64,000 bases of DNA from Nitrospirota bacterium (lineage in GTDB: Bacteria; Nitrospirota; UBA9217). The stretch covers positions 224,001-288,000 of the forward strand of contig CAWFSF010000002.1 in NCBI GenBank assembly GCA_963818475.1. Reading direction: 5' to 3'. Positions 1 to 64,000 of this stretch are shown piece after piece. The position numbers were made by a program, and so were the translations under genes. Under the pieces are notes generated by a model, which was not told where the DNA came from, did no database searches, and worked only from the letters and a program-made list of their open reading frames with translations. Position 1 is the stretch's first letter. Each line of letters opens with the position of its first letter.

Positions 1-790
<790 letters not shown>

Positions 791-804
791 TTATGACCCC
801 CTGT

Positions 805-912
805 AGCAATTTTCTTCGAAAATTGAATTGTCAATTTAGATTGAAGATTGAAAGTTTAGAATGCGGGACAATTTGCAATCTCAAATTTCCAATCTTCAAT
901 TTCCAATAAATA
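805..912. repeat. Inverted 7-nt periodic repeat between atpG and atpD
   Basis: Minus strand attggaa-attgaag-attggaa-atttgag-attgcaa ... tttcaat-cttcaat. Confidence 0.6.
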
Positions 913-913
913 T

Positions 914-1781
914 TTATTTCTGTGCTTCCGCTCCGCCGACGATCTCGGAGATCTCCTTGGTGATCGCTGCCTGGCGCTGCTTGTTGAACTTGAGCGTCAG
1001 CCGTTCGATCATATCCTTGGCATTTCTCGTGGCCGAATCCATGGCGGTCATCCGCGAGCCCATTTCGCTCGCCTGGCTTTCCAGCATCGAGCGGTAGACC
1101 TGCACTTCAATGTGCTTCGGCAGGATCGAGCTCAGGATCGCTTCTGCCGACGGCTCGTACAGATAATCGACGGCAGCCATGAACGGGTCCGCCTCGGTGG
1201 GCGGTTCAACCGGCAGGAGCTTCTCGAGCGTTACCGTCTGCTGCATGACGCTCTTAAACTCATTGTACAGAAGATAGACCTCGTCGGCGTCGCCCTGCGA
1301 CAAAACGCTCGACGATGTTTTTTCCCACATCTGCGGCCTTCTCATAGTCGATCATGCCGAGTTCCGACCAGACCTTGCCCAGCGTGTATCCGGCCCGCTT
1401 GCGGAAAAAGTCGCGTCCTTTGCGGCCCACGACATTCACCTTCACGTCCTTGCCCTCGGCCTTGAACTGCTTGACGGCTTCGACGGCTTTGCGCAGGATA
1501 TTGGTATTGTATGCTCCGCAGAGCCCCCGGTCGGAGGTGAGGACAAGAAGCTTGACCTGCTTCGGCTCGCGCTTGGCCAGGAGCGGATGCTGCGCCCGCT
1601 CCACGCGGCTCGCGAGGTTCGCGATCACCGAGAGCATCTTGCGCGAGTACGGACGCGCGGCGATCACCCGGTCCTGGGCGCGGCGGAGCTTGGCCGCCGC
1701 CACCATCTTCATGGCCTTGGTGATCTGCTGGGTCTTCTTGACGCTCGTTATTTTTCTTTTAATGTCTCTTAAGCTGGGCAT
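914..1781 (-). CDS. atpG: F1 ATP synthase gamma subunit (frameshifted near 1290-1340)
   Basis: [32 protein letters not shown] and C-terminal [12 protein letters not shown]...[18 protein letters not shown]. Confidence 0.97.
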
Positions 1782-1794
1782 GGTGTCCCTTTAT

Positions 1795-1930
1795 GGAAAT
1801 GAAATCTCAAATCACAATATCCAAATCCCAAATAAATTCCAAAATTCAATGATCGAAATTCAAAACGTTTGGTTGCTTTGAATTTGGAGCTTCGATATTA
1901 TTTGATATTTGGTGCTGCTCTTTGGTATTT
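1795..1930. repeat. AT-rich inverted periodic repeat between atpA and atpG
   Basis: aaatctcaaatcacaatatccaaatcccaaataaattccaaa ... tttgaatttggagcttcgatattatttgatatttggtg. Confidence 0.6.
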
Positions 1931-1936
1931 TCGCCC

Positions 1937-4013
<2,077 letters not shown>

Positions 4014-4017
<4 letters not shown>

Positions 4018-4593
4018 CCCCGGCCTCCCACGTTCGATGATGTATTCCTTCACAATGCGCTCATGGTCCGTGCCGCCGATCTTCTCTTTGATCATGCCTT
4101 CCGCAAGGTCGAGGGACAGGAGCGATGCCTCGGTGGCAAGCGTGGTCTTGGCCTTCTGCAGTTCGATATCGATGCCCTGCTTCACCTGGGCCTGAACATC
4201 CTGGGCGACCTTCCTGCCCTCCTCGATCAGCGACTGCTTGTCCTTTTCGCTCCGGGCCTGGGCATCGGCGACCATCCGCGCTGTTTCTGCTTCGAGGTCC
4301 TTGATCTTCCGTTCCATTTCCGCAAGAGCGGCCACGGCGCGCTCGCGGGCCTCTTTCGACTCCTGCAGCGCTTTCGCGATCTCGGCGGACCGGTTCTTGA
4401 AGAAGTCCTGGGCGGGCTTCCTCATGAAATAGACGACCACGCCTGCGATGATCGCAAAATTGACCAGCCGCGGCAGCCAGTCTCCCATGAACGTTATCGC
4501 TTCGTGAGCGCCTTCTTCGGCCTCGGATGCAAGCGCCACCGAGACGAACACCATCGTGAAAAGCGCTGAGAACAGCGGCATGATTTTTTTCAT
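4014..4593 (-). CDS. atpF: ATP synthase F0 subunit b (frameshift near 4035)
   Basis: RLVNFAIIAGVVVYFMRKP transmembrane segment followed by coiled coil; TGA overlapping atpH TTG in shifted frame. Confidence 0.9.
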
Positions 4594-4610
4594 TGTTCGA
4601 TTCCCCACCG

Positions 4611-5036
4611 TTATACCGCCCTTCCGAGCAGCTTGGAGGTAATGTCCAGCGAGAGCCGCTCTGCCTCTTTTTTGAGGTCCGCCCGCGCTGCCGTGGATGC
4701 GGCCGCTATCTCCGCACGGGCCTTGTCCAGCATTTCGCCTGCCTTCGTACGCTCTGCCGCGATCATTTCGCGCTGGGCGTCAAGGCCCTGCTGATAATTG
4801 GTATTGTAGGCTGCTGCGGATTTCTGCTTGGCTTCGGCCAGGGAGGCGTTATACTGTTCCAGAAGGCTCTGCGTGCGGTCCTGTGCGGACTTTGCATCGC
4901 CGAAGGCGGAGCTGATGCCCTGTTCCCGCTCGAGCATGACCTGCCGTATCGGCTTGAACAGGATGAAATGAAGCACGACGAGCAGAACGATGAAGTTGAT
5001 GAGCTGGTAGAGCAGGGAGATATTTATGTCTATCAT
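4611..5036 (-). CDS. ATP synthase F0 subunit b'
   Basis: MIDINISLLYQLINFIVLLVVLHFILFKPI...ERE, typical b/b' N-terminus; first gene of operon. Confidence 0.9.
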   Translation of the reverse strand: MIDINISLLYQLINFIVLLVVLHFILFKPIRQVMLEREQGISSAFGDAKSAQDRTQSLLEQYNASLAEAKQKSAAAYNTNYQQGLDAQREMIAAERTKAGEMLDKARAEIAAASTAARADLKKEAERLSLDITSKLLGRAV

Positions 5037-5235
5037 AAGCGAAGCGCCTCTCAGAACAGAGAAACATCTGTTGGTTGTTTTAAGTGCAAAAAAAATTAAC
5101 ACATCGAAAAATTAATGTCAAGATTTTTACCTATAAATAATATAAATGGCCGGACCGTTTTTGATTATAGAAAATGCTGGAGGGTGCAGAACGGCTGCTT
5201 TGACCTACTACCCTTCTGTAATTACTACAAAGCCC

Positions 5236-5273
5236 TTTACTCGACGGGAACGAGGTGGTAGAATGATGTTCCC
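5236..5273 (+). promoter_or_regulatory. Sigma70-like promoter of uvrA overlapped by an inverted repeat
   Basis: TTTACT(5236)-17 nt-TAGAAT(5259) with TGn extension; GGGAAC(5246)...GTTCCC(5268). Confidence 0.45.
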
Positions 5274-5281
5274 TTACTGCC

Positions 5282-8075
5282 ATGAATAAGATCATCATAA
5301 AAGGCTGCCGCCAGCACAACCTGAAGAACATCGACGTCGAGATCCCGCGCGACAAGCTCGTGGTCATTACCGGGCTTTCGGGTTCCGGAAAATCGTCCCT
5401 TGCCTTCGACACGATCTATGCCGAGGGGCAGCGCAGGTACGTCGAGAGCCTTTCCGCCTACGCCCGCCAGTTCCTGGGCCAGATGGACAAGCCCGATGTG
5501 GACTCCATCGACGGGCTGTCGCCGGCCATCGCCATCGAACAGAAGACCACGAGCAAGAACCCCCGCTCCACCGTCGGCACCGTCACCGAGGTGTACGACT
5601 ACCTCCGCCTGCTCTACGCCCGCATCGGCAAACCCTATTGCTACAAATGCGGCCGCGAGATCGCCGCCCAGACCGTGCAGCAGATCACCGACGCGGTCAT
5701 GGCCCTGCCCGCGGACACGCGCATCCAGGTGCTGGCGCCGATCGTGCGCGGCAGGAAGGGCGAGTACAAGAAGGAGCTCATGGCAGCCGGCTGCCTCGGG
5801 CTTTGTCCGCGCCCGCGTGGACGGCGTGATCAAGGACCTGTCCGAGCCGGTCCCGATGGACAAGAAGAAGAAGCACGACATCGAGATCGTCATCGACCGG
5901 CTGGTGGTGAAACCCGGCACGGAACGCAGGCTCGCCGAATCCGTGGAAACTGCCCTGCGCCAGGCCGACGGCATCGTGCTCATCAACCTCGTGGACCAGA
6001 AGAAGGACCTGCTCTACAGCGAAAAGCTCGCCTGCATCGTCGACAACATCAGCTATCCCGAGATCGCGCCCAACACCTTCTCGTTCAACAGCCCCCAGGG
6101 CGCCTGCCCCACCTGCGACGGCCTGGGCGGGCTGCTCGAGTTCGACCCGGACCTTATCATCCCGAACAAGAACCTCACCCTCCGGGAAGGCGCCATCAAG
6201 CCCTGGGCAAAACGCGACATCCTTCCACCACTTCAAGATGCTCGAAACGCTCGCAGCAGCGTGCGGCTTTGACGTCAACACGCCCGGTCAAGGACCTGAA
6301 GCAGGCCCAGCAGAAACTGCTGCTCTACGGCGCGGCCGAATCCGCGAAACCGGCAGGCCGCGGCGAGGCCTGCAGCTCCTTCGAAGGCGTCCTCGATATC
6401 CTCAAAAAACGCTACGACGAGACCGACTCCTTCGCTACCCAGTGGGAGCTGGAGCAGTACATGAGCTACCAGACCTGCCCGGACTGCCGCGGCAGCAGGC
6501 TCCGCAAGGAATCGCTGGCCATCAAGGTCGCGGGTTTGAACATCCATGAAGTGACGCACATGAGCATCACGAAAGCGCTGGCGTTCTTCACGGACCTCAC
6601 GCTCTCGGAAAAAGAGACCGCCATTGCGCACCGGATCCTGAAGGAGATCCGCGAACGCCTGGGATTCATGGTCCACGTGGGCCTGGACTACCTCTCGCTC
6701 GACCGGGGCGCGGCGACCCTTTCCGGCGGCGAAGGCCAGCGCATCCGGCTTGCCACCCAGATCGGCTCGTCCCTCGTCGGCGTCCTGTACATCCTGGATG
6801 AACCGAGCATCGGCCTGCATCAGCGCGACAACCGCAGGCTCCTGGATACGCTGTTCCGGCTGCGCGACCTGGGGAACACGGTCCTCGTCGTGGAGCATGA
6901 CGAGGAGACGATCCGCCTGGCGGACCACGTGATCGACATGGGGCCCGGCGCGGGCGTGCACGGCGGCGAGGTGGTTGCCCAGGGAACGCCCAAGGAGATC
7001 GAAAAGAACCCCCGGTCGCTCACCGGCCAGTACCTGGCGGGCAAGCTCTCGATCCCGGTGCCCCGTACGCGGCGGCAGCGGGACAAATACATCACCGTGG
7101 TCGGCGCCAGCGAGAACAATCTGAACAACATCTCCGTGCGGTTTCCCCTGGGCGTGCTGACCTGCGTGACCGGCGCTTCGGGCTCCGGCAAAAGCACGCT
7201 GGTGGTGGACATCCTGTACCGGGCCCTTTCCCAGCGGCTCTACCGGTCAACGGAGCGGGCCGGGGCAGCACAAGGACATCAAAGGCCTGGAGCACATCGA
7301 CAAGGTGATCGACATCGACCAGTCGCCCATCGGCAGGACGCCGCGCTCCAACCCGGCCACCTATACCGGCGTGTTCGGCCCGGTGCGCGATCTCTTCGCC
7401 CAGCTGCCGGAGTCGCGCATGCGCGGGTACAAGCCGGGCCGCTACAGCTTCAATGTGAAAGGCGGCCGGTGCGAGGCCTGCGAGGGCGACGGGCTGATCA
7501 AGATCGAAATGCACTTCCTGCCCGATGTGTACGTGACCTGCGACGTCTGCCACGGCTCCCGGTACAACCGGGAAACGCTCGACGTCCGGTACAAGGGCAA
7601 GAACATCGCCGAGGTGCTCGGCATGACCGTGGAGCAGGCCTACGAGTTCTTCCAGAACGTGCCGCCCGTCCGGTCCAAGCTCCAGACGCTCATGGACGTG
7701 GGGCTGGGCTACATCACCCTGGGCCAGTCGGCAACGACGCTCTCGGGCGGCGAATCGCAGCGCGTAAAGCTGTCCAAGGAGCTGTCGAAGCGCGCCACGG
7801 GCCGTACGCTCTATATTCTCGACGAGCCCACCACGGGCCTGCACTTCGCCGACACGCAGAAACTGCTGGACATGCTCGCCAAACTGATCGACTCCGGCAA
7901 CACCGTGGTCGTGATCGAACATAACCTCGACGTGATCAAGACCGCGGACTGGATCATCGATCTGGGGCCCGAAGGCGGCGACCGGGGCGGCACCATCGTG
8001 GCCGAGGGCACGCCCGAGGATGTGGCCGCCGTGAAGGAATCGTATACCGGGCAGTTCTTGAAAAAGATATTGTGA
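5282..8075 (+). CDS. uvrA: Excinuclease ABC subunit A (several frameshifts near 5790, 6230-6290, 7265)
   Basis: [40 protein letters not shown], second Walker [20 protein letters not shown]. Confidence 0.97.
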
Positions 8076-8291
8076 CAACGTACGCGAAGAAAAACATGCA
8101 GATGCGATGTCGCAGATTTTAAAAACATTTCAGCTGAGTCGTACACTGCCGTATTACAGGCGATCGCTACGCTCGAGACGCTCAGACTGCTGCACATGCA
8201 TCAGTTGCTTTATCCGTGAATCTGCGATCTGTGTGACCCTGGCTTGACAGTTACTCATTATCAACATTACCGATCCAATCCTGGAGGCCTC

Positions 8292-8757
8292 ATGAACCGC
8301 ATACTCGTTTTCCTCATCACCGCAACGCTCCTGCTCGTCCGCCTCGGCCTGCAGCGAAAAAAAGCTGCCTGCAGTCGCGGCGGCCAAGAGCAAGAACATG
8401 CTCACGGTGCTGCGTGAACTGGACGACACCTATCAGAAGAAGGACCTTGCGGGCTTCATGGCGCAGGTCGCTCCCCTCTACCCGGACCGCGAGGCGCTCT
8501 CCTCCTCGCTCACGACGGTGTTCAGCAAGTTCGAGACCGTCTCGCTGAACATCCAGTACACCAAAATGCTGATCATGATCGAAGAAAAAGGGAAGGTGCG
8601 GACAACCTTCAACTGGGACGGCGCCTGGCACAAGGCAGGCGGTGACGTCCAGAAGGACGGGGGCCGGGTCACGCTGGTCTTCGCGCCAGGGGATTTCAAA
8701 CTGCTTGCCATAGAGGGAAAGAACCCCTTTGTGCCGACGGAAAACAAGGTGAAGTAA
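8292..8757 (+). CDS. Putative lipoprotein, NTF2-like (frameshift in signal peptide)
   Basis: GGAGG plus ATG 8292 MNRILVFLITATLLL; lipobox-like ASAC in the frame of ORF 8398-8757. Confidence 0.6.
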
Positions 8758-8759
8758 GC

Positions 8760-8850
8760 ATTGCGGATTTCGGATTGCGGAGTTCGGATTAAAAGCTTAT
8801 CTAAGTCGGTTTTGCTATTCCGTCATTCCGCACTCCGCATTCCGCAATTT
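8760..8850. repeat. Inverted 7-nt periodic repeat upstream of nadB
   Basis: attgcgg-atttcgg-attgcgg-agttcgg ... attccgc-actccgc-attccgc-aat. Confidence 0.75.
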
Positions 8851-8852
8851 CT

Positions 8853-10425
8853 ATGGATTATACCGAAGAACATATCTCAACTGATTTCCTCATCATCGGC
8901 GGGGGCGTTGCCGGACTCCGGGCCGCCATCGAGCTCGCGCGGAACGGCGACGTGCTGGTCGTGACCAAGGACGCGCCGTCGGAAAGCAGCAGCGAGTACG
9001 CCCAGGGCGGCGTGGCCGTTGCGCTCTCGGACGAGGACGAGATCTCGATCCACTTTGACGACACGATCAAGGCAGGCGACGGGCTCTGCCTGCGCAAAGC
9101 CGTGGGCACGCTCGTCGAGGAAGGGCCCACGCGCATCAGGGAGCTCATTCTCTGGGGCGCCGAGTTCGACCGCGAGGGGACCAAACTCGCCTTCACGCAG
9201 GAGGCGGCCCATACGAAGCGCCGGATCCTCCATGCCCAGGGAGATTCCACGGGCAGGGAGATCATGCGCGTCCTGACCGGAAAGGTCCGCGAATCGGGGA
9301 CCGTGTCCAAGGTCGACTTTGCCTTTACCCGGGACCTGATCATCGAGCAGGGCAGGTGCGTCGGCGCAGTGGTCTGCCAGCAGGCGTTAAAGAAAATACT
9401 GATCATTTCCGCACGGGCGGTCCTGCTCGCCACCGGCGGCGCGGGCCAGTTGTACGAGCGCACCACCAATCCTGCGGTGGCCACCGGAGACGGCATGGCC
9501 ATGGCCTGGCGCGCCGGCGCGGCGCTCGTTGATATGGAGTTCGTCCAGTTCCACCCGACGGCCCTCTTCCGCGAAGGTGCGCCCCAGTTCCTGCTCTCCG
9601 AAGCCATGCGCGGCGAAGGCGGCATGCTTAAGAACAGCAGGGGCCAGCGCTTCATGGACGGTTACCACCCGGCACGGGAACTTGCGCCGCGCGATGTGGT
9701 CACCCGCGCCATCCATTCGGAAATGGCGCTGACCGGCGCAGACCACGTCTACCTCGACATGACCCACTTGAACAGCGACTACATCACCCACCGTTTCCCG
9801 AGGATCTATACGACCTGCAAAGAGCTCGGCATCGACATATCCCGCGAGCCGATCCCGGTCTCGCCGGCGGCCCACTATATCATGGGCGGCGTGAGAACGG
9901 ACCTCTGGGGAGCCACGACCGTACCCGGCCTGTTCGCCGCCGGAGAGACGGCCTGCACCGGCGTACACGGCGCGAACCGTCTGGCAAGCAACTCATTGCT
10001 GGAGGGCCTGGTCTACGGCGAGCGTGCCGGACTGGCAGCTGCTCGGTATGTGCGAAAGAGGATCCAGAATGCGAAGCCCCGATTGAACCTGCCGGGCCTT
10101 CATAAACGAGCGGCCTCCCCGCCATCAGGTCCTTCTGTTGCAGAAGTACGCTTGTCTTTGAAGAAGCTCATGTGGTCGAACGTGGGGATCGTGCGGAACA
10201 AAAAAGAACTGGCCGCCGCGCTCAAGCAGCTGAAGGACTGGGGCCGCGCCATGAAGGACCACGGCCCGGACAGGAACGTCTTCGAGCTGAACAATATGAT
10301 AACCACCGCCTCGCTCATCACCCGCTCGGCATTGCTGCGACGAAGGCAGCGTCGGCGCCCACTTTCGGAGCGACTTCCCGGCCAAAGGCAAAAACTGGCG
10401 CAAGCGAATCATCCTGAAAAAATAG
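8853..10425 (+). CDS. nadB: L-aspartate oxidase (frameshift near 10340)
   Basis: GGGVAGL FAD motif, SEYAQGGVA, MEFVQFHPT, AAHYIMGG, GVHGANRLASNSLLE; C-terminal EGSVGAHFRSDFP in shifted frame ending TAG 10423. Confidence 0.93.
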
Positions 10426-10457
10426 CACTCCTGTTTCTTGCCGCTCATACAAACCTT

Positions 10458-11172
10458 ATGATCACCCCAACCCCAAACGACAAGATCAGGGCCTCCCAAC
10501 AGCTCATCATCGTTACCACCGGATCCTGGGCCGGGATCAAGGCCCGGCTTTATTGTTTTGAACGGTCGGGCGCAGCCTGGATTGGACAGATGCCTTTCAA
10601 CGCTGTTGTCGGGAAAGAGGGACTTGCCTGGGACGGAGAATTGGCGGGAATCGCTGGTGAAGGCCCGGAAAAGCGCGAAGGAGACGGCAAGGCGCCGGCT
10701 GGCGTGTTCTCACTGCTTCACGCAATGGGTCATGCCGCAAAACCGCCGGACAACGTCGTCTTCCCCTACGAGCGGATCCAGCCGGATATGCACTGCATTG
10801 ACGATGCCGGATCGCTCTATTACAACAGGATCGTGAGCGAAAGCATGCTAGGACCACGAGCAGAGGAACAATGGAAGTCTTCCGAGCAATTGAGTCGGAT
10901 GAAAGAGGAGTATCGATGGCTCATCGTGGTCGACTATAACAGGCGCGACCCAAAACCGGGCGCAGGAAGCTGCATATTCATTCACGTCTGGAAGTCTCAG
11001 GAGCAGGGCACTGCAGGCTGTACGGCCATGGCGGAAGCAGGACCTGCTGGCCGTCCTGCGATGGCTCAGGAACGAAAAAAAACCGCTCCTCGTGCAGCTG
11101 CCGAGAGCGGAATATGAACATCTCTGGAAAGCCTGGGGCCTTCCGTCGTTGGAACAGCTAGAAACGCCTTAA
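10458..11172 (+). CDS. L,D-transpeptidase (YkuD-like) family protein (frameshift near 11040)
   Basis: KREGDGKAPAGVF, GSCIFIHVW...TAGCTAM catalytic His/Cys motif. Confidence 0.85.
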
Positions 11173-11189
11173 GCCGCTCCTTCACTCTT

Positions 11190-11749
11190 TTACCACCAGC
11201 CCGGAGGAGGCGGGTAAGGGACCGCCACCACCACGGATCATACCAGCCATAGGGATAGGGGTACGGGGAGTAGTAATAGGGATAGGCCGGCATCATGTAG
11301 TAATCGATCTGCTCTTCCCAGAGGTAGATCTGTTTGATCTCGAATACCGGGTAGGTGTACTCCATCTCGTCGATCTTGCCCTGCCGGTTCTCCCTGAAGG
11401 TGCCTGCAAGCGTTATTTCCCTGCCTTTTTTATAGACCAGAGGATCGAGCATGCCGCTCGTCCGCGGGTACAGCGCCAGGAACCGTCCCCCATACTGCTC
11501 CCGGTCCCTCAGATAGCCCAGCTTGCTCACCGGAACAGAGAGCACCTCGATCTGCGAACCGGTGTCCGTGACCCTCGTTTCAACGATCACTCCGCCGAGA
11601 ATGAACAGCTTGCCTTTATTGGCGTCGGGGCTTTCCCTGATCTGCGAAAGCGGGACATTCCGCGCTCCCTCCTGCATCAGCTCCCGGTTCAGGACGGGCG
11701 TACAGGAGAGCATCAGAGAACCGATCACTATGATTACTATCCTCTTCAT
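11190..11749 (-). CDS. Slp family outer membrane lipoprotein (frameshift near 11220)
   Basis: Lipobox MLSC; LGGVIVE, GRFLA, LDPLVYKKGREITLAG, YTYPV; Tyr/Pro-rich tail. Confidence 0.8.
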
Positions 11750-11842
11750 AAACTTATTGTGACACCATCCGCTCATTATGTCAAGATGGTCCGCGCCGCT
11801 GCGACCAGAGATGCTCGTGGGCGCGGCAAAGCGCAGGCGCGC

Positions 11843-13181
11843 TCACTCCTCCTTAACGAACTCGGGATACAGCTTTTTCGCGCAATCCGGGCAGATGCCG
11901 TGGCTGAACTCGGCATCGGTGCGCTGCTGAATGAACACTTCCAAATGGTTCCAGAAGCCCTTGTCGTCGCGGATCTTTTTACATGACGCGCAGATCGGCA
12001 CCAGGCCCTTGAGCGTCTTGATGTTGTTCAGCGCGTCCTCATAGGCAAGAATGAGCTGCGACCGCTCCTGCTCCAGTTCTTTCTGGCTGCTGATGTCGCG
12101 AAAGGCGGTCACGACGGAAACTATTTTCCCGTCTTCCCAAATGGGGCTGGCCACGACCGCGATCGGGAAAACGGTGCCGTCCTTCCGCACGAACACCTCA
12201 TCGACGGACGTGTAGTTCTTCACCGCTCTTGATCACACTATGCATTCCGCAGGCCTCGAGCGGCTGAAGCGTCCCATCCGCCTTGCGGTAATGGACCAGG
12301 TCATGGGCGCCCTTTTCGTTCAGCTCTTCCCTGGTCCAGCCCAGAAGCCGCTCCGCCTCAGGATTCATGAACGTGATCTTTCCTTGCAGGTCGAGCACAT
12401 AGATGCCTTCGGCCAGATGCGAGGTGATATTCCGCAATTTCCTTTCACCGGCCAGGAGCATGTCTTCGAACTGCATCCGCGTCTCGGCCATCGTGTTGAA
12501 AGTCGCGGCCAGCTGCCCCAGCTCGTCATTCGAGCGGACCGGGACCCGGGCATGCATATCTCCGCGCTCCAGCGCCTGCGCCGCAACTGCCAGCAGATGA
12601 AGCGGTTTTGTCACTGATGAGACTAACAGGGCGGCCACAACGCTGCCTCCCAGAAAGAGCGCCGCAATGGCGCCGATGATCATGGCAATGATGTCATTGA
12701 TGTCACGTTCCACCGACGCTTGCGACATCCCCAGATACACGGTCGCTGCTCCGCTCTTCAACAGCGGAATGATGAATTCGTGCACCACTCCGCGCTCGGT
12801 GTTCAGATCCCGGTCAGAATACTGGCCATTGCTGCGCACCTCGCCGGGATATTCCTTTTGCAGGTCAAGGGGAAACCCGTTCTCAAAGGTATGCGCCACG
12901 ACCTCGCCGCGCGCGTTTCGGACGTAGATATACTCAATATCGGGCTCCTCATTCCTGACCTCCCTGAGGATTAGCGCAAGGTCGAGGAACTTCTCGGTCA
13001 GCACGGGATTGACGCTTTCGCGCGCAATGTTCCTGGCGAGGGAGAGTCCACGCTTTTCCAGTGTCACATGCAGTTTGTTATAGAGGACGGTCTTGGTGAG
13101 CACCACCAGCGACAACCCCAGCACGGCCACCATGCCCAGCAAACCCAGAATGAATTTTGTGCGCAACCTGATATTTCGCAT
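11843..13181 (-). CDS. Membrane sensor: TM-periplasmic-TM-HAMP-PAS plus Cys/His-rich C-terminal domain (frameshift near 12215)
   Basis: HAMP DELGQLAATFNTM, PAS MNPEAERLLGW, tail LKGLVPICASCKKIRDDKGFW...FSHGICPDC. Confidence 0.8.
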
Positions 13182-13186
13182 GGGAG

Positions 13187-14131
13187 TTATTTTATGACCT
13201 TCCCCGCTGCAGCCTGTTGATCCAGGAATGACTTCATTTCCCGTATCGAATCATAGGCGTGGTCGTCGATCAGCACGAACTTGTCGATCATCATATTCTT
13301 GAGGATCTCCCTGCCTTTTGGGTCCTTATGCGCGTTCAAGAAAACGTCCCTGAGCCTTTCCTTCAGCTTTGGGTCCATGCCGGGGGTGACGACGACCGGC
13401 GGGATGCCGTAGGGCGGGGACCGTTCAATGATCTTCGTCTTCTCGGTAAATTCCGGGTTCTTGTGATTAGCATATTCCCAGATGAGGCTGTCAACAGCAG
13501 CGCCGTCCACGAGCTTTTCCGCGACCGCCCTGATGGACTTGTCGTGCGAGTTTGTATAGATGACCTGTTTGAAGAAGCTTTTGGGCGACTCGCCCTTTCG
13601 AGCCAGCATGTAGGTGGGCACGAGTGTACCGCTGTTCGACAGGGGGTCGGTGAACGCGAAGCTCTTTCCCCGGAGGCCCTGGAACGTTTTTATAGAGCTG
13701 TCCGCAGCCACGATGATATAGGAGTAATAGACTGTGCCGTTGTAGGCCTGGGGCGCGACCAGCAGTTCCATGCCACGATTCTCGCTGCCGTCCACATAAG
13801 GGCCGCCGCAGACAAAAGCAACATCGACCTTCCCGGATTTTACCAGCGCATTGAGCTCGGCGTAATTTTCACGGTCCACAAAATCCACGCCTCTGCCGAT
13901 ATTTTCTCCAATATAATCAAGGAATTGCCTGTAGTACCCGAAACCCTCCTTGGGCGTGATCATGCCGCCCACAGCGATCCGAATATGGTCGGCATGTTCC
14001 TCCACAGCCTTGGCAGTCATTGTTTCCTTTGTTTCAAGGCTCACTTTACGTGGTTCGTCGGAGCGGCTGCAGCTAAAAAGTCCTGCTGAGAAGGTAAAAA
14101 TAAACATGAGAGAAACCAGGTTACGGATCAT
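13187..14131 (-). CDS. PhnD/phosphonate-type periplasmic substrate-binding lipoprotein
   Basis: Lipobox LFSC; LRGKSFAFTDPLSNSG, SHDKSIRAVAEKLVDGAAVD. Confidence 0.85.
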   Translation of the reverse strand: MIRNLVSLMFIFTFSAGLFSCSRSDEPRKVSLETKETMTAKAVEEHADHIRIAVGGMITPKEGFGYYRQFLDYIGENIGRGVDFVDRENYAELNALVKSGKVDVAFVCGGPYVDGSENRGMELLVAPQAYNGTVYYSYIIVAADSSIKTFQGLRGKSFAFTDPLSNSGTLVPTYMLARKGESPKSFFKQVIYTNSHDKSIRAVAEKLVDGAAVDSLIWEYANHKNPEFTEKTKIIERSPPYGIPPVVVTPGMDPKLKERLRDVFLNAHKDPKGREILKNMMIDKFVLIDDHAYDSIREMKSFLDQQAAAGKVIK

Positions 14132-14242
14132 AAAACACCTCCAGCAGGATATATCCTGCGCGCTGAGCGAGCGAGCTTTCTAATTATAGCAGAGCCGCTG
14201 CTGTATTGATATTCCTTTCGTTTTTTTTCATTTCAATTTTAT

Positions 14243-14271
14243 TTGCACGCTCCTTGCCGGCGTGTTATACT
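14243..14271 (+). promoter_or_regulatory. Sigma70-like promoter of grx-ftr operon
   Basis: TTGCAC-17 nt-TATACT; GGGAGG SD before ATG 14297. Confidence 0.55.
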
Positions 14272-14296
14272 GAGCACTACTACTCGGGAGGCGGAC

Positions 14297-14557
14297 ATGG
14301 GACCAAAGGCATCGATCAGGCTGTACACGCTCAGCACCTGTTCACACTGCATGCGGACCAAGCGGTTCTTCGAGGAGAACGACATCGAGACGAAGATCGT
14401 TGATGTGGACCTCCTGTCGGGCGCTGAACGGGAACGGGTCATGGATGAAGTACGGAAGCTCAATCCCGACTGCACCTTTCCCACCATCTGCATCAACGAG
14501 ACGGTCATCGTGGGCTTTAACGAAGAGAAGCTGAAAAAGGCTTTAAAACTGCCATGA
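14297..14557 (+). CDS. Glutaredoxin-like (NrdH-type) protein
   Basis: YTLSTCSHC active site, TFPT cis-Pro motif, IVGFNE. Confidence 0.85.
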   Translation: MGPKASIRLYTLSTCSHCMRTKRFFEENDIETKIVDVDLLSGAERERVMDEVRKLNPDCTFPTICINETVIVGFNEEKLKKALKLP

Positions 14558-14886
14558 CGCCTGAGACGCTTTACACTATACTATCAAAATATGCCGAATC
14601 GCAGGGCATCCGGCTGAACAGCGACAAGCCTTTTGTGATGGATATCCTGCAGGGACTGCTCACGAACGAGGCGCGCTACGGCTATCGTTCCTGCCCCTGC
14701 AGGCTTGCCTGGGGAGTAAAAGAGAAGGATGCGGACATCGTCTGCCCCTGTGTGTATCGCGACCCGGACATCGCGGAGTACGGAAGCTGCTTCTGCGCGC
14801 TCTACGTTTCCGTTGCATGGAATGAAGGAAAGATCGAACGCCGGCAGGTGCCGGAGCGAAGGCCGAAAGAGAAACGGATGATGTGA
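14554..14886 (+). CDS. Ferredoxin-thioredoxin reductase catalytic subunit-like protein
   Basis: CPC...CPC...CFC motifs; ATGA overlap with glutaredoxin gene. Confidence 0.88.
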   Translation: MTPETLYTILSKYAESQGIRLNSDKPFVMDILQGLLTNEARYGYRSCPCRLAWGVKEKDADIVCPCVYRDPDIAEYGSCFCALYVSVAWNEGKIERRQVPERRPKEKRMM

Positions 14887-14944
14887 GATCAGACAGGTTC
14901 AGGATGCAGGATACAGGAATCAAGTACAAGATAAGGAAGAAGCG

Positions 14945-15340
14945 ATGAAAAAACGTCAAAAAGAAAAAGCCAAAAAAGCCGATATGCCTGAATTCCTTTT
15001 CAAGGAGTTCACGCCTGAGGAAGGCAAACTCTATGAAGATGCCGTGAATAAATACCGCGAAGCGATTGCCGCAGGAAAGACGCTCCGCCAGGCATATGAG
15101 AGCTATGCCGTCGCCGATAAAGAACTGGAAGCGGTGATCCAGGCGGATTTCCTGAAGATCATGATCGCCGACCTGCACTTCGGCCAGGGGAAGTCGCTTG
15201 CGGACGTGGCAGCGACGCTCTCGGTGCCGAACGAGCTGGTCCAGGACACAAAGAAACGGATGCTGCAGGAGGCCGGCGTTACAGCCGGGAACCAGTTCGG
15301 GGAGCAATTCGGCGACGTGGTGGCGAAGACGAACGACTGA
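14945..15340 (+). CDS. Conserved hypothetical protein
   Basis: 131-aa ORF with host-like codon usage, followed by terminator. Confidence 0.7.
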   Translation: MKKRQKEKAKKADMPEFLFKEFTPEEGKLYEDAVNKYREAIAAGKTLRQAYESYAVADKELEAVIQADFLKIMIADLHFGQGKSLADVAATLSVPNELVQDTKKRMLQEAGVTAGNQFGEQFGDVVAKTND

Positions 15341-15390
15341 GAAGCGCCTGAGACCTCGCATAAGCGCGGATCAAACAGATTTTTAGAATC

Positions 15391-15423
15391 AAAGGGGTAG
15401 CCTAATTAGGCTGCCTTTTTTTT
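15391..15423 (+). terminator. Intrinsic terminator
   Basis: ggtagcct-aatt-aggctgcc stem followed by T8. Confidence 0.7.
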
Positions 15424-15459
15424 GCGTTTGGAAGGGGAAGGGAGAAACCTAAACGACAG

Positions 15460-15715
15460 TTGGACGCGGATTAACGCGGATTTTCGCGGATAGGACTTTT
15501 ACCCTAAAAGTGAGCACTGATATTTTCGTAGTAAAGTATAAGCCGTCTTTGCGAGCATAGCGAAGCAATCTCGCAGTTGGAATCAGCCTGATAAATCAGA
15601 TTGCCGCGTCGCTCCGCTCCTCGCAATGACGGCAGTGGGAACTTCTTAGGAGGCAGCAATCTTTAGTAGTATCGACTCGCTTTATCCGCGTTCATCCGAT
15701 TTTATCCGCGTCCAA
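15460..15715. repeat. Nested palindromic element: 9-nt periodic inverted arms enclosing a REP-like hairpin (15542-15633)
   Basis: Perfect 12-bp terminal IR ttggacgcggat/atccgcgtccaa; inner gccgtctttgcga...tcgcaatgacggc and gcaatct...agattgc. Confidence 0.7.
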
Positions 15716-15730
15716 AGGCTCTTTTCAGAA

Positions 15731-16633
15731 TTACAGCCGGATCAGGTCCTGATGATCGTCCTCATGGGGATTGACATGGATCATGACGTCCCCGACGTTC
15801 TGGAAGTGATCAAAGATGAGCTTCTTGACGGAGGTGGCAATGGCATGGGACTCCCGCACGGTCATCTCGCGGGTCCATGTCGAGCTTCAGGTCCACGATC
15901 AGGTACTGGCCCGAGCGGCGGCACCGGATCTCATGCACGTGCTCAACGCCGGCCACGCCTTCGGCAAGCATCCTGATGCCGTCGATGCAATCGTCGGCAG
16001 GCTTGCCGTCCATGAGGTCATGAGCAGCGCCCACGAAGGTCTCATATCCGATGTGGAATATGAAAAGCGAGGTGATCCCCGCGGCGATGGGGTCCAGCAC
16101 GGTGAGTCCGAAGAAGGCGCCGGTGACGCCGACAAGCGTGCTGACGGAGGTGATGGCGTCCTTCCGGTGGTCCTTGGCCACTGCGAGGATGGCCGGGCTT
16201 CCCAGCTTCGTGCCGGTCTTGAACGAATAGCGGTACAATGTTTCCTTGATGATGATGGTGAGGAAAGCCGCGGCCACAGCCATGGCAGCCGGAACCTGCG
16301 TACACGCCGTCGATGATCGCATGCGATCGACCGGACAAGGATCCATCCGCCGGTTGAGAAGATGACCAGGGACACGATGATGGCGGCGATGCTCTCGGCC
16401 TTGCCGTGTCCGTAGGGGTGCTTTTCGTCAAAGGGCTGGCTGCCGATGCTCAGGGCGATCATGCTCGAGCCCAGGGCGATGAAATCCGCCGCGCTCTCCA
16501 TGCCGTCGGCAAAGACCGCTTCCGACTTGCCGAAATGACCGGCCAGCAGTTTCATGATCATGAGCCCGGCGTTCACCCAGAACCCGATCTTGATGACCCT
16601 GCCTGCGCTCCCGAACCGTTCGCTCCGTTCCAC
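15731..16633 (-). CDS. Cation diffusion facilitator family transporter (frameshifts near 16320 and 15870)
   Basis: SEAVFADGMESAAD, HPYGHGKAE, DHRKDA, RRSGQYLIVDL; GAAGGAG SD plus GTG. Confidence 0.88.
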
Positions 16634-16768
16634 CTGGATCTCCTTCACTGCCGATAAACATGTTTGTCTTGAAAAAGAAGTTACAATAACTGGATGAAAA
16701 TGGCAAACAATAAATCTTTTTGACACTGATCTACACTGATTAAATATGATCCTTCCCAGACCTGAAAA

Positions 16769-17695
16769 TCATAAGACATCATGCCTTTTCAGTGTCAGGA
16801 TCACTTGCTTTTCTCCGTGCCTCCGTGACTCCGTGGTTAAGCTCTGTTGTACCGTTGCTGAAAACCGCCACCCCAGTTCCTCCAGCCCCAGCGTCTCAAG
16901 CACTTCATTCAACCGCTCGGCCGGCCGGCGGCGCGGCAGGTCCTTGTAGACCGCGATGATCAGTTCGTTTTTCATCGAGTGTTCCCACCCCACCAGTTCC
17001 GTCACGTTGACCTGATATCCGTGCGCCTCCAGTTCCAGGCAGCGCAGCACATTGGTGATCAGGCTGCCGAATTCGCGCGTGTGCAGCGGATGCCGCCAGA
17101 TCTCGGTCAGGCTGCTTTGGGCCAGCGCCTGGCCCTTGTTCTTCCTGAGCACCGCGGCCACCTCGGCCTGGCAGCAGGGCACCAGCACGATGAATTTGGC
17201 CTGCTTCTTCAGGGCAAAATGGATCGCGTCGTCCGTTGCGGTATTGCAGGCGTGCAGAGCGGTCACCACGTCAACCGTTCCCGGCAGGGCATCGGACTCG
17301 ATGGCTTCGGCCACGGACTGGTTCAGAAAGGACATGCCGGGAAACCCAAGCCGCTCTGCCAGGGCGCGGGATTTCTCCACCAGTTCATCGCGCGATTCAA
17401 TGCCGAAGATCCGGGAGCCGCTCTCCTGCTGCTTAAAGAACAGGTCGTAGAGGATGAAACCCAGATAGGACTTGCCCGCTCCGTGATCGACCAGGGTGAT
17501 AGCGGGGTGGTCCTCTTGGACCTCCTTCAGAAGCGGTTCGATGAACTGATAGAGGTGATAGACCTGTTTGAGCTTTCGCCTGCTGTCCTGGTTCATCTGC
17601 CCGTCGCGGGTAAGGATGTGCAGCTCTTTCAGCAGCTCAAGGGACTGGCCCGGTCTTATGTCGTGTTTTTCAGGTACGGGAGTGATTTTCTTCAT
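16769..17695 (-). CDS. SAM-dependent methyltransferase
   Basis: LVDHGAGKSYLG motif I, TALHACNTATD, VPCCQ. Confidence 0.85.
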   Translation of the reverse strand: MKKITPVPEKHDIRPGQSLELLKELHILTRDGQMNQDSRRKLKQVYHLYQFIEPLLKEVQEDHPAITLVDHGAGKSYLGFILYDLFFKQQESGSRIFGIESRDELVEKSRALAERLGFPGMSFLNQSVAEAIESDALPGTVDVVTALHACNTATDDAIHFALKKQAKFIVLVPCCQAEVAAVLRKNKGQALAQSSLTEIWRHPLHTREFGSLITNVLRCLELEAHGYQVNVTELVGWEHSMKNELIIAVYKDLPRRRPAERLNEVLETLGLEELGWRFSATVQQSLTTESRRHGEKQVILTLKRHDVL

Positions 17696-17799
17696 TTCTA
17701 GGAGCCTCCCAACATTCGGTTGTCTGACTCAAACGCCCGGGTCTCGGCTACCCTGCCCGGAAACCGGTGTTTATGGTTCTTTTCAGCGCCCCAAACTTT

Positions 17800-18361
17800 T
17801 CAGGAACATATGAGGACAGATGCGCCGTACTGCCCCACGCTGGCACCGATTGCGCGGAAGATCTTCCATGATCCGTCATCTTGCCGCTTCACGATCCAGA
17901 GCCAATTGCCGTGATCCTCCTCGATTGGCGGGCCGCCCTCCTTCGGTATCACCGTCGTGGTGTAGGTGCCGTCGCATAAAGGCTCAGGCGCCACAGATTA
18001 TATTAGGCTATTGCCGTGATCACTGCACACAGATATGGAAGGCGCCCTTCGGTATCACCGTCGTGGTGTAGGTGCCTCGCATAAAGGCTCGTCGCCACCG
18101 ACATCCAGCTCGATAACCTCAGAGCTGCCTCTGACTGAACTGCTCAAGGACCGTTTTATAACCTGAACGTATAGCTTTCTTACCGACGATTGGCAGCTGA
18201 TTCTGAGGCAGCAGCACTGCATCCTCGGTATAGAACTCTGCAATGGCAGCTGCGTCACCGGCGCCCCGCAGCCGCTGGTGCGGAAAGAAGAAATAAGAAT
18301 ATACTGAAAGGTCCCGGGGTCCGACAAGTATCCTGATCGCCTCGACATCTTCTGATCGCAT
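17800..18361 (-). pseudogene. SgcJ/DUF4440 NTF2-like protein, fragmented with an internal ~105-bp duplication
   Basis: GDAAAIAEFYTEDAVLLP..GKKAIR and GNWLWIVKRQDDGSWKI in different frames; may be an assembly artefact. Confidence 0.6.
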
Positions 18362-18401
18362 CGGCTCCCTTATGCCTTTTTTTCAAATTCCGATTTCAAC
18401 T

Positions 18402-19553
18402 TCATTGCTCCGATACCATCGATTTTGCAGTCAATATCATGGTCGCCTTCGACGAGACGGATGTTTTTAACTTTGGTTCCAACTTTAACCACCGATGAAG
18501 CTTAGCATAGTCAGGTTTGATGGCTATTGCCTTATCTAATGCCGTGAGTTCTTCCTCATAACGCCCCAGCTCCCCCAGCCGGACACCTTTATTAAGCCAT
18601 GTTTGAGCATCGTTTGGATTGATAGAGATAGCCTTGTCATATGCTACGAGCTCGTCTTCATAGCGTCCGAGGCTTCCTAACGCAATACCTCTATTAGACC
18701 AGGCCTCTGCATCATTTGGTTTAATGGCAATTGCCTTATCGTATGCTGCGAGTGCGTCTTCGTAACGTCCGAGTTCTCCCAAGGTAGCACCTTTATTTAA
18801 CCAAGCATCAGCATAGTCTGGCTTGACCGCAGTAGCCTTATCGTATGCCGCTAGAGCGTCTTCATCACGTCCGAGCACCCCCAATGTTACGCCCTTGTTA
18901 TACCACGAATCAGCATAGTCCGGCTTTTCTGCTATTGCCTTTTCGTACGAAAGCAGTGCCGCATCAAAATTGTGCTTAAGGTATTCCGAATTGCCGCGAG
19001 CTAAATAATCCTCGGGCGATGGCTTCTTTCCAAGCAACTGAACGGATTCCAGCGTTCTCTCAAATTGTTCGAATTTTTCCTTAACCCACGCCGGAACAGT
19101 GTCCTTTTCTTTCAAATCAACCGCGGGCAGTTGGTTTCGCATGTCCTCCAGTCGAATCTCGGCGTTCGTCACGATATCATTGAATTTACTATTTGTCTCC
19201 TCCATCTTCCGCTTCAAAGAACGCCACCTCTTTATTTCCATAAAACCGAAAGCGATCATCAGCATCAGGATGAGAGTAAGGACTGTGAGCATAACCCCGA
19301 GAATACCTACATTGATACTCATTATGTTCAAAGACCGATCGAATGCGCGTTGAGATTCTGCCAACAACTCTTTTTCCATGGGAAGCGTTGCAGATTGCGC
19401 TTTAGTTGCTGACTGGGAGCTGGCAAGGGGAATCTTTTTTATCACAGGCGACACCGTATTCGCCCCTATTGAATACGTCTGCTGAGCCAAAGAGGGGGCA
19501 GGGAGAATTAAAAGGAGGAATATAGCTAATCGAAGTATGAGCTGAGTAGTCAT
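18402..19553 (-). CDS. Membrane-anchored TPR repeat protein
   Basis: Signal peptide, TM segment, repeated 34-aa units [23 protein letters not shown]; visibly lower GC. Confidence 0.85.
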
Positions 19554-19596
19554 TTATTCTTTCTGTGCCACCCTGAGAGATGCACAATTCTAGTTC

Positions 19597-19784
19597 GTCG
19601 GTCGGGCAGAGTGCAATGAAACCCGATATGCGTCCAAGCTATTTTAGAGTTAGGCCCACTCAACGAAGGCTAGATGATATTGAACTGTTCGCGGCGAGCT
19701 TCGGTATCACCTGTTGTCGTAACTCGTTTATCAATCATAGTCTTCAGAAATGCGTCGGGTTTCGCTATGCTCTACCCGACCTAC
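19597..19784. repeat. Inverted pair of GTAG-type REP palindromes (REPIN-like)
   Basis: Minus GTAG-gtcgggt-agagcatagcgaa-acccgac (19754-19784); degenerate plus copy gtcg-gtcgggc-agagtgcaatgaa-acccgat (19597-19627). Confidence 0.6.
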
Positions 19785-19995
19785 ACTCTGTGCTTTGAGT
19801 GAACGTTGATGACGCTGTGTCCCAGATTGACTTCTTCGGAAATGATCTCCACTTGTATTTGGCACTTATATTGAATACGAGGCAAGGATACAATAACGAT
19901 GGGTAAATGGCAAGGACATTGAAGGTCAAAAAGACCCATCGCACAGTTGCGTAGGTGGGAGTATTTGGGATCTGCGAACAGATGCCGCGCCTGTT

Positions 19996-20439
19996 TCAGT
20001 CATCTTTCTGCGGACACCCGGAAACATCCTTTTGTTTAGCGATGATCTGTTCGATCTCTTCCGCTGAGTAAAGCCTGCCTTTGCCCACACCGGGACAATA
20101 GGACGCGACTTCCCGTTCCCACACAGCGCTGTTCATGTTCTCCGGCCAGAAAGGCCAGGTGCGGCACTGCCAGGGCCGGGCCGTGTACACACTGCAACGA
20201 TTGTTTTTTAAAAATGGGCAGTCCTTGTCTGCGTACTTCAACTGGTACTGACCATCTTCTTTTTCGGTGTAGCGCGCGGTAAACGCTGTCGTCGTAAGCC
20301 CGAAATGGATCGCCAGACGTCGCCGATCATTGAAAGAAAGATAGACGTAGCTGTGTCGACCACGCGTAACGCAGCACTTGCCTTCGCCCTGACATTCGAA
20401 GCGAATCCCTTCTTTATAAAAAGGTCTTTTATTGGTCAT
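19996..20439 (-). CDS. YkgJ family cysteine-cluster protein
   Basis: FECQGEGKCC, CPFL..CSVYTARPWQCRTWPFW, CPG. Confidence 0.88.
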   Translation of the reverse strand: MTNKRPFYKEGIRFECQGEGKCCVTRGRHSYVYLSFNDRRRLAIHFGLTTTAFTARYTEKEDGQYQLKYADKDCPFLKNNRCSVYTARPWQCRTWPFWPENMNSAVWEREVASYCPGVGKGRLYSAEEIEQIIAKQKDVSGCPQKDD

Positions 20440-20568
20440 GGTATTTACCTGGGAAAATCAAGGGGGTAAATCTTCACGTTTATCCCTTTCCCTTCAAGGG
20501 CTTTACCCTGCCATGAAACACTCCGCCAATACCGCTGCTCTTTGCCTCTCGGAAAGAACAACTGTGTA

Positions 20569-21507
20569 TTATTTTTTGGCCAACTGCTTGTCGAGTCTTC
20601 TCGTGAACTGCGTGAACGCCACATCACTAAGCGCAAATAAGTCCTTCTGCACTGTTCCCTTCGGGTCCTTCAAATCGATGATCCGGTTCGGTCCTTTCGA
20701 GCCGAATTTTATGGTCTTTGCGTACTCAAGCCGATAGAGGGGGACACTGGACTTTCCCGGTGAGATCGGATTAATGGCAGGTGCGCCTGTGTCGATCGCG
20801 ACAGTACCGTTCCTTGAGACCAGGATCATAGCGGGCTCCATCCTGAGAGTATCGTTGCCGCGATCCGCCACATTGACGTCAACTTTTACCGTCGGGCGTA
20901 TACCAGCCTGAAGGAAGACGATAATGAGCCCGTCCAGATTGAGCTTGGCTGCAAGCTCTCCGATCTTGGGCAACAGCTCTTTCCGGTACTCGGGAAGATC
21001 GGGCACGCCTTCGCCTTTCATGCTCACCGTCGAATCGTCCACGTACGGGGGCCAAAGCATATTGCAGGGAATAAGCGGCATATTCTGAGCGGCGAGATAG
21101 TGCCGCATTTGATCCGGTGCAACGTTCTCGATGGCAGCTCCTCCCGTAGCCTCGTTTCCTGACTTCTGTTTTTTCCGGGCAGGCGATCGCTTGAGAAAAT
21201 CCTGGATGTTGGCATCCCCATAATTTAACGGCACCATCTTCCATTCCGGGCGGTTTGCCAGGACATCGGTATATTGCCGAGACGCGTAATTGATAGTTGA
21301 TTGCATCACCTCGTCGTCGGTCGGCTGTGTTCCCATCTTGTTGATTGCAATCGAAAGGATACCGACCTTTTTGACGTTCATAAGAACATCGTGGTTCACC
21401 ATCTTCCCTCCCCCCGCACATCCCGTCACGGAAAGGACTGCAATCACTGCGAGAGTCGCCACCCACAAAGAAAATCTCCGCCCCTCGATCTTCTTTCTTA
21501 CGTTCAT
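20569..21507 (-). CDS. Hypothetical lipoprotein
   Basis: Hydrophobic signal with lipobox VTGC; GGAGG SD. Confidence 0.7.
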   Translation of the reverse strand: MNVRKKIEGRRFSLWVATLAVIAVLSVTGCAGGGKMVNHDVLMNVKKVGILSIAINKMGTQPTDDEVMQSTINYASRQYTDVLANRPEWKMVPLNYGDANIQDFLKRSPARKKQKSGNEATGGAAIENVAPDQMRHYLAAQNMPLIPCNMLWPPYVDDSTVSMKGEGVPDLPEYRKELLPKIGELAAKLNLDGLIIVFLQAGIRPTVKVDVNVADRGNDTLRMEPAMILVSRNGTVAIDTGAPAINPISPGKSSVPLYRLEYAKTIKFGSKGPNRIIDLKDPKGTVQKDLFALSDVAFTQFTRRLDKQLAKK

Positions 21508-21898
21508 AGAACCTCCGTTTTATATGTTGTCGACTGTTCACTCTGTCGATAAAGGAATTTCATTGTTTGCACATTATGTATTTCCCAGTCGGGGAAATAT
21601 GAGCTACGAGATCCTAAAGAGACAGCTTCTTATATTTTAAGATCTGTTCCCATATATTACAGCGAACAGTGGGAAATGCCATTGAAGAAGGATTTTTAGT
21701 GGCTTAACATAATTCATTTAAATAAAGCATTCGTAGTTGAATCGACTTTATCAACAAGCAGCTCCTCTGTCAATACAATAAGCACTGCTTTTCAGGAGCG
21801 CAGCGGCCGATGATGTAAATCATGGTGGCACGTCACTCTGCCATATCCGGTTGCATTCGTGAACCGACGAGATCGTGACGGAAAGGCTGTTGTTTCTT

Positions 21899-23746
21899 TT
21901 ACACCTTCTTCTCCCCAAAGTTTTTTATCTCCTCCATAAACCGCTCGCCATACCGCTCCAGTTTTACGTCCCCCACGCCGGTGATCTGCCGCATGGCGGA
22001 AGGAGTCGTTGGGAAGTGTCTGCACATCTCATGCAGCGTCTTGTCCGAAAAAATAACATAGGGCGGCACGTGCTGTTCCTCGGCGATCTTTTTCCTGACA
22101 ACGCGAAGCTGCTCAAAGAGCGTCTCGTCGTATCCTCCTGCTGCAGCTGCGGCTCTTCTTTTCGCTGCGCCTTTCTTCGTTTCTTCACGCTTGAGGCCAA
22201 AGACCTGTCCTGTTCCCGTCAACACGCCAGCACCTTTGGGAGTCAGCTTGAGCACCGGGTACCGGTCGCCGTCCTGTTTGATCAGCTCCTGCGCAAGCAG
22301 TTCGTTCACGATGAAGTGCCAGTGGTTCTTGTCCTTGTCCCTGCCTGCGCCGAAGGTCTTGATGCTGTCGTGTCCCAGTTCCTTGATGCGCTTCGTGTCC
22401 GCTCCCATGACAACGTCGATGACATGCATGATCCCGAAGCGCTCATTGGTCCTCGCCATGGCGGACATCAGGATCTTTGCATCCAGCGAGATGTCGACCT
22501 GCATGACCGAGCCCGTGCAGATATCGCAGGCCCCGCAGTTGTCCCCTGGCCAGACCTCTCCGAAGAACGACAGAAGCTGCTTTCTTCTGCAGACGTTGTG
22601 GGAGGCGAAGCGCACGGTCTGGTTCAGCTTTTCCATCGCAATGGCGCGTTCTTGCTCGTCCTGCGTGCGGTCGATGAAGTAGCGGATCTTCGGGATGTCG
22701 CCCCGGCTGAAAAAGAGCTGGCAGTGGGCAGGCGCACCGTCGCGGCCTGCGCGGCCCGTTTCCTGATAATAGGCCTCGATGTGCTTCGGCAGATCGGCGT
22801 GGACCACGAACCGGACATTGGACTTGTCGATGCCCATGCCGAAGGCAACGGTCGCCACGATCACCTGAACCTCGTCCCGACTGAACGCCTCCTGGTTACT
22901 CTGGCGTTCGTCCGCCGGAAGGCCTGCATGGTACGGGAGCGCCTTGATGCCCTGGCCTGCAAGGAACTCGGCGGTTGCGTCGACGGCATCGCGTGTCGTC
23001 CGGTAGATGATGCCTGACTCAGCCTCATGGTTTGCAAGGAACTCCAGAAGCTGCTGTTCTACATTAGTTTTGGCCTCTACCTGATAAAAGAGATTGGGAC
23101 GGTTGAATGATGCGCGCACCTCATGAGGCTTCCTGAGGCCGATCTTTTGAATGATGTCCTGCTGGACCTTCTCGGTGGCTGTTGCCGTGAATGCAGCAAC
23201 GGGAATGCCAGGGAACGCTCTTGGTATGGACGACAAGGCCAGATAATCCGGCCGGAAGTCGTGACCCCATTCGGAGATGCAGTGCGCCTCGTCAATGGCG
23301 AAGAGCGAAAGGCAGATGCTCTTTAACGTCTCGACGAACTGAGGCATGGCGAACCGTTCCGGCGCGATATAGAGGAGTTTCACCTGATTGTTCGTAAGCT
23401 TTCGATGTATCTCCGCCAGTTCCCGCTGGTCCAGCGAGCTGTTCATGAATACTGCCGCGATGCCGTTCTCCTGCGCCGCATCTACCTGGTCCTTCATGAG
23501 CGAAATAAGCGGGCTGATGACCACGGCAGTGCCGGTTTTGAGGAGCGCAGGCAGCTGATAGCACAGGGACTTGCCGCCGCCCGTGGGCATGACGGCGAAC
23601 ACGTCTTTCCCGGCCATGATGCTGGTGATGATGGGCTCCTGGTTCTGGCGGAAGGACTCAAAACCGAAGACCGTGCGAAGGGTATACTGTATTGTGGGAT
23701 CGACTGAAGGAGTTTGATCGTTCATGCGTTTTTCATCACCTGACAT
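21899..23746 (-). CDS. recQ: ATP-dependent DNA helicase RecQ
   Basis: MPTGGGKSLCYQLP, DEAHCISEWGHDFRP, YYQETGRAGRDG, RQC zinc ligands, HRDC. Confidence 0.96.
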   Translation of the reverse strand: MSGDEKRMNDQTPSVDPTIQYTLRTVFGFESFRQNQEPIITSIMAGKDVFAVMPTGGGKSLCYQLPALLKTGTAVVISPLISLMKDQVDAAQENGIAAVFMNSSLDQRELAEIHRKLTNNQVKLLYIAPERFAMPQFVETLKSICLSLFAIDEAHCISEWGHDFRPDYLALSSIPRAFPGIPVAAFTATATEKVQQDIIQKIGLRKPHEVRASFNRPNLFYQVEAKTNVEQQLLEFLANHEAESGIIYRTTRDAVDATAEFLAGQGIKALPYHAGLPADERQSNQEAFSRDEVQVIVATVAFGMGIDKSNVRFVVHADLPKHIEAYYQETGRAGRDGAPAHCQLFFSRGDIPKIRYFIDRTQDEQERAIAMEKLNQTVRFASHNVCRRKQLLSFFGEVWPGDNCGACDICTGSVMQVDISLDAKILMSAMARTNERFGIMHVIDVVMGADTKRIKELGHDSIKTFGAGRDKDKNHWHFIVNELLAQELIKQDGDRYPVLKLTPKGAGVLTGTGQVFGLKREETKKGAAKRRAAAAAGGYDETLFEQLRVVRKKIAEEQHVPPYVIFSDKTLHEMCRHFPTTPSAMRQITGVGDVKLERYGERFMEEIKNFGEKKV

Positions 23747-23870
23747 TGGAACGTTGGCTCTCCCTCAGGAAGATTATAAGGTGAGCGGGATTATTAGGAA
23801 AACAAAACGGGGCAAGGAATTGTATTTTTCCTTACCCCGGGTCTTAATTCCGCAATCCGCAATCGGCCTC

Positions 23871-24821
23871 TTATTCCAGTACCGTGCCGTCTTTCAAGTC
23901 CTCATAAAATTTTCTGAGGTCGGGAAGCGTCTTCGCGGACATGGCCTTCATTCCGCTCCTGGGGTGCTCGTTCAGGATGCCGGTGATCATGTACGGGATA
24001 TGGTACCCCCATTCAACCTTCGCCTTCATGGGAATAAAGATCTCCTGAATGATCGCGATGATCGGCCGGATGTCGAACTTCGGGTTCTTCAGGAACGAGA
24101 GCAGCAGTTCCGTGGGGCAGTTGCCCGCGCCCCGCCCCATTCCGTAAATGGTCGAGTCGAGGCGGTTGATGCCCGCAACAATGGCATCGATGGTGTTCGA
24201 GAAGGCAAGCTGTTGATTATTGTGGGTATGGATGCCGAGCTCCTTGCCCGGAAGCGCTGCCTGGTATTTTTTCGCGAAGAATTGGATCTGTTCCGAATAC
24301 ATCGCACCGAAGCTGTCGACGAGGTAGATGACCGGCACATTGCTTTTTGCAAGGTCTTCGAGCGCATCATCGAGTTCCTTTTCGAGGACCTTCGAGACCG
24401 CCATGAGGTTGATCGTCACCTCGTAGCCTTTATCCATGCAGTGGTGAGCAAGGCTGATCGCCTTGTCGACCTCTTTCGCATAGCAGGCAACCCTGATCAT
24501 ATCAAGAGCGCTCTCGCTTTTTTTCGGGATGTCATGGTCATCGATGCGGCCGATATCCGCCATAGCGGACAATTTCATCGTCTTGTCGATGCCGCCGCAG
24601 ACCCTTTTCAGGTCATCTTCCGAACAGAACTTCCATGCGCCGTTGTCGGTCCTGGAAAAATATTTCTCCGAAGATTTATACCCTATCTCCATATAGTCGA
24701 CGCCGGACTGCGAGAGAGCGATGAAAACCTTCCTGACGAAATCATCATTGAACTGCCATTGGTTGATCAGGCCGCCGTCACGAACGGTGCAATCGAGGAC
24801 CTTTATCTGGGGACGGAACAT
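23871..24821 (-). CDS. DRE-TIM/HMGL-like aldolase domain protein
   Basis: LDCTVRDGG, GIHTHNNQQLA, GMGRGAGNCPTE. Confidence 0.85.
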   Translation of the reverse strand: MFRPQIKVLDCTVRDGGLINQWQFNDDFVRKVFIALSQSGVDYMEIGYKSSEKYFSRTDNGAWKFCSEDDLKRVCGGIDKTMKLSAMADIGRIDDHDIPKKSESALDMIRVACYAKEVDKAISLAHHCMDKGYEVTINLMAVSKVLEKELDDALEDLAKSNVPVIYLVDSFGAMYSEQIQFFAKKYQAALPGKELGIHTHNNQQLAFSNTIDAIVAGINRLDSTIYGMGRGAGNCPTELLLSFLKNPKFDIRPIIAIIQEIFIPMKAKVEWGYHIPYMITGILNEHPRSGMKAMSAKTLPDLRKFYEDLKDGTVLE

Positions 24822-24881
24822 GGTAATGCCTCCTGAAACGAAAATATTCCCGCGCGCTGTCTGGGAAAAAACAATGGGTGA

Positions 24882-25607
24882 TTATACACGATTTACTTCA
24901 GAATGTGAAGACAGGCCTTTCTGGTGGGCAAAGTCCTCGGCCTTCCTGACAAACCCTTTCGCCAGCCCGGCAATGGCGCTCCAGTCCTTTGCCGCCACGA
25001 GCTCGCGCTTGATGATCGCTGCCCCGATGAGGATGCCTGCCGCGTCTGCAGCAAGATAGTGTGAGACATTGTCGAGCGTCGCCCCTCCGCACAGCAGGTA
25101 TCGCACAAAGGGCATCGGCCCCCTGATCGCTTTGAGGAAGGCGAGGCCGCCTATCTCGACAAAGGGGAAGAGCTTTATGATATCTCCGCCCGCCTTATGA
25201 GCCCGGTATATTTCCGTGGGCGTGCATGCGCCGGGAATCGAAGCACATCCTTCCTTTTTTGTGAACTTCACTACCTCTTCGTCGAAGTTGGGGCTCACCA
25301 TATAGGACGCGCCGGCTGCCAGCGCTTTTCTCGCATCATCAACAGAGAGGATCGTGCCGGCCCCGACCGTGACCCGTTCGTCTTTGCGCAGCCGCCTGAT
25401 CACGTCATCTGCCTGTGGCACCGAAAAGGTGACCTCGATGAACCTGATCCCGCCTTCCACGCACGCCAGAGCCGCTTGATAGGCATCCTCCGGGGTTTCG
25501 GTACGGACCGCTACCACTAACTGATGTTTCTTCAGGTTTGCTATAAGGACCTCTGCGTTTGACATCAGCTCCTCATCATGCTTTGCGGTAAATGATCCTT
25601 TAATCAC
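24882..25607 (-). CDS. eda: KDPG/KHG aldolase family protein
   Basis: GIRFIEVT, VGAGT, MVSP, PGACTPTEI, IIKLFP. Confidence 0.8.
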   Translation of the reverse strand: MIKGSFTAKHDEELMSNAEVLIANLKKHQLVVAVRTETPEDAYQAALACVEGGIRFIEVTFSVPQADDVIRRLRKDERVTVGAGTILSVDDARKALAAGASYMVSPNFDEEVVKFTKKEGCASIPGACTPTEIYRAHKAGGDIIKLFPFVEIGGLAFLKAIRGPMPFVRYLLCGGATLDNVSHYLAADAAGILIGAAIIKRELVAAKDWSAIAGLAKGFVRKAEDFAHQKGLSSHSEVNRV

Positions 25608-27159
25608 CTACTCCCACTCGATCGTGCTCGGCGGCTTGGACGAGATGTCGAGGACCACGCGGTTCACCCCTTTTACTTCGTTGATGATGCGGTTGGACAT
25701 GATGCCGAGCAGGTCATAGGGGATCTTGGCCCAGTCGGCGGTCATGCCGTCCTGGCTCGTGACCGCGCGGATGGCGACCACGTTCTCGTAGGTCCGCTCG
25801 TCGCCCATGACGCCCACGGTCTTGATCGGGAGCAGCACGGCAAAGGACTGCCAGATCTCCTTGTAGAGGCCGGCCTTCTTGATCTCCTCGATCACGATGG
25901 CGTCGGCCTCACGCAGTATTTTCAGCCGCGGCTCCGTCACCTCGCCCAGGATGCGGATGGCAAGACCCGGGCCCGGGAAGGGCTGGCGGTCGATGATGTC
26001 GTCGGGCATCTTCATCTCGCGGCCGATGGCGCGCACTTCGTCCTTGAACAGTTCCCGGAGCGGCTCCACCAGCTTCAGCTTCATCTTCTCGGGCAGACCG
26101 CCCACGTTGTGGTGCGACTTGATGATGGCCGACGGGCCCTTGAACGAAACGCTCTCGATCACGTCGGGATAGAGCGTGCCCTGCACCAGGAACCCGGCGC
26201 CGCCCACTGCATGCGCTTCCCGCTCAAAGACCTCGATAAAGGTGTTGCCGATGATCTTCCGCTTCTTCTCGGGGTCCTCGACTCCCTTGAGTTTGACAAG
26301 GAATTCCGCGGACGCGTCGACATACTTGAGGTTCAGCCCCATGTCCTTGAAGGAGTGCTGCACCTTCTCGGCCTCGTCCTTTCTGAGCACGCCGTTGTTC
26401 ACGAAGATGCAGGTGAGCTGTTTTCCGATCGCCTTGTGCACGAGCACGGCTGCTACGGAAGAATCAACGCCGCCGGACAGGCCGCAGACCGCCTGGTCCT
26501 TGCCCACGGCCTTGCGGATCTCGCCGACGGAATAGTCCACAAAGGATGCCATGGTCCAGGTCGGTTCGCATTTGCAGATCCCGTACACGAAGTTCCGGAG
26601 GATCTGGACGCCCTGCGGCGTATGCACCACCTCGGGGTGGAACTGGACGCCGTAGAATTTCCGTTTTTCATCCGCCATGGCCGCGGTCGGGGAGTTGTCC
26701 GTATGCGCAATGGCGGCAAAGCCTTCCGGCATTTTCTCGATGCGGTCGCCGTGGCTCATCCAGACCGTCGCCTTGCCGGCCTCTCCAATGGCTGCGAACA
26801 ATCCTTCGTTCTTATGGATATTAAGCTCTGCTCTGCCGAACTCGCGCTTTGTGGATTTCGCCACCTGCCCGCCGAGCACATGTGTCAGGAGCTGCATGCC
26901 GTAGCAGATGCCGAGCACCGGCACCCCGAGTCCGAGATGGGCCTTGGTCAATGAGTGGCGAACCTGCATCATAGACGCTCGAAGGGCCGCCCGACAGGAT
27001 GAGCCCCTTCGGATTGAAGGCCTTGACCTTGTCGAGCCCCGCGTTGTAGGGGAATATTTCGCAATAGACCCTGGCCTCGCGCACCCGGCGGGCGATGAGC
27101 TGGGTGTACTGGGACCCGAAGTCGAGGATAAGGATTCGTTCACTATGGATATCGGACAC
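25608..27159 (-). CDS. guaA: GMP synthase (frameshift near 26950)
   Basis: [52 protein letters not shown]. Confidence 0.97.
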
Positions 27160-27248
27160 AAGGAGCTCCTTTCAAATGCTGAAGTGGTGCCATATTACCC
27201 CATGTAGCGAAGACCTGTCAATCTGAACATGGAGTGAAAAAACTCGCC

Positions 27249-27278
27249 TTGACAAGCCGCGACGGCACCGTTTATTAT
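27249..27278 (+). promoter_or_regulatory. Promoter of HD gene, probably leaderless
   Basis: TTGACA-18 nt-TATTAT, in-frame ATG 6 nt downstream, no SD. Confidence 0.5.
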
Positions 27279-27284
27279 AGGTCC

Positions 27285-28046
27285 ATGGGTCAATTCTACC
27301 AAGAACTCAGGGACCTGGCACACCAGCTTGCACGGGCCCTTCCCCGCCCCTCGTTCTATACCGAACACGCTTCCCAGGTGCGTCGTGCCGAAGAGTCCCT
27401 GGGGCGCCACGAGTTCATTCTGCGCTGCCGGACTTACCTCGATGAATCCCTGCTGGAATGCGCCCACGGACTGTGCCACTGCGAAGCCGTGGCCCGCGAT
27501 GCGGGAACGATCGTCCTTGTCGAGGCCGAGCAATCAAACATGGGATTCCCCGACCGGGAACGCCTTTTTACCGCTTCCATTGTCGCCGGCCTCCTGCATG
27601 ACATTAAGCGGAAGGAACAGGACCATGCGGTCCGGGGGAGCATCGAGGCTGAAAAGATCCTTTCGAGGCTCGGCATGGACCTGCGCGAACGCCAGTATAT
27701 TGCGGACGCCATCAGGAACCATGAAGCCTTTCAGGAGACCTTTGAACGGGACGATGCGGCGGGGCAGCTGGTGAGCGATGCGCTCTATGACGCCGACAAG
27801 TTCAGGTGGGGGCCCGAAAACTTCACCACCACGCTCTGGCTCATGGTCGAGTCTCACCACACGCCGCCGGAATCACTGCATCGGACCTTTAAGGAAAAGA
27901 TGAAGGGTATCGAACGGATCAAGGAAACCTTCCGGACCGATACCGGCAAGCGGTTCGGCCCGGAGTTCATTGACCAGGGAATTGCCATCGGAAATGCCAT
28001 CTATGACAAAATGAGCGAGATGCTGAAAAGATCAGATGTCAGATGA
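27285..28046 (+). CDS. HD-domain phosphohydrolase
   Basis: HG..H, GLLHDI, HA, IRNHE, LYDADK. Confidence 0.82.
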   Translation: MGQFYQELRDLAHQLARALPRPSFYTEHASQVRRAEESLGRHEFILRCRTYLDESLLECAHGLCHCEAVARDAGTIVLVEAEQSNMGFPDRERLFTASIVAGLLHDIKRKEQDHAVRGSIEAEKILSRLGMDLRERQYIADAIRNHEAFQETFERDDAAGQLVSDALYDADKFRWGPENFTTTLWLMVESHHTPPESLHRTFKEKMKGIERIKETFRTDTGKRFGPEFIDQGIAIGNAIYDKMSEMLKRSDVR

Positions 28047-28150
28047 CAGACTGAGAAGCAGACGGCAGAAGCCAGACTTTCAAAGAACAGGCCGAGTCAT
28101 AAGTCCGAGTCTGTCTTCTGTTATCTGTCCCCTGTGCTCTCTTCTGATTC
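28030..28150. repeat. Inverted 7-nt periodic repeat between convergent genes
   Basis: tcagatg-tcagatg-acagact ... tctgtct-tctgtta-tctgtcc-cctgtgc. Confidence 0.6.
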
Positions 28151-29037
28151 CCGTAAACCTTCCTCATAACTGCATCTGCCTGTTCCTTGCGCGCATCGAG
28201 TACGCCTTCCCTGAACTTGAGGGTTTCCTCGGCGAACATGGCCGATCGAAGCCACTCATAGGCCAGCTTCAGTAGTTCAGCATCGTCGGTGCGGACCTTT
28301 TCGATGCGCTCCTCAGGAATATCGTACGTGGCGAGGAAGCTGCTTTCGAACACGAACGCGCGAAAGTAATCGGTGTCGGTGCTGGCCATGAAGAACATCC
28401 GGTTCTTGATCTCGGGAAACTCCCTCTCACCGAAGGACTTTTTCTTGATCAGAAGGTCCATCCAGCCGCGGTTTATGTCGTCGTACTGGTCCGCTCCCTG
28501 GTCCTTGCGCCATTCGGCGACGGTCCACTCCTTGTCCTCCTCGAAACCTTTGCAGTGATCTTCCTTGACCATGAAGTAGAACTCGTCCTTGCCGCCCTCT
28601 GCCTCTTTCTTCCTGAGTGTTGCCATTCCCACAGGGTAATAACGGCAGTTGCTCGGCCGGTCTTCGTACACCGTGCAGCCATCGGGCGTGAGGAAGGGGC
28701 AGGTCTTTTTTTCATCGGCGCTCATTTTGAGCGTGATCACCGGGAGCAGGGTCTTGGCGAGGATCTCGATATCGCAATACTGGTTGATGAACTCCTCGGT
28801 CGTCAAACGGAGCCGTTTTCTGAGGCGCAGCAGGTCGTAAGGCGGCAGAACGATATTGATATTGCTGCAACAAGCTGTAAAGCACGACACACCTTTGTGG
28901 CAGCGGAACTTGAATCTGCTCGCTTCCGTCAGCTTGATCGGCACAACCTTGTCGCTCGCGCTCTTTTTAAGCGGCTCGACGTCAATATCCTCGGACACCA
29001 TTTTTTCCTTTTTCTTATCGTGCTTCTTCTCTTTCAT
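28039..29037 (-). CDS. YkgJ family Fe-S/cysteine-cluster protein (long form)
   Basis: FKFRCHKGVSCFTACC, CPFLTPDGCTVYEDRPSNCRYYP, HCKGF; C-terminus reads through a repeat. Confidence 0.85.
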   Translation of the reverse strand: MKEKKHDKKKEKMVSEDIDVEPLKKSASDKVVPIKLTEASRFKFRCHKGVSCFTACCSNINIVLPPYDLLRLRKRLRLTTEEFINQYCDIEILAKTLLPVITLKMSADEKKTCPFLTPDGCTVYEDRPSNCRYYPVGMATLRKKEAEGGKDEFYFMVKEDHCKGFEEDKEWTVAEWRKDQGADQYDDINRGWMDLLIKKKSFGEREFPEIKNRMFFMASTDTDYFRAFVFESSFLATYDIPEERIEKVRTDDAELLKLAYEWLRSAMFAEETLKFREGVLDARKEQADAVMRKVYGNQKRAQGTDNRRQTRTYDSACSLKVWLLPSASQSVI

Positions 29038-29112
29038 TGCATCCCTCTCAGCCAGGTTTAAGCCTGTCTCTTTTTTATTCCGAAATCCGCATTCCGCAAT
29101 CCGCATTCGGGA

Positions 29113-29607
29113 CTACTTCATCCAGCTCTGGATCTCCTCATGCTGTTTTATGAAAAGCTCGACCCCTTCGTGGTCAGGACCGAGAATTCTCTTGAACCGC
29201 TCAAGCGCTTCATAAAACGGCATCTCACGGGTGCCGCTGATCAGATTGTCGGCATAGGAAACGATCTTCTCTTCCGGGGTGATCGGTAGATATTCCTTGC
29301 AGGGAAGTCCAAGCCGCGCGGCTTCGGACGCTGTTATGCCAGCTCCGATATGGCGTTCAATGATCAGTACGAGGTGGTCCGAAAAACCGAGGCTCTTCGC
29401 GATCTCAACGCCTGCCACGGCGTGTTCTATGCCATGCGTCCGGGACCGGCCGATATCATGAAGCAGTCCCCCGAGGCGGACCAATTCCCGGTCCACCGGC
29501 TCCTTTACTTGTTCTGCAATGGAGCCTGCCATATTCGAGACCTTTTGACAGTGAGCAACAACATCCGCCGAACAACCGGCCTTTATCAGCACATCAACCT
29601 TACTCAT
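29113..29607 (-). CDS. HDIG-domain metal-dependent phosphohydrolase
   Basis: VVAHC, LLHDIGRS, H...HA, IERHIGAG, EEKIVSYADNL. Confidence 0.85.
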   Translation of the reverse strand: MSKVDVLIKAGCSADVVAHCQKVSNMAGSIAEQVKEPVDRELVRLGGLLHDIGRSRTHGIEHAVAGVEIAKSLGFSDHLVLIIERHIGAGITASEAARLGLPCKEYLPITPEEKIVSYADNLISGTREMPFYEALERFKRILGPDHEGVELFIKQHEEIQSWMK

Positions 29608-29763
29608 AAGCCCGAGAATAATACCATAATTCTGTGAAATTACAAGGCAAGAATCAGGAGATCTCACCAAATCGTGGGCCTTCCCATCAGAAAATACCTC
29701 AGTTTATCATACAATTATCGCTCGACCATCCATGTACGAACCTTCATGTGTCAACTGCCGTTT

Positions 29764-30405
29764 TCAGGATGAAGCGCCTTTTTCCATGAGGGCGGCCAGC
29801 TTCGACCAATCAAAGGAGAGCAGGTTCATGATCTGTGCGCGGATCGTCCTTATCGCGCCTGGGACGTCCCCTTCCCTTTTGAGGTTATAGAAAGGGAGGA
29901 CCGCGGTAAAAGCACGGTCAAGGTAATCAGGGTCCGGCTGCAGGACGTCATCGCGCCTCGTATAATAGGGGTCTTCTCCGACCGCGCAGGGAGCGGTGAA
30001 CACATTGAACTGCCTGCACCCGATCGGCCTGACCGGATGAATAGCACAGGAATTATCGATCAGGAACGGACAGCCCGAAGCGGCCGCGTCGACAGCAAGC
30101 CGGTTCCTCAGCAGGTCCCGTGTAGTACCGGTGATCTTTTCCGATGCATACCAGTAGATCCCGACGATTTCATGGGGATACAGGGGAAGGTCCTTTTGAT
30201 GCACGCAGCAGTTGCCGCATCCTTTCCCGCAGGCCAGTTTTTTCTTCCGCCTTTTCTCAGTGTTTCTCACCGCGACTGCCACCCCGGTATCCGCAATCGC
30301 GTATGCATCAAGAAGCAGGCTAAGCCACGGAAGACGCCGCTCTTCAGCGGGAAAATGCAGGCGGCGCGATAGGCCGGAAGTAGCATGATTCTTGTTTTTT
30401 TTCAT
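29764..30405 (-). CDS. YkgJ family cysteine-cluster protein
   Basis: ACGKGCGNCC, CPFLIDNSCAIHPVRPIGCRQF. Confidence 0.85.
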   Translation of the reverse strand: MKKNKNHATSGLSRRLHFPAEERRLPWLSLLLDAYAIADTGVAVAVRNTEKRRKKKLACGKGCGNCCVHQKDLPLYPHEIVGIYWYASEKITGTTRDLLRNRLAVDAAASGCPFLIDNSCAIHPVRPIGCRQFNVFTAPCAVGEDPYYTRRDDVLQPDPDYLDRAFTAVLPFYNLKREGDVPGAIRTIRAQIMNLLSFDWSKLAALMEKGASS

Positions 30406-30655
30406 TTTTCATTCCATTAAAGCACGTTCGGAGGACGGACTGGATAATAAGCGGTCTTTGCATCCCTGCTTTTTGGCAGATTATGGGAGATTTTTGTGTG
30501 CCATCGGAAAATCTCTCACGCAGATCTCCCGAGTTGCTGCCAGAAATGTTTCCCTGAGTATGAAGAATACAACTCTTGATCGCAGCGGGCAAGGGGAAAT
30601 AGGCTCCCCGATACAGTGCCCATGCCGCCTCTGCTGATAATCGAACATCGTAAAT

Positions 30656-30684
30656 AAAAAGGGGCTGGCTTACAGCCAGCCCCT
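30656..30684 (-). terminator. Intrinsic terminator after hppA
   Basis: ggggctggct-gta-agccagcccc followed by T5 on minus strand. Confidence 0.8.
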
Positions 30685-30710
30685 CGTACGATCTTTGGAA
30701 CGAATACTGC

Positions 30711-32799
30711 TTACTTGATCAACGGAACGATCAGGAGTGCAACGATGTTGATGACCTTGATCATCGGGTTGATGGCCGGACCTGCGGTGTCCTTGTAAGG
30801 ATCGCCGACCGTGTCGCCCGTGACCGAGGCCTTGTGTCCGTCGCTGCCCTTCTTGTGCACAACGCCCTTGCTGTCCGTGACGCCGTCTTCAAAGGACTTC
30901 TTGGCATTGTCCCATGCGCCGCCGCCTGAGGTCATGGCGATGGCCTGGAACAGACCGGTCACAATGGCGCCGATGAGCACGCCGCCGAGGGCTTCTTTGC
31001 CCAGGAGGAGACCCACCACGACCGGAACAACCACCGGAATGAGCGCCGGGAGCATCATCTCATTGATGGCGCTCTTGGTCACGATGTCAACGCACTTGCC
31101 ATACTGGGGCTTGCCGGTGCCTTCCATGATGCCCGGGATCTCGCGGAACTGTCTGCGAACTTCTTCCACCACGCCGCCTGCAGCCTTAGCAACGGACTCC
31201 ATGAGGAGCGCGCCGAAGTAGTAGGGGAGCATGCCGCCGATGAACAGGCCGCAAAGGACCATGGGGTTCGAAAGATCGAACAGGATCGTTGAGCCGAAGG
31301 AACGTGAATATTCCGAGAACAGCACCAAAGCGGCAAGAGCTGCGGAGCCGATGGCATAGCCCTTGGTCACTGCCTTGGTGGTGTTGCCGACCGCATCGAG
31401 AGGATCGGTGATGTCGCGGATGGCCTGGGGAAGTCCGGCCATTTCAGCGACGCCGCCCGCATTGTCCGTGATCGGACCGTAGGAGTCGATTGCCACGACG
31501 ATGCCGGTCATGGAAAGCATGGACACGGCTGCAAGCGCGATGGCGAAGATGCCGCCCGAGGCCGCGTTCTCTGCACCGGAGAATCCGCCGCCAAGCCAGT
31601 ATGCGCCGAGGATCGAAGCAACGATCACGAGCACCGGCGCTGCGGTGGACTTCATGCTGACTGCGAGTCCGGCGATCACGTTCGTGCCGTGGCCGGTGAG
31701 GCTCGCCTGTGCAATGTGCTGCACCGGGGCCGTACTCTTTAGCAGTGAAATACTCGGTGATCCACACGATCAGGCCGGTGAGGGCAAGACCGATGAGGGA
31801 GATGAAGAACACGGTGTTCGCCGTGAATACGCCGGCATTGGCACCGAGGCTGTCGATAAAGCTCTTGGATACGAAGTAGAACGCTACTGCCGCGATAACG
31901 CCTGCAACGGCGAGGCCCTTGTACAAGGCGCCCATGATGTAGTTGGTCTTGCCGAGTCTTACGAAGTAGGTGCCGACGATGGAAGCGATGATCGAAACGC
32001 CGCCGAGCATAAGCGGGAACTCGATCCAGGGGCTGTCCGCGCCGAACACGGTCTTGGCGAGGAGCATGGCGGCCACGAGGGTCACCGTGTAGGTCTCATA
32101 GAGGTCGGCGGCCATACCAGCACAGTCGCCAACGTTGTCGCCAACGTTGTCGGCGATGACGGCCGGGTTGCGCGGGTCGTCTTCGGGGATGTTCTTCTCA
32201 ACCTTACCCACAAGGTCGGCGCCCACGTCAGCAGCCTTGGTGTAGATGCCGCCGGCGATACGGGCGAACACGCTCATGAGCGAGCAGCCGAAGCCGAGTC
32301 CGATAAGAGCAGTGGATACCTCTTCGGCCGGGGCCATGGATTTCGCGACAAAGTAAAAGCCGGCAAGGCCGATGATGCCGAGACCCACGACCATGATACC
32401 GGTCACGGAGCCGCCCTTGAATGCGAGGCTGAGCGCGGCCTGAAGGCCTTTGCTCGCTGCTGCTGCCGTACGCACGTTCGCGCGGAGCGACACCCACATG
32501 CCGATGAAACCGGCAAGGGCGGAACCCACGGTGCCGATGATGAATCCTGCTGCTGCCCACATCCCGAGTTTGGGAACGAAGGCCAGGACAAGCACCAGAA
32601 CTGCTGCGACCATTGCAACGGTCTTGTACTCGCGCGCCAGGAACGCATTAGCGCCTTCCTTCACCGCATTGGAAATGTCGATCATCTTCTGATTGCCTGC
32701 ATCCTGCTTGTTCACCCAGATCGCGGTTATGATGCCGTAAATAACTCCGGCAATGCCGCATCCCAGGGCAAAAAGAATCGTCATACTCATGTTACTCAT
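30711..32799 (-). CDS. hppA: Membrane proton-translocating pyrophosphatase (frameshift near 31725)
   Basis: [52 protein letters not shown]. Confidence 0.96.
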
Positions 32800-32932
32800 T
32801 AGTTCTCCTCCTTATAAGATTAGGTTAAACAATGCCCATGGAACATCTATCGAATAAAACTCTTTACCCAGAACTTCCTGCTGACCTGATTCCTCTTCCG
32901 GCATCCCCCCTTGCTTCACGTTTAAAACCGGC

Positions 32933-33370
32933 TTATGCTTCGAATTTTCCGCCGATGAAATCCTTCAGATAATGGTTCTCGGCCTTCAGGTTCTTCACCA
33001 GAACCCGCACCACATCGCGCATGGAGAGGAGGCCCAGCAAACCGTTTTCCTCGATCACGGGCAAGTGACGGATGTTGTTCTGGATCATGATCGCCATGAC
33101 GTAGTCAAGGTCATCAGCCGGTTTCACCACAAGGAGATTGGCGCTCATGACGTCCTTGATCAGGACCTGCTTCATGGCGAGCCCTTCACCAGCAGCGTTC
33201 TTCACAATGTCGCGCTCGGTGACGATCCCGACGAGCGACCCGCGGTCCATGACCAGCAGTGCACCGATATTGCACTCGGCCATTTGCTTGGCCGCTGCCT
33301 GGAGCGTGTCCGAGCTGTTGATGCTGAAGCACTCGAGACCCTTGATGCTTAAGAGTTCTTTGACTTTCAT
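32933..33370 (-). CDS. Stand-alone CBS-pair protein
   Basis: NIGALLV..GIVTERD, IRHLPV..GLLSMRD. Confidence 0.9.
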   Translation of the reverse strand: MKVKELLSIKGLECFSINSSDTLQAAAKQMAECNIGALLVMDRGSLVGIVTERDIVKNAAGEGLAMKQVLIKDVMSANLLVVKPADDLDYVMAIMIQNNIRHLPVIEENGLLGLLSMRDVVRVLVKNLKAENHYLKDFIGGKFEA

Positions 33371-33425
33371 GGCTTACTCCGACTTATGCGCAGGGGGCAG
33401 GTTTAAAACCTGCCTCTTCGTGTTC

Positions 33426-34586
33426 CTATTTTCGGCCTGACTGCCGTGCGAACACCATTGCCGTGGTGCGATAGAACAGATGCGCGAACTTGGAATAGGG
33501 CGCATAGGCAAACAACGACCAGATGAACACGAGGTGGAAGTAATAGACCAGGTAACCGGCTTCCATATCAGCCAGCCGGAGCGCCCACGAGAGCATGCCC
33601 GTTGCGCCGACGCCGATCACGATGGCGAGGAAGATCCAGTCGAAATAGGAACCCAGACCCGCTTTGCCGGCCTGTGCAAGCCGGTTGATCAGGATGATCA
33701 CAACGCCGACTGCGAAAGCGATGGAACTGGCCAGCGCGAGCATCTTCATGGGATCGCTCATGGGATAGGGCGCTTCGCCGAAATGGAAGGGGCCGAAGGC
33801 CTGGATGCCGAGGAATTCCCAGCCGTAGAGATACGCGATCGCCCAGGTCGTGGTCACGGCAAGTCCGGCAAACGCATAAAAGAGCGCCATGTGGCCCCAC
33901 TGCCGGAGCCGGTTCACGTTGCAGTCTGCGAACTTGGAGTGAGCCAGGATGGTCGTGACGGAAGCGATGATGTCACCGACAAGGCTGCCGCTGGATTTTA
34001 CGTCGCCTGCCTGCGCCTTCATGCCGTTCCAGAGCTTCTTGATGCCAAAAAAGGCTGATACTGCGGCAAAGATCGCCGTGAGGATAAAGACCGTATCGAT
34101 CACCGGCACGGGAACAAATTTGTGATAGGCCATGATGTTGCCTTCAGCCCGCGGGGCGGTAAAGCTGCCGTTCCCCAGCACCGTCAGGATCACATACCAC
34201 AGCGCCATGGGAATGCCGAACAAAAGCCAGATGAGCTTGGGGTCCGTTGCGATCTTCGCGAACAAAGGCACCATGGCCACATGCTTGATGCTCTGTTTGC
34301 GGATAGCGTTCAGCACCTCGCCCGGCTTGGCGCCGCGCGGACAGTAGGCCGTACAGTCGCTGCACTGATGGCAGAGCCAGACATCGGCGCTCGTGATGAG
34401 CTTGTCCTTCTGGCCCCACTGCGCCAGGACCATCTCTTTGCGCGGGAAGGGGTTCCCTTCCGGCGTCACATTGCAGACCACCGAGCAGGTGGCGCACTGG
34501 TAGCACTTCTTCAGCGACTCACCGCCGCCTTTTATGATCTCGTTCACGAATTGTAAATCAGGTTTGATAACTGTTGCTTCTGACAT
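33426..34586 (-). CDS. qmoC: Quinone-interacting membrane-bound oxidoreductase subunit C
   Basis: CYQCATCSVVC and CHQCSDCTAYCP ferredoxin domain plus heme b TM domain ending YAPYSKFAH; GGAGG plus ATG 34586. Confidence 0.93.
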   Translation of the reverse strand: MSEATVIKPDLQFVNEIIKGGGESLKKCYQCATCSVVCNVTPEGNPFPRKEMVLAQWGQKDKLITSADVWLCHQCSDCTAYCPRGAKPGEVLNAIRKQSIKHVAMVPLFAKIATDPKLIWLLFGIPMALWYVILTVLGNGSFTAPRAEGNIMAYHKFVPVPVIDTVFILTAIFAAVSAFFGIKKLWNGMKAQAGDVKSSGSLVGDIIASVTTILAHSKFADCNVNRLRQWGHMALFYAFAGLAVTTTWAIAYLYGWEFLGIQAFGPFHFGEAPYPMSDPMKMLALASSIAFAVGVVIILINRLAQAGKAGLGSYFDWIFLAIVIGVGATGMLSWALRLADMEAGYLVYYFHLVFIWSLFAYAPYSKFAHLFYRTTAMVFARQSGRK

Positions 34587-34598
34587 AGATATCCTCCA

Positions 34599-34657
34599 TA
34601 GATTCGGTTCGGATCGGGTTTTCATTCCGCAATCCGAAATCCGCAATCCGAAATCGA
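34599..34657. repeat. 7-nt periodic repeat between qmoB and qmoC
   Basis: attccgc-aatccga-aatccgc-aatccga-aatcg with short opposite arm ttcggttcggat. Confidence 0.65.
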
Positions 34658-34658
34658 T

Positions 34659-36893
34659 TTACATGGTCCTAAACGGATTCGGTCCGATCTCTCTGATCCT
34701 GGTAGCAAACTCATTGAGCATGTCAGGCAGTTTATCATACTCGTTGATGGCCACCTGCATAAGCTGGACGCGCTCGGATTCAAGCTGCAGCCGGTTCAGG
34801 GTCTCGCTGACCTTGCTGAAACGGGTGTTCGCGAGCTCGCTCCCCTTGACGAAGTGGCACTGATAGTTCTCCCCGTACCTGCAACCGAGAAGCAGCATAC
34901 CGTCTGCGCCCTTGGACAGCGCGTCGGCAACCCACACCAGGTTCATGCCGCCCAGGCACCGCATGGAAATGAACCGGAATGCCGGGTCGATCTTCTTGCC
35001 GGCAATAGCCGCCGTGTCGAGCGCCGGGTAGGAGTCGTTCTCGCAGACCAGGCAGATGATTGTCGGCTTGTCCTCATCATCGGAGTATTCCACCGCCTTG
35101 AGCATGGAACCCACGATGTCGACGCTGTAGTCCTTGAAGGACACGATGCGCTCGGGGCAGGCGCCCATGCAGGTGCCGCAGCGGCGGCAACGGTTGATGT
35201 TGTAGTTGGGAATGCCCTTCTCGTCCTCGTCGATGGCGCCGAAGGGGCATTCTTCCGTGCACCGCTTGCAGGCCGTGCACTTGATCAAAAGCGGGTCGGG
35301 ATAGGTCGTGTCCCAGGCGCGCGGATGGACCGCTACGCCGCGGGAAACATGGTCGATGGCCTGTATCGCCTTGAAAGCCGCGCCGGCGCCGTCTTCCATG
35401 GCTTCGGCCATGTTCATGGGCTGGTGCACGCCTCCAGCAGCGTAGATGCCGGTCCTGCGGGTCTCGTACTGGAAGCAGATGAAGTTCGAATCGGCAAAGC
35501 CTGACGCCCCTTCGAGGGTCGGGATCTCAGGACCCTGGCGGTAGCCGAGGTTCAGGATATAGTCCGGCTTGGCGGTCTGCTCGAGGTAGTTCTTCTTAGA
35601 TTCATCGCCGCCGCCTGCAGCCTTGGTCAGGCCGTCGGCGTAATCCTGCGGTGCCTTCGAGGTCGGCACCATGCCGGTGGCAAGAACCACGAGATCGGCC
35701 TCCACCTTCACTTTTTCGCCCGTCTTGGTGCCGAAAAGGGTGTTCTCCATCTCGACGAACATGTTGCCGTTGCCGGCATCGGAAACGCCGGTCACATCCG
35801 CCTTCGTGAGCATCACGCCCGGATTGTTCTGGGCCTCTTTGTAGTAGAGCTCGGTCCTGCCCGGGGTCCGGATGTCCTTGTAGAAGATCATGGCAAGCGC
35901 GTCTTCGTTCTGGCGCACATACTGGGACTGCTTGAGCGAGGTGGCGCAGCACATGGACGAGCAATAGGGAAGATGGTTCGGGTCGCGCTGCCCTGCGCAC
36001 TGGACAAAGGCGACCTTCAGGGCGGGCTTGCCGTCTGACGGACGGAGCAGCTTGCCGTTGTTCTTTTTTGCGATCTCTTCGAGCTCGAAGTTCGTGACCA
36101 CGTTCTTCATCTTGCCGTAGCCGAGGTAGTCGAGCTTGTTCGCATCGTAGGGCTTCCAGCCGGAAGCCATGACAATGGCGCCGATCTTCACGGTCTCGCC
36201 GTTCGAGAGCGTCACGTTGTACAGGCCCGGCTGACCGTCGGTCTTGGACACGGTCGTGGACTTGTATACCTTGATGTTCGCGTTGTTCTCGACCTCGGCG
36301 ACGGTCTTGTTGATATCGGTGTCCACAATGAGCGGCTTGTTGATATAGGACCCCGTGGGGATCTTCTTGTAGAGCTTGTTCACGAAACCGCCGAGCTGGG
36401 CGTCCTTCTCGACAAGCACCACCTGCTGGCCGGCGCCTGCTGCCGAGAGCGCCGCGGTCATGCCGGCAATACCGCCGCCGATCACCAGGATCGTGCTGGT
36501 CAGATCAGGAAGGATGTTGGGCTCAGCAAGATCGGACTTCTGGGTCTTGACAATGCCCATGGTGAGGTAATCGTAGGCTGCATCGTTCGTCTCATCCGTA
36601 TTCGGCTCCATGGTCCAGGCAACGAACTCGCGGATGTTGACCCGCTCCACCAGCGCGCCGGGAAACGTGAACTCGGCGGCCTTCGCGCGGGGCGAGCAGG
36701 CGGCGATGATGATCGTATTGATGCCGTCCTTCGCCATATCGTCCTTGATCAGCTGGACGCCTTCAGGGCTGCACAGGGCATCGTGCATCTTGAAATTCTG
36801 TACTTTCTTGGCTGCGCCGGAGAGCTTGTCAACGTCCAGAGCCTCCTTGATGCCGCATCCTTTGCAGATATATACGCAGTATTTCTTCTCCAT
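34659..36893 (-). CDS. qmoB: QmoB (HdrA-like FAD/Fe-S protein with MvhD-like C-terminus)
   Basis: GGGIAGM, VQCAGQRD..CSSMCC, two 4Fe-4S motifs, RCLG..GADG..GC..CHF. Confidence 0.93.
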   Translation of the reverse strand: MEKKYCVYICKGCGIKEALDVDKLSGAAKKVQNFKMHDALCSPEGVQLIKDDMAKDGINTIIIAACSPRAKAAEFTFPGALVERVNIREFVAWTMEPNTDETNDAAYDYLTMGIVKTQKSDLAEPNILPDLTSTILVIGGGIAGMTAALSAAGAGQQVVLVEKDAQLGGFVNKLYKKIPTGSYINKPLIVDTDINKTVAEVENNANIKVYKSTTVSKTDGQPGLYNVTLSNGETVKIGAIVMASGWKPYDANKLDYLGYGKMKNVVTNFELEEIAKKNNGKLLRPSDGKPALKVAFVQCAGQRDPNHLPYCSSMCCATSLKQSQYVRQNEDALAMIFYKDIRTPGRTELYYKEAQNNPGVMLTKADVTGVSDAGNGNMFVEMENTLFGTKTGEKVKVEADLVVLATGMVPTSKAPQDYADGLTKAAGGGDESKKNYLEQTAKPDYILNLGYRQGPEIPTLEGASGFADSNFICFQYETRRTGIYAAGGVHQPMNMAEAMEDGAGAAFKAIQAIDHVSRGVAVHPRAWDTTYPDPLLIKCTACKRCTEECPFGAIDEDEKGIPNYNINRCRRCGTCMGACPERIVSFKDYSVDIVGSMLKAVEYSDDEDKPTIICLVCENDSYPALDTAAIAGKKIDPAFRFISMRCLGGMNLVWVADALSKGADGMLLLGCRYGENYQCHFVKGSELANTRFSKVSETLNRLQLESERVQLMQVAINEYDKLPDMLNEFATRIREIGPNPFRTM

Positions 36894-36895
36894 CC

Positions 36896-38146
36896 CTATT
36901 TCCTCCTCAAGCTCTGGATGCTCTTCATGACCACACCCGTTGCATCCTGCGCGGACCGCGCCACATCAACGGGCGTCTTGAGCGTCCCGGTCGCGTAGAT
37001 GCCCTTCGGGAGCGCCGCCTGGTCCACGAATCCGTCGTCGGTCATTGCAACGCCGGCGTTCTTCAGCGATGCCGCGGTGGGCTGCATGCCGGTGGCAAGC
37101 ACGACCATGTCGAAGGTCTCGGTGATCTTGCTGCCGCCGTGAATGTCCTCGGCGGTGACCTTCACGTCGCCGTTCGGTGCCTGCTCGACTTTGGCGACCT
37201 TGCCCTTGAGGAAGGACACGTTCTGATCTTCCTTGATCTTGGTGTAGAACCGGTTCTCGTAGAGTCCGGGGGTGCGGATATCGATGTAGAAGATCTTCAC
37301 CTTGGCATCAGGATAGAGCTCCCTGACATAGGATGCCTGCTTAAGCGAGGCCAGGCAGCAGATGTAGGAGCAATGGGCCAGATGGTTCTCGTCACGCGAA
37401 CCGGCGCACTGTACAAAGGCGACGTTCTTGACCTCTTTGCCGTCGGAGGGACGCACGATCTTGCCCGACGTCGGTCCGTTCGGCGCGGCGAGACGCTCCA
37501 TCATCATGTTGGTGATCACGTTCTGGACCGTGCCGAAGCCGAGGTTGTCCATCTTCGTGGCATCATAGGGATTCCAGCCGGTCGCCATGACCACGGCGCC
37601 GACCTTCACGGTGATGGTCTCAGACTTCATGTCGAGGTGGATCGCGTCGTACTTGCAGGCCTCTGCGCATTTGTTGCAGGCAGCACCCTTGCAGACTTTG
37701 CTGTCGATCACATACTGGAGCGGAAAGGCCTGGTTATGCGGAAGGTAGGCTGCCTTGGTCTTGCTCATGCCGAAATCAAAGTCGTTCGACCGCTCGATCT
37801 CGCACGCTTCCGCGCACTTGTTGCAGCCCGTGCACTTTTCGTTCACGAACCGGGGCTGCGTCTTGATGGTGACCTCGAAGTTCCCCTCGCTGCCGGAGAT
37901 CTTCTCCACTTCAGCCATCGTATAGATCTTGACCTGGCCGTTGTTCTTGATCCGTTTGTACTGGATCTCGAGACCGCAGTTCGGGGGGCACATCTTCCAG
38001 AAATACTTGTTCAGCTGCGTCACCCGGCCGCCGAGGTAGGGGTTCTTCTCAACGATGATGACATCGGAGCCCGCTTCCGCGGCTTCCACTGCCGCCGTGA
38101 GGCCGCTGAAGCCTCCGCCGACAACCAAAATCTTATTTTCCGCCAT
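36896..38146 (-). CDS. qmoA: QmoA (HdrA-like flavoprotein)
   Basis: VGGGFSG, KMCPPNCGLE, VQCAGSRDENHL.HCS.ICCLASLKQ. Confidence 0.93.
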   Translation of the reverse strand: MAENKILVVGGGFSGLTAAVEAAEAGSDVIIVEKNPYLGGRVTQLNKYFWKMCPPNCGLEIQYKRIKNNGQVKIYTMAEVEKISGSEGNFEVTIKTQPRFVNEKCTGCNKCAEACEIERSNDFDFGMSKTKAAYLPHNQAFPLQYVIDSKVCKGAACNKCAEACKYDAIHLDMKSETITVKVGAVVMATGWNPYDATKMDNLGFGTVQNVITNMMMERLAAPNGPTSGKIVRPSDGKEVKNVAFVQCAGSRDENHLAHCSYICCLASLKQASYVRELYPDAKVKIFYIDIRTPGLYENRFYTKIKEDQNVSFLKGKVAKVEQAPNGDVKVTAEDIHGGSKITETFDMVVLATGMQPTAASLKNAGVAMTDDGFVDQAALPKGIYATGTLKTPVDVARSAQDATGVVMKSIQSLRRK

Positions 38147-38270
38147 GATATACACTTCCTCCTTAAGGCAGTAACCACTTCGCGCTTGTAAACTGAAAAT
38201 TGGAAATTTTAAAAGTTAGACCGACAGGAGTGGACCACGTTGTATTTAAAATTTACAATCTACAGGTTAC

Positions 38271-38307
38271 AAGAAAATCTCCGGGAAGGGCAAAGCCCTC
38301 CCCGGAG
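38271..38307 (-). terminator. Strong hairpin after aprA (terminator or mRNA stabiliser)
   Basis: ctccggggagggc-ttt-gcccttcccggag followed by attttctt. Confidence 0.6.
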
Positions 38308-38319
38308 GTGTGAGTGTTC

Positions 38320-40362
38320 TTAGTGTTTTACAGGAGCTGCATCTTCAACCAGCTGAGCGTAGGCGACCTTCTTCACTTCCCACTTGTCAGTCGCAAGGTC
38401 GTACTTCGAGTTCACGAAGCACTTCCAGTTGGTGTCGTCCACCAGGTCGAAGTCGCCGCGATAGTAGTAGCCCGGATACCGGGACTCCTCACGGAACAGG
38501 ATGTGCCGTGCATGGGCCTCCACGGAGAGGATGCGGTGATAGTTCTCCCAGCAGCGCATCAGCTCGTGCAGGTTGCTTGCTGCCATCTTGGAGGCGTCTT
38601 CCTTCAGAACCTGGAGCTGCCTCAGACCTTCGTCGAGCATGGTCTTGGAGGTCATGTACCAGGTGCCGATGCCGCCAAAGTACTCGTCCGAGATCTTCTG
38701 CAGACGGGTCTGGAGCATCTTCGGCTTGATGTAGTTCGGGTTGATCTCTACAGCCGTGGTGTAGGTCTTGTGCTTCTCGTACACCTCGAAGGGCAGATAG
38801 AGCTCGGCGGCCAGATGGTCCTCCGTCTCCTTGATCGTCGGGGTGTAGTTCGGGTTGTCGAGCATGAACGCGATCGCGCTCTTTGCTGCGATGCGGCCCT
38901 CAGCATGCGAGCCCGAGGAGAACTTGTGGCCTGATGCGCCGCAGATGTCGCCGCACATAAAGAGGCCCTTTACGGTGGACGAGCGGTTGTAGTTGCCGGC
39001 CACCCATTTCTTGTTCCACTCTTCCGGCGCGCCGAGATCATCGGGACCGCAGCACCAGAAGCCTGCACAGCCTGCGTGCGAACCGAGGAGATAAGGCTCG
39101 GTCGGCATGATTTCGGAAGGAACTTTATCCGGCTCGATGTTCTTGGCAGCCCAGAGGCCGGCCTGGCCGATGGCCATATCGAGGAAGTCTTCCCATGCTT
39201 CTGCCTCGAGGTGCTTCACCTTCTTGGCGCCCTCTTTGTCGCCGAGCTTCTCCTTGAAGGTCTTGTTGATCGCTTCCATCGCGTGATGGGTGTTCATGAG
39301 GATCGGGCCTTTGCCGAGCTTCATGTCGCGCATCATGAGGTGGTTGCGGATGGCCGTGCCGAGGTTGTCGACATACTTGCCGTACTTGGCCTTGGCTTCT
39401 GCCAAGTGCTTCAGGATTGACGCAATAGTCTTCACCGAGGCTGTTGGTTGCCTTGGCCTTGAAGAACAGGAACCATGCGCCGACCGGGCCGTAACCGTCC
39501 TTGAAGCGGGCGGGCACGAAGCGGTTCTCCATCATGGTCAGCTCTGCGCCGGCCTGGAGGCCGAGAGCGTAACCGGAGCCGGAGTTCCATACCGGGTACC
39601 AGGCGCGGCCCTGGCCTTCCTGGGTCGACCGGGGACGGAACACGTTCACGGCGCCGCCGGCTGCCAGAACCATGGCTTTTGCCTTGAAGATGTAGATCTT
39701 GTTCTCACGGACGCTGAATCCGGCCGCTGCTGCAACGCGATTCGGCTCCTTGGCATCATTGTAGAGCTTCACGATGAACACGCGCTCGTAGTGGTTGGTC
39801 TTGACGCCGGTTGCTGCACGGTTGGTCTCGAGGGCCTTCTTCGCGGCTTCCGCCACGATGACCTTGTAGGACTCGCCGTTGATCATGATCTGCCACTTGC
39901 CTGAACGGACCGGCTTGCCGCCGTCCTTCAGCATGGTCTTTCCTGCTTCCTTTGCCTGGAAACCGTCGAGAGAGAAGCCGTCATCGCCCATCTTCCAGAT
40001 CGGCAGGCCCCACTCCTCGAAGAGCTGCACGGAATCATCAACGTGACGGCCGAGGTCGTAGATCAGGTCCTCACGGACGATGCCCATGAGGTCGTTCCGT
40101 ACCATCTTTACATAGTCCGCCGGATCATTGTCACCCATGTAGGTGTTGATGGCCGACAGACCCATGGCAACGGCGCCGGACCGGTCGGTCGCGGCCTTGT
40201 CAACCATGGTGATCTTGATCTTCTTGGGGTTTGCCCAGCGGGCGCCTTCAAACGCTGCGCCGCAGCACGCCATACCGCCGCCGATCAGGAGGAGATCGGT
40301 TTCGACCGTCTTCGATCTGCAGGCTTCTTGCAGAACGAAAACGTACAGGTTTCTTTTTCCAT
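38320..40362 (-). CDS. aprA: Adenylylsulfate reductase alpha subunit (frameshifts near 40315 and 39405)
   Basis: RSGAVAMGLSAINTY, WQIMINGESYK, FVPARFKDGYGPVGAW, EPYLLGSH, GHKFSSGS, ESRYPG. Confidence 0.96.
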
Positions 40363-40376
40363 TTATCGTATCCTCC

Positions 40377-40808
40377 TTATTTCTTGATGACCGGCATCGG
40401 CTTCGACGTGGTGAAGTAGCCAGGCTGTTTGAGTTTTGCCATATCCGCTTCAGGCTTGCCCTTGTAGGGGTCGACCGAGCCTTCGGGGGTGGTCCGGATC
40501 GGGAACTTGAAGCGCTTCAGGATCCCGTTCCGGAACTTGATGGTCCACATGATGGAATCCGTACCCCGCATCGGGATCACGTTCGCGCCCAGGGGGGCGA
40601 AATCCTGGTAGGCCCGGATCTCGATCGCCTGCTGCGGGCAGATCTTGACGCAGTTGTAGCACTCCCAGCACTGCTCCGGCTCCTGGTTGTAGGCCTTCAT
40701 GAGGTCCCTGTTCAGGGCCATGAGGTCGTTCGGGCAGATATACTGGCAAGCAGTCTTATCTTGCGCCTTGCAGCCGTCACACTTCTCGGTAATTACATAA
40801 CTCGGCAT
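40377..40808 (-). CDS. aprB: Adenylylsulfate reductase beta subunit
   Basis: CDGCK..TACQYICPNDLM, CWECYNCVKICP, FKFPIRTTPEG. Confidence 0.97.
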   Translation of the reverse strand: MPSYVITEKCDGCKAQDKTACQYICPNDLMALNRDLMKAYNQEPEQCWECYNCVKICPQQAIEIRAYQDFAPLGANVIPMRGTDSIMWTIKFRNGILKRFKFPIRTTPEGSVDPYKGKPEADMAKLKQPGYFTTSKPMPVIKK

Positions 40809-40875
40809 GTTATTACTTCCTCCTATCTATGGAATGTAGTTAACTGCATCTGCAGTCGTTGAACATCTGGCAACG

Positions 40876-42122
40876 TTACTTATTCTCCGTATGCGTGCCT
40901 TCCGCGTGGCTGTGCATCTTGATCTCCACCTTCGTGGTGAGGCCGGCATAGTACTTCTTGAGGATCTCGAGCACTTCGGGGCGGCTGAAATGATCGGGAA
41001 CGTTCTCGCCCTCGGAGAGCATCTTCCGGAGCTTGGTGCCGGACAGCATGAGCCGGTCTTCCTTGCCGTGGGGGCAGGTCCTCATGGAGGCCATGCCGTC
41101 GCACTTGAAGCAATAGAAGGTGTGGTCGATCTTGAGGGGCTGGGTCTCGAGCGCGCCCTTCGGGATCTCGTCGAAGATCTTCTGCGCATCGAACGGGCCG
41201 TAGTAGTCGCCCACGCCGGCATGGTCGCGGCCGACGATCAGGTGGCTGCAGCCGAAGTTCTGGCGGAAGAGCGCGTGGAGCAGTGCTTCACGCGGACCGG
41301 CATAGCGCATTTCCATGGGATAGCCGCACTGGATGGAAGAGTCCTTCACAAAGTACTTGTCCATGAGGGTGTTGATGGCGTCGGCGCGAACATCGGCCGG
41401 GATATCGCCTTCCTTGAGCTTGCCCAGGATCTGGTGGATCAGAACGCCGTCCATGGTCTCGATGGCGATCTTGGCGAGGTACTCGTGGGAGCGGTGCATG
41501 GGGTTCCGGGTCTGGAATGCCGCGATCGTGCTCCAGCCCTTGTCCTCGAACATCTTGCGGGTCTGCTTCGGGCGTCATGTAGATGCCCTTGAAGGTCTCG
41601 GGGAAATGGGCCTCGGAGAGGACCTTTACCGGACCGGCCAGGTTCACGTCAGGCTGGCCCATGACCTTCTGCACGCCCGGATGACCGGCAACGTCATTGG
41701 TGCGGAAGATCATCTTGCACTCATGTTCCTTGTCGGACTTGGACATGGCGTACTTCTCGGTCACCTTCATGGTGGCCATGATCGTGCCCGACTCTTCGTC
41801 AACCAGGCGTGATCTCTTCGTTCTTCTTGAGCGAATTGGCGAACTCCGGCGTGGCCGAGAGCGTCACCGGGACCGGCCAGAACGTGCCGTCGGCCAGCTT
41901 GAACTTGTCGCTGCAAACGCCCTTCCAGTCCTTCTTGTTCATGAAGCCCGTGAGCGGGGTGAATGCGCCGATGCCCATCATCACGAGGTCTGCGGTCTCG
42001 CGCGAGGAGATCTTGAGCTGCTTCAGGGTCTTGGCCTTCTTGAGCTCTTTCTGAAGGGCCGACCCTTCCAGAAGAAGCGGCATGAGCTTCTTCTTTTTGC
42101 CGTGCGGCTTTACCAGTGCCAT
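40876..42122 (-). CDS. sat: Sulfate adenylyltransferase (frameshifts near 41810 and 41565)
   Basis: [47 protein letters not shown]. Confidence 0.96.
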
Positions 42123-42197
42123 AACTAGTTCCTCCTTAAAAGAATTGTAAAGATATATTCCACTGTGGCTGGAGGCCACAACTCTGTCCGCCTCTGC

Positions 42198-42845
42198 TTA
42201 ACCGAGAACGGCCGTCACCTTATTGAAGATGTCGTTGATGCTGCCGACACCCATGACGGTCTTCATGATGTTCTTCTTGGAGTAGTAATCGATGAGCGGC
42301 GCGGTCTGCTGCGTGTATACTTCGAGCCGCTTCTTGATGGTCGCTTCCTTGTCGTCGTCGCGCTGGAACAGCACTCCGCCGCACTTGTCGCAGGTTCCTT
42401 CTTTTTTGGGGGCGGAGAAATAGATATTGTACATCTGCTGGCAGCTTTTGCAGGTCCGGCGGCCGGTGAGCCGCTTCAGGAGGTCGTTCATATCAACGTC
42501 GATATTGAGGGCAATGGTAAGGGGCATGCCCATGCTGGAAAGGATCTTGTCGAGGGCCTCGGCCTGGGCCGTGTTGCGCGGGAAGCCGTCGAGGATGAAT
42601 CCGGCCTTGCAGTCAGGCTGCTTGATGCGCTCTTCAACCAGGCCGAGCACGATCTTGTCGGAAACGAGTCCGCCCGAGTCCATGATCACCTTGGCCTCTT
42701 TGCCGAGCGGCGTGCCGTCGGCAACTGCCTTGCGGAGAATATCGCCCGTTGAGATCTGCGGGATCTTGTACTTGTCGATCAGCATCTTTGCCTGCGTGCC
42801 TTTACCAGCACCAGGAGCACCGAGCAGCACAATCCTTTTAGCCAT
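42198..42845 (-). CDS. adk: Adenylate kinase
   Basis: GAPGAGKGTQA, ISTGDILR, LDGFPR, zinc-lid CxxC...CxxC. Confidence 0.97.
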   Translation of the reverse strand: MAKRIVLLGAPGAGKGTQAKMLIDKYKIPQISTGDILRKAVADGTPLGKEAKVIMDSGGLVSDKIVLGLVEERIKQPDCKAGFILDGFPRNTAQAEALDKILSSMGMPLTIALNIDVDMNDLLKRLTGRRTCKSCQQMYNIYFSAPKKEGTCDKCGGVLFQRDDDKEATIKKRLEVYTQQTAPLIDYYSKKNIMKTVMGVGSINDIFNKVTAVLG

Positions 42846-42953
42846 CGTGGTGAATCCTCCGTTAAGATTATTTTACAGAGATAGAGAGAAGGTGTAAAGG
42901 CGCAATAAATCCTTCGCGACGTTTTAACCGGCCTATAATCGTTGAAATCGAGT

Positions 42954-42988
42954 TAATATTCAAGTTAAAAATTATAATTTGAATATTA
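42954..42988. promoter_or_regulatory. Perfect 10-15-10 inverted repeat upstream of adk-sat-apr-qmo
   Basis: taatattcaa(42954)...ttgaatatta(42979). Confidence 0.45.
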
Positions 42989-42995
42989 GTTTTGT

Positions 42996-43598
42996 TTATA
43001 AATGAGTCTGCCCATGAAGAAATTCTGCCAGTTTTTCAAGCGCTTTGCCCCTATGGCTAAGCGTATCCTTCTCTTTTCCGGTCATCTCGGCAAAGGTCTT
43101 GTCAAATCCCTGGGGCAGAAACACCGGATCGTAGCCGAATCCGGTATTCCCCTTAGGTTCCAGACCGATACGACCTTTCGCATAGCCAAAAAAGGTCTTC
43201 ACCTTGCCGTCGGGGAAGGCCAGCGCCATGCAGCAGACAAATTGGGCGCCCCGCTTCTCCTCAGGCACATCCTTGAGCTCCTGGAGCAGTTTTTCGTAAT
43301 TTCTTACATCGTTCCCGCTGCCGGTACCGCCCGCATACCGGGCAGAATAGACGCCCGGTGCGCCTTCGAGAGCATCCACCTCAAGGCCCGAATCGTCCGC
43401 CAGAGAAGGCTTGCCCGTGCAGGTGCAGACCTCGACCGCCTTTTTGATCGCATTTCCTTCAAAGGTTTCCTGATCCTCCACGGTTTCCGGACAAGCAGGA
43501 AAATCATCGAGCGAAAGGATCGTGATCGGCAGATCGGCCGTGATCCGCCTGATCTCTTCGACCTTTTTTTTATTTCTCGTGGCGAGAACGATTTCCAT
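42996..43598 (-). CDS. rdgB: XTP/dITP diphosphatase
   Basis: [38 protein letters not shown]. Confidence 0.95.
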
Positions 43599-43972
43599 TT
43601 ACTTAGTTTACCCTCCCTTGGCGAAGAAAAGCCTCTGCCTCCGGCGCCGAAACGAGCGGCCACCCTATCATAAAAGACCGGACTTTGCAACCAGAGGATG
43701 CGCATATATCGGGTATGCGGAGAGCCTGAAATTCAGTGCGCGCAGAGGATGCACAAGAGATGTGCCGCATAAAACGGGTTTTTTCGGGTGGTGATTCTCT
43801 TCGTTTAATAGGGTCTCATGCAAATTTTTCATCGACATTGCTAAATGTTCGCTGGACGTTTCCATGCCCATATGCTTTTTTCAAGGTAGGTGCTTCGCGT
43901 TGTTCGCAACAACGGGCTTCAGGACCTCGATGTGAAAAGTGCGCACTGCTGTGAAAATAATATAATAATATA

Positions 43973-44001
43973 TTGACAAGCCTTTTTTTCTGCGGTATAT
44001 T
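43973..44001 (+). promoter_or_regulatory. Sigma70 promoter upstream of rho
   Basis: TTGACA-17 nt-TATATT with AT-rich upstream element. Confidence 0.7.
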
Positions 44002-44321
44002 CTGATCATTCAAGAGATTCCTGATACCTAATCAAACACCCCAGTTATTACCTAATCCAGCATAATAACCAGGAATACATCTTCTACCGTCATGTTCTTT
44101 CTATAACGCAGCAAAGCAGAAAGGTCGTACATCCTTCTTTAGATAACTCACGAGCAGACTGAGTCGTTAGCTTACAAACCTCTCATCCTCATCTCGCACT
44201 TTGATGGAATATGCTCGCCTGCTGACATCACAACTACCGCAATGAAAAAACCTGATCATCCTACCATCTCTAGGAACCATGCCTCATCTGCCCAACAAAC
44301 CACGGGCCAAGGAGCAACCAC

Positions 44322-45571
44322 ATGAATTTAGTAGAACTAAAAGGCAAGGAGCATCGCCGAGCTTACCGCCATGGCGGACGAGCTGAAGATCGAAGGCGTC
44401 AGCGGCTTGCGCAAGCAGGAGCTGATCTTCGCCATCCTGCAGGCCCAGACCGAAAAGAACGGCATGATCTTCGGCGAGGGCGTGCTCGAGATCCTTCCGG
44501 ACGGCTTCGGCTTCCTCCGGGCGCCGGATTACAACTATCTGCCCGGCCCGGACGACATCTACGTATCGCCTTCCCAGATACGCCGGTTCAGCATCCGCAC
44601 CGGCGACACGGTTTCCGGCCAGATCCGGCCGCCCAAGGAAGGCGAACGCTACTTCGCACTGCTCAAGGTTGACGCCATCAACTATGAAGACCCCGAGATA
44701 TCACGGTCCAAGATCCTTTTCGACAACCTGACCCCCTATTATCCTGAAAAAAAGATCAAGCTCGAACATTCACCGACCGACTATACGACCCGCGCCATGG
44801 ACCTCGTTACTCCCATCGGCATGGGCCAGCGCGGCATGATCGTGGCGCCGCCGCGGACCGGCAAGACCATGCTGCTCCAGGCCATTGCCAAGGCCATCCT
44901 GAAGAACCATCCCGACATCAAGCTGATCGTGCTCCTGATCGACGAACGGCCCGAAGAGGTCACGGACTGGGCGCGCCAGGTCAAAGGCCGAGATCATCAG
45001 CTCCACCTTCGACGAACCGCCGCAGCGGCATGTGCAGGTCGCGGACATGGTGAGCGAGCGGGCAAAGCGCCTGGTGGAGCACAAGAAGGACGTGGTGATC
45101 CTGCTCGACAGCATCACCCGCCTTGCCCGGGCGCATAACGCCATCATTCCGGCCTCAGGCAAGGTCCTCTCCGGCGGTCTGGACGCGAATGCGCTCCAGC
45201 GGCCGAAACGGTTCTTCGGCGCCGCCCGCAGCATCGAGAACGGCGGCAGCCTCACGATCCTCGCAACAGCGCTCGTGGACACCGGCAGCCGCATGGACGA
45301 CGTGATCTTCGAAGAATTCAAGGGCACCGGCAACATGGAACTCCACCTCGACCGGAAGCTCGTGGACAAGCGCGTGTTCCCGGCCATCGACATCAACGCC
45401 TCCGGCACCCGCAAAGAAGAGCTGCTCGTGGACAAGGACGACCTGAACCGCATGTGGGTGCTCCGCAAGGTCCTGAACCCCCTGTCCACCGTGGAAAGCA
45501 TGGAGTTCCTGCTGGACAAGCTGAAACAGAACAAAACAAACAGGGATTTCCTGGATTCCATGAACAAGTAG
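44322..45571 (+). CDS. rho: Transcription termination factor Rho (frameshifts near 44350 and 44985)
   Basis: [48 protein letters not shown]. Confidence 0.97.
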
Positions 45572-45578
45572 ATTTTAC

Positions 45579-45624
45579 TTGAAATTCCGTGGTGATTAGT
45601 ATATTATTCCCGCTCTCATCAGCG
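45579..45624 (+). promoter_or_regulatory. rpmE promoter and 5' leader hairpin
   Basis: TTGAAA-17 nt-TATTAT; ccgctctc-atcagc-gagggcgg hairpin. Confidence 0.45.
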
Positions 45625-45673
45625 AGGGCGGTAGTTTTTTGGCTTTCGCAGTCATTCTCAGGAGGATCAGGTC

Positions 45674-45871
45674 ATGAAAGAAGGCATTCATCCCGACTAC
45701 AAGGTGGCAACAGTCAGCTGCGCCTGCGGGGAAAAGTTCACCACCAAGTCGACGAAAGAGACGCTCCGGCTTGACATCTGCTCGGTCTGCCATCCGTTCT
45801 TCACCGGCAAGCAGAAGCTGATCGACACGGAAGGCCGCGTCGACAAGTTCCGGAAAAAATACGCCAAATAG
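45674..45871 (+). CDS. rpmE: 50S ribosomal protein L31 (zinc-binding type)
   Basis: [32 protein letters not shown]. Confidence 0.97.
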
Positions 45872-45936
45872 CATCGCCACCGGCGGCCTTTTGGCCGCCT
45901 TTCTTCTGGAAGAACAAGCCCCGTGAGGTTTCTGCT

Positions 45937-46842
45937 TTGTCCGAAAAAGTGCAAATAGGCGGCCAGGCGGTTCTCGAAGGCGTCATGATGCGCTCTCCCC
46001 ATGCCTATACCGTTGCGGTGCGCAAGGGGGGAAAGCCTGATGCCGAGATCGCCATCTTTCGCCAGACCATCCGGCCCATCGGAGAGCGCTTTCCTTTCCT
46101 GAAGACCAGGATCGTCCGGGGATCGGCTGCGCTCTTTGAGGCCATGTGGCTCGGCATCCGGGCGCTGAACTTTTCGGCGAACGAAGCGCTCGAAAGCGAA
46201 GACGGAAAAAAAGAGGAGATCGGTCCGCTTGCCATGGCCGGCACCATGATCGTGGCGCTCGCCTTTTCTCTCGGACTGTTCCTGGCGCTCCCGCTCCTGC
46301 TCACCAGCCTGCTCGGTGCCCAGTATGCCGCGGTCAACCGGCACAGCATCCTGTTCAACCTCACTGACGGCGCGTTCCGCGTGGTCCTGTTCCTGGGATA
46401 TGTATCCGGCATTTCCTATATGAAGGACATCCGCCGGGTCTTCGAGTATCACGGCGCCGAACACAAGGCCATCGCGACCTTCGAGGCCGGGGTGGAGCTC
46501 ACGGTAGAGAACGCCAGGCCCTACTCCCGCATTCACCCGCGCTGCGGCACCAGCTTTTTGCTGACCGTGGTTGTGATCTCCATTCTCCTGTTCTCGCTCG
46601 TCCCCGGTTCCTGGCCGTTCTGGGCAAAAGCAGCTTCCCGGGTCGTGCTGCTTCCCGTGATCGCCGGCCTGGGATACGAGTTCATAAAATACAGCGCCAA
46701 ACACTGCGGCAACCCGCTGATCCGGAAACTGATGCAGCCGGGCCTCTGGCTGCAGCGCCTCACGACGCGGGAACCGTCGGATGACCAGATAGAAGTGGCC
46801 ATCACGGCGATGCGTGAAGCCCTCGCCATGGAACCCCGCTAA
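45937..46842 (+). CDS. DUF1385 membrane protein
   Basis: IGGQAVLEGVMM, YHGAEHK, HPRCGTSF, LQRLTTREP. Confidence 0.9.
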   Translation: MSEKVQIGGQAVLEGVMMRSPHAYTVAVRKGGKPDAEIAIFRQTIRPIGERFPFLKTRIVRGSAALFEAMWLGIRALNFSANEALESEDGKKEEIGPLAMAGTMIVALAFSLGLFLALPLLLTSLLGAQYAAVNRHSILFNLTDGAFRVVLFLGYVSGISYMKDIRRVFEYHGAEHKAIATFEAGVELTVENARPYSRIHPRCGTSFLLTVVVISILLFSLVPGSWPFWAKAASRVVLLPVIAGLGYEFIKYSAKHCGNPLIRKLMQPGLWLQRLTTREPSDDQIEVAITAMREALAMEPR

Positions 46843-46855
46843 AGCGGGGTTTTTT
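46832..46855 (+). terminator. Intrinsic terminator-like hairpin
   Basis: aaccccgct-aa-agcggggtt followed by T run. Confidence 0.55.
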
Positions 46856-46872
46856 GTTGGAACAAAAACACC

Positions 46873-46901
46873 GTAGGGGCGGGTTTTAAACCCGCCCCTA
46901 C
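46873..46901. repeat. GTAG-type REP palindrome (degenerate copy at 33390-33417)
   Basis: gtaggggcgggttt-t-aaacccgcccctac, perfect 14-1-14. Confidence 0.75.
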
Positions 46902-46915
46902 AATTGGTTTTTATT

Positions 46916-47985
46916 ATGCTAAGAAAACTTGAAGCCGTTGCAGAAAAATACGACGAGCTGACCAGGCTCCTGTCCGACCCGGGCGTTGCTGCCAACCACC
47001 AGCAGTACCAGAAGTACTCCCGGGAACGGTCGGATATTGAAGATGTGGTAAACCACTACCGCGCCTACAAGAGACCTGGAAAAACAGATCAGCGAAGCCG
47101 GCGAGATCACCAACGACAAGCAGTCTGACCCCGAACTGCGCACAATGGCCGAAGCAGAGCTCAAGGAGCTTTCGCCTAAAATCGCGCAGATGGAGCAGGA
47201 GCTGCGGCTCATGCTGGTGCCCAAGGACCCGCGCGACGACCGGAACGTCTTTCTCGAGATCCGTGCAGGCGCAGGCGGGCGACGAGGCCGGCCTCTTTGC
47301 TGCGGAGCTTTTCCGCATGTACTCCCGCTATGCTGAAAAGAAGCGATGGAAGCTGACCCTGCTCGATATGAGCACCACCGGCGTGGGCGGAGCCAAGGAA
47401 GTGATCGCCCAGATCCAGGGCAAGGGCGTGTTCAGCAGGCTCAAATACGAAAGCGGCGTGCACCGGGTGCAGCGCGTGCCGGCAACGGAATCCGCCGGCA
47501 GGATCCATACGTCGACGGTGACGGTGGCGGTACTGCCCGAGGTGGACGATGTTGAAGTGAATATCGAACAAAAGGACCTGCGCATCGACACCTACTGCTC
47601 TTCAGGCCCCGGCGGCCAGTGCGTGAACACCACCTACTCTGCGGTCCGCATCACGCACATCCCGACCAACGAGGTCGTCGCGGTCCAGGACGAGCGCTCG
47701 CAGCTCAAGAACCGCGAAAAGGCCATGAAGATCCTGAAGTCCCGTCTGCTCGAAAAAGAACGGGCGCGGCAGGATGCCGAAACCGCCCAGGACCGCAAGT
47801 CCCAGGTCGGGTCCGGCGAACGCAGCGAAAAGATCAGAACGTACAATTTTCCGCAGAGCCGCGTGACCGATCACCGCATCGGGTTGTCGCTTTACCGGCT
47901 CGATGCAGTCATGGACGGCGATCTCGACGAGTTCATCGACGGCCTTACCTCGGCAACGAATGCCGAGCGGCTGAAAAACCTGTAG
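46916..47985 (+). CDS. prfA: Peptide chain release factor 1 (frameshifts near 47070 and 47275)
   Basis: [14 protein letters not shown] (PxT motif of RF1), [20 protein letters not shown]. Confidence 0.96.
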
Positions 47986-47989
47986 AACC

Positions 47990-48070
47990 ATTGCGGATTT
48001 CGGATTACGGATTTCGGATTAGCCGCCTATGATCTCACAATCCGCAATCCGAAATCCGCAATCTGCAATT
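47990..48070. repeat. Inverted 7-nt periodic repeat between prfA and prmC
   Basis: attgcgg-atttcgg-attacgg-atttcgg ... aatccgc-aatccga-aatccgc-aatctgc. Confidence 0.75.
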
Positions 48071-48075
48071 AAACC

Positions 48076-48937
48076 GTGACCATTACTGAAACCATAAACA
48101 GGGCGGCCACGCGGCTGTCGGCGCACAAGGTAGACAACGCGCGCAGGGATGCAGAGGTTGCTTCTCTGCCATGTCCTGGTCCGCGACCGTGCCTGGCTCC
48201 TGGCGCACATACAGGACGAAATCGACGACCAGTCGGTCCGGCAGTATGAACGGATTATTGACCGTCGCGCCGTACGCGAGCCACTCCAGTACATCACCGG
48301 CAGACAGGAATTCTGGGGACTGCCCTTTAAGGTCACTCCTGACGTGCTGATCCCGCGGCCCGAGACCGAGTTCGTCGTCGAAGCAGCGCTCAAAGCCGTC
48401 AGCATGGCCCTGACGCCGGTCATCATCGACCTCTGCACCGGTTCCGGCTGCATTGCTGTCAGCCTGGCAACGGAGCTCCTGAACGCGCAGGTGTTCGCAA
48501 CCGACCGATCGGAGCAGGCTCTTGCAATTGCCCGAGAGAACGCCCGTATGAACCAGGCAGCGGAACGCATCAGATTCCTTGCAGGAGACCTGTTCGCGCC
48601 GGTGGGGGAATTGGACCTTCACGAAAAGGTCGATGTGATCGCCGCGAACCCGCCCTATATACCGGCCGGCGACCTTGCCGGACTTCAGCCCGAGGTCAGG
48701 GATTTCGAACCGGAGATGGCGCTTATAGCCGGGCCCGAGGGTACCGAGACCGGTACAGCGATCATACTGCAGGCGCCGGCATTCCTGAAAAAGGGCGGCA
48801 CGCTCATCATGGAAATGGGCATGGGCCAGACAGCCGCGCTCAGCGCCATCGTTAAAAAGACCGGCAAATACAGGACGCTGGAGATCGTCAAGGACCTGGC
48901 AGGCATAGAGAGGGTCCTGGTAGCAAGAAAGGCATAA
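48076..48937 (+). CDS. prmC: Release factor glutamine methyltransferase (frameshift near 48150)
   Basis: EPLQYITG, VLIPRPETE, DLCTGSGCIA, NPPY. Confidence 0.95.
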
Positions 48938-48976
48938 CAGTAAGCAGGATTCTGACCACTGGCTACTGCATTCATC

Positions 48977-50225
<1,249 letters not shown>

Positions 50226-50234
50226 AATATCTAT

Positions 50235-50320
50235 TACGGAGCACGGATGACACGGCGGAAAGCAACGGATTGAAGATTTTGATCCGCATTTCCTCCGTGT
50301 ACATCCGTGTCCTCCGTGAT
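50235..50320. repeat. Inverted 8/9-nt periodic repeat between murA and hisD
   Basis: acggagcacggatgacacgg ... tccgtgtacatccgtgtcctccgtg. Confidence 0.65.
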
Positions 50321-50342
50321 AGATTTTCGAAGGGTTTTTCTC

Positions 50343-51635
50343 ATGAAGATCTTCGATTCACAGCACCAGGACATCGCATCGGAACTCAAACGGATCATCA
50401 ACCGCGGCGAGACCGCGACCGACGAAGTTGCCGTCGTTGTAAAAGAGGTCGTGGAGCGCGTGCGCAAGGAAGGCGATCCGGCCCTGCTCGAATACACGGA
50501 GAAGTTCGACCGGGTGACACTCACGCTCAAGGACATCAAAGTAACGCCGCAAGAGATCAAGGACGCCTATAGCCATGTTGATCCGAAAAAGGTGGATGCC
50601 CTGAAGCTTGCTGCCGCGAACATCCGCTCCTTCCACGAGAAGCAAAAGATCAGCTCCTGGGTGAACCAGGAAGCTGACGGCGTTATCCTGGGCCAGCTCG
50701 CGCGCCCGATCCGGAGCGCAGGCGTTTATGTGCCCGGCGGCAAGGCCTGCTACCCGTCATCAGTGCTCATGAACGTGATCCCGGCCAAGGTCGCGGGCGT
50801 GGAACAGCTCATCATGTGCTCTCCCGTTCCGGGCGGAAATCTGAACCCCTACATCCTTGTCGCAGCCGACATCGCCGGTGTGAGCGAGATCTACAAGATC
50901 GGCGGCGCCCAGGCCATCGCGGCCATGGCCTACGGCACGGCCACGGTCCCGAAGGTCGACAAGATCGTGGGCCCGGGCAACATCTATGTGGCAACGGCAA
51001 AGCGGTACGTCTTCGGCCAGGTGGACATCGATATGATCGCCGGACCGAGCGAGATCCTGGTCATTGCCGACGACAGCGCAGACCCGGCCTTTGTGGCATC
51101 GGATCTGCTCTCGCAGGCCGAGCATGATGAGCTTGCCTCGTCGATCCTGATCACGACCTCCCGCGTTTTGGCGGAACAGGTTAACGCCGAGGTCGAACGC
51201 CAGCTCGCGAACCTCTCGAGAAAAGAGATCGCCCGCAAGGCCATCGACCGCTTCGGAGCGATCGTGCTGGTCAAGACTCTGCAGGAAGCGGCCGAAGCAT
51301 CGAACTCCATTGCACCGGAGCATCTCGAGCTTGCCGTGGAGAAGCCCTTTGACCTTCTGGCGCTGATCAAGAACGCGGGCGCCATTTTCCTCGGCCATTA
51401 CACGCCCGAGTCCGTGGGCGACTATATCGCGGGACCGAACCATGTGCTCCCCACGGGCGGCACTGCCCGTTTCTTCTCGCCTCTGTCCACGGACAGCTTC
51501 ATGAAGAAGTCGAGCCTGATCTTCTATACCAGGGAAGGCCTTGACAAGGTTGCCGAGGCCGTGATGCAGATCGCCGATGTCGAAGGTCTGGAAGCACACG
51601 GGAATACTATCCGGATCAGGATGGCGAAGAAGTAA
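50343..51635 (+). CDS. hisD: Histidinol dehydrogenase
   Basis: GVYVPGG, IGGAQAIAA, GPGNIYV, IDMIAGPSE, SQAEHD, APEHLE, GPNHVLPT. Confidence 0.97.
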   Translation: MKIFDSQHQDIASELKRIINRGETATDEVAVVVKEVVERVRKEGDPALLEYTEKFDRVTLTLKDIKVTPQEIKDAYSHVDPKKVDALKLAAANIRSFHEKQKISSWVNQEADGVILGQLARPIRSAGVYVPGGKACYPSSVLMNVIPAKVAGVEQLIMCSPVPGGNLNPYILVAADIAGVSEIYKIGGAQAIAAMAYGTATVPKVDKIVGPGNIYVATAKRYVFGQVDIDMIAGPSEILVIADDSADPAFVASDLLSQAEHDELASSILITTSRVLAEQVNAEVERQLANLSRKEIARKAIDRFGAIVLVKTLQEAAEASNSIAPEHLELAVEKPFDLLALIKNAGAIFLGHYTPESVGDYIAGPNHVLPTGGTARFFSPLSTDSFMKKSSLIFYTREGLDKVAEAVMQIADVEGLEAHGNTIRIRMAKK

Positions 51636-51644
51636 TAAAACATT

Positions 51645-51735
51645 GGAGCACAGAAGTCAGGAGTCAGGAGTCAGGAGAAGGCCTTGTTATCAGGCTTTTA
51701 TCCTGTGCATCCTGGCTACTGGCTCCTGACTCCTT
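51645..51735. repeat. Inverted 7-nt periodic repeat between hisD and hisG
   Basis: agtcagg-agtcagg-agtcagg ... cctggct-actggct-cctgact. Confidence 0.7.
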
Positions 51736-51755
51736 GAAATATACAAGGAGATCTC

Positions 51756-52678
51756 ATGCCTGCAAAAAAGAAGAAAGCCGCCACCGAAGACATCAGCACC
51801 CGCCACTCAGAAGCTCAAGCTCGGCCTGCCCAAGGGCAGCCTGCAGGAATCGACCTTCAAGCTCTTCGGCAAGGCAGGATACCGCGTACAGGTCAGCTCA
51901 CGGAGCTACTATCCGACCATCGACGACCAGAACATCGACTGCACCCTCGTCCGCGCCCAGGAAATGGCGCGCTATGTCGATATCGGGATCTTCGACGTGG
52001 GGCTCACGGGCAAGGACTGGATCCTCGAACAGAACGCCGACGTCGTCGAGGTTGCCGAACTCCGCTACGCAAAGGGCGGCTTGAACCCCGTACGCTGGGT
52101 CGTGGCCGTGCCGGAAGACTCGAAGATCAAGTCCGTCAAGGACCTGAAGGGCAAGCGCATCGCCACGGAGCTCGTGGGCTACACCAAGCGCTATCTCAAA
52201 TCCAAGGGCGTCACTGCAGACATCGAGTTCTCCTGGGGCGCCACCGAGGTAAAGCCTCCCCGCCTGGCCGACGCCATCGTGGAACTCACCGAGACCGGCA
52301 GTTCGCTCCGCGCGAACAATCTCCGCATCGTCGAGGTCATGCTTGAGTCCACCACCCGGCTGATCGCGAACAAGAAGGCCTGGAACGATCCCTGGAAGCG
52401 GAAGAAGATCGAGAGCATGGCCATGCTGCTCCAGGGTGCGCTCGCTGCCGAGGAAAAGGTCGGCCTGAAGATGAACGCGCCCAAGGCGAACCTGAAGGAG
52501 ATCTGCGGCCTCCTCCCCTCGATGCACGCGCCCACGATCTCGCACCAGACCGACCCCGAGTGGGTGAGCCTGGAGGTCATCCTCGACGAAAAAGCTGGCC
52601 CGCGACCTGATCCCCCGGCTTAAGCGCCGCGGCGCTTCGGGGATCGTTGAGTATCCCTTGAACAAGGTCATATCGTAA
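51756..52678 (+). CDS. hisG: ATP phosphoribosyltransferase, long form (frameshifts near 51810 and 52595)
   Basis: [39 protein letters not shown]-terminal [12 protein letters not shown]. Confidence 0.95.
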
Positions 52679-52690
52679 CTGCGATCGAAT

Positions 52691-52721
52691 AAAAAAAGGC
52701 GGCCACTTGGCCGCTTTTTTT
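52691..52721. terminator. Bidirectional intrinsic terminator
   Basis: A7-ggcggcc-actt-ggccgc-T7 between convergent genes. Confidence 0.8.
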
Positions 52722-52789
52722 ATTTCAAGAAAATCGAAAATTTATAAATAGTCCCGAATCAACGCAGAGTGGGGCGCAATAGCACAAAA

Positions 52790-53536
52790 TCAATAGAGCT
52801 TCCGGCAGGAAATCCCCGCCTTTTCAAAAGCCGCTCTCAACTCCTCGCCTTTCTCAGTAAAAAAATCTTCCGACCTGGCCTGCTGCATCCCGTGTTCCTT
52901 ATAGACCTGATCGGCATAGTGGTAATTATACCGGTCGATCAGTGCATGATCCACCTTGCCCTTCAGCATACCCGCCAACGCCTCAGCCCCGGGAAGCATC
53001 GGCGCGACCATGACAAAAGTCTGTATCCCCTCTGCATGAAGAATTCCCAATGCCTCGACCCGCTTCGCTATGGGCGGAGCACCCGGTTCGAATATCCTCC
53101 GCACTTTCTCATCGGCAGTAGTTATGGTGAAACCGACTTCTGCGTCCGCTGACCGTTTCAGGATCTCGAGGTCCCGCAGCACTAGCGGCGACTTTGTCTG
53201 GATCGTGACCGGCCATCCCTCTTCAACGAGAATTTCGAGACAGCGCCTGGTGAGCAGATACTTCTTTTCGAGCGGTTGATAGGCGTCACAGACCCCGCTC
53301 ATCCACACCCTCCCCTTCTGTTTTTTCTTCTTTAGCTCCCGAGCCAGAAGCTCAGGCGCACTGACCTTCACATCGACGAACGCTCCCCAGGGTTCCCGAT
53401 GCCCGGTAAACCGTTTCATGAACTTTGCATAACAATAGAGGCACTGATGCTGACACCCGACGTAGGCATTCAAGGCATAGTCGTAGACCAGCGACTTTGA
53501 TAAGATGGACTTTGCCTCGATCTCTTTGACGATCAT
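52790..53536 (-). CDS. SplB-like radical SAM protein
   Basis: NAYVGCQHQCLYCYA, DAYQPLE, IQTKS.LVLRD; TATAAT 5 nt upstream of ATG. Confidence 0.85.
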   Translation of the reverse strand: MIVKEIEAKSILSKSLVYDYALNAYVGCQHQCLYCYAKFMKRFTGHREPWGAFVDVKVSAPELLARELKKKKQKGRVWMSGVCDAYQPLEKKYLLTRRCLEILVEEGWPVTIQTKSPLVLRDLEILKRSADAEVGFTITTADEKVRRIFEPGAPPIAKRVEALGILHAEGIQTFVMVAPMLPGAEALAGMLKGKVDHALIDRYNYHYADQVYKEHGMQQARSEDFFTEKGEELRAAFEKAGISCRKLY

Positions 53537-53573
53537 AGGTCATTATACCGCGGCAGGCACGGTGGGGAAAAGG

Positions 53574-54761
53574 TCAATAAAGAGAAGAACCGGCAGGACC
53601 TGTCAAGGAATCAGGAGCAGGTCCTGTCTGCGGCGCAGCCGCCGGTTTAATGGCGCCGAAGAGGTTCGGTTCGCCATTGCGAAAACCTGCCGTGAAATAG
53701 AGCGTATCAGAGGGGCCTGCCAGACCGTCATTTCCAAACCCCAGTCCATGGAGCCCGGGAATAATGATCGGAGTTCCTCCCCGCGCTGGCAGGAACCCGG
53801 CAAAGAGACCGCTTTCCTCGTCAAAGGCCGCTATCCTGCCGCTGCCGGAATTTCCCACGAGCAGATGATTGCCGAATTCGCCGAACCTGTCGGGCGCCTG
53901 TGCAATGCCCCAGGGCGCGTTCATCCAGGGCCCCTGCTCAAGCCTCATGACGAGTTCACCCTCGGTATCGAACACATCGACATAACCCGCTCCCTCTCCT
54001 GAAGCGGCATGGCGCGGATCTACGGCCTGGGCTGCAAAGGTGACGTACAGGAGGTTATTGATGTTCTGAATGTTGAAGGGCGCAAATCCGTCAGGAATTC
54101 CAGGATCGGTAAAGGCATGAACGGGAAGAAGGAGCAGGCTGAAGTCCCCATCAAAAACGTCGATCCTGTTTTGACGGAAGTTTACTGCATAGAGCCTGTT
54201 TCCGTCCTCAGCCTGTGCGATGGCGATGCCGGTATAGGCTGCGTCCGCTGAGTTGTCCACGACCAGGACAGCGGAATCGCGGTAGACGTCGCTGTTCCAA
54301 CCCTCGATCGTTCCGTCCCGGGTAGCGACCAGAAATTCTGCCGGATGATCGGGAGCAAGCTCGAAGTCCTTCGTACCGTTATAAACGATGCCCACTGGTG
54401 CCGGGTAGTCGTAGCGGCGGCCGGGATTTTCAGGAATTGAAATGATCAGCGGCGACAATCCTGGAAAGGATACTCCGTCTCCGTTGTAAGGCGTTACGCG
54501 TCCCCTGCCCTCATCAGCTACCCGCCACGGACCGTCAGGCGACCTTGCCATGCCCTGGGGATTCAGAAGGCTCGTATCGAAATTCAGCGTCCAGATCGCG
54601 CTGTTCGAGATAAGATTTATCGCATCGTACGCTGCAGAGGTCGATTGAGCATCTGACCATTTTGGGCTGGCCGCGATGAGCATCGAAATAAAGAAAAGCA
54701 TCAAATGCCGTGCAGTTCGCGCAATCATAACCATAACTCCAGATCGCTTTCGATCGACCAT
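53574..54761 (-). CDS. TIGR03118-like secreted beta-propeller protein
   Basis: LLNPQG, P.GIVYNGT, ATRDGTI.GWN, FAPFNIQNI, GAGYVDVFD, MNAPWG, LLVGN.G.G.I, LYFTAG. Confidence 0.75.
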   Translation of the reverse strand: MVDRKRSGVMVMIARTARHLMLFFISMLIAASPKWSDAQSTSAAYDAINLISNSAIWTLNFDTSLLNPQGMARSPDGPWRVADEGRGRVTPYNGDGVSFPGLSPLIISIPENPGRRYDYPAPVGIVYNGTKDFELAPDHPAEFLVATRDGTIEGWNSDVYRDSAVLVVDNSADAAYTGIAIAQAEDGNRLYAVNFRQNRIDVFDGDFSLLLLPVHAFTDPGIPDGFAPFNIQNINNLLYVTFAAQAVDPRHAASGEGAGYVDVFDTEGELVMRLEQGPWMNAPWGIAQAPDRFGEFGNHLLVGNSGSGRIAAFDEESGLFAGFLPARGGTPIIIPGLHGLGFGNDGLAGPSDTLYFTAGFRNGEPNLFGAIKPAAAPQTGPAPDSLTGPAGSSLY

Positions 54762-54973
54762 ACTTAATCATACTTATATGATATCACCGAACTCCTATCA
54801 GGTGGTGCCGGATCAGAAATACTGGATAGCAGCAGACGGACAAGCCTTTTTAAGCTCTTTCGTAGGTCTTTAGGCATAGAAAATATGGCGAAAGACGTTT
54901 CCATTATTGATGAGACGACGTTATGGTAGTAAAATATAAGTAAGATAAATATTGGAACGTAAAGGAGCGTGTC

Positions 54974-56212
54974 ATGAAAAAATGGCTGGCCATAATGACG
55001 GCAGCCGGCTTGCTCCTGTATCCTTTCGCGGCCATTGCAGCAGACTACGGGTCGCAGCCCTCGCAAGAACAACAGGTCCCTCCTGTAGCCCAGACGCTGG
55101 TACGCGAAGGCGATTTCGCTATCAAGCTGGCGGCTGAACTCGATCTGGGCAAACCATCCGATGAAGCAACTGCAGAAGATATGCTGACGGCTGCGGGCGT
55201 GGTCCCCGCGAACGGATGGCTCTCGGACTACCCGATGACCCCCGAGATCATCGGCCAACTGAAAGATGCGGTATCCAAAGCAGCTGCAGAAGGCAAGCTG
55301 AAGATGAGCACTGATGAAGCGGTCAAGGGCCTTTATTACCTCACCGCGCAGATGAACCTTCCTACACCGGCCGGATCGGAAAGTCAGTCACAGGAGGGGA
55401 CTTCCGCGGCGCCTCCCGCGGTCGTGAACAACTACTACTACGATCAGGGACCTCCGGTCATAACCTATTACCCGCCGCCCTACGATTACTGGTATCTGTA
55501 CAACTGGGTGCCCTATCCGGTCTTCTGGTTCGGCTTCTGGTTCCCGGGATACTATATCTGCCATAATTTCACCACCGTGGTAGTGAGCCCGGTTTTCTTT
55601 GACCGGAGGGTGGTCACGAACCATGTGATAGACCCGGTGACCCGAAGAGTCGCGATCGTCGATCCCGTCGCGCGGACGAGCAACGGCGTCAGACCAACGA
55701 CCGTTCTTCGAACAGCCGACGGAAGGACATTCGGCAGCCTTTCCGAGATGAGAAGGTCGACGGGCAGCCTGGTTACGAAGCGTCCGGAATCACGGACCAT
55801 GACCAACAGCGCTTACCGGGGTGGAAGTTTTAGTACACGCGAGTCACAGCAAGGTGCTGAAAGCATCTACCGGAGAAGCATCGACCGGACCCATTCCGCA
55901 CCAGCGGGCAGGTTAAGTTCGCAGGATGGCCGGGTCGGATCATACAGCCCGGCAGGACGGAAGATGGGTGAAGGGCAGCGGTACACAGCGCCCGCTCCGT
56001 CGGGGAGATCGTACCACGGACCGACGACCCTGAGGGAACAACGGCAGGCAGCGCCTCGTATGCCGGAGCGATCATATAATAACTATAACTACGGCGGATC
56101 GTGGCAAGGTGGGGACAGATCGTATTCAGCCCCGCGAGTGCCGTCGAGGACCTTCACTGCTCCGGAGCTACGAGGCATGGGGCAGGAAAGAGGTGTAAGG
56201 CGCGGCTTCTAA
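54974..56212 (+). CDS. Secreted hypothetical protein with Tyr/Pro-rich segment and Arg/Ser-rich tail
   Basis: AAGGAG SD, signal peptide ending AIA, 412-aa ORF followed by terminator. Confidence 0.75.
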   Translation: MKKWLAIMTAAGLLLYPFAAIAADYGSQPSQEQQVPPVAQTLVREGDFAIKLAAELDLGKPSDEATAEDMLTAAGVVPANGWLSDYPMTPEIIGQLKDAVSKAAAEGKLKMSTDEAVKGLYYLTAQMNLPTPAGSESQSQEGTSAAPPAVVNNYYYDQGPPVITYYPPPYDYWYLYNWVPYPVFWFGFWFPGYYICHNFTTVVVSPVFFDRRVVTNHVIDPVTRRVAIVDPVARTSNGVRPTTVLRTADGRTFGSLSEMRRSTGSLVTKRPESRTMTNSAYRGGSFSTRESQQGAESIYRRSIDRTHSAPAGRLSSQDGRVGSYSPAGRKMGEGQRYTAPAPSGRSYHGPTTLREQRQAAPRMPERSYNNYNYGGSWQGGDRSYSAPRVPSRTFTAPELRGMGQERGVRRGF

Positions 56213-56267
56213 AGCACACACAGCAGGTCAGATGTTTGCGTGTTCTAACGAAAACAAATGAGAAGCT

Positions 56268-56295
56268 AAAGGCGGCTACTTGGCTGCCTTTTTTT
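56268..56295 (+). terminator. Intrinsic terminator
   Basis: ggcggct-actt-ggctgcc followed by T7. Confidence 0.7.
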
Positions 56296-56385
56296 ATCAC
56301 CGTCTGATATACAGTCCCCAAGTAATGAAATCAACCTGCTCCGGAAAAGCAACCGGCCTCGCTTGCGAACCCGCACAATATTAAG

Positions 56386-56421
56386 TTGCATTTCATATCA
56401 TTTATGTGATAATTTATTGCA
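56386..56421 (+). promoter_or_regulatory. Candidate promoter of the receptor/peptide operon
   Basis: TTGCAT-16 nt-GATAAT with TGn extension in an AT-rich patch. Confidence 0.4.
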
Positions 56422-56591
56422 TTTAATCGAGCTGGTCAGCTCCGTCTCGGCACCCATGAGAACATTTCCGGGATTTTTGCGCCCGTCATAATCTGAGCAT
56501 AGCTGATTCTCTCCATCTACACCTTTGCAGTAACCATCTGTCCGAACTGCTGTGATAAAGAAAAACCTTCGCAGGCCGTCTCAAAATAAAC

Positions 56592-58525
56592 TTGCCGCAC
56601 AAATTACCAGAACGGAGAAAATTCTTGAAAACATCTGTGAGGATCAGTATCAGTGCCGCCATTACCTTCTGCCTGACTCTATCCGGCGCGCCTGCGCTCG
56701 CGCAAACAGCCGAGGAAAAAAGTTTCCTCTCGTTGTATTTCAGCGAGGAAGAGCTCGTGGTCCAGTCCGCGACCAGGAGCCCGCAGGCGCTGTCGCGGGT
56801 CGCGGAGAACATGACCGTCGTGACCGCGGCAGAGATCGAGCGCATGAACGCGCATACGCTCGCGGATGTGCTGAACACGGTCCCGGGGGTGGAGGTGGCG
56901 ATGATCGCCGGGCCGGGGTCCGCGTCAAGTATCGGTATCCTTGGATCAACGCCTGCTCACGTAACTGTTATTCTCGATGGGGTGGTGATCAATGATCTTT
57001 GGGGACCGAGGGCGGAAATCGGCAATATCCCGGTGCAGAATATCGAGAAGATCGAGATCGTGAAGGGGCCGGCGTCATCAGCATGGGGTTCGGCGCTCGG
57101 CGGCGTGGTGAATGTCATTACCAAGACCGGCAGGGTAGTGGACCAGGGGGGCGTGCTGTCCGGCTCATACGGCAACGCTACATTCGGCGATTTTCGCGCT
57201 GAGGTGCGCGGCAAAGCAGGACAGGTTCGGCTATTACCTGAACGCTGGGCAGGCTCCAGTCCAGGGATTTTACACCCAGCATCGAGCTCTCGAACAATAC
57301 CAATGCCTACGCAAAGCTGTCCTACGACCTCACGGACAAGACGGACATCAGGTTTTCATTCGCATACATACAAAAGAAAGACGAAATCCCCTACCCCGAT
57401 GAAATCGACGTAAATCCAGGGCAAAATCTTCAATCGACCATTGCGCTTAACACCAGCCTGGCAAACAACATGGACCTGAATATTTCCGCATGGGCACTCA
57501 ACAATTATTTAAACTCCCGCTGGATTATCATCAGCACGGGAGAGTCTTCCGATCACAATGCCGCTCTCACAGGCCACGGCGCAAGCGTGCGGCTGACCTG
57601 GAAGACGGGACAGCAGACCATTGTGGTTGGGGGCGAGGCTGATGAAAAGGAAACTTCCGTTCCTCCTTTCGTGCTGAATGGGGTCATTCGGAAGCAGGCG
57701 ATCTATGTGAATGATACGATCGCTTTTGACAAGCTCACGGTGATCCCCGGGATCAGGTTCGAAGACACGAGCTCGACCGGTGGTTTTACCGCCCCGAGTC
57801 TCGGCATCACATACGCCCTGGGGAATGACACCATCTTCCGGACCTCTGTTGCACGCGGGTTTAACACCCCCGGAGCGGGCGCTTCCCTGGCGAGCGCTTC
57901 ATTTACCGATTCGGGTGGCACCACTACCTGGCTGCCGAACCCCGATTTGAAGATGGAGACTGTCTGGTCCTATCAGGCAGGCATCGAATCCGCGGCAAAG
58001 AAATACTTCTGGCTGAAGCTTTCGCTCTTCAGAAACGATATTAGAAACCTGGCGGTGGCGGTGACGCAAGAAACCGCACCCTTTACATTTACAACGCAGT
58101 ACGTTAACTTCGGCCGCAACCGTCAGGAGGGTGTGGTGCTGGAGACCAAAACCATGCCAATCTACCACACCTCTCTGCACGCGGCAGCCGAGGTCCTTAC
58201 GATAAAAGACTTGTATACCGGAGAAACCATCGCGGGCCAGCCGGTGCAGGTTTATGATGTCGGATTGAGCTACGATGACAAGGAGTCGTTCAATGCCGTG
58301 CTTCAGGGAAGACATATCAACTGGAACTTAAAAGATCCAAGCATTCAGACGCGCAAGACCATGATTGTGGACCTTACCGTGAACAAGAGGGTCCATCAGG
58401 TGAAGGCCACCAGTATTTCGATTTTTGCGAGCGGCCACAATCTGCTGAACACAAAGCAGATCTGGTCGACTTCCTGGCCGAACCCGGAACGCTGGTATGA
58501 GGCTGGGCTGAGGTATGATTTCTGA
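56592..58525 (+). CDS. TonB-dependent receptor (frameshifts near 57215-57300; start uncertain)
   Basis: Plug motifs VVQSATR, LADVLNTVPG, IEKIEIVKGPASSAWGSALGGVVNVITK; barrel motif NPDLKME; C-terminal YEAGLRYDF. Confidence 0.9.
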
Positions 58526-58574
58526 TCGAGGCGGCAGCTTTGCCGCTATCTTGTTTTTCTGGGGGGTGACGAAC

Positions 58575-58673
58575 ATGCTGAAACGCATCACTGTTGTAAA
58601 AAGGGGCGTCGGGAAGTTCGGCGGCGCCACAATTGGTTGCTGTATCGCTGGATCAGGACAGAATAAAAAATAG
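58575..58673 (+). CDS. 32-aa putative RiPP precursor (geopeptide-like), MLKRITVVKRGVGKFGGATIGCCIAGSGQNKK
   Basis: Translated by hand, below ORF-track cutoff; GGGGGTG SD upstream; Cys-Cys core; directly upstream of a SPASM radical SAM gene. Confidence 0.8.
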   Translation: MLKRITVVKRGVGKFGGATIGCCIAGSGQNKK

Positions 58674-58689
58674 ACGTCCGCTTTGACCT

Positions 58690-58721
58690 GAAGGAGGGTG
58701 AAAACCCTCCTTCCCCTTTTT
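58690..58721 (+). terminator. Hairpin between precursor peptide and maturase genes
   Basis: gaaggaggg-tgaaaa-ccctccttc followed by ccc and T5. Confidence 0.65.
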
Positions 58722-58741
58722 CAGGGAGCTATTCATAAACC

Positions 58742-60039
58742 ATGCCTTTCTCGACCTACTCCATACAGATCGATCATCCTGATGACCCTGATCAGGTGGT
58801 CCTTTTCTCGACCAGGACAGCTGCAACCGTCAACCTCCATCGCGACGTAATCAAGGACATCGAGGCAGGGCGCCTTTCTTCCGACGAGCGAGAAACACTC
58901 AGCGAACTCGGCATCGTCGTCCCGGATCTGAAGGACGAACGCGAGGAGATGCGTTCATACGTTGACGATATGAATGCTGCGAGCAAAACGCTTACGGTTA
59001 CCCTGGTCATGAGCCTGGACTGTAATCTTGCGTGCCCCTACTGTTTCGAAGGGACGCGCAAAGGGAAATATTATCTGTCTGAAGAAACTGCTAATGATTT
59101 TCTTCGCTTCATCGGCAACAGGCTTACGGAACTGGATGAACTTAATATCAGATTTTATGGCGGCGAACCTCTTCTGAGCTTCGACATGATCTACCGCATC
59201 GCCCGGGAGCTGTCAAAGTCCGCGTGCGAAGCACAAGGTAACATTCAGCTTCGGTTTCGTCACAAACGGAACGCTCTTGACTCGACCTGTTGTGGAGAAA
59301 CTTAAACCTCTCGGACTGAAGTCCGCATATGTCACTCTCGACGGACCACGGGAGATGCACGACATGTCGCGGCCCTTCAAAAACGGCAGCGGGTCGTTCA
59401 ATACGATCATCGGCAATCTCCGGAACGTCTCCGACCTGATCGAGCTCCATCTCGGCGGGAATTATTTGCAGGCGAATTACCGGGAGTTCCCGCGCATGCT
59501 CGACTTCCTGATTGCGCAACGGCTTGGGCCTGACGTGGTCTCCTTAATGAGCTTCAGCCCCATCATGAATGAGGATGCGAAGTTCTGCCCCGATTATCAC
59601 GACGGCTGCTCGAATGAAAACGAACCCTGGGTCGCGGAGGCCGGGCTTTACCTCAGGCGGGAAATACTTGCCCGCGGCTATCGCACCGATGAAGTGCTGC
59701 CAACAGTCTGCATGCTTGAACGTCACGATCATCTGGTCGTCAACTGGGACGGCGTGCCTGTACAAATGCCCGGGCTTGATCGGGCGAAAGGAATATGGCG
59801 CCGGCACGCTAAAATCGGGTTTGCTTGACTACACCGCGACTCACGACCTCGGAAACTGGAAGAACGAGGAATGTCTTAGCTGCAAGTATCTTCCGCTCTG
59901 CTTCGGCGGATGCAGACAAACGAAATTGATCTGCGAGGGCACGATGAAAGGCATTGAGTGCAAAAAAGAATTTTTCGACAAGACGCTTGAAGCGCTTGTG
60001 CTGCAGGACATAGAATACAGCAAGGCACCCGAAAGTTAA
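58742..60039 (+). CDS. Radical SAM/SPASM peptide maturase (frameshifts near 59215 and 59755)
   Basis: CNLACPYC, FYGGEPLL, VTNGTLL, VTLDG; SPASM VCM...LYKC...CLSCKYLPLCFGGC...C; ~80-aa N-terminal RRE-sized extension. Confidence 0.9.
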
Positions 60040-60101
60040 TCGTATTTTCGACTGGTGGATTCTACCACTTTTTGGTATGATACCTCTGTGGTTATTCCCT
60101 C

Positions 60102-61023
60102 ATGAATATCGTTTCCCGGAACACGCTTCAACCTTCCCCTGAAAACGCTGCTTATCGCAGCCCCGCTCGTGGTGCGTCTGTTCGCTGCCCCGCTCCCAGC
60201 CCTTGCCTCTGACGTTCTTATTATAAAAGACGCCGACATAAAACTCTACCAGGAGGCCATCCAGGGGTTCCAAAAAACGTGCGACTGCAGCGTGCGCGAA
60301 ATGGATCTTTCGGACCTGGATGCGATCGAGACGGCTCTCAAAGCGAAGCCGGACGCTGTTGTTGCTTTGGGTACGCAGGCGCTCAGAAGAACCAGGACGA
60401 TCAGGAATGTTCCGCTGATCTATGCCATGGTGATGCCCTCCGAGGCCGCCGAAGCCACCGGAGGGAATGTGTCCGGCGTAAGCATGGACATTGCTCCGGC
60501 AGAATACCTCGCCGCCATGGCAGGCCTGTTCCCCGACGCAAAAAGGATCGGAGTACTCTTTAACCCGGACCAGACCGGTCCGTACGTCAAGGATGCTTCG
60601 CTTGCTGCGCGTAAAAATGATATCTCGCTGATCCTGAAGCCGGTCAGCAATGCGCGCAAGGCGCCTGCGCTTCTCAATGAACTGCGGGGAAAGATAGACG
60701 TCTTGTGGATGCTGCCGGACACGACGATCTTGAATTCCGAAATGGTCGATGCCATACTGCTGTTTTCCTTCCAGCATAACGTTCCGGTATTTTCCTTTTC
60801 AAAAAAATATGTGCAAATGGGCGCTGTGGCTGCACTAACCATCGACGCCCGGACTATAGGCAAACAGGCAGGTGAACTGGCCCGGAGCCTGCTCCAGAAT
60901 GGCAACGGTCCCCTGCGGGCCTATGCCACGAACCCCCGTCTGATCGTAAACACGAAAGTCGGCGCAAAATTAGGAGTACGGATCAATGGCGAACTTTTCC
61001 AAAATGCTGAAAAAGTGGAGTAA
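60102..61023 (+). CDS. ABC-type periplasmic substrate-binding protein (probable frameshift near 60115)
   Basis: Signal ending ALA; PDAVVALGT.A, NVSGVSM, KRIGVLFNP, DVLWMLPD, YVQMGA..A, GKQAGELA. Confidence 0.8.
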
Positions 61024-61027
61024 CGGC

Positions 61028-62407
61028 ATGCATGTTTTCGGCAGAAACAGCCTGGGTTTCAGGCTGATCAGCGTATTCATTGCCATTATCGTGATCGTGA
61101 TCTTGTCGATTTCGGTTTTCTCCATCGCCCGATGGAGGAACAACGCGCTTGCGACGCTCAGAAGCAAGGGCGCGACCATGACCAGGCTCCTTTCTGTGAG
61201 CGCGCGGATCGGCATTTTTTCCGAGAACGTAGACCAGCTCAAAGAAGCTGCGGACAGCTATATCGCAGTACGGGATGTTCTTTTTATCGGCATCTACAAT
61301 GCCGACAGGAAGCCGCTGTACCTCTCCGATCCGGCTTTTCCCGGCAGCGACACCATTTCGGAAAGCGGAGCAAAACCTCGAAGGGAGCCGGCTGCGCAAA
61401 CTGAAGGCCTGACACAGGAATTCTCAAGGCCGGTAACGCTCACCCTGTTTTCGAATGAAGCAGCGTCGCTCTACCTCGGCGACGGCGATACGGGTTCGAA
61501 AGAGCAGGTGATAGGATACGTTAAGCTCGTGCTGGGCCAGGAATCCTTGCGCCATGAGATCAATAGGATCCTGGTGCAAAATGCGATCATCGCCCTTCTC
61601 TTCATCTGCCTGAGCATCGTGATCGTGTCCCTCTGGGTGAAGAAGATCACGAAACCTCTTGAAACGCTGACACGGGAAGTCAAGGCCCTGGGCAAGGGAA
61701 GCGATGTCCCGTACGTGCCGGTCCAGAGCATGGATGAGGTCGGCAGGCTCGCAACCGAGTTCAACTCCATGCTCGATGAACGAAAGATCGCGGAACAAAC
61801 TCGCAAAAATATCCTGAGAGACCTGCATGACGGCGTCGGCGGCATGATGACGAACATCGTCATCCTCTCGGAGATCAACCGGGCCAAGCCGCTGCCCGAG
61901 GAGATCGCCAAAGCATTCGCCACGATTTCCGCGCTGTCACGCGACGGTATTGCCGAGATCAGGAGCCTGATCTATAGTCTCGACCGGAACGATCTGAACT
62001 GGCCCTCGCTTATCGCGGAGATGAGAAGCCTGGGCTATAAGATGACTGAACCCCATGCGATCGTTTTCGAAATGACCTCGAAGGTGGAAGAAGGTGTCGC
62101 CGAGCCGGGAAGTTTACTTTGTATGCACCTTTTCAAGATCTATCGCGAGTCGCTCACCAACGCCATCAAACATGCTCAAGCAGCGAAGATCCGCGTGGAA
62201 ATGTCCGTCAGGAATGAGCGGATCCTGCTCGCTGTCCGTGACGACGGGCGGGGCTGCAATACCGCAGAACTGTCCGCTGAAGGCAGGGGCTTCGCCAATA
62301 TGAGATCGCGCGCTGCTGAGATCGGCGGTACCGTGACGATTAACGGCGGCAACGGCACCTGTGTTTCCGTCGACATACCGCTTCCGATAACGTCCGGGCC
62401 GCACTAG
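61028..62407 (+). CDS. Membrane sensor histidine kinase (HAMP, HisKA_3-type, HATPase)
   Basis: Two TM helices, DEVGRLATEFNSM, RDLHDGVG, ESLTNAIKHA, DDGRG, GRGFANMRSRA. Confidence 0.9.
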   Translation: MHVFGRNSLGFRLISVFIAIIVIVILSISVFSIARWRNNALATLRSKGATMTRLLSVSARIGIFSENVDQLKEAADSYIAVRDVLFIGIYNADRKPLYLSDPAFPGSDTISESGAKPRREPAAQTEGLTQEFSRPVTLTLFSNEAASLYLGDGDTGSKEQVIGYVKLVLGQESLRHEINRILVQNAIIALLFICLSIVIVSLWVKKITKPLETLTREVKALGKGSDVPYVPVQSMDEVGRLATEFNSMLDERKIAEQTRKNILRDLHDGVGGMMTNIVILSEINRAKPLPEEIAKAFATISALSRDGIAEIRSLIYSLDRNDLNWPSLIAEMRSLGYKMTEPHAIVFEMTSKVEEGVAEPGSLLCMHLFKIYRESLTNAIKHAQAAKIRVEMSVRNERILLAVRDDGRGCNTAELSAEGRGFANMRSRAAEIGGTVTINGGNGTCVSVDIPLPITSGPH

Positions 62408-62511
62408 CCGGCGTGCGCTAACCAGCGGGTCCTGAACGACGCTCATAAACCGCGCCATGACCCTGGGCAAACAAGGATCATCGGGAATGGGAGATTTCAA
62501 ATACTGAGTTC

Positions 62512-64000
62512 CTAGTTATTTTTTTCCTTCAGCTCCAGAAACCGCTTCAGCTCTCCCTTCAATTTCCGGGGAACTGTTATCGGCTTCGAGCACCGCTTGC
62601 CGGCGCAGAGATACGCTGCTTCCCTCTTCGGATATCCCAGCTTTTTTATCAGATCACCATCTTTTGCGATCGAAAGCACTCTGACAGATTTTTTCGGCAC
62701 GTAAACGCCTCTGATCGCTGCAAGGTATGCTCTTGCTGTTTTTCCTTTCGCGATGACCGCTATCTCGACCGGGTCCTCCACTGCCCACAGGAGCGCGTTG
62801 CCATAGGCAGCGGCATTCGGCGTAAAGTCCTGAGCGGTCCCGCGTAAAACAGCAAGCGCCTCATCGCGGATCTTTTTTTGTTCCTGAATCTCCTCAACAA
62901 AGAGCATCCTTCCGAGAAACCGGAGAGCCCGATAGTTGGCAAGATCATCGTTCACCTTTGACAAAACACCGGGAGCGATCGGCGCGGCGATCGGTGCAGC
63001 AAGCGACTGCCGGAATCGCTTCGCATTTGCATCATAGAACCTGCTCAGGATAAGCACGTTGATCTCTTTAGCCGCCTGCAAGTAGCGCCTCTCGCCTGTT
63101 GCGCCATACAGGTCGAGCAGGGCCGATCCGGCGAGCGCGTTGTCGGACAAAAGACCGTCAAGGTGGCCCGTTCCGTTGCGGGCGAAATGATAAACTCCCG
63201 CGTCTTTGCCAAACAGCTTTTCCAGCAGATAGTCTGCGCCCTTCCTTGCCATGTCAAGATATTGTTGCTCGCCAACGGCACCATGCGCCGCGACCAGTGC
63301 GCTGATCATGAGCGACGACGAATCGGCATACACCGTCCTGTCGACAGCAGGCTTCTCCATTCCCTTCCGCTTCCGGCTCTGGTAGTACGCTTCGTCGGCA
63401 TCCTGGCTGCCGAAGAACGCACCGCTTGCCGCGTCATAGAGGTTCAGCCGGACGTACCGGATGCACTTCCGGGCGATCTTCTTATATTCGCTGCTTTCGA
63501 AGACCAGGGAGGCTTCCGCATAGTTCCTGATCATGCCGGCATTCACCTCGAGCATCTTTTCATAGTGCGGTTCCGACCAGTCCGGTATCGTGGCATAGCG
63601 AAAGAACCCGCCTTCGACATGGTCAAAGAGCCCGCCCTGTGCCATATGATCGAGGGTCGTGGTCACGATCCGTTTGACCAAGGGGTTCTTTCGCTCCGCA
63701 TATCGCGCAAGAAGAAGATCGATAGACTCCGGACTGGGGAACTTCTGGCCTGTGCCAAAACCGCCATGCTTTTCATCAAAAGCATCTGCAACAACCATGA
63801 CGATCGCCCGCAGGTCTTCTTCGCCGGGTGCGCTTGCGGCCTCTGCCGCGGGAAGCTCGTGCTGCGCCATGGCAGTCCTTGTTTCCTCGATCCAGCCCGT
63901 GATAGTGCCGCGGTCATTTTCGAAGATGTCGGAGAGCCGCTTCAATCTCCCGAGCATGTCGTCCGGTGTGATATAGGTGCCTCCGGTGAGGACCTCACCC
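62512..64000 (-). CDS. YyaL/SSP411-like thioredoxin-domain protein (5' end outside window)
   Basis: TGGTY, FDEKHGGFG..KFP, GGLFDHVEGGFFRYAT..WSEPHYEKML, FFGSQDAD. Confidence 0.85.
   Translation of the reverse strand, partial: GEVLTGGTYITPDDMLGRLKRLSDIFENDRGTITGWIEETRTAMAQHELPAAEAASAPGEEDLRAIVMVVADAFDEKHGGFGTGQKFPSPESIDLLLARYAERKNPLVKRIVTTTLDHMAQGGLFDHVEGGFFRYATIPDWSEPHYEKMLEVNAGMIRNYAEASLVFESSEYKKIARKCIRYVRLNLYDAASGAFFGSQDADEAYYQSRKRKGMEKPAVDRTVYADSSSLMISALVAAHGAVGEQQYLDMARKGADYLLEKLFGKDAGVYHFARNGTGHLDGLLSDNALAGSALLDLYGATGERRYLQAAKEINVLILSRFYDANAKRFRQSLAAPIAAPIAPGVLSKVNDDLANYRALRFLGRMLFVEEIQEQKKIRDEALAVLRGTAQDFTPNAAAYGNALLWAVEDPVEIAVIAKGKTARAYLAAIRGVYVPKKSVRVLSIAKDGDLIKKLGYPKREAAYLCAGKRCSKPITVPRKLKGELKRFLELKEKNN

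What the first reader, a model, noticed from the sequence alone, without database searches (positions are those of the whole stretch)
56386..62407. Candidate RiPP peptide-signalling circuit: TonB receptor, peptide, rSAM/SPASM maturase, binding protein and histidine kinase
Seen: five closely spaced co-directional genes encoding a TonB-dependent receptor, a 32-aa Cys-Cys peptide, a radical SAM/SPASM enzyme, a periplasmic binding protein with no ABC permease or ATPase, and a HisKA_3-type kinase starting 4 nt after it. Known: SPASM radical SAM enzymes often modify neighbouring small peptides, orphan binding proteins can present ligands to kinases, and a HisKA_3 kinase (ComP) senses a modified peptide pheromone in Bacillus. 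Inference: the modified peptide is a signal that is re-imported through the receptor, captured by the binding protein and read by the kinase, i.e. peptide quorum sensing in a diderm anaerobe. A peptide metallophore with uptake and sensing is the alternative. I know of no experimental characterisation of such a circuit.
Basis: partly seen in the sequence, partly recalled or inferred. Interest (0 to 1): 0.9.

Follow-up and report, generated by a model that had tools for sequence, protein, structure and literature searches.

The report
Modified-peptide cassette with uptake and sensing genes
A small cysteine-cysteine peptide and the enzyme that modifies it sit in one conserved gene cassette with an outer-membrane importer, a periplasmic binding protein and a sensor kinase, which suggests that these anaerobic bacteria make a peptide and then take it up and sense it.

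Summary
The five genes are there. As assembled, the receptor lies in 2 reading frames and the radical SAM enzyme in 3. The binding protein's likely ATG start is also out of frame. Close relatives' contigs lack one base at each of five sites. Leaving those bases out gives open frames. Other genes in the window are split too, so I read the breaks as probable assembly errors.

The enzyme belongs to NCBIfam TIGR04280, "geopeptide radical SAM maturase", a catalogued but uncharacterised family. The peptide is a divergent geopeptide with the invariant CC.

Of 38 related loci with at least 5 kb on both sides, 38 have the receptor and 36 also have the binding protein with an adjacent sensor. This holds across Nitrospirota and Geobacteraceae, in three gene orders.

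Receptor, binding protein and sensor also occur together without the peptide pair. A co-fold supports docking of the binding protein on the sensor's periplasmic domain: 0.73 against 0.01 for the best control.

Best reading: a self-made modified peptide is re-imported and sensed. Export, chemistry and ligand identity are inferred. A metallophore remains a serious rival. No paper on the system was found.

The parts
56268..56291 (+). Terminator-like hairpin that ends the upstream gene (54974-56212) and marks the 5' boundary of the cassette
   Evidence: 10-pair stem followed by a T-run.
56386..56427 (+). Promoter region. Direct repeat TTGCATTT(C/A)AT, two copies 31 nt apart. By eye, TTGCAT, a 16-nt spacer, then GATAAT preceded by TG
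   Evidence: (repeat D2) and the sequence. The promoter reading is mine; the scan did not list it. The repeat is not conserved upstream of receptors in other loci.
56592..58525 (+). TonB-dependent receptor. Plug is in 56592-57413 and barrel in 57470-58525. It lies in two frames as assembled, with extra bases at about 57213 and 57245. A TonB-box-like stretch, ELVVQSATR, is present
   Evidence: Plug 76 bits, barrel 112 bits.; relatives' contig lacks one base at each site; a 654-codon open frame when both are left out.
58575..58673 (+). Precursor peptide of 32 aa with the invariant CC (divergent geopeptide)
   Evidence: homologous CC peptides upstream of the enzyme in 70 of 80 loci; no hit to TIGR04229 for this copy.
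58690..58723 (+). Hairpin plus T-run directly after the peptide gene. Likely a partial terminator that sets the peptide-to-enzyme ratio
   Evidence: 10 pairs, 6 of them GC; z-score -3.27, and 0 of 200 shuffles fold as well.
58742..60039 (+). Radical SAM/SPASM maturase of family TIGR04280. It lies in three frames as assembled, with extra bases at about 59234 and 59760
   Evidence: 164.5 + 204.5 + 120.9 bits over model positions 1-164, 180-345 and 337-427..; a 432-codon open frame.
60102..61023 (+). Periplasmic binding protein, PF04392. ATG 60102 comes into frame if base 60125 is left out; otherwise the start is GTG 60169
   Evidence: 89.4 bits; a relative's contig lacks a base at 60125; a 313-codon open frame.
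61028..62407 (+). Membrane sensor histidine kinase: TM, sCache_4-like periplasmic domain, TM, HAMP, HisKA_3, HATPase. An alternative ATG lies at 60986
   Evidence: weak match of the periplasmic domain to 5o7j; the conserved loop L148-Y149-L150 is 61469-61477.

Best explanation
The cassette is a produce-and-sense unit built from two modules.

Module 1 is receptor, peptide and enzyme. The 32-aa precursor is modified at or around its invariant CC by the cytoplasmic radical SAM/SPASM enzyme, most likely by thioether cross-links. The hairpin after the peptide gene would let peptide transcripts outnumber enzyme transcripts. The product leaves the cell by a route not encoded in the cassette. It returns across the outer membrane through the dedicated TonB-dependent receptor.

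Module 2 is the binding protein and the sensor. The PF04392 protein sits on the GacS-like periplasmic domain of the kinase. It reports the ligand to the kinase, which signals through a LuxR/NarL-type regulator. That regulator is adjacent in the paralogous cassettes but not in the window.

Shown: gene identities, conservation of the partnership, and the existence of the receptor/binding-protein/sensor triad without the peptide pair. Supported by a model only: docking of the binding protein on the sensor. Inferred: the chemistry, export, re-import, ligand identity and regulatory output.

The frame breaks in the window are most likely assembly errors (my estimate, about 75%).
For: Enzyme family:
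- The three fragments match TIGR04280 end to end.
- Two intact paralogues in the same genome score 584.6 and 562.5 bits against a cut-off of 400.
- The alignment of 9 intact enzymes keeps the CxxxCxxC cysteines and 8 further invariant cysteines.
- The closest solved relative is 5wgg at 1e-26. I recall this as the thioether-forming CteB.

Peptide: CC is invariant in all 11 peptides found in the window and 10 near relatives' loci. A CC peptide lies upstream of the enzyme in 70 of 80 further loci.

Partnership:
- In the 12 near relatives' loci with a true TIGR04280 gene, all have the binding protein and sensor, and 9 have the receptor. The other 3 start at or near a contig end.
- Of 80 named loci, 73 have the receptor, 66 the binding protein, 59 the binding protein with an adjacent sensor, and 55 all three. 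Of the 38 with at least 5 kb on both sides, 36 have all three.
- The partners stay linked in three layouts. In 45 loci they are co-directional. In 12 the binding protein and kinase are divergent upstream. In 5 the receptor is on the other strand.
- The receptor/peptide/enzyme core persists in loci that lack the binding protein, for example L065 and L094.

Distance matrices over 40 loci: binding protein against sensor r 0.90, and receptor against enzyme r 0.81.

In this genome the six ORF hits to my receptor model make four receptor genes, two of them split, and three of the four lie in such cassettes. All three high-scoring binding proteins do too. TonB is present.

Co-fold of sensor periplasmic domain with binding protein: score 0.73, best of 3 controls 0.01. 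That mark was reached by 58 of 80 solved complexes and 2 of 110 mismatched pairs. These counts hold only roughly, because my own alignments were used. The runs share at least 94% of contacts, and partner pLDDT is at least 87. The contacts pair the sensor's conserved E-x-LYF loop with the binding protein's invariant or near-invariant G68, M87, M106, P183, F210, S211 and K213.

Frame breaks:
- Contigs of relatives (90 to over 99% alike) lack one base at 57213, 57245, 59234, 59760 and 60125.
- Leaving these out gives open frames of 654, 432 and 313 codons.
- At least two other genes in the window are split across frames (H+-pyrophosphatase and a cation efflux protein), and probably a third (a flavoprotein).
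Against: - No exporter, leader peptidase or inner-membrane transporter is part of the five-gene cassette. Only 5 loci have a half-size MFS gene after the enzyme. How the peptide would leave the cell is therefore unexplained.
- No response regulator gene lies in the window.
- Peptide-core distance tracks receptor, binding protein and sensor no better than it tracks the enzyme. Partial correlations given the enzyme are 0.06 to 0.17. There is thus no specific sign of peptide-receptor co-evolution.
- The receptor/binding-protein/sensor triad works with other, non-peptide-encoded ligands elsewhere. In 16 second-tier loci, none had the enzyme. The sensed ligand here need not be the peptide.
- The five extra bases are not in long homopolymers, and rpoB and rpoC are intact. 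Real inactivation of this copy cannot be excluded. The two paralogous cassettes also carry frame breaks.
- The window peptide does not match the curated geopeptide model.
Confidence: 0.5

Rival explanations
1. Peptide metallophore with uptake-coupled sensing. The modified CC peptide binds a scarce thiophilic metal outside the cell. The metal-peptide complex is imported by the receptor. The binding protein and kinase report its arrival and induce the operon, as siderophore and methanobactin systems do.
For: Dedicated TonB-dependent receptors are typical of metallophore uptake. The best curated matches of this receptor are B12, haem and siderophore receptors, all far below their cut-offs. Two adjacent invariant cysteines could bind metal. 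The receptor is the most constant partner: 73 of 80 loci, and it persists where the binding protein and kinase are missing. From memory: methanobactin operons combine a modified peptide with a TonB-dependent receptor (MbnT) and an orphan periplasmic binding protein (MbnE).
Against: No inner-membrane importer, reductase or metal-responsive regulator lies in the cassette. The closest enzymes form thioethers (the function of 5wgg is recalled), which would use up the thiols. Three divergent cassettes in one genome fit separate signal channels better than one metal need. Solved PF04392 proteins bind aromatic amino acids (passages of PMC10443332).
Confidence: 0.25
2. The receptor, binding protein and kinase sense an outside cue unrelated to the peptide. 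The peptide is only an output (an antibiotic or an intracellular product) that rides in the same operon.
For: Triads of receptor, PF04392 protein and sensor occur without any peptide or enzyme in relatives. In 16 second-tier loci, 11 had a receptor nearby, 12 an adjacent sensor and 0 the enzyme. Peptide core and receptor or binding protein show no excess co-variation.
Against: The receptor stays next to the peptide and enzyme when the binding protein and kinase move or are lost. Receptor distances track enzyme distances (r 0.81) better than binding-protein distances (r 0.66). Binding proteins of the top score tier were found only in cassettes with the enzyme among the 41 genomes searched.
Confidence: 0.15
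3. The window's copy is a decaying, non-functional paralogue. The five single-base insertions are real, and this strain relies on its other two cassettes.
For: Five frame breaks in 3 kb, none in a long homopolymer. rpoB and rpoC (8 kb) are intact in the same assembly. No adjacent regulator. Another genome holds one intact cassette and one broken in many places (L032 against L038).
Against: All five differences are insertions of one base, with no in-frame stop once they are left out. The read-through frames score full length: 626 bits over positions 1-428 of 429 in my enzyme model. At least two unrelated genes in the window are split in the same way, and probably a third, as are genes of both paralogous cassettes. 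The assembly has only 7 contigs at 91% completeness, which I take as a sign of long reads.
Confidence: 0.22

Closest known systems
Geopeptide system of NCBIfam/TIGRFAMs (TIGR04229 peptide, TIGR04280 radical SAM maturase)
   Same: The enzyme matches TIGR04280 over its whole length. The peptide is short, has a CC and sits directly upstream. Geobacteraceae loci of the same family were recovered.
   Different: The window's peptide has a basic leader and does not hit TIGR04229. Even Geobacter-type peptides score below its cut-off (27.7 against 30). The family is labelled 'hypoth_equivalog'. I found no paper on it, and none on its link to a receptor, binding protein and kinase.
SCIFF/ranthipeptide thioether maturases (5wgg, which I recall as CteB; PapB; CefB)
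   Same: They are the best solved and curated relatives after TIGR04280. They share the radical SAM plus SPASM architecture with extra cysteines and act on cysteine-bearing peptides.
   Different: Scores are far below those families' cut-offs. The substrate has only two adjacent cysteines. The chemistry is untested.
ComQXPA of Bacillus subtilis (recalled)
   Same: A modified peptide sensed by a HisKA_3-type membrane kinase that pairs with a LuxR/NarL-type regulator. Such regulators follow the kinase in L029 and L033.
   Different: ComX is prenylated, not made by a radical SAM enzyme. The host is a monoderm, so there is no outer-membrane receptor or binding protein. ComP senses directly through its membrane domain.
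Methanobactin operons (MbnA, MbnB, MbnC, MbnT, MbnE; recalled)
   Same: A ribosomal modified peptide encoded with a dedicated TonB-dependent receptor and an orphan periplasmic binding protein. The cell's own product is re-imported.
   Different: The maturases and binding-protein family differ. Regulation is by a sigma/anti-sigma pair, and an exporter is encoded. Here a kinase follows the binding protein and no exporter is present.
Kinases that depend on a binding protein: LuxP-LuxQ and TorT-TorS (recalled)
   Same: A periplasmic binding protein docked on the periplasmic domain of a kinase relays the ligand. This is predicted here by co-fold and by tight co-variation (r 0.90).
   Different: The binding-protein family (PF04392) and the sensor domain (sCache_4, GacS-like) are different. 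Sequence searches of the Protein Data Bank with each partner listed no entry named as a complex of the two. Here a TonB-dependent receptor stands upstream.
Receptor / periplasmic protein / sensor triads (NCBIfam NF053590 TOL_0244 receptor and NF053592 'YfiR-like protein-associated' kinase; the YfiBNR logic is recalled)
   Same: A small BtuB-sized receptor gene lies next to a periplasmic protein and a HAMP sensor. Both NCBIfam models gave weak hits here.
   Different: The periplasmic partner here is PF04392, not YfiR-like. Scores are far below the cut-offs (65.5 against 645, and 30.5 against 194).

Membership tests
TIGR04280 geopeptide radical SAM maturase | Score over the curated cut-off (400 bits) across the full model | tested here: inconclusive
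   The window's three frame fragments score 164.5, 204.5 and 120.9 bits. They cover model positions 1-164, 180-345 and 337-427. Their sum is about 490 bits, but no single frame passes. Intact paralogues in the same genome score 584.6 and 562.5 bits.
TIGR04280 geopeptide radical SAM maturase | CxxxCxxC radical SAM motif and a SPASM cysteine-rich C-terminal domain | tested here: met
   CNLACPYC lies in 58742-59305. The SPASM model TIGR04085 scores 34.5 bits against a cut-off of 27 on the third fragment. In 9 intact relatives, 3 + 8 cysteines are invariant.
TIGR04229 geopeptide precursor | Match to the curated 22-position model (cut-off 30 bits) | tested here: not met
   The window peptide gave no hit at E up to 10. 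Geobacteraceae-type peptides reach 27.7, 19.9, 14.1 and 11.2 bits, all below the cut-off. It does share the position upstream of the enzyme, a hydrophobic leader motif (I/V-x-V-L-x-x-G) and the invariant CC.
TonB-dependent receptor | Plug domain plus 22-strand barrel domain, and a TonB box | tested here: met
   Plug 76.3 bits and barrel 112 bits. A TonB-box-like ELVVQSATR is read. The gene lies in two frames as assembled. No specific receptor family passes its cut-off.
PF04392 (ABC_sub_bind) periplasmic binding protein | Pfam score over the gathering cut-off | tested here: met
   89.4 bits against 25.9. Solved relatives are 3lkv, 6hni and 3lft. It is not the tryptophan transporter protein TrpX: 71.8 bits against a cut-off of 390.
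HisKA_3-type sensor histidine kinase | HisKA_3 and HATPase_c domains behind a transmembrane sensor and a HAMP domain | tested here: met
   HisKA_3 37 bits, HATPase_c 47.9 bits, HAMP 30.1 bits. sCache_4 scores 20 bits, just under its cut-off of 22.1. sCache_4 passes in paralogues and orthologues.
Peptide quorum-sensing circuit (ComQXPA- or Agr-like) | Dedicated export or processing gene for the peptide | tested here: not met
   No transporter or peptidase among the five genes or the neighbours I scanned. The upstream 412-aa gene is not conserved in the 13 related loci searched. A half-size MFS gene follows the enzyme in only 5 loci.
Peptide quorum-sensing circuit (ComQXPA- or Agr-like) | The kinase senses the secreted peptide, and cell-density-dependent autoinduction | not testable with these tools
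   Needs binding, phosphorylation and expression assays.
Peptide quorum-sensing circuit (ComQXPA- or Agr-like) | Cognate response regulator encoded with the kinase | tested here: not met
   A tblastn search with a receiver-plus-LuxR regulator found no match inside the window's range on its contig. Such regulators do follow the kinase in L029 and L033.
Methanobactin-like metallophore operon | MbnB/MbnC-type maturases and an encoded exporter | not tested
   I did not search with MbnB or MbnC models. None of the five genes gave a Pfam or NCBIfam hit of that kind.

The most novel reading that the evidence does not exclude
A new kind of cell-to-cell or autocrine signalling in diderm anaerobes. A radical-SAM-modified CC peptide is admitted to the periplasm only through its own TonB-dependent gate. 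There a PF04392 protein is pre-docked on a GacS-like sensor domain, with the sensor's conserved E-x-LYF loop lying in the conserved cleft that binds aromatic amino acids in solved relatives. The peptide displaces or reshapes this contact and switches the kinase. Several orthogonal cassettes per genome would then be separate signal channels. The peptide-free triads in relatives would be the same switch tuned to other imported ligands.
Probability: 0.25. Interest if true: 0.85.

Novelty: new variant of a known kind. Interest (0 to 1): 0.72.

Why it matters
- It gives a testable function to an orphan modified-peptide family that curators named about a decade ago (my recollection). I found no paper on it.
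- It links that family to a three-part sensing module (TonB-dependent receptor, PF04392 binding protein, HAMP sensor). I found nothing in print on this module either.
- If the peptide is the ligand, this would be peptide signalling gated by active outer-membrane transport in Nitrospirota and Geobacteraceae. I know of no characterised peptide signalling system in either group (from memory, not checked here).
- The predicted docking of a binding protein on a GacS/BarA-type periplasmic domain also suggests how that sensor type might receive signals.
- The system is small: five genes and a 32-residue peptide. It is well suited to expression in another host.

Tried and rejected
- RNA evidence: no RNA holder was listed among the runs found, so expression could not be examined.
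- Riboswitch or other known RNA in 55500-62800: none at E up to 1. This rules out a recognisable cobalamin riboswitch before the BtuB-like receptor.
- Conserved operator upstream of the receptor: the window's TTGCATTT repeat recurs in few other loci. The one enriched 8-mer (GTATTTCA, in 12 of 54 loci) lies inside the coding TonB-box region and is not an operator.
- Peptide-receptor co-variation: Mantel correlations of peptide core with each protein are 0.38 to 0.46, with 0 of 2000 permutations reaching them. They fall to 0.06-0.17 once enzyme distance is held fixed. Shared history explains them, so this is not evidence of co-evolution. One of the 40 peptides used (L118) was a wrong pick that overlaps the enzyme start.
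- Uniform assembly error rate: rpoB and rpoC have no break, so errors, if that is what they are, are not evenly spread.
- Literature: 'geopeptide' gave 0 papers, and TIGR04280, TIGR04229 and variants gave 0. PF04392, COG2984 and ABC_sub_bind gave 8 papers, none on sensing triads; I read passages of PMC10443332 only. SPASM + TonB-dependent + precursor peptide + histidine kinase gave 1 paper, on graspetides, seen as a listing only. TonB-dependent receptor + solute-binding protein + sensor kinase + orphan gave 2 unrelated papers, listing only. Geobacter, SPASM, RiPP and TonB gave 9 papers, 6 of them listed, none on this system, listing only. Supplements were not available.
- Of the 151 relatives found in genome contigs, only the 80 best were returned and analysed. 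The other 71 were not examined.
- My receptor, binding-protein, sensor and enzyme models were built from members of these same cassettes, and I chose the score thresholds.

Full report
WHAT IS IN THE WINDOW

On the + strand between 56592 and 62407 lie five co-directional genes.

- A TonB-dependent receptor, with Plug in 56592-57413 and barrel in 57470-58525.
- A 32-aa peptide at 58575-58673, MLKRITVVKRGVGKFGGATIGCCIAGSGQNKK.
- A radical SAM/SPASM enzyme at 58742-60039.
- A PF04392 periplasmic binding protein, ending at 61023.
- A membrane kinase with an sCache_4-like periplasmic domain, HAMP, HisKA_3 and HATPase. Its ATG at 61028 is 4 nt after the binding protein's stop.

A terminator-like hairpin at 56268-56291 closes the upstream gene. 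A strong hairpin with a T-run follows the peptide gene at 58690-58723. It folds better than all 200 shuffles, z = -3.27. The next gene downstream is convergent (62512-63957, minus strand). No known RNA family matches the region. No receiver-domain gene was found inside the window.

FRAME BREAKS

As assembled, the receptor lies in two frames and the enzyme in three. Contigs of four public metagenome runs were laid on the region; they are 90 to over 99% alike to it. They lack one base at 57213 and 57245 (receptor), at 59234 and 59760 (enzyme), and at 60125, upstream of the binding protein's body.

With those five bases left out in a script, the region reads as open frames of 654, 432 and 313 codons. 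These match my receptor, enzyme and binding-protein models end to end. The last change also brings ATG 60102, and a signal-peptide-like N-terminus, into the binding protein's frame.

Evidence for assembly error:
- At least two other genes in the window are split across frames: H+-pyrophosphatase at model position 332/334 and a cation efflux protein at 90/100. A flavoprotein is probably split too, its two frames hitting different domain families.
- Both paralogous cassettes of this genome carry breaks.
- The assembly has only 7 contigs.

Evidence against:
- rpoB and rpoC are unbroken.
- The five sites are not long homopolymers.

I judge assembly error about three times as likely as real decay.

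WHAT THE PEPTIDE AND ENZYME ARE

The three enzyme fragments match NCBIfam TIGR04280, "geopeptide radical SAM maturase", over model positions 1-164, 180-345 and 337-427, with 164.5, 204.5 and 120.9 bits. Two intact copies elsewhere in the genome score 584.6 and 562.5 bits against a cut-off of 400.

Nine intact relatives share the CxxxCxxC cysteines and eight further invariant cysteines, as expected for a SPASM enzyme. The next-best curated families are cysteine-peptide maturases: CefB, TIGR04463, PapB and SCIFF. The best solved relative is 5wgg at 1e-26, which I recall as the thioether-forming CteB.

Homologous peptides lie upstream of the enzyme in the near relatives' loci and in 70 of 80 further loci. 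They share a leader of the type K-R-I-x-V-L-K-K-G, which is acidic in Geobacteraceae and replaced by long Lys/Ala/Thr repeats in some loci. They also share an invariant CC and a 6-12-residue tail. The tail is either hydrophobic and aromatic (CC-x-G-A-F-I-P-Y...) or small, polar and basic, as in the window.

The curated peptide model TIGR04229 picks up only Geobacteraceae-type peptides, and below its cut-off. It misses the window's peptide. So this is a divergent branch of a catalogued but uncharacterised family. I found no paper that mentions it.

Yes.

Among 41 genomes of the same phylum, including this one, 9 hold a TIGR04280 gene over the cut-off. In the 12 loci fetched around such genes, all show the binding protein and sensor. 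Nine show the receptor, and the other three begin at or near a contig end. One sub-threshold enzyme (L039) has none of the partners.

A wider scan of one genome per species found 151 relatives. The 80 best were returned. By their record titles they come from Nitrospirota/Thermodesulfovibrionia, Candidatus Sulfobium, Dissulfurispiraceae, Geobacteraceae and Desulfobacterales.

Using models built from cassette members:
- 73 of 80 loci have the receptor.
- 66 have the binding protein.
- 59 have the binding protein with a sensor directly behind it.
- 55 have all three.

Among the 38 loci with at least 5 kb on both sides, 38 have the receptor and 36 have all three. The exceptions are L065 and L094.

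The order varies:
- Co-directional, as in the window, in 45 loci.
- Binding protein and kinase divergent upstream in 12 loci. Pfam confirmed this in L069 and L116.
- Receptor on the opposite strand in 5 loci, all labelled Geobacter or Geobacteraceae.

Linkage that survives rearrangement across two phyla argues for a functional unit.

Sensor outputs differ. Some are HisKA_3 kinases with or without a PAS domain. Others are HisKA hybrid kinases with a receiver domain. LuxR-type regulators follow in L029 and L033.

TWO MODULES

Distance matrices over 40 complete loci correlate best between binding protein and sensor (r 0.90) and between receptor and enzyme (r 0.81). Receptor against binding protein gives only 0.66.

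The receptor/peptide/enzyme core persists where the binding protein and kinase are absent.

Conversely, relatives without the enzyme carry second-tier binding proteins (140-250 bits against 370-474 in cassettes). Of 16 such loci, 12 have an adjacent sensor, 11 have a receptor nearby and none has the enzyme. Often the receptor gene abuts the binding-protein gene.

So a general receptor/binding-protein/sensor triad exists. The geopeptide cassettes are a branch of it with a peptide and its maturase inserted next to the receptor.

In this genome, 3 of the 4 receptor genes hit by my cassette-derived receptor model, and all 3 high-scoring binding proteins, belong to such cassettes. TonB is present.

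BINDING PROTEIN ON SENSOR

A co-fold of the sensor's periplasmic domain with the mature binding protein used alignments of 40 rows each. It scored 0.73 (runs 0.73, 0.77, 0.71) against 0.01 for the best of three controls. The runs share at least 94% of contacts, and partner pLDDT is at least 87. The tool states that this mark was reached by 58 of 80 solved complexes and 2 of 110 mismatched pairs. These counts hold only roughly here, because my own alignments were used.

The model supports binding; it does not show it. Sequence searches of the Protein Data Bank with each partner listed no entry named as a complex of the two, so a pass from memory seems unlikely.

The contact pairs the sensor loop L148-Y149-L150 with the binding protein's invariant or near-invariant G68, M87, M106, P183, F210, S211 and K213. 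That loop is conserved as E-x-LYF across the 40 sequences, with a few variants. Solved PF04392 proteins bind Trp, Tyr or Phe (passages of PMC10443332). This makes it tempting to think that the sensor's aromatic loop sits in the ligand cleft. I could not verify the geometry. Sensors of peptide-free triads have an acidic-hydrophobic loop at the aligned place, but not the LYF motif.

HOW IT MOST LIKELY WORKS

The peptide is modified in the cytoplasm, leaves the cell, re-enters the periplasm through its own receptor, and is read by the binding-protein/kinase pair. That pair then controls transcription through a LuxR/NarL-type regulator.

- Shown: gene identities and the conserved partnership.
- Model-supported: the docking.
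- Inferred: everything else.

The weakest point is export. No transporter or peptidase belongs to the five-gene cassette, and only five loci have a half-size MFS gene behind the enzyme.

A metallophore with uptake-coupled sensing is the main rival. A third reading is that the triad senses something else and the peptide is only an output. The receptor's tight linkage to the peptide and enzyme speaks against that third reading.

NOVELTY

The parts are known kinds: radical SAM modified peptides, re-import of a modified peptide through a TonB-dependent receptor (methanobactin), kinases that depend on a binding protein (LuxPQ, TorTS), and a HisKA_3 kinase that senses a modified peptide (ComP). The last three comparisons are from memory. 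The conserved combination is not described in the libraries I could search, and neither is the peptide-free triad behind it. I rate it a new variant of a known kind, with interest 0.72.

LIMITS

- Supplements of papers were closed.
- 71 of the 151 relatives were not examined.
- My models and thresholds come from the family itself.
- No experiment or RNA data bear on function.

Noticed in passing
L056-L058, L060, L063, L067, L079, L089-L093, L098, L100, L103, L107 (peptide genes just upstream of the enzyme): In a subset of cassettes the leader is replaced or extended by long Lys/Ala/Thr-rich repeats (KKKATKKKA...), up to about 90 residues and reminiscent of histone H1 tails, before the same CC core.
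   Followed up: no
L102 9603-9924 and L105 9618-9933: Two tandem, nearly identical precursor genes sit before one enzyme gene.
   Followed up: no
L069 11302-11868, and matches in L078, L101, L102 and L114: A half-size MFS-type membrane protein (about 190 aa) follows the enzyme in these five loci only. It is a possible exporter.
   Followed up: partly
window 30711-32799 (-), 15810-16726 (-), 38320-40273 (-): H+-pyrophosphatase and a cation efflux protein are each split into two overlapping frames that match consecutive parts of one family. A flavoprotein is probably split too, its two frames hitting different domain families. This points to indel errors in the assembly.
   Followed up: partly
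L038 (G010:C6:163000-182999) against L032 (same genome): One genome has an intact cassette and a second one broken in many places. The enzyme lies in 5 pieces, and the binding protein, barrel and sensor in 2 pieces each. This may be a real pseudogene cluster.
   Followed up: no
G000 contig C6, 613296-615874: The only receptor gene outside the three cassettes lies next to a TonB gene.
   Followed up: no
window 52790-56212: Just upstream of the cassette lie a small radical SAM protein (52790-53536, minus strand) and two proteins without any family match (53574-54761, minus strand; 54974-56212, plus strand, proline/tyrosine-rich with a signal-like N-terminus). The 412-aa one has no counterpart in the 13 related loci searched.
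   Followed up: partly
window 60614-60622: A relative's contig has one base more at 60614 and one less at 60622 inside the binding-protein gene. This is a compensated pair that changes about three residues.
   Followed up: no

Follow-up and report, generated by a model that had tools for sequence, protein, structure and literature searches.

A putative geopeptide-type precursor gene with a basic leader beside a TIGR04280 radical SAM maturase in Nitrospirota

The peptide family TIGR04229 (geopeptides) and the radical SAM maturase family TIGR04280 form a pair that is known only as computational database models; in a full-text literature search, judged from titles and abstracts, no paper on the geopeptide TIGR04229/TIGR04280 system was found. 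TIGR04229 is a model of 22 positions, in which membership means a score of at least 30 bits. The architecture that goes with it is a hydrophobic strand-x-x-G, a spacer and a Cys-Cys pair, and its expected place is that of a short peptide directly 5' of a TIGR04280 gene on the same strand. Among solved structures, the best match for the maturase profile studied here is 5wgg (105 bits), which we take to be the thioether-forming enzyme CteB. An earlier note on the window, by which the whole analysed stretch of 64,000 nucleotides is meant, had drawn attention to a 32-aa ORF next to a frameshifted maturase gene and had likened the two to this pair. In the following, the ORF, its maturase and the genes linked to them are compared with their relatives in two phyla.

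The peptide gene and its relatives

On direct reading of the sequence, the ORF proved to be intact and preceded by a Shine-Dalgarno-like element, and its translation, MLKRITVVKRGVGKFGGATIGCCIAGSGQNKK, contains both Gly16-Gly17 and Cys22-Cys23, just as the earlier note had described it (Table 1). The same frame extends upstream to an ATG at 58515, which would give a 52-aa form overlapping the end of the TonB-receptor gene; this start was rejected, as the frame is closed upstream in the closest orthologue, L119, with which the start at 58575 is common. Neither the 32-aa nor the 52-aa form is present in a collection of 15 billion proteins, which fits the description of the peptide as unannotated. 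As a working proposal taken from the complex model (see below), the peptide can be divided into a leader of about residues 1-15 (MLKRITVVKRGVGKF) and a core of about residues 16-32, which includes the cysteine pair.

Table 1 Features of the cassette around the peptide gene (positions in the window)
Feature	Position	Strand	Details
TonB-dependent outer-membrane receptor, two frames	56592..58525	+	Plug part 56592-57413, barrel part 57470-58525
Short terminator-like hairpin with T-run, 7 pairs	58530..58547	+	Directly after the receptor stop codon; largely conserved in L119
Shine-Dalgarno-like GGGGGGTGA	58561..58569	+	Ends 5 nt 5' of ATG 58575; identical in L119
32-aa precursor peptide ORF (putative)	58575..58673	+	ATG 58575, TAG 58671-58673
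10-bp GC-rich hairpin followed by CCCTTTTT	58690..58722	+	Candidate attenuator/terminator between the peptide and maturase genes
Radical SAM/SPASM maturase, TIGR04280, three frames	58742..60039	+	Frames 58742-59305, 59277-59828, 59569-60039
PF04392 (ABC_sub_bind) periplasmic binding protein	60102..61023	+	PF04392 89.4 bits; signal-peptide-like N-terminus
Sensor histidine kinase	60986..62407	+	sCache_4, HAMP, HisKA_3, HATPase_c

The earlier note had named a conserved ORF upstream of orthologous maturases as a check on its reading, and such an ORF was found. A single regular expression (hydrophobic strand, Gly or Ala, 6-45 residues, Cys-Cys and 4-20 residues to the stop) was run on the 450 nt upstream of the maturase genes of 52 related loci, on both strands; the leader-to-Cys-Cys motif was present on the same strand at 43 loci and on the reverse strand at 0/52, while shuffles lead one to expect 0.5 loci. 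The motif-bearing loci span Nitrospirota and Desulfobacterota. Six of the nine loci missed by the expression carry a variant that can be recognized by eye: the spacers are long and Lys-rich in L045 and L046, the gap to the maturase is larger in L057, L063 and L064, the Gly is lacking in L062, and a single Cys is found in L063 and L064. At the other three (L050, L078 and L033), no peptide variant was seen by eye upstream of the maturase. The maturases themselves were collected by a scan of genome contigs, which gave 80 loci, about 40 of them with true members of the TIGR04280 family; identity is 50-64% for the Nitrospirota loci and 38-50% for the Desulfobacterota loci, and a maturase above the TIGR04280 cut-off occurs in 13 of 61 genomes (the window's own and 60 relatives).

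Some of the related peptides are unusual in their own right. In a subgroup comprising L024 (1257-1427), L026 (2851-3009), L028 (174-338) and L072 (3380-3547), as well as L045 and L046, a Lys/Ala/Thr-rich, histone-H1-like spacer of 20-40 residues stands between the leader strand and Cys-Cys. The Desulfurivibrionaceae peptides with the single cysteine, L063 (3520-3606) and L064 (3615-3701), carry it in the context N-C-A-P-G and lie 296-391 nt from the maturase.

In an alignment of 48 peptides that spans the two phyla (A2), the second Cys is kept in 48/48 sequences, and the first Cys and Gly11 are each kept in at least 90%. Only the Cys pair and one Gly are conserved and, hence, no residue can be pointed to as the acceptor of a cross-link. 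The closest orthologous locus, L119, lies on a metagenome contig and encodes a maturase that is 85% identical to that of the window; its peptide is identical at 20 of 32 positions, with the same Shine-Dalgarno element, start, length, stop and hairpin and with no indels. Between the two peptide genes, substitutions alter the amino acid in 12 codons and leave it as it was in 6; they hardly touch the leader, and the tail varies freely. A comparison with contigs of other sequencing runs (Logan contigs of relatives, 88-99% alike) gave a similar picture: the flanks align at 88% or more, the peptide stretch has diverged at the same length, and the bin 58510-58710 is almost uncovered at 88%. In a search for RNA records, none was listed for the 6-kb stretch. 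Divergence at constant length of this kind is how a genuine precursor gene behaves when it evolves fast. The 68-nt spacer between the peptide and the maturase folds at -24.4 kcal/mol (z = -3.6), with the stem kept in L119. At 42 of 44 loci, the corresponding spacer folds with z < -2, which agrees with an attenuator by which the ratio of peptide to enzyme is set. It is very probable that the ORF is a real precursor and the substrate of the adjacent TIGR04280 enzyme.

The relation to TIGR04229, which the earlier note had put forward, stood in part. The partner is indeed a TIGR04280 enzyme, and the window peptide aligns column for column in A2 with residues 8-28 of L069, that is, with model positions 1-21; L069, from Geotalea toluenoxydans, is a bona fide member of TIGR04229, scoring 40.5 bits across the stretch from the strand to Cys-Cys. 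The window peptide itself, however, gave no match to TIGR04229 even at E ≤ 10 and by score lies outside the 30-bit membership limit. A match at E ≤ 10 was obtained for 16 of the 48 aligned peptides, and among 13 peptides that were scored singly only L069 passes; the Nitrospirota peptides reached 14 bits or nothing. In architecture and place, the window peptide agrees with the geopeptides, since it shows the hydrophobic strand-x-x-G, the spacer and the Cys-Cys pair and is encoded directly 5' of the TIGR04280 gene on the same strand, with 68 nt from stop to start. The failure of the model is attributed to the charge of the leader, which is acidic in Desulfobacterota (VLDEG, VLEEG) and basic in Nitrospirota (VLKKG; VVKRG in the window peptide). 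Six-frame searches with TIGR04229 gave nothing above the cut-off in the peptide's own genome, in 61 relatives or in 401 genomes of the phylum. Such a search is insensitive for a model of 22 positions, and these blanks say little, as the search of the own genome also missed the L004 peptide, to which hmmscan gives 13.8 bits. Hence, the window peptide is treated as belonging to a basic-leader Nitrospirota sister branch that works like a geopeptide, and not as a TIGR04229 member by the model.

The maturase and its frame breaks

The window maturase belongs to TIGR04280 by every test except the single-ORF score. Its three frames score 164.5, 204.5 and 120.9 bits against this model, which sum to 489.9 bits, and no single ORF reaches the cut-off of 400; the third frame also matches the SPASM model TIGR04085 with 34.5 bits (cut-off 27). 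The intact, one-frame maturase of L119 scores 527.3 bits against TIGR04280 (cut-off 400), and the two intact paralogues in the same genome score 584.6 and 562.5 bits. The CxxxCxxC, Gx4C and Cx2Cx5Cx3C motifs are invariant across the family, and the window maturase holds the radical SAM motif (CNLACPYC, in the first frame piece) together with the full set of SPASM cysteines. Of the 99 columns that are invariant in the family, it retains 91, all cluster cysteines among them; seven hold another residue, and the last coincides with a break. After TIGR04280, the L119 maturase is matched best by CefB (NF038107, 173.1 bits), TIGR04463 (157.6 bits), PapB (NF047865, 125.9 bits) and the SCIFF maturase (TIGR03974, 93.7 bits), all of which are maturases of Cys-containing peptides. 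Elsewhere in the family, the maturase ORF of L048 (4001-6079) has 693 aa, about 260 residues above the family norm, with an extra C-terminal part, and the maturase stretch of L069 (4001-5279, in the G. toluenoxydans draft) has two stops in one frame, this copy being either broken or mis-assembled.

It was observed that the window maturase is interrupted by two breaks, both +1: one at about 59213-59237 and the other at about 59757, where an additional C stands in the stretch that is DG-x-LYKCPG in the family. Both are covered by a contig of one other run (X1; 58998-59888), which is 2 nt shorter than the window. The receptor gene contains extra bases as well; the one at 57213 is missing from contigs of at least three other runs, and at least two of these are also without the one at 57246. 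A further +1 shift was found near 60125 in the binding-protein gene, which has one extra base relative to L119; its main ORF is 60169-61023 and its likely start is 60102. Breaks of the same kind are present outside the cassette, where the genes for Rho (44371-45571), a MurA-type enzyme of the EPSP_synthase family (48977-50225) and an FAD flavoprotein (38323-40273) each appear as two overlapping ORFs through a +1 shift, and the paralogous cassettes of the genome likewise have split receptor, binding-protein and kinase ORFs. The uniform +1 direction and the presence of essential genes (Rho and the MurA-type enzyme) among those affected point to insertion errors of the assembly, and this is the most likely origin of the breaks in the maturase, receptor and binding protein. 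Thus the frameshifts that the earlier note had ascribed to the maturase are present in the sequence, but are most likely an artefact of assembly, the L119 gene being intact, and the cassette is probably functional in spite of them.

Linked genes, proposed mechanism and its rivals

The receptor was assigned by its PF07715 Plug (76 bits) and PF00593 barrel (112 bits) domains. Among 61 related loci, a homologous receptor barrel occurs at 51, a homologue of the binding protein at 46 and a homologue of the kinase at 22. When all ORFs of the 34 loci of at least 6 kb were clustered, only four real families were found to recur, namely the receptor (34 of 34), the maturase (34), the PF04392 protein (32) and the kinase (25); the other large clusters were judged by their coordinates to be antisense shadow ORFs. 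A conserved exporter or peptidase was absent from these 34 loci, no such cluster occurring in more than 7/34, and an inner-membrane ABC permease or ATPase was likewise absent among the conserved clusters. The genome (4.66 Mb in 7 contigs) contains three copies of the cassette of TonB receptor, peptide, maturase, PF04392 protein and kinase. Besides the window maturase it has two intact TIGR04280 genes, and a TonB receptor gene and a small ORF for a matching peptide stand upstream of each. In L126, one of the paralogous cassettes, a response regulator with REC and GerE domains comes after the kinase. Three of the four PF04392 genes of the genome adjoin a TIGR04280 gene.

Several other genes near these cassettes or related to them were noted. 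The fourth PF04392 gene, which lies outside the window (G000:C2:392766-393473, minus strand, 133 bits), is the only one not beside a TIGR04280 gene. A group II intron reverse transcriptase/maturase ORF (RVT_1 and GIIM; L126 294-1628, on G000:C6) precedes the receptor gene of the second cassette by about 1.4 kb. In the window, 54974-56212 on the plus strand encodes a protein of 412 aa with a signal-peptide-like start and a middle part rich in Tyr, Pro and Trp, to which no Pfam or NCBIfam family corresponds; beside it, on the minus strand (53574-54761), lies the gene of a TIGR03118 family protein (285.9 bits).

The L119 maturase was modelled together with the L119 peptide, and the complex reached a score of 0.75 (median of three runs, best control 0.01), a mark attained by 58 of 80 solved complexes and by 2 of 110 mismatched pairs; alignments made in this analysis served as input, and the score may reflect memory of solved complexes of a leader with an RRE, such as 5wgg. 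At least 70% of contacts are common to the runs, and the pLDDT of the partner is 55-58. In the model, peptide residues 5-11 pair with maturase strand 27-33 and touch residues 49-57, and residues 17-26, which include Cys-Cys, are placed near 319-324, 342, 384 and 390, beside the invariant SPASM cysteines. Recognition of the leader through an RRE is thus seen in the model of the L119 pair, which shows likeness and not binding.

Taken together, a geopeptide-type precursor is considered the fairly probable overall explanation of the ORF. According to this mechanism, the leader, M-x-K-R-I-x-V-x-K-x-G, would add a β-strand to the RRE-like N-terminal domain of the TIGR04280 enzyme and, as the model suggests, would thereby thread the invariant Cys-Cys core towards the SPASM clusters. 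The enzyme would then modify the pair by radical chemistry, most likely with the formation of one or two thioether cross-links of the sacti- or ranthi-type, as in the nearest characterised relatives; by this analogy, the chance of thioether formation at Cys-Cys is rated as even. The conserved hairpin between the two genes may allow the message of the peptide to outnumber that of the enzyme, as its structure suggests. The steps after modification are drawn from gene linkage: the product would probably act outside the cytoplasm, would cross the outer membrane through the linked TonB receptor and would be bound by the PF04392 protein, which lacks a transporter and could report to the sCache_4 kinase. 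Such a loop of export, re-import and sensing is proposed tentatively, and what is counted against it is that no conserved exporter or protease is found nearby for exit or for removal of the leader. It is similarly doubtful, though possible, that the cassette gives diderm anaerobes a closed circuit of peptide signalling, in which the modified Cys-Cys peptide would be released, would re-enter through its own TonB-dependent receptor and would be bound in the periplasm by the PF04392 protein, which would switch the kinase and a LuxR-type regulator.

Other readings of the locus concern either the state of the gene or the chemistry of its product. It could be supposed that the ORF is untranslated and that the conservation reflects an RNA of the maturase operon, either a transcribed leader or a regulatory one, as two conserved hairpins flank the ORF; this is hardly probable, however, since it is the amino-acid sequence that is conserved while the DNA has drifted apart, relatives being too different in the peptide region to align at 88% and yet of the same length there, and since the frame, Shine-Dalgarno element, start and stop are kept without indels, the peptide architecture is the same across two phyla and the motif occurs on the reverse strand at none of the 52 loci. 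Decay of this copy of the cassette is also improbable, though less so; in this case, the peptide gene would have outlived its own enzyme, receptor and binding protein. A pseudogene set would agree with the frame breaks, of which the maturase has two and the receptor and the binding protein have others, as well as with the change in 7 of the 99 invariant maturase columns and with the presence of two other cassettes in the genome, by which this copy could be redundant. At least five breaks fall within about 3.6 kb, which is seemingly denser than in the rest of the window, where ORFs of 880, 754 and 744 codons are intact, and for this reason real decay is still given a small probability. Against it stand the +1 direction of all breaks examined, which is the same kind as in the essential Rho and MurA-type genes, the split ORFs of the paralogous cassettes, the contigs of other runs without the extra bases, the intact 85% orthologue, and the 91 invariant residues that are kept, every cluster cysteine among them.

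The precursor and its enzyme may also stand while the chemistry is not that of a thioether; Cys oxidation like that of anaerobic sulfatase-maturating enzymes (anSME), epimerisation or a C-C link could take its place, and the product, as a metal-binding peptide (metallophore), might enter through the TonB receptor once it is loaded. The two cysteines are alone invariant, the acceptor position is not conserved, and solved anSME structures align with almost the full maturase profile (4k37, 52 bits, positions 94-420). TonB receptors typically import metal chelates, and such a receptor is linked at 34/34 loci. On the other side, peptide cross-linking is the activity of the closest named families and of the best-matching solved structure, and the lack of an ABC permease or ATPase among the conserved clusters fits sensing better than nutrient uptake. 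This group of readings is, on balance, judged unlikely, the metallophore role being the main alternative to a sensed-peptide product. The earlier note had further suggested that the Gly-Gly is a cleavage site, which would make the peptide a double-glycine-leader precursor of the bacteriocin type, cut after Gly16-Gly17 by a C39 peptidase-ABC exporter to release ATIGCCIAGSGQNKK. The pair is present in the window peptide, but L119 has Gly-Ser at this place and L032 has neither, no Gly-Gly column exists in the 48-peptide alignment, and no peptidase or exporter cluster is common to more than 7 of the 34 loci. Neither a conserved GG, GA or GS motif nor, among the 34 loci, a conserved C39 peptidase-ABC exporter was thus found, and this part of the note was rejected, its probability being very slight.

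Peptide, maturase, TonB receptor, orphan binding protein and kinase form a single unit, of which this one genome has three copies. Should the proposed loop be true, each of the three diverged cassettes would serve as a private channel; Gram-negative bacteria would then have a novel form of quorum or kin signalling, and TonB receptors a function that is new for them. Where the linkage reflects function, the cassette would make signalling by peptides, or uptake mediated by them, accessible to study in anaerobic diderms; where it does not, the locus would be one more uncharacterised radical SAM RiPP. The charge-reversed leader of the Nitrospirota escapes the current peptide model and, as a consequence, such precursors stay unannotated.

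Comparison with known systems

The CteB-type maturases of SCIFF, sacti- and ranthipeptides have in common with the window enzyme a radical SAM core, a complete SPASM domain and a domain at the N-terminus that binds the leader; among solved structures 5wgg matches best, and the modelled docking of the leader strand resembles that class. The relationship is, however, distant, as the SCIFF maturase and PapB models give 93.7 and 125.9 bits against cut-offs of 425 and 340, and their substrates contain several spaced cysteines, unlike the single Cys-Cys pair found here. CefB and TIGR04463 are the next-best models, match near full length and have, by name, Cys-containing peptide substrates, but the scores lie far under the cut-offs of 600 and 525 and the substrate patterns differ.

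The closest likeness is to the geopeptide system TIGR04229/TIGR04280. The maturase family is the same, the peptide gene agrees in position and orientation, and the peptide shows the hydrophobic strand, the Gly, a 10-residue spacer, Cys-Cys and a short tail; the linkage to a receptor, a binding protein and a kinase is also shared. The differences are that the window peptide fails the TIGR04229 model, that its leader is basic (KR...KRG) whereas that of the Desulfobacterota members is acidic, and that the host lineage is Nitrospirota and not Geobacter. What is new here is, hence, not a new kind of system but a basic-leader Nitrospirota variant of the geopeptides that the public peptide model misses.
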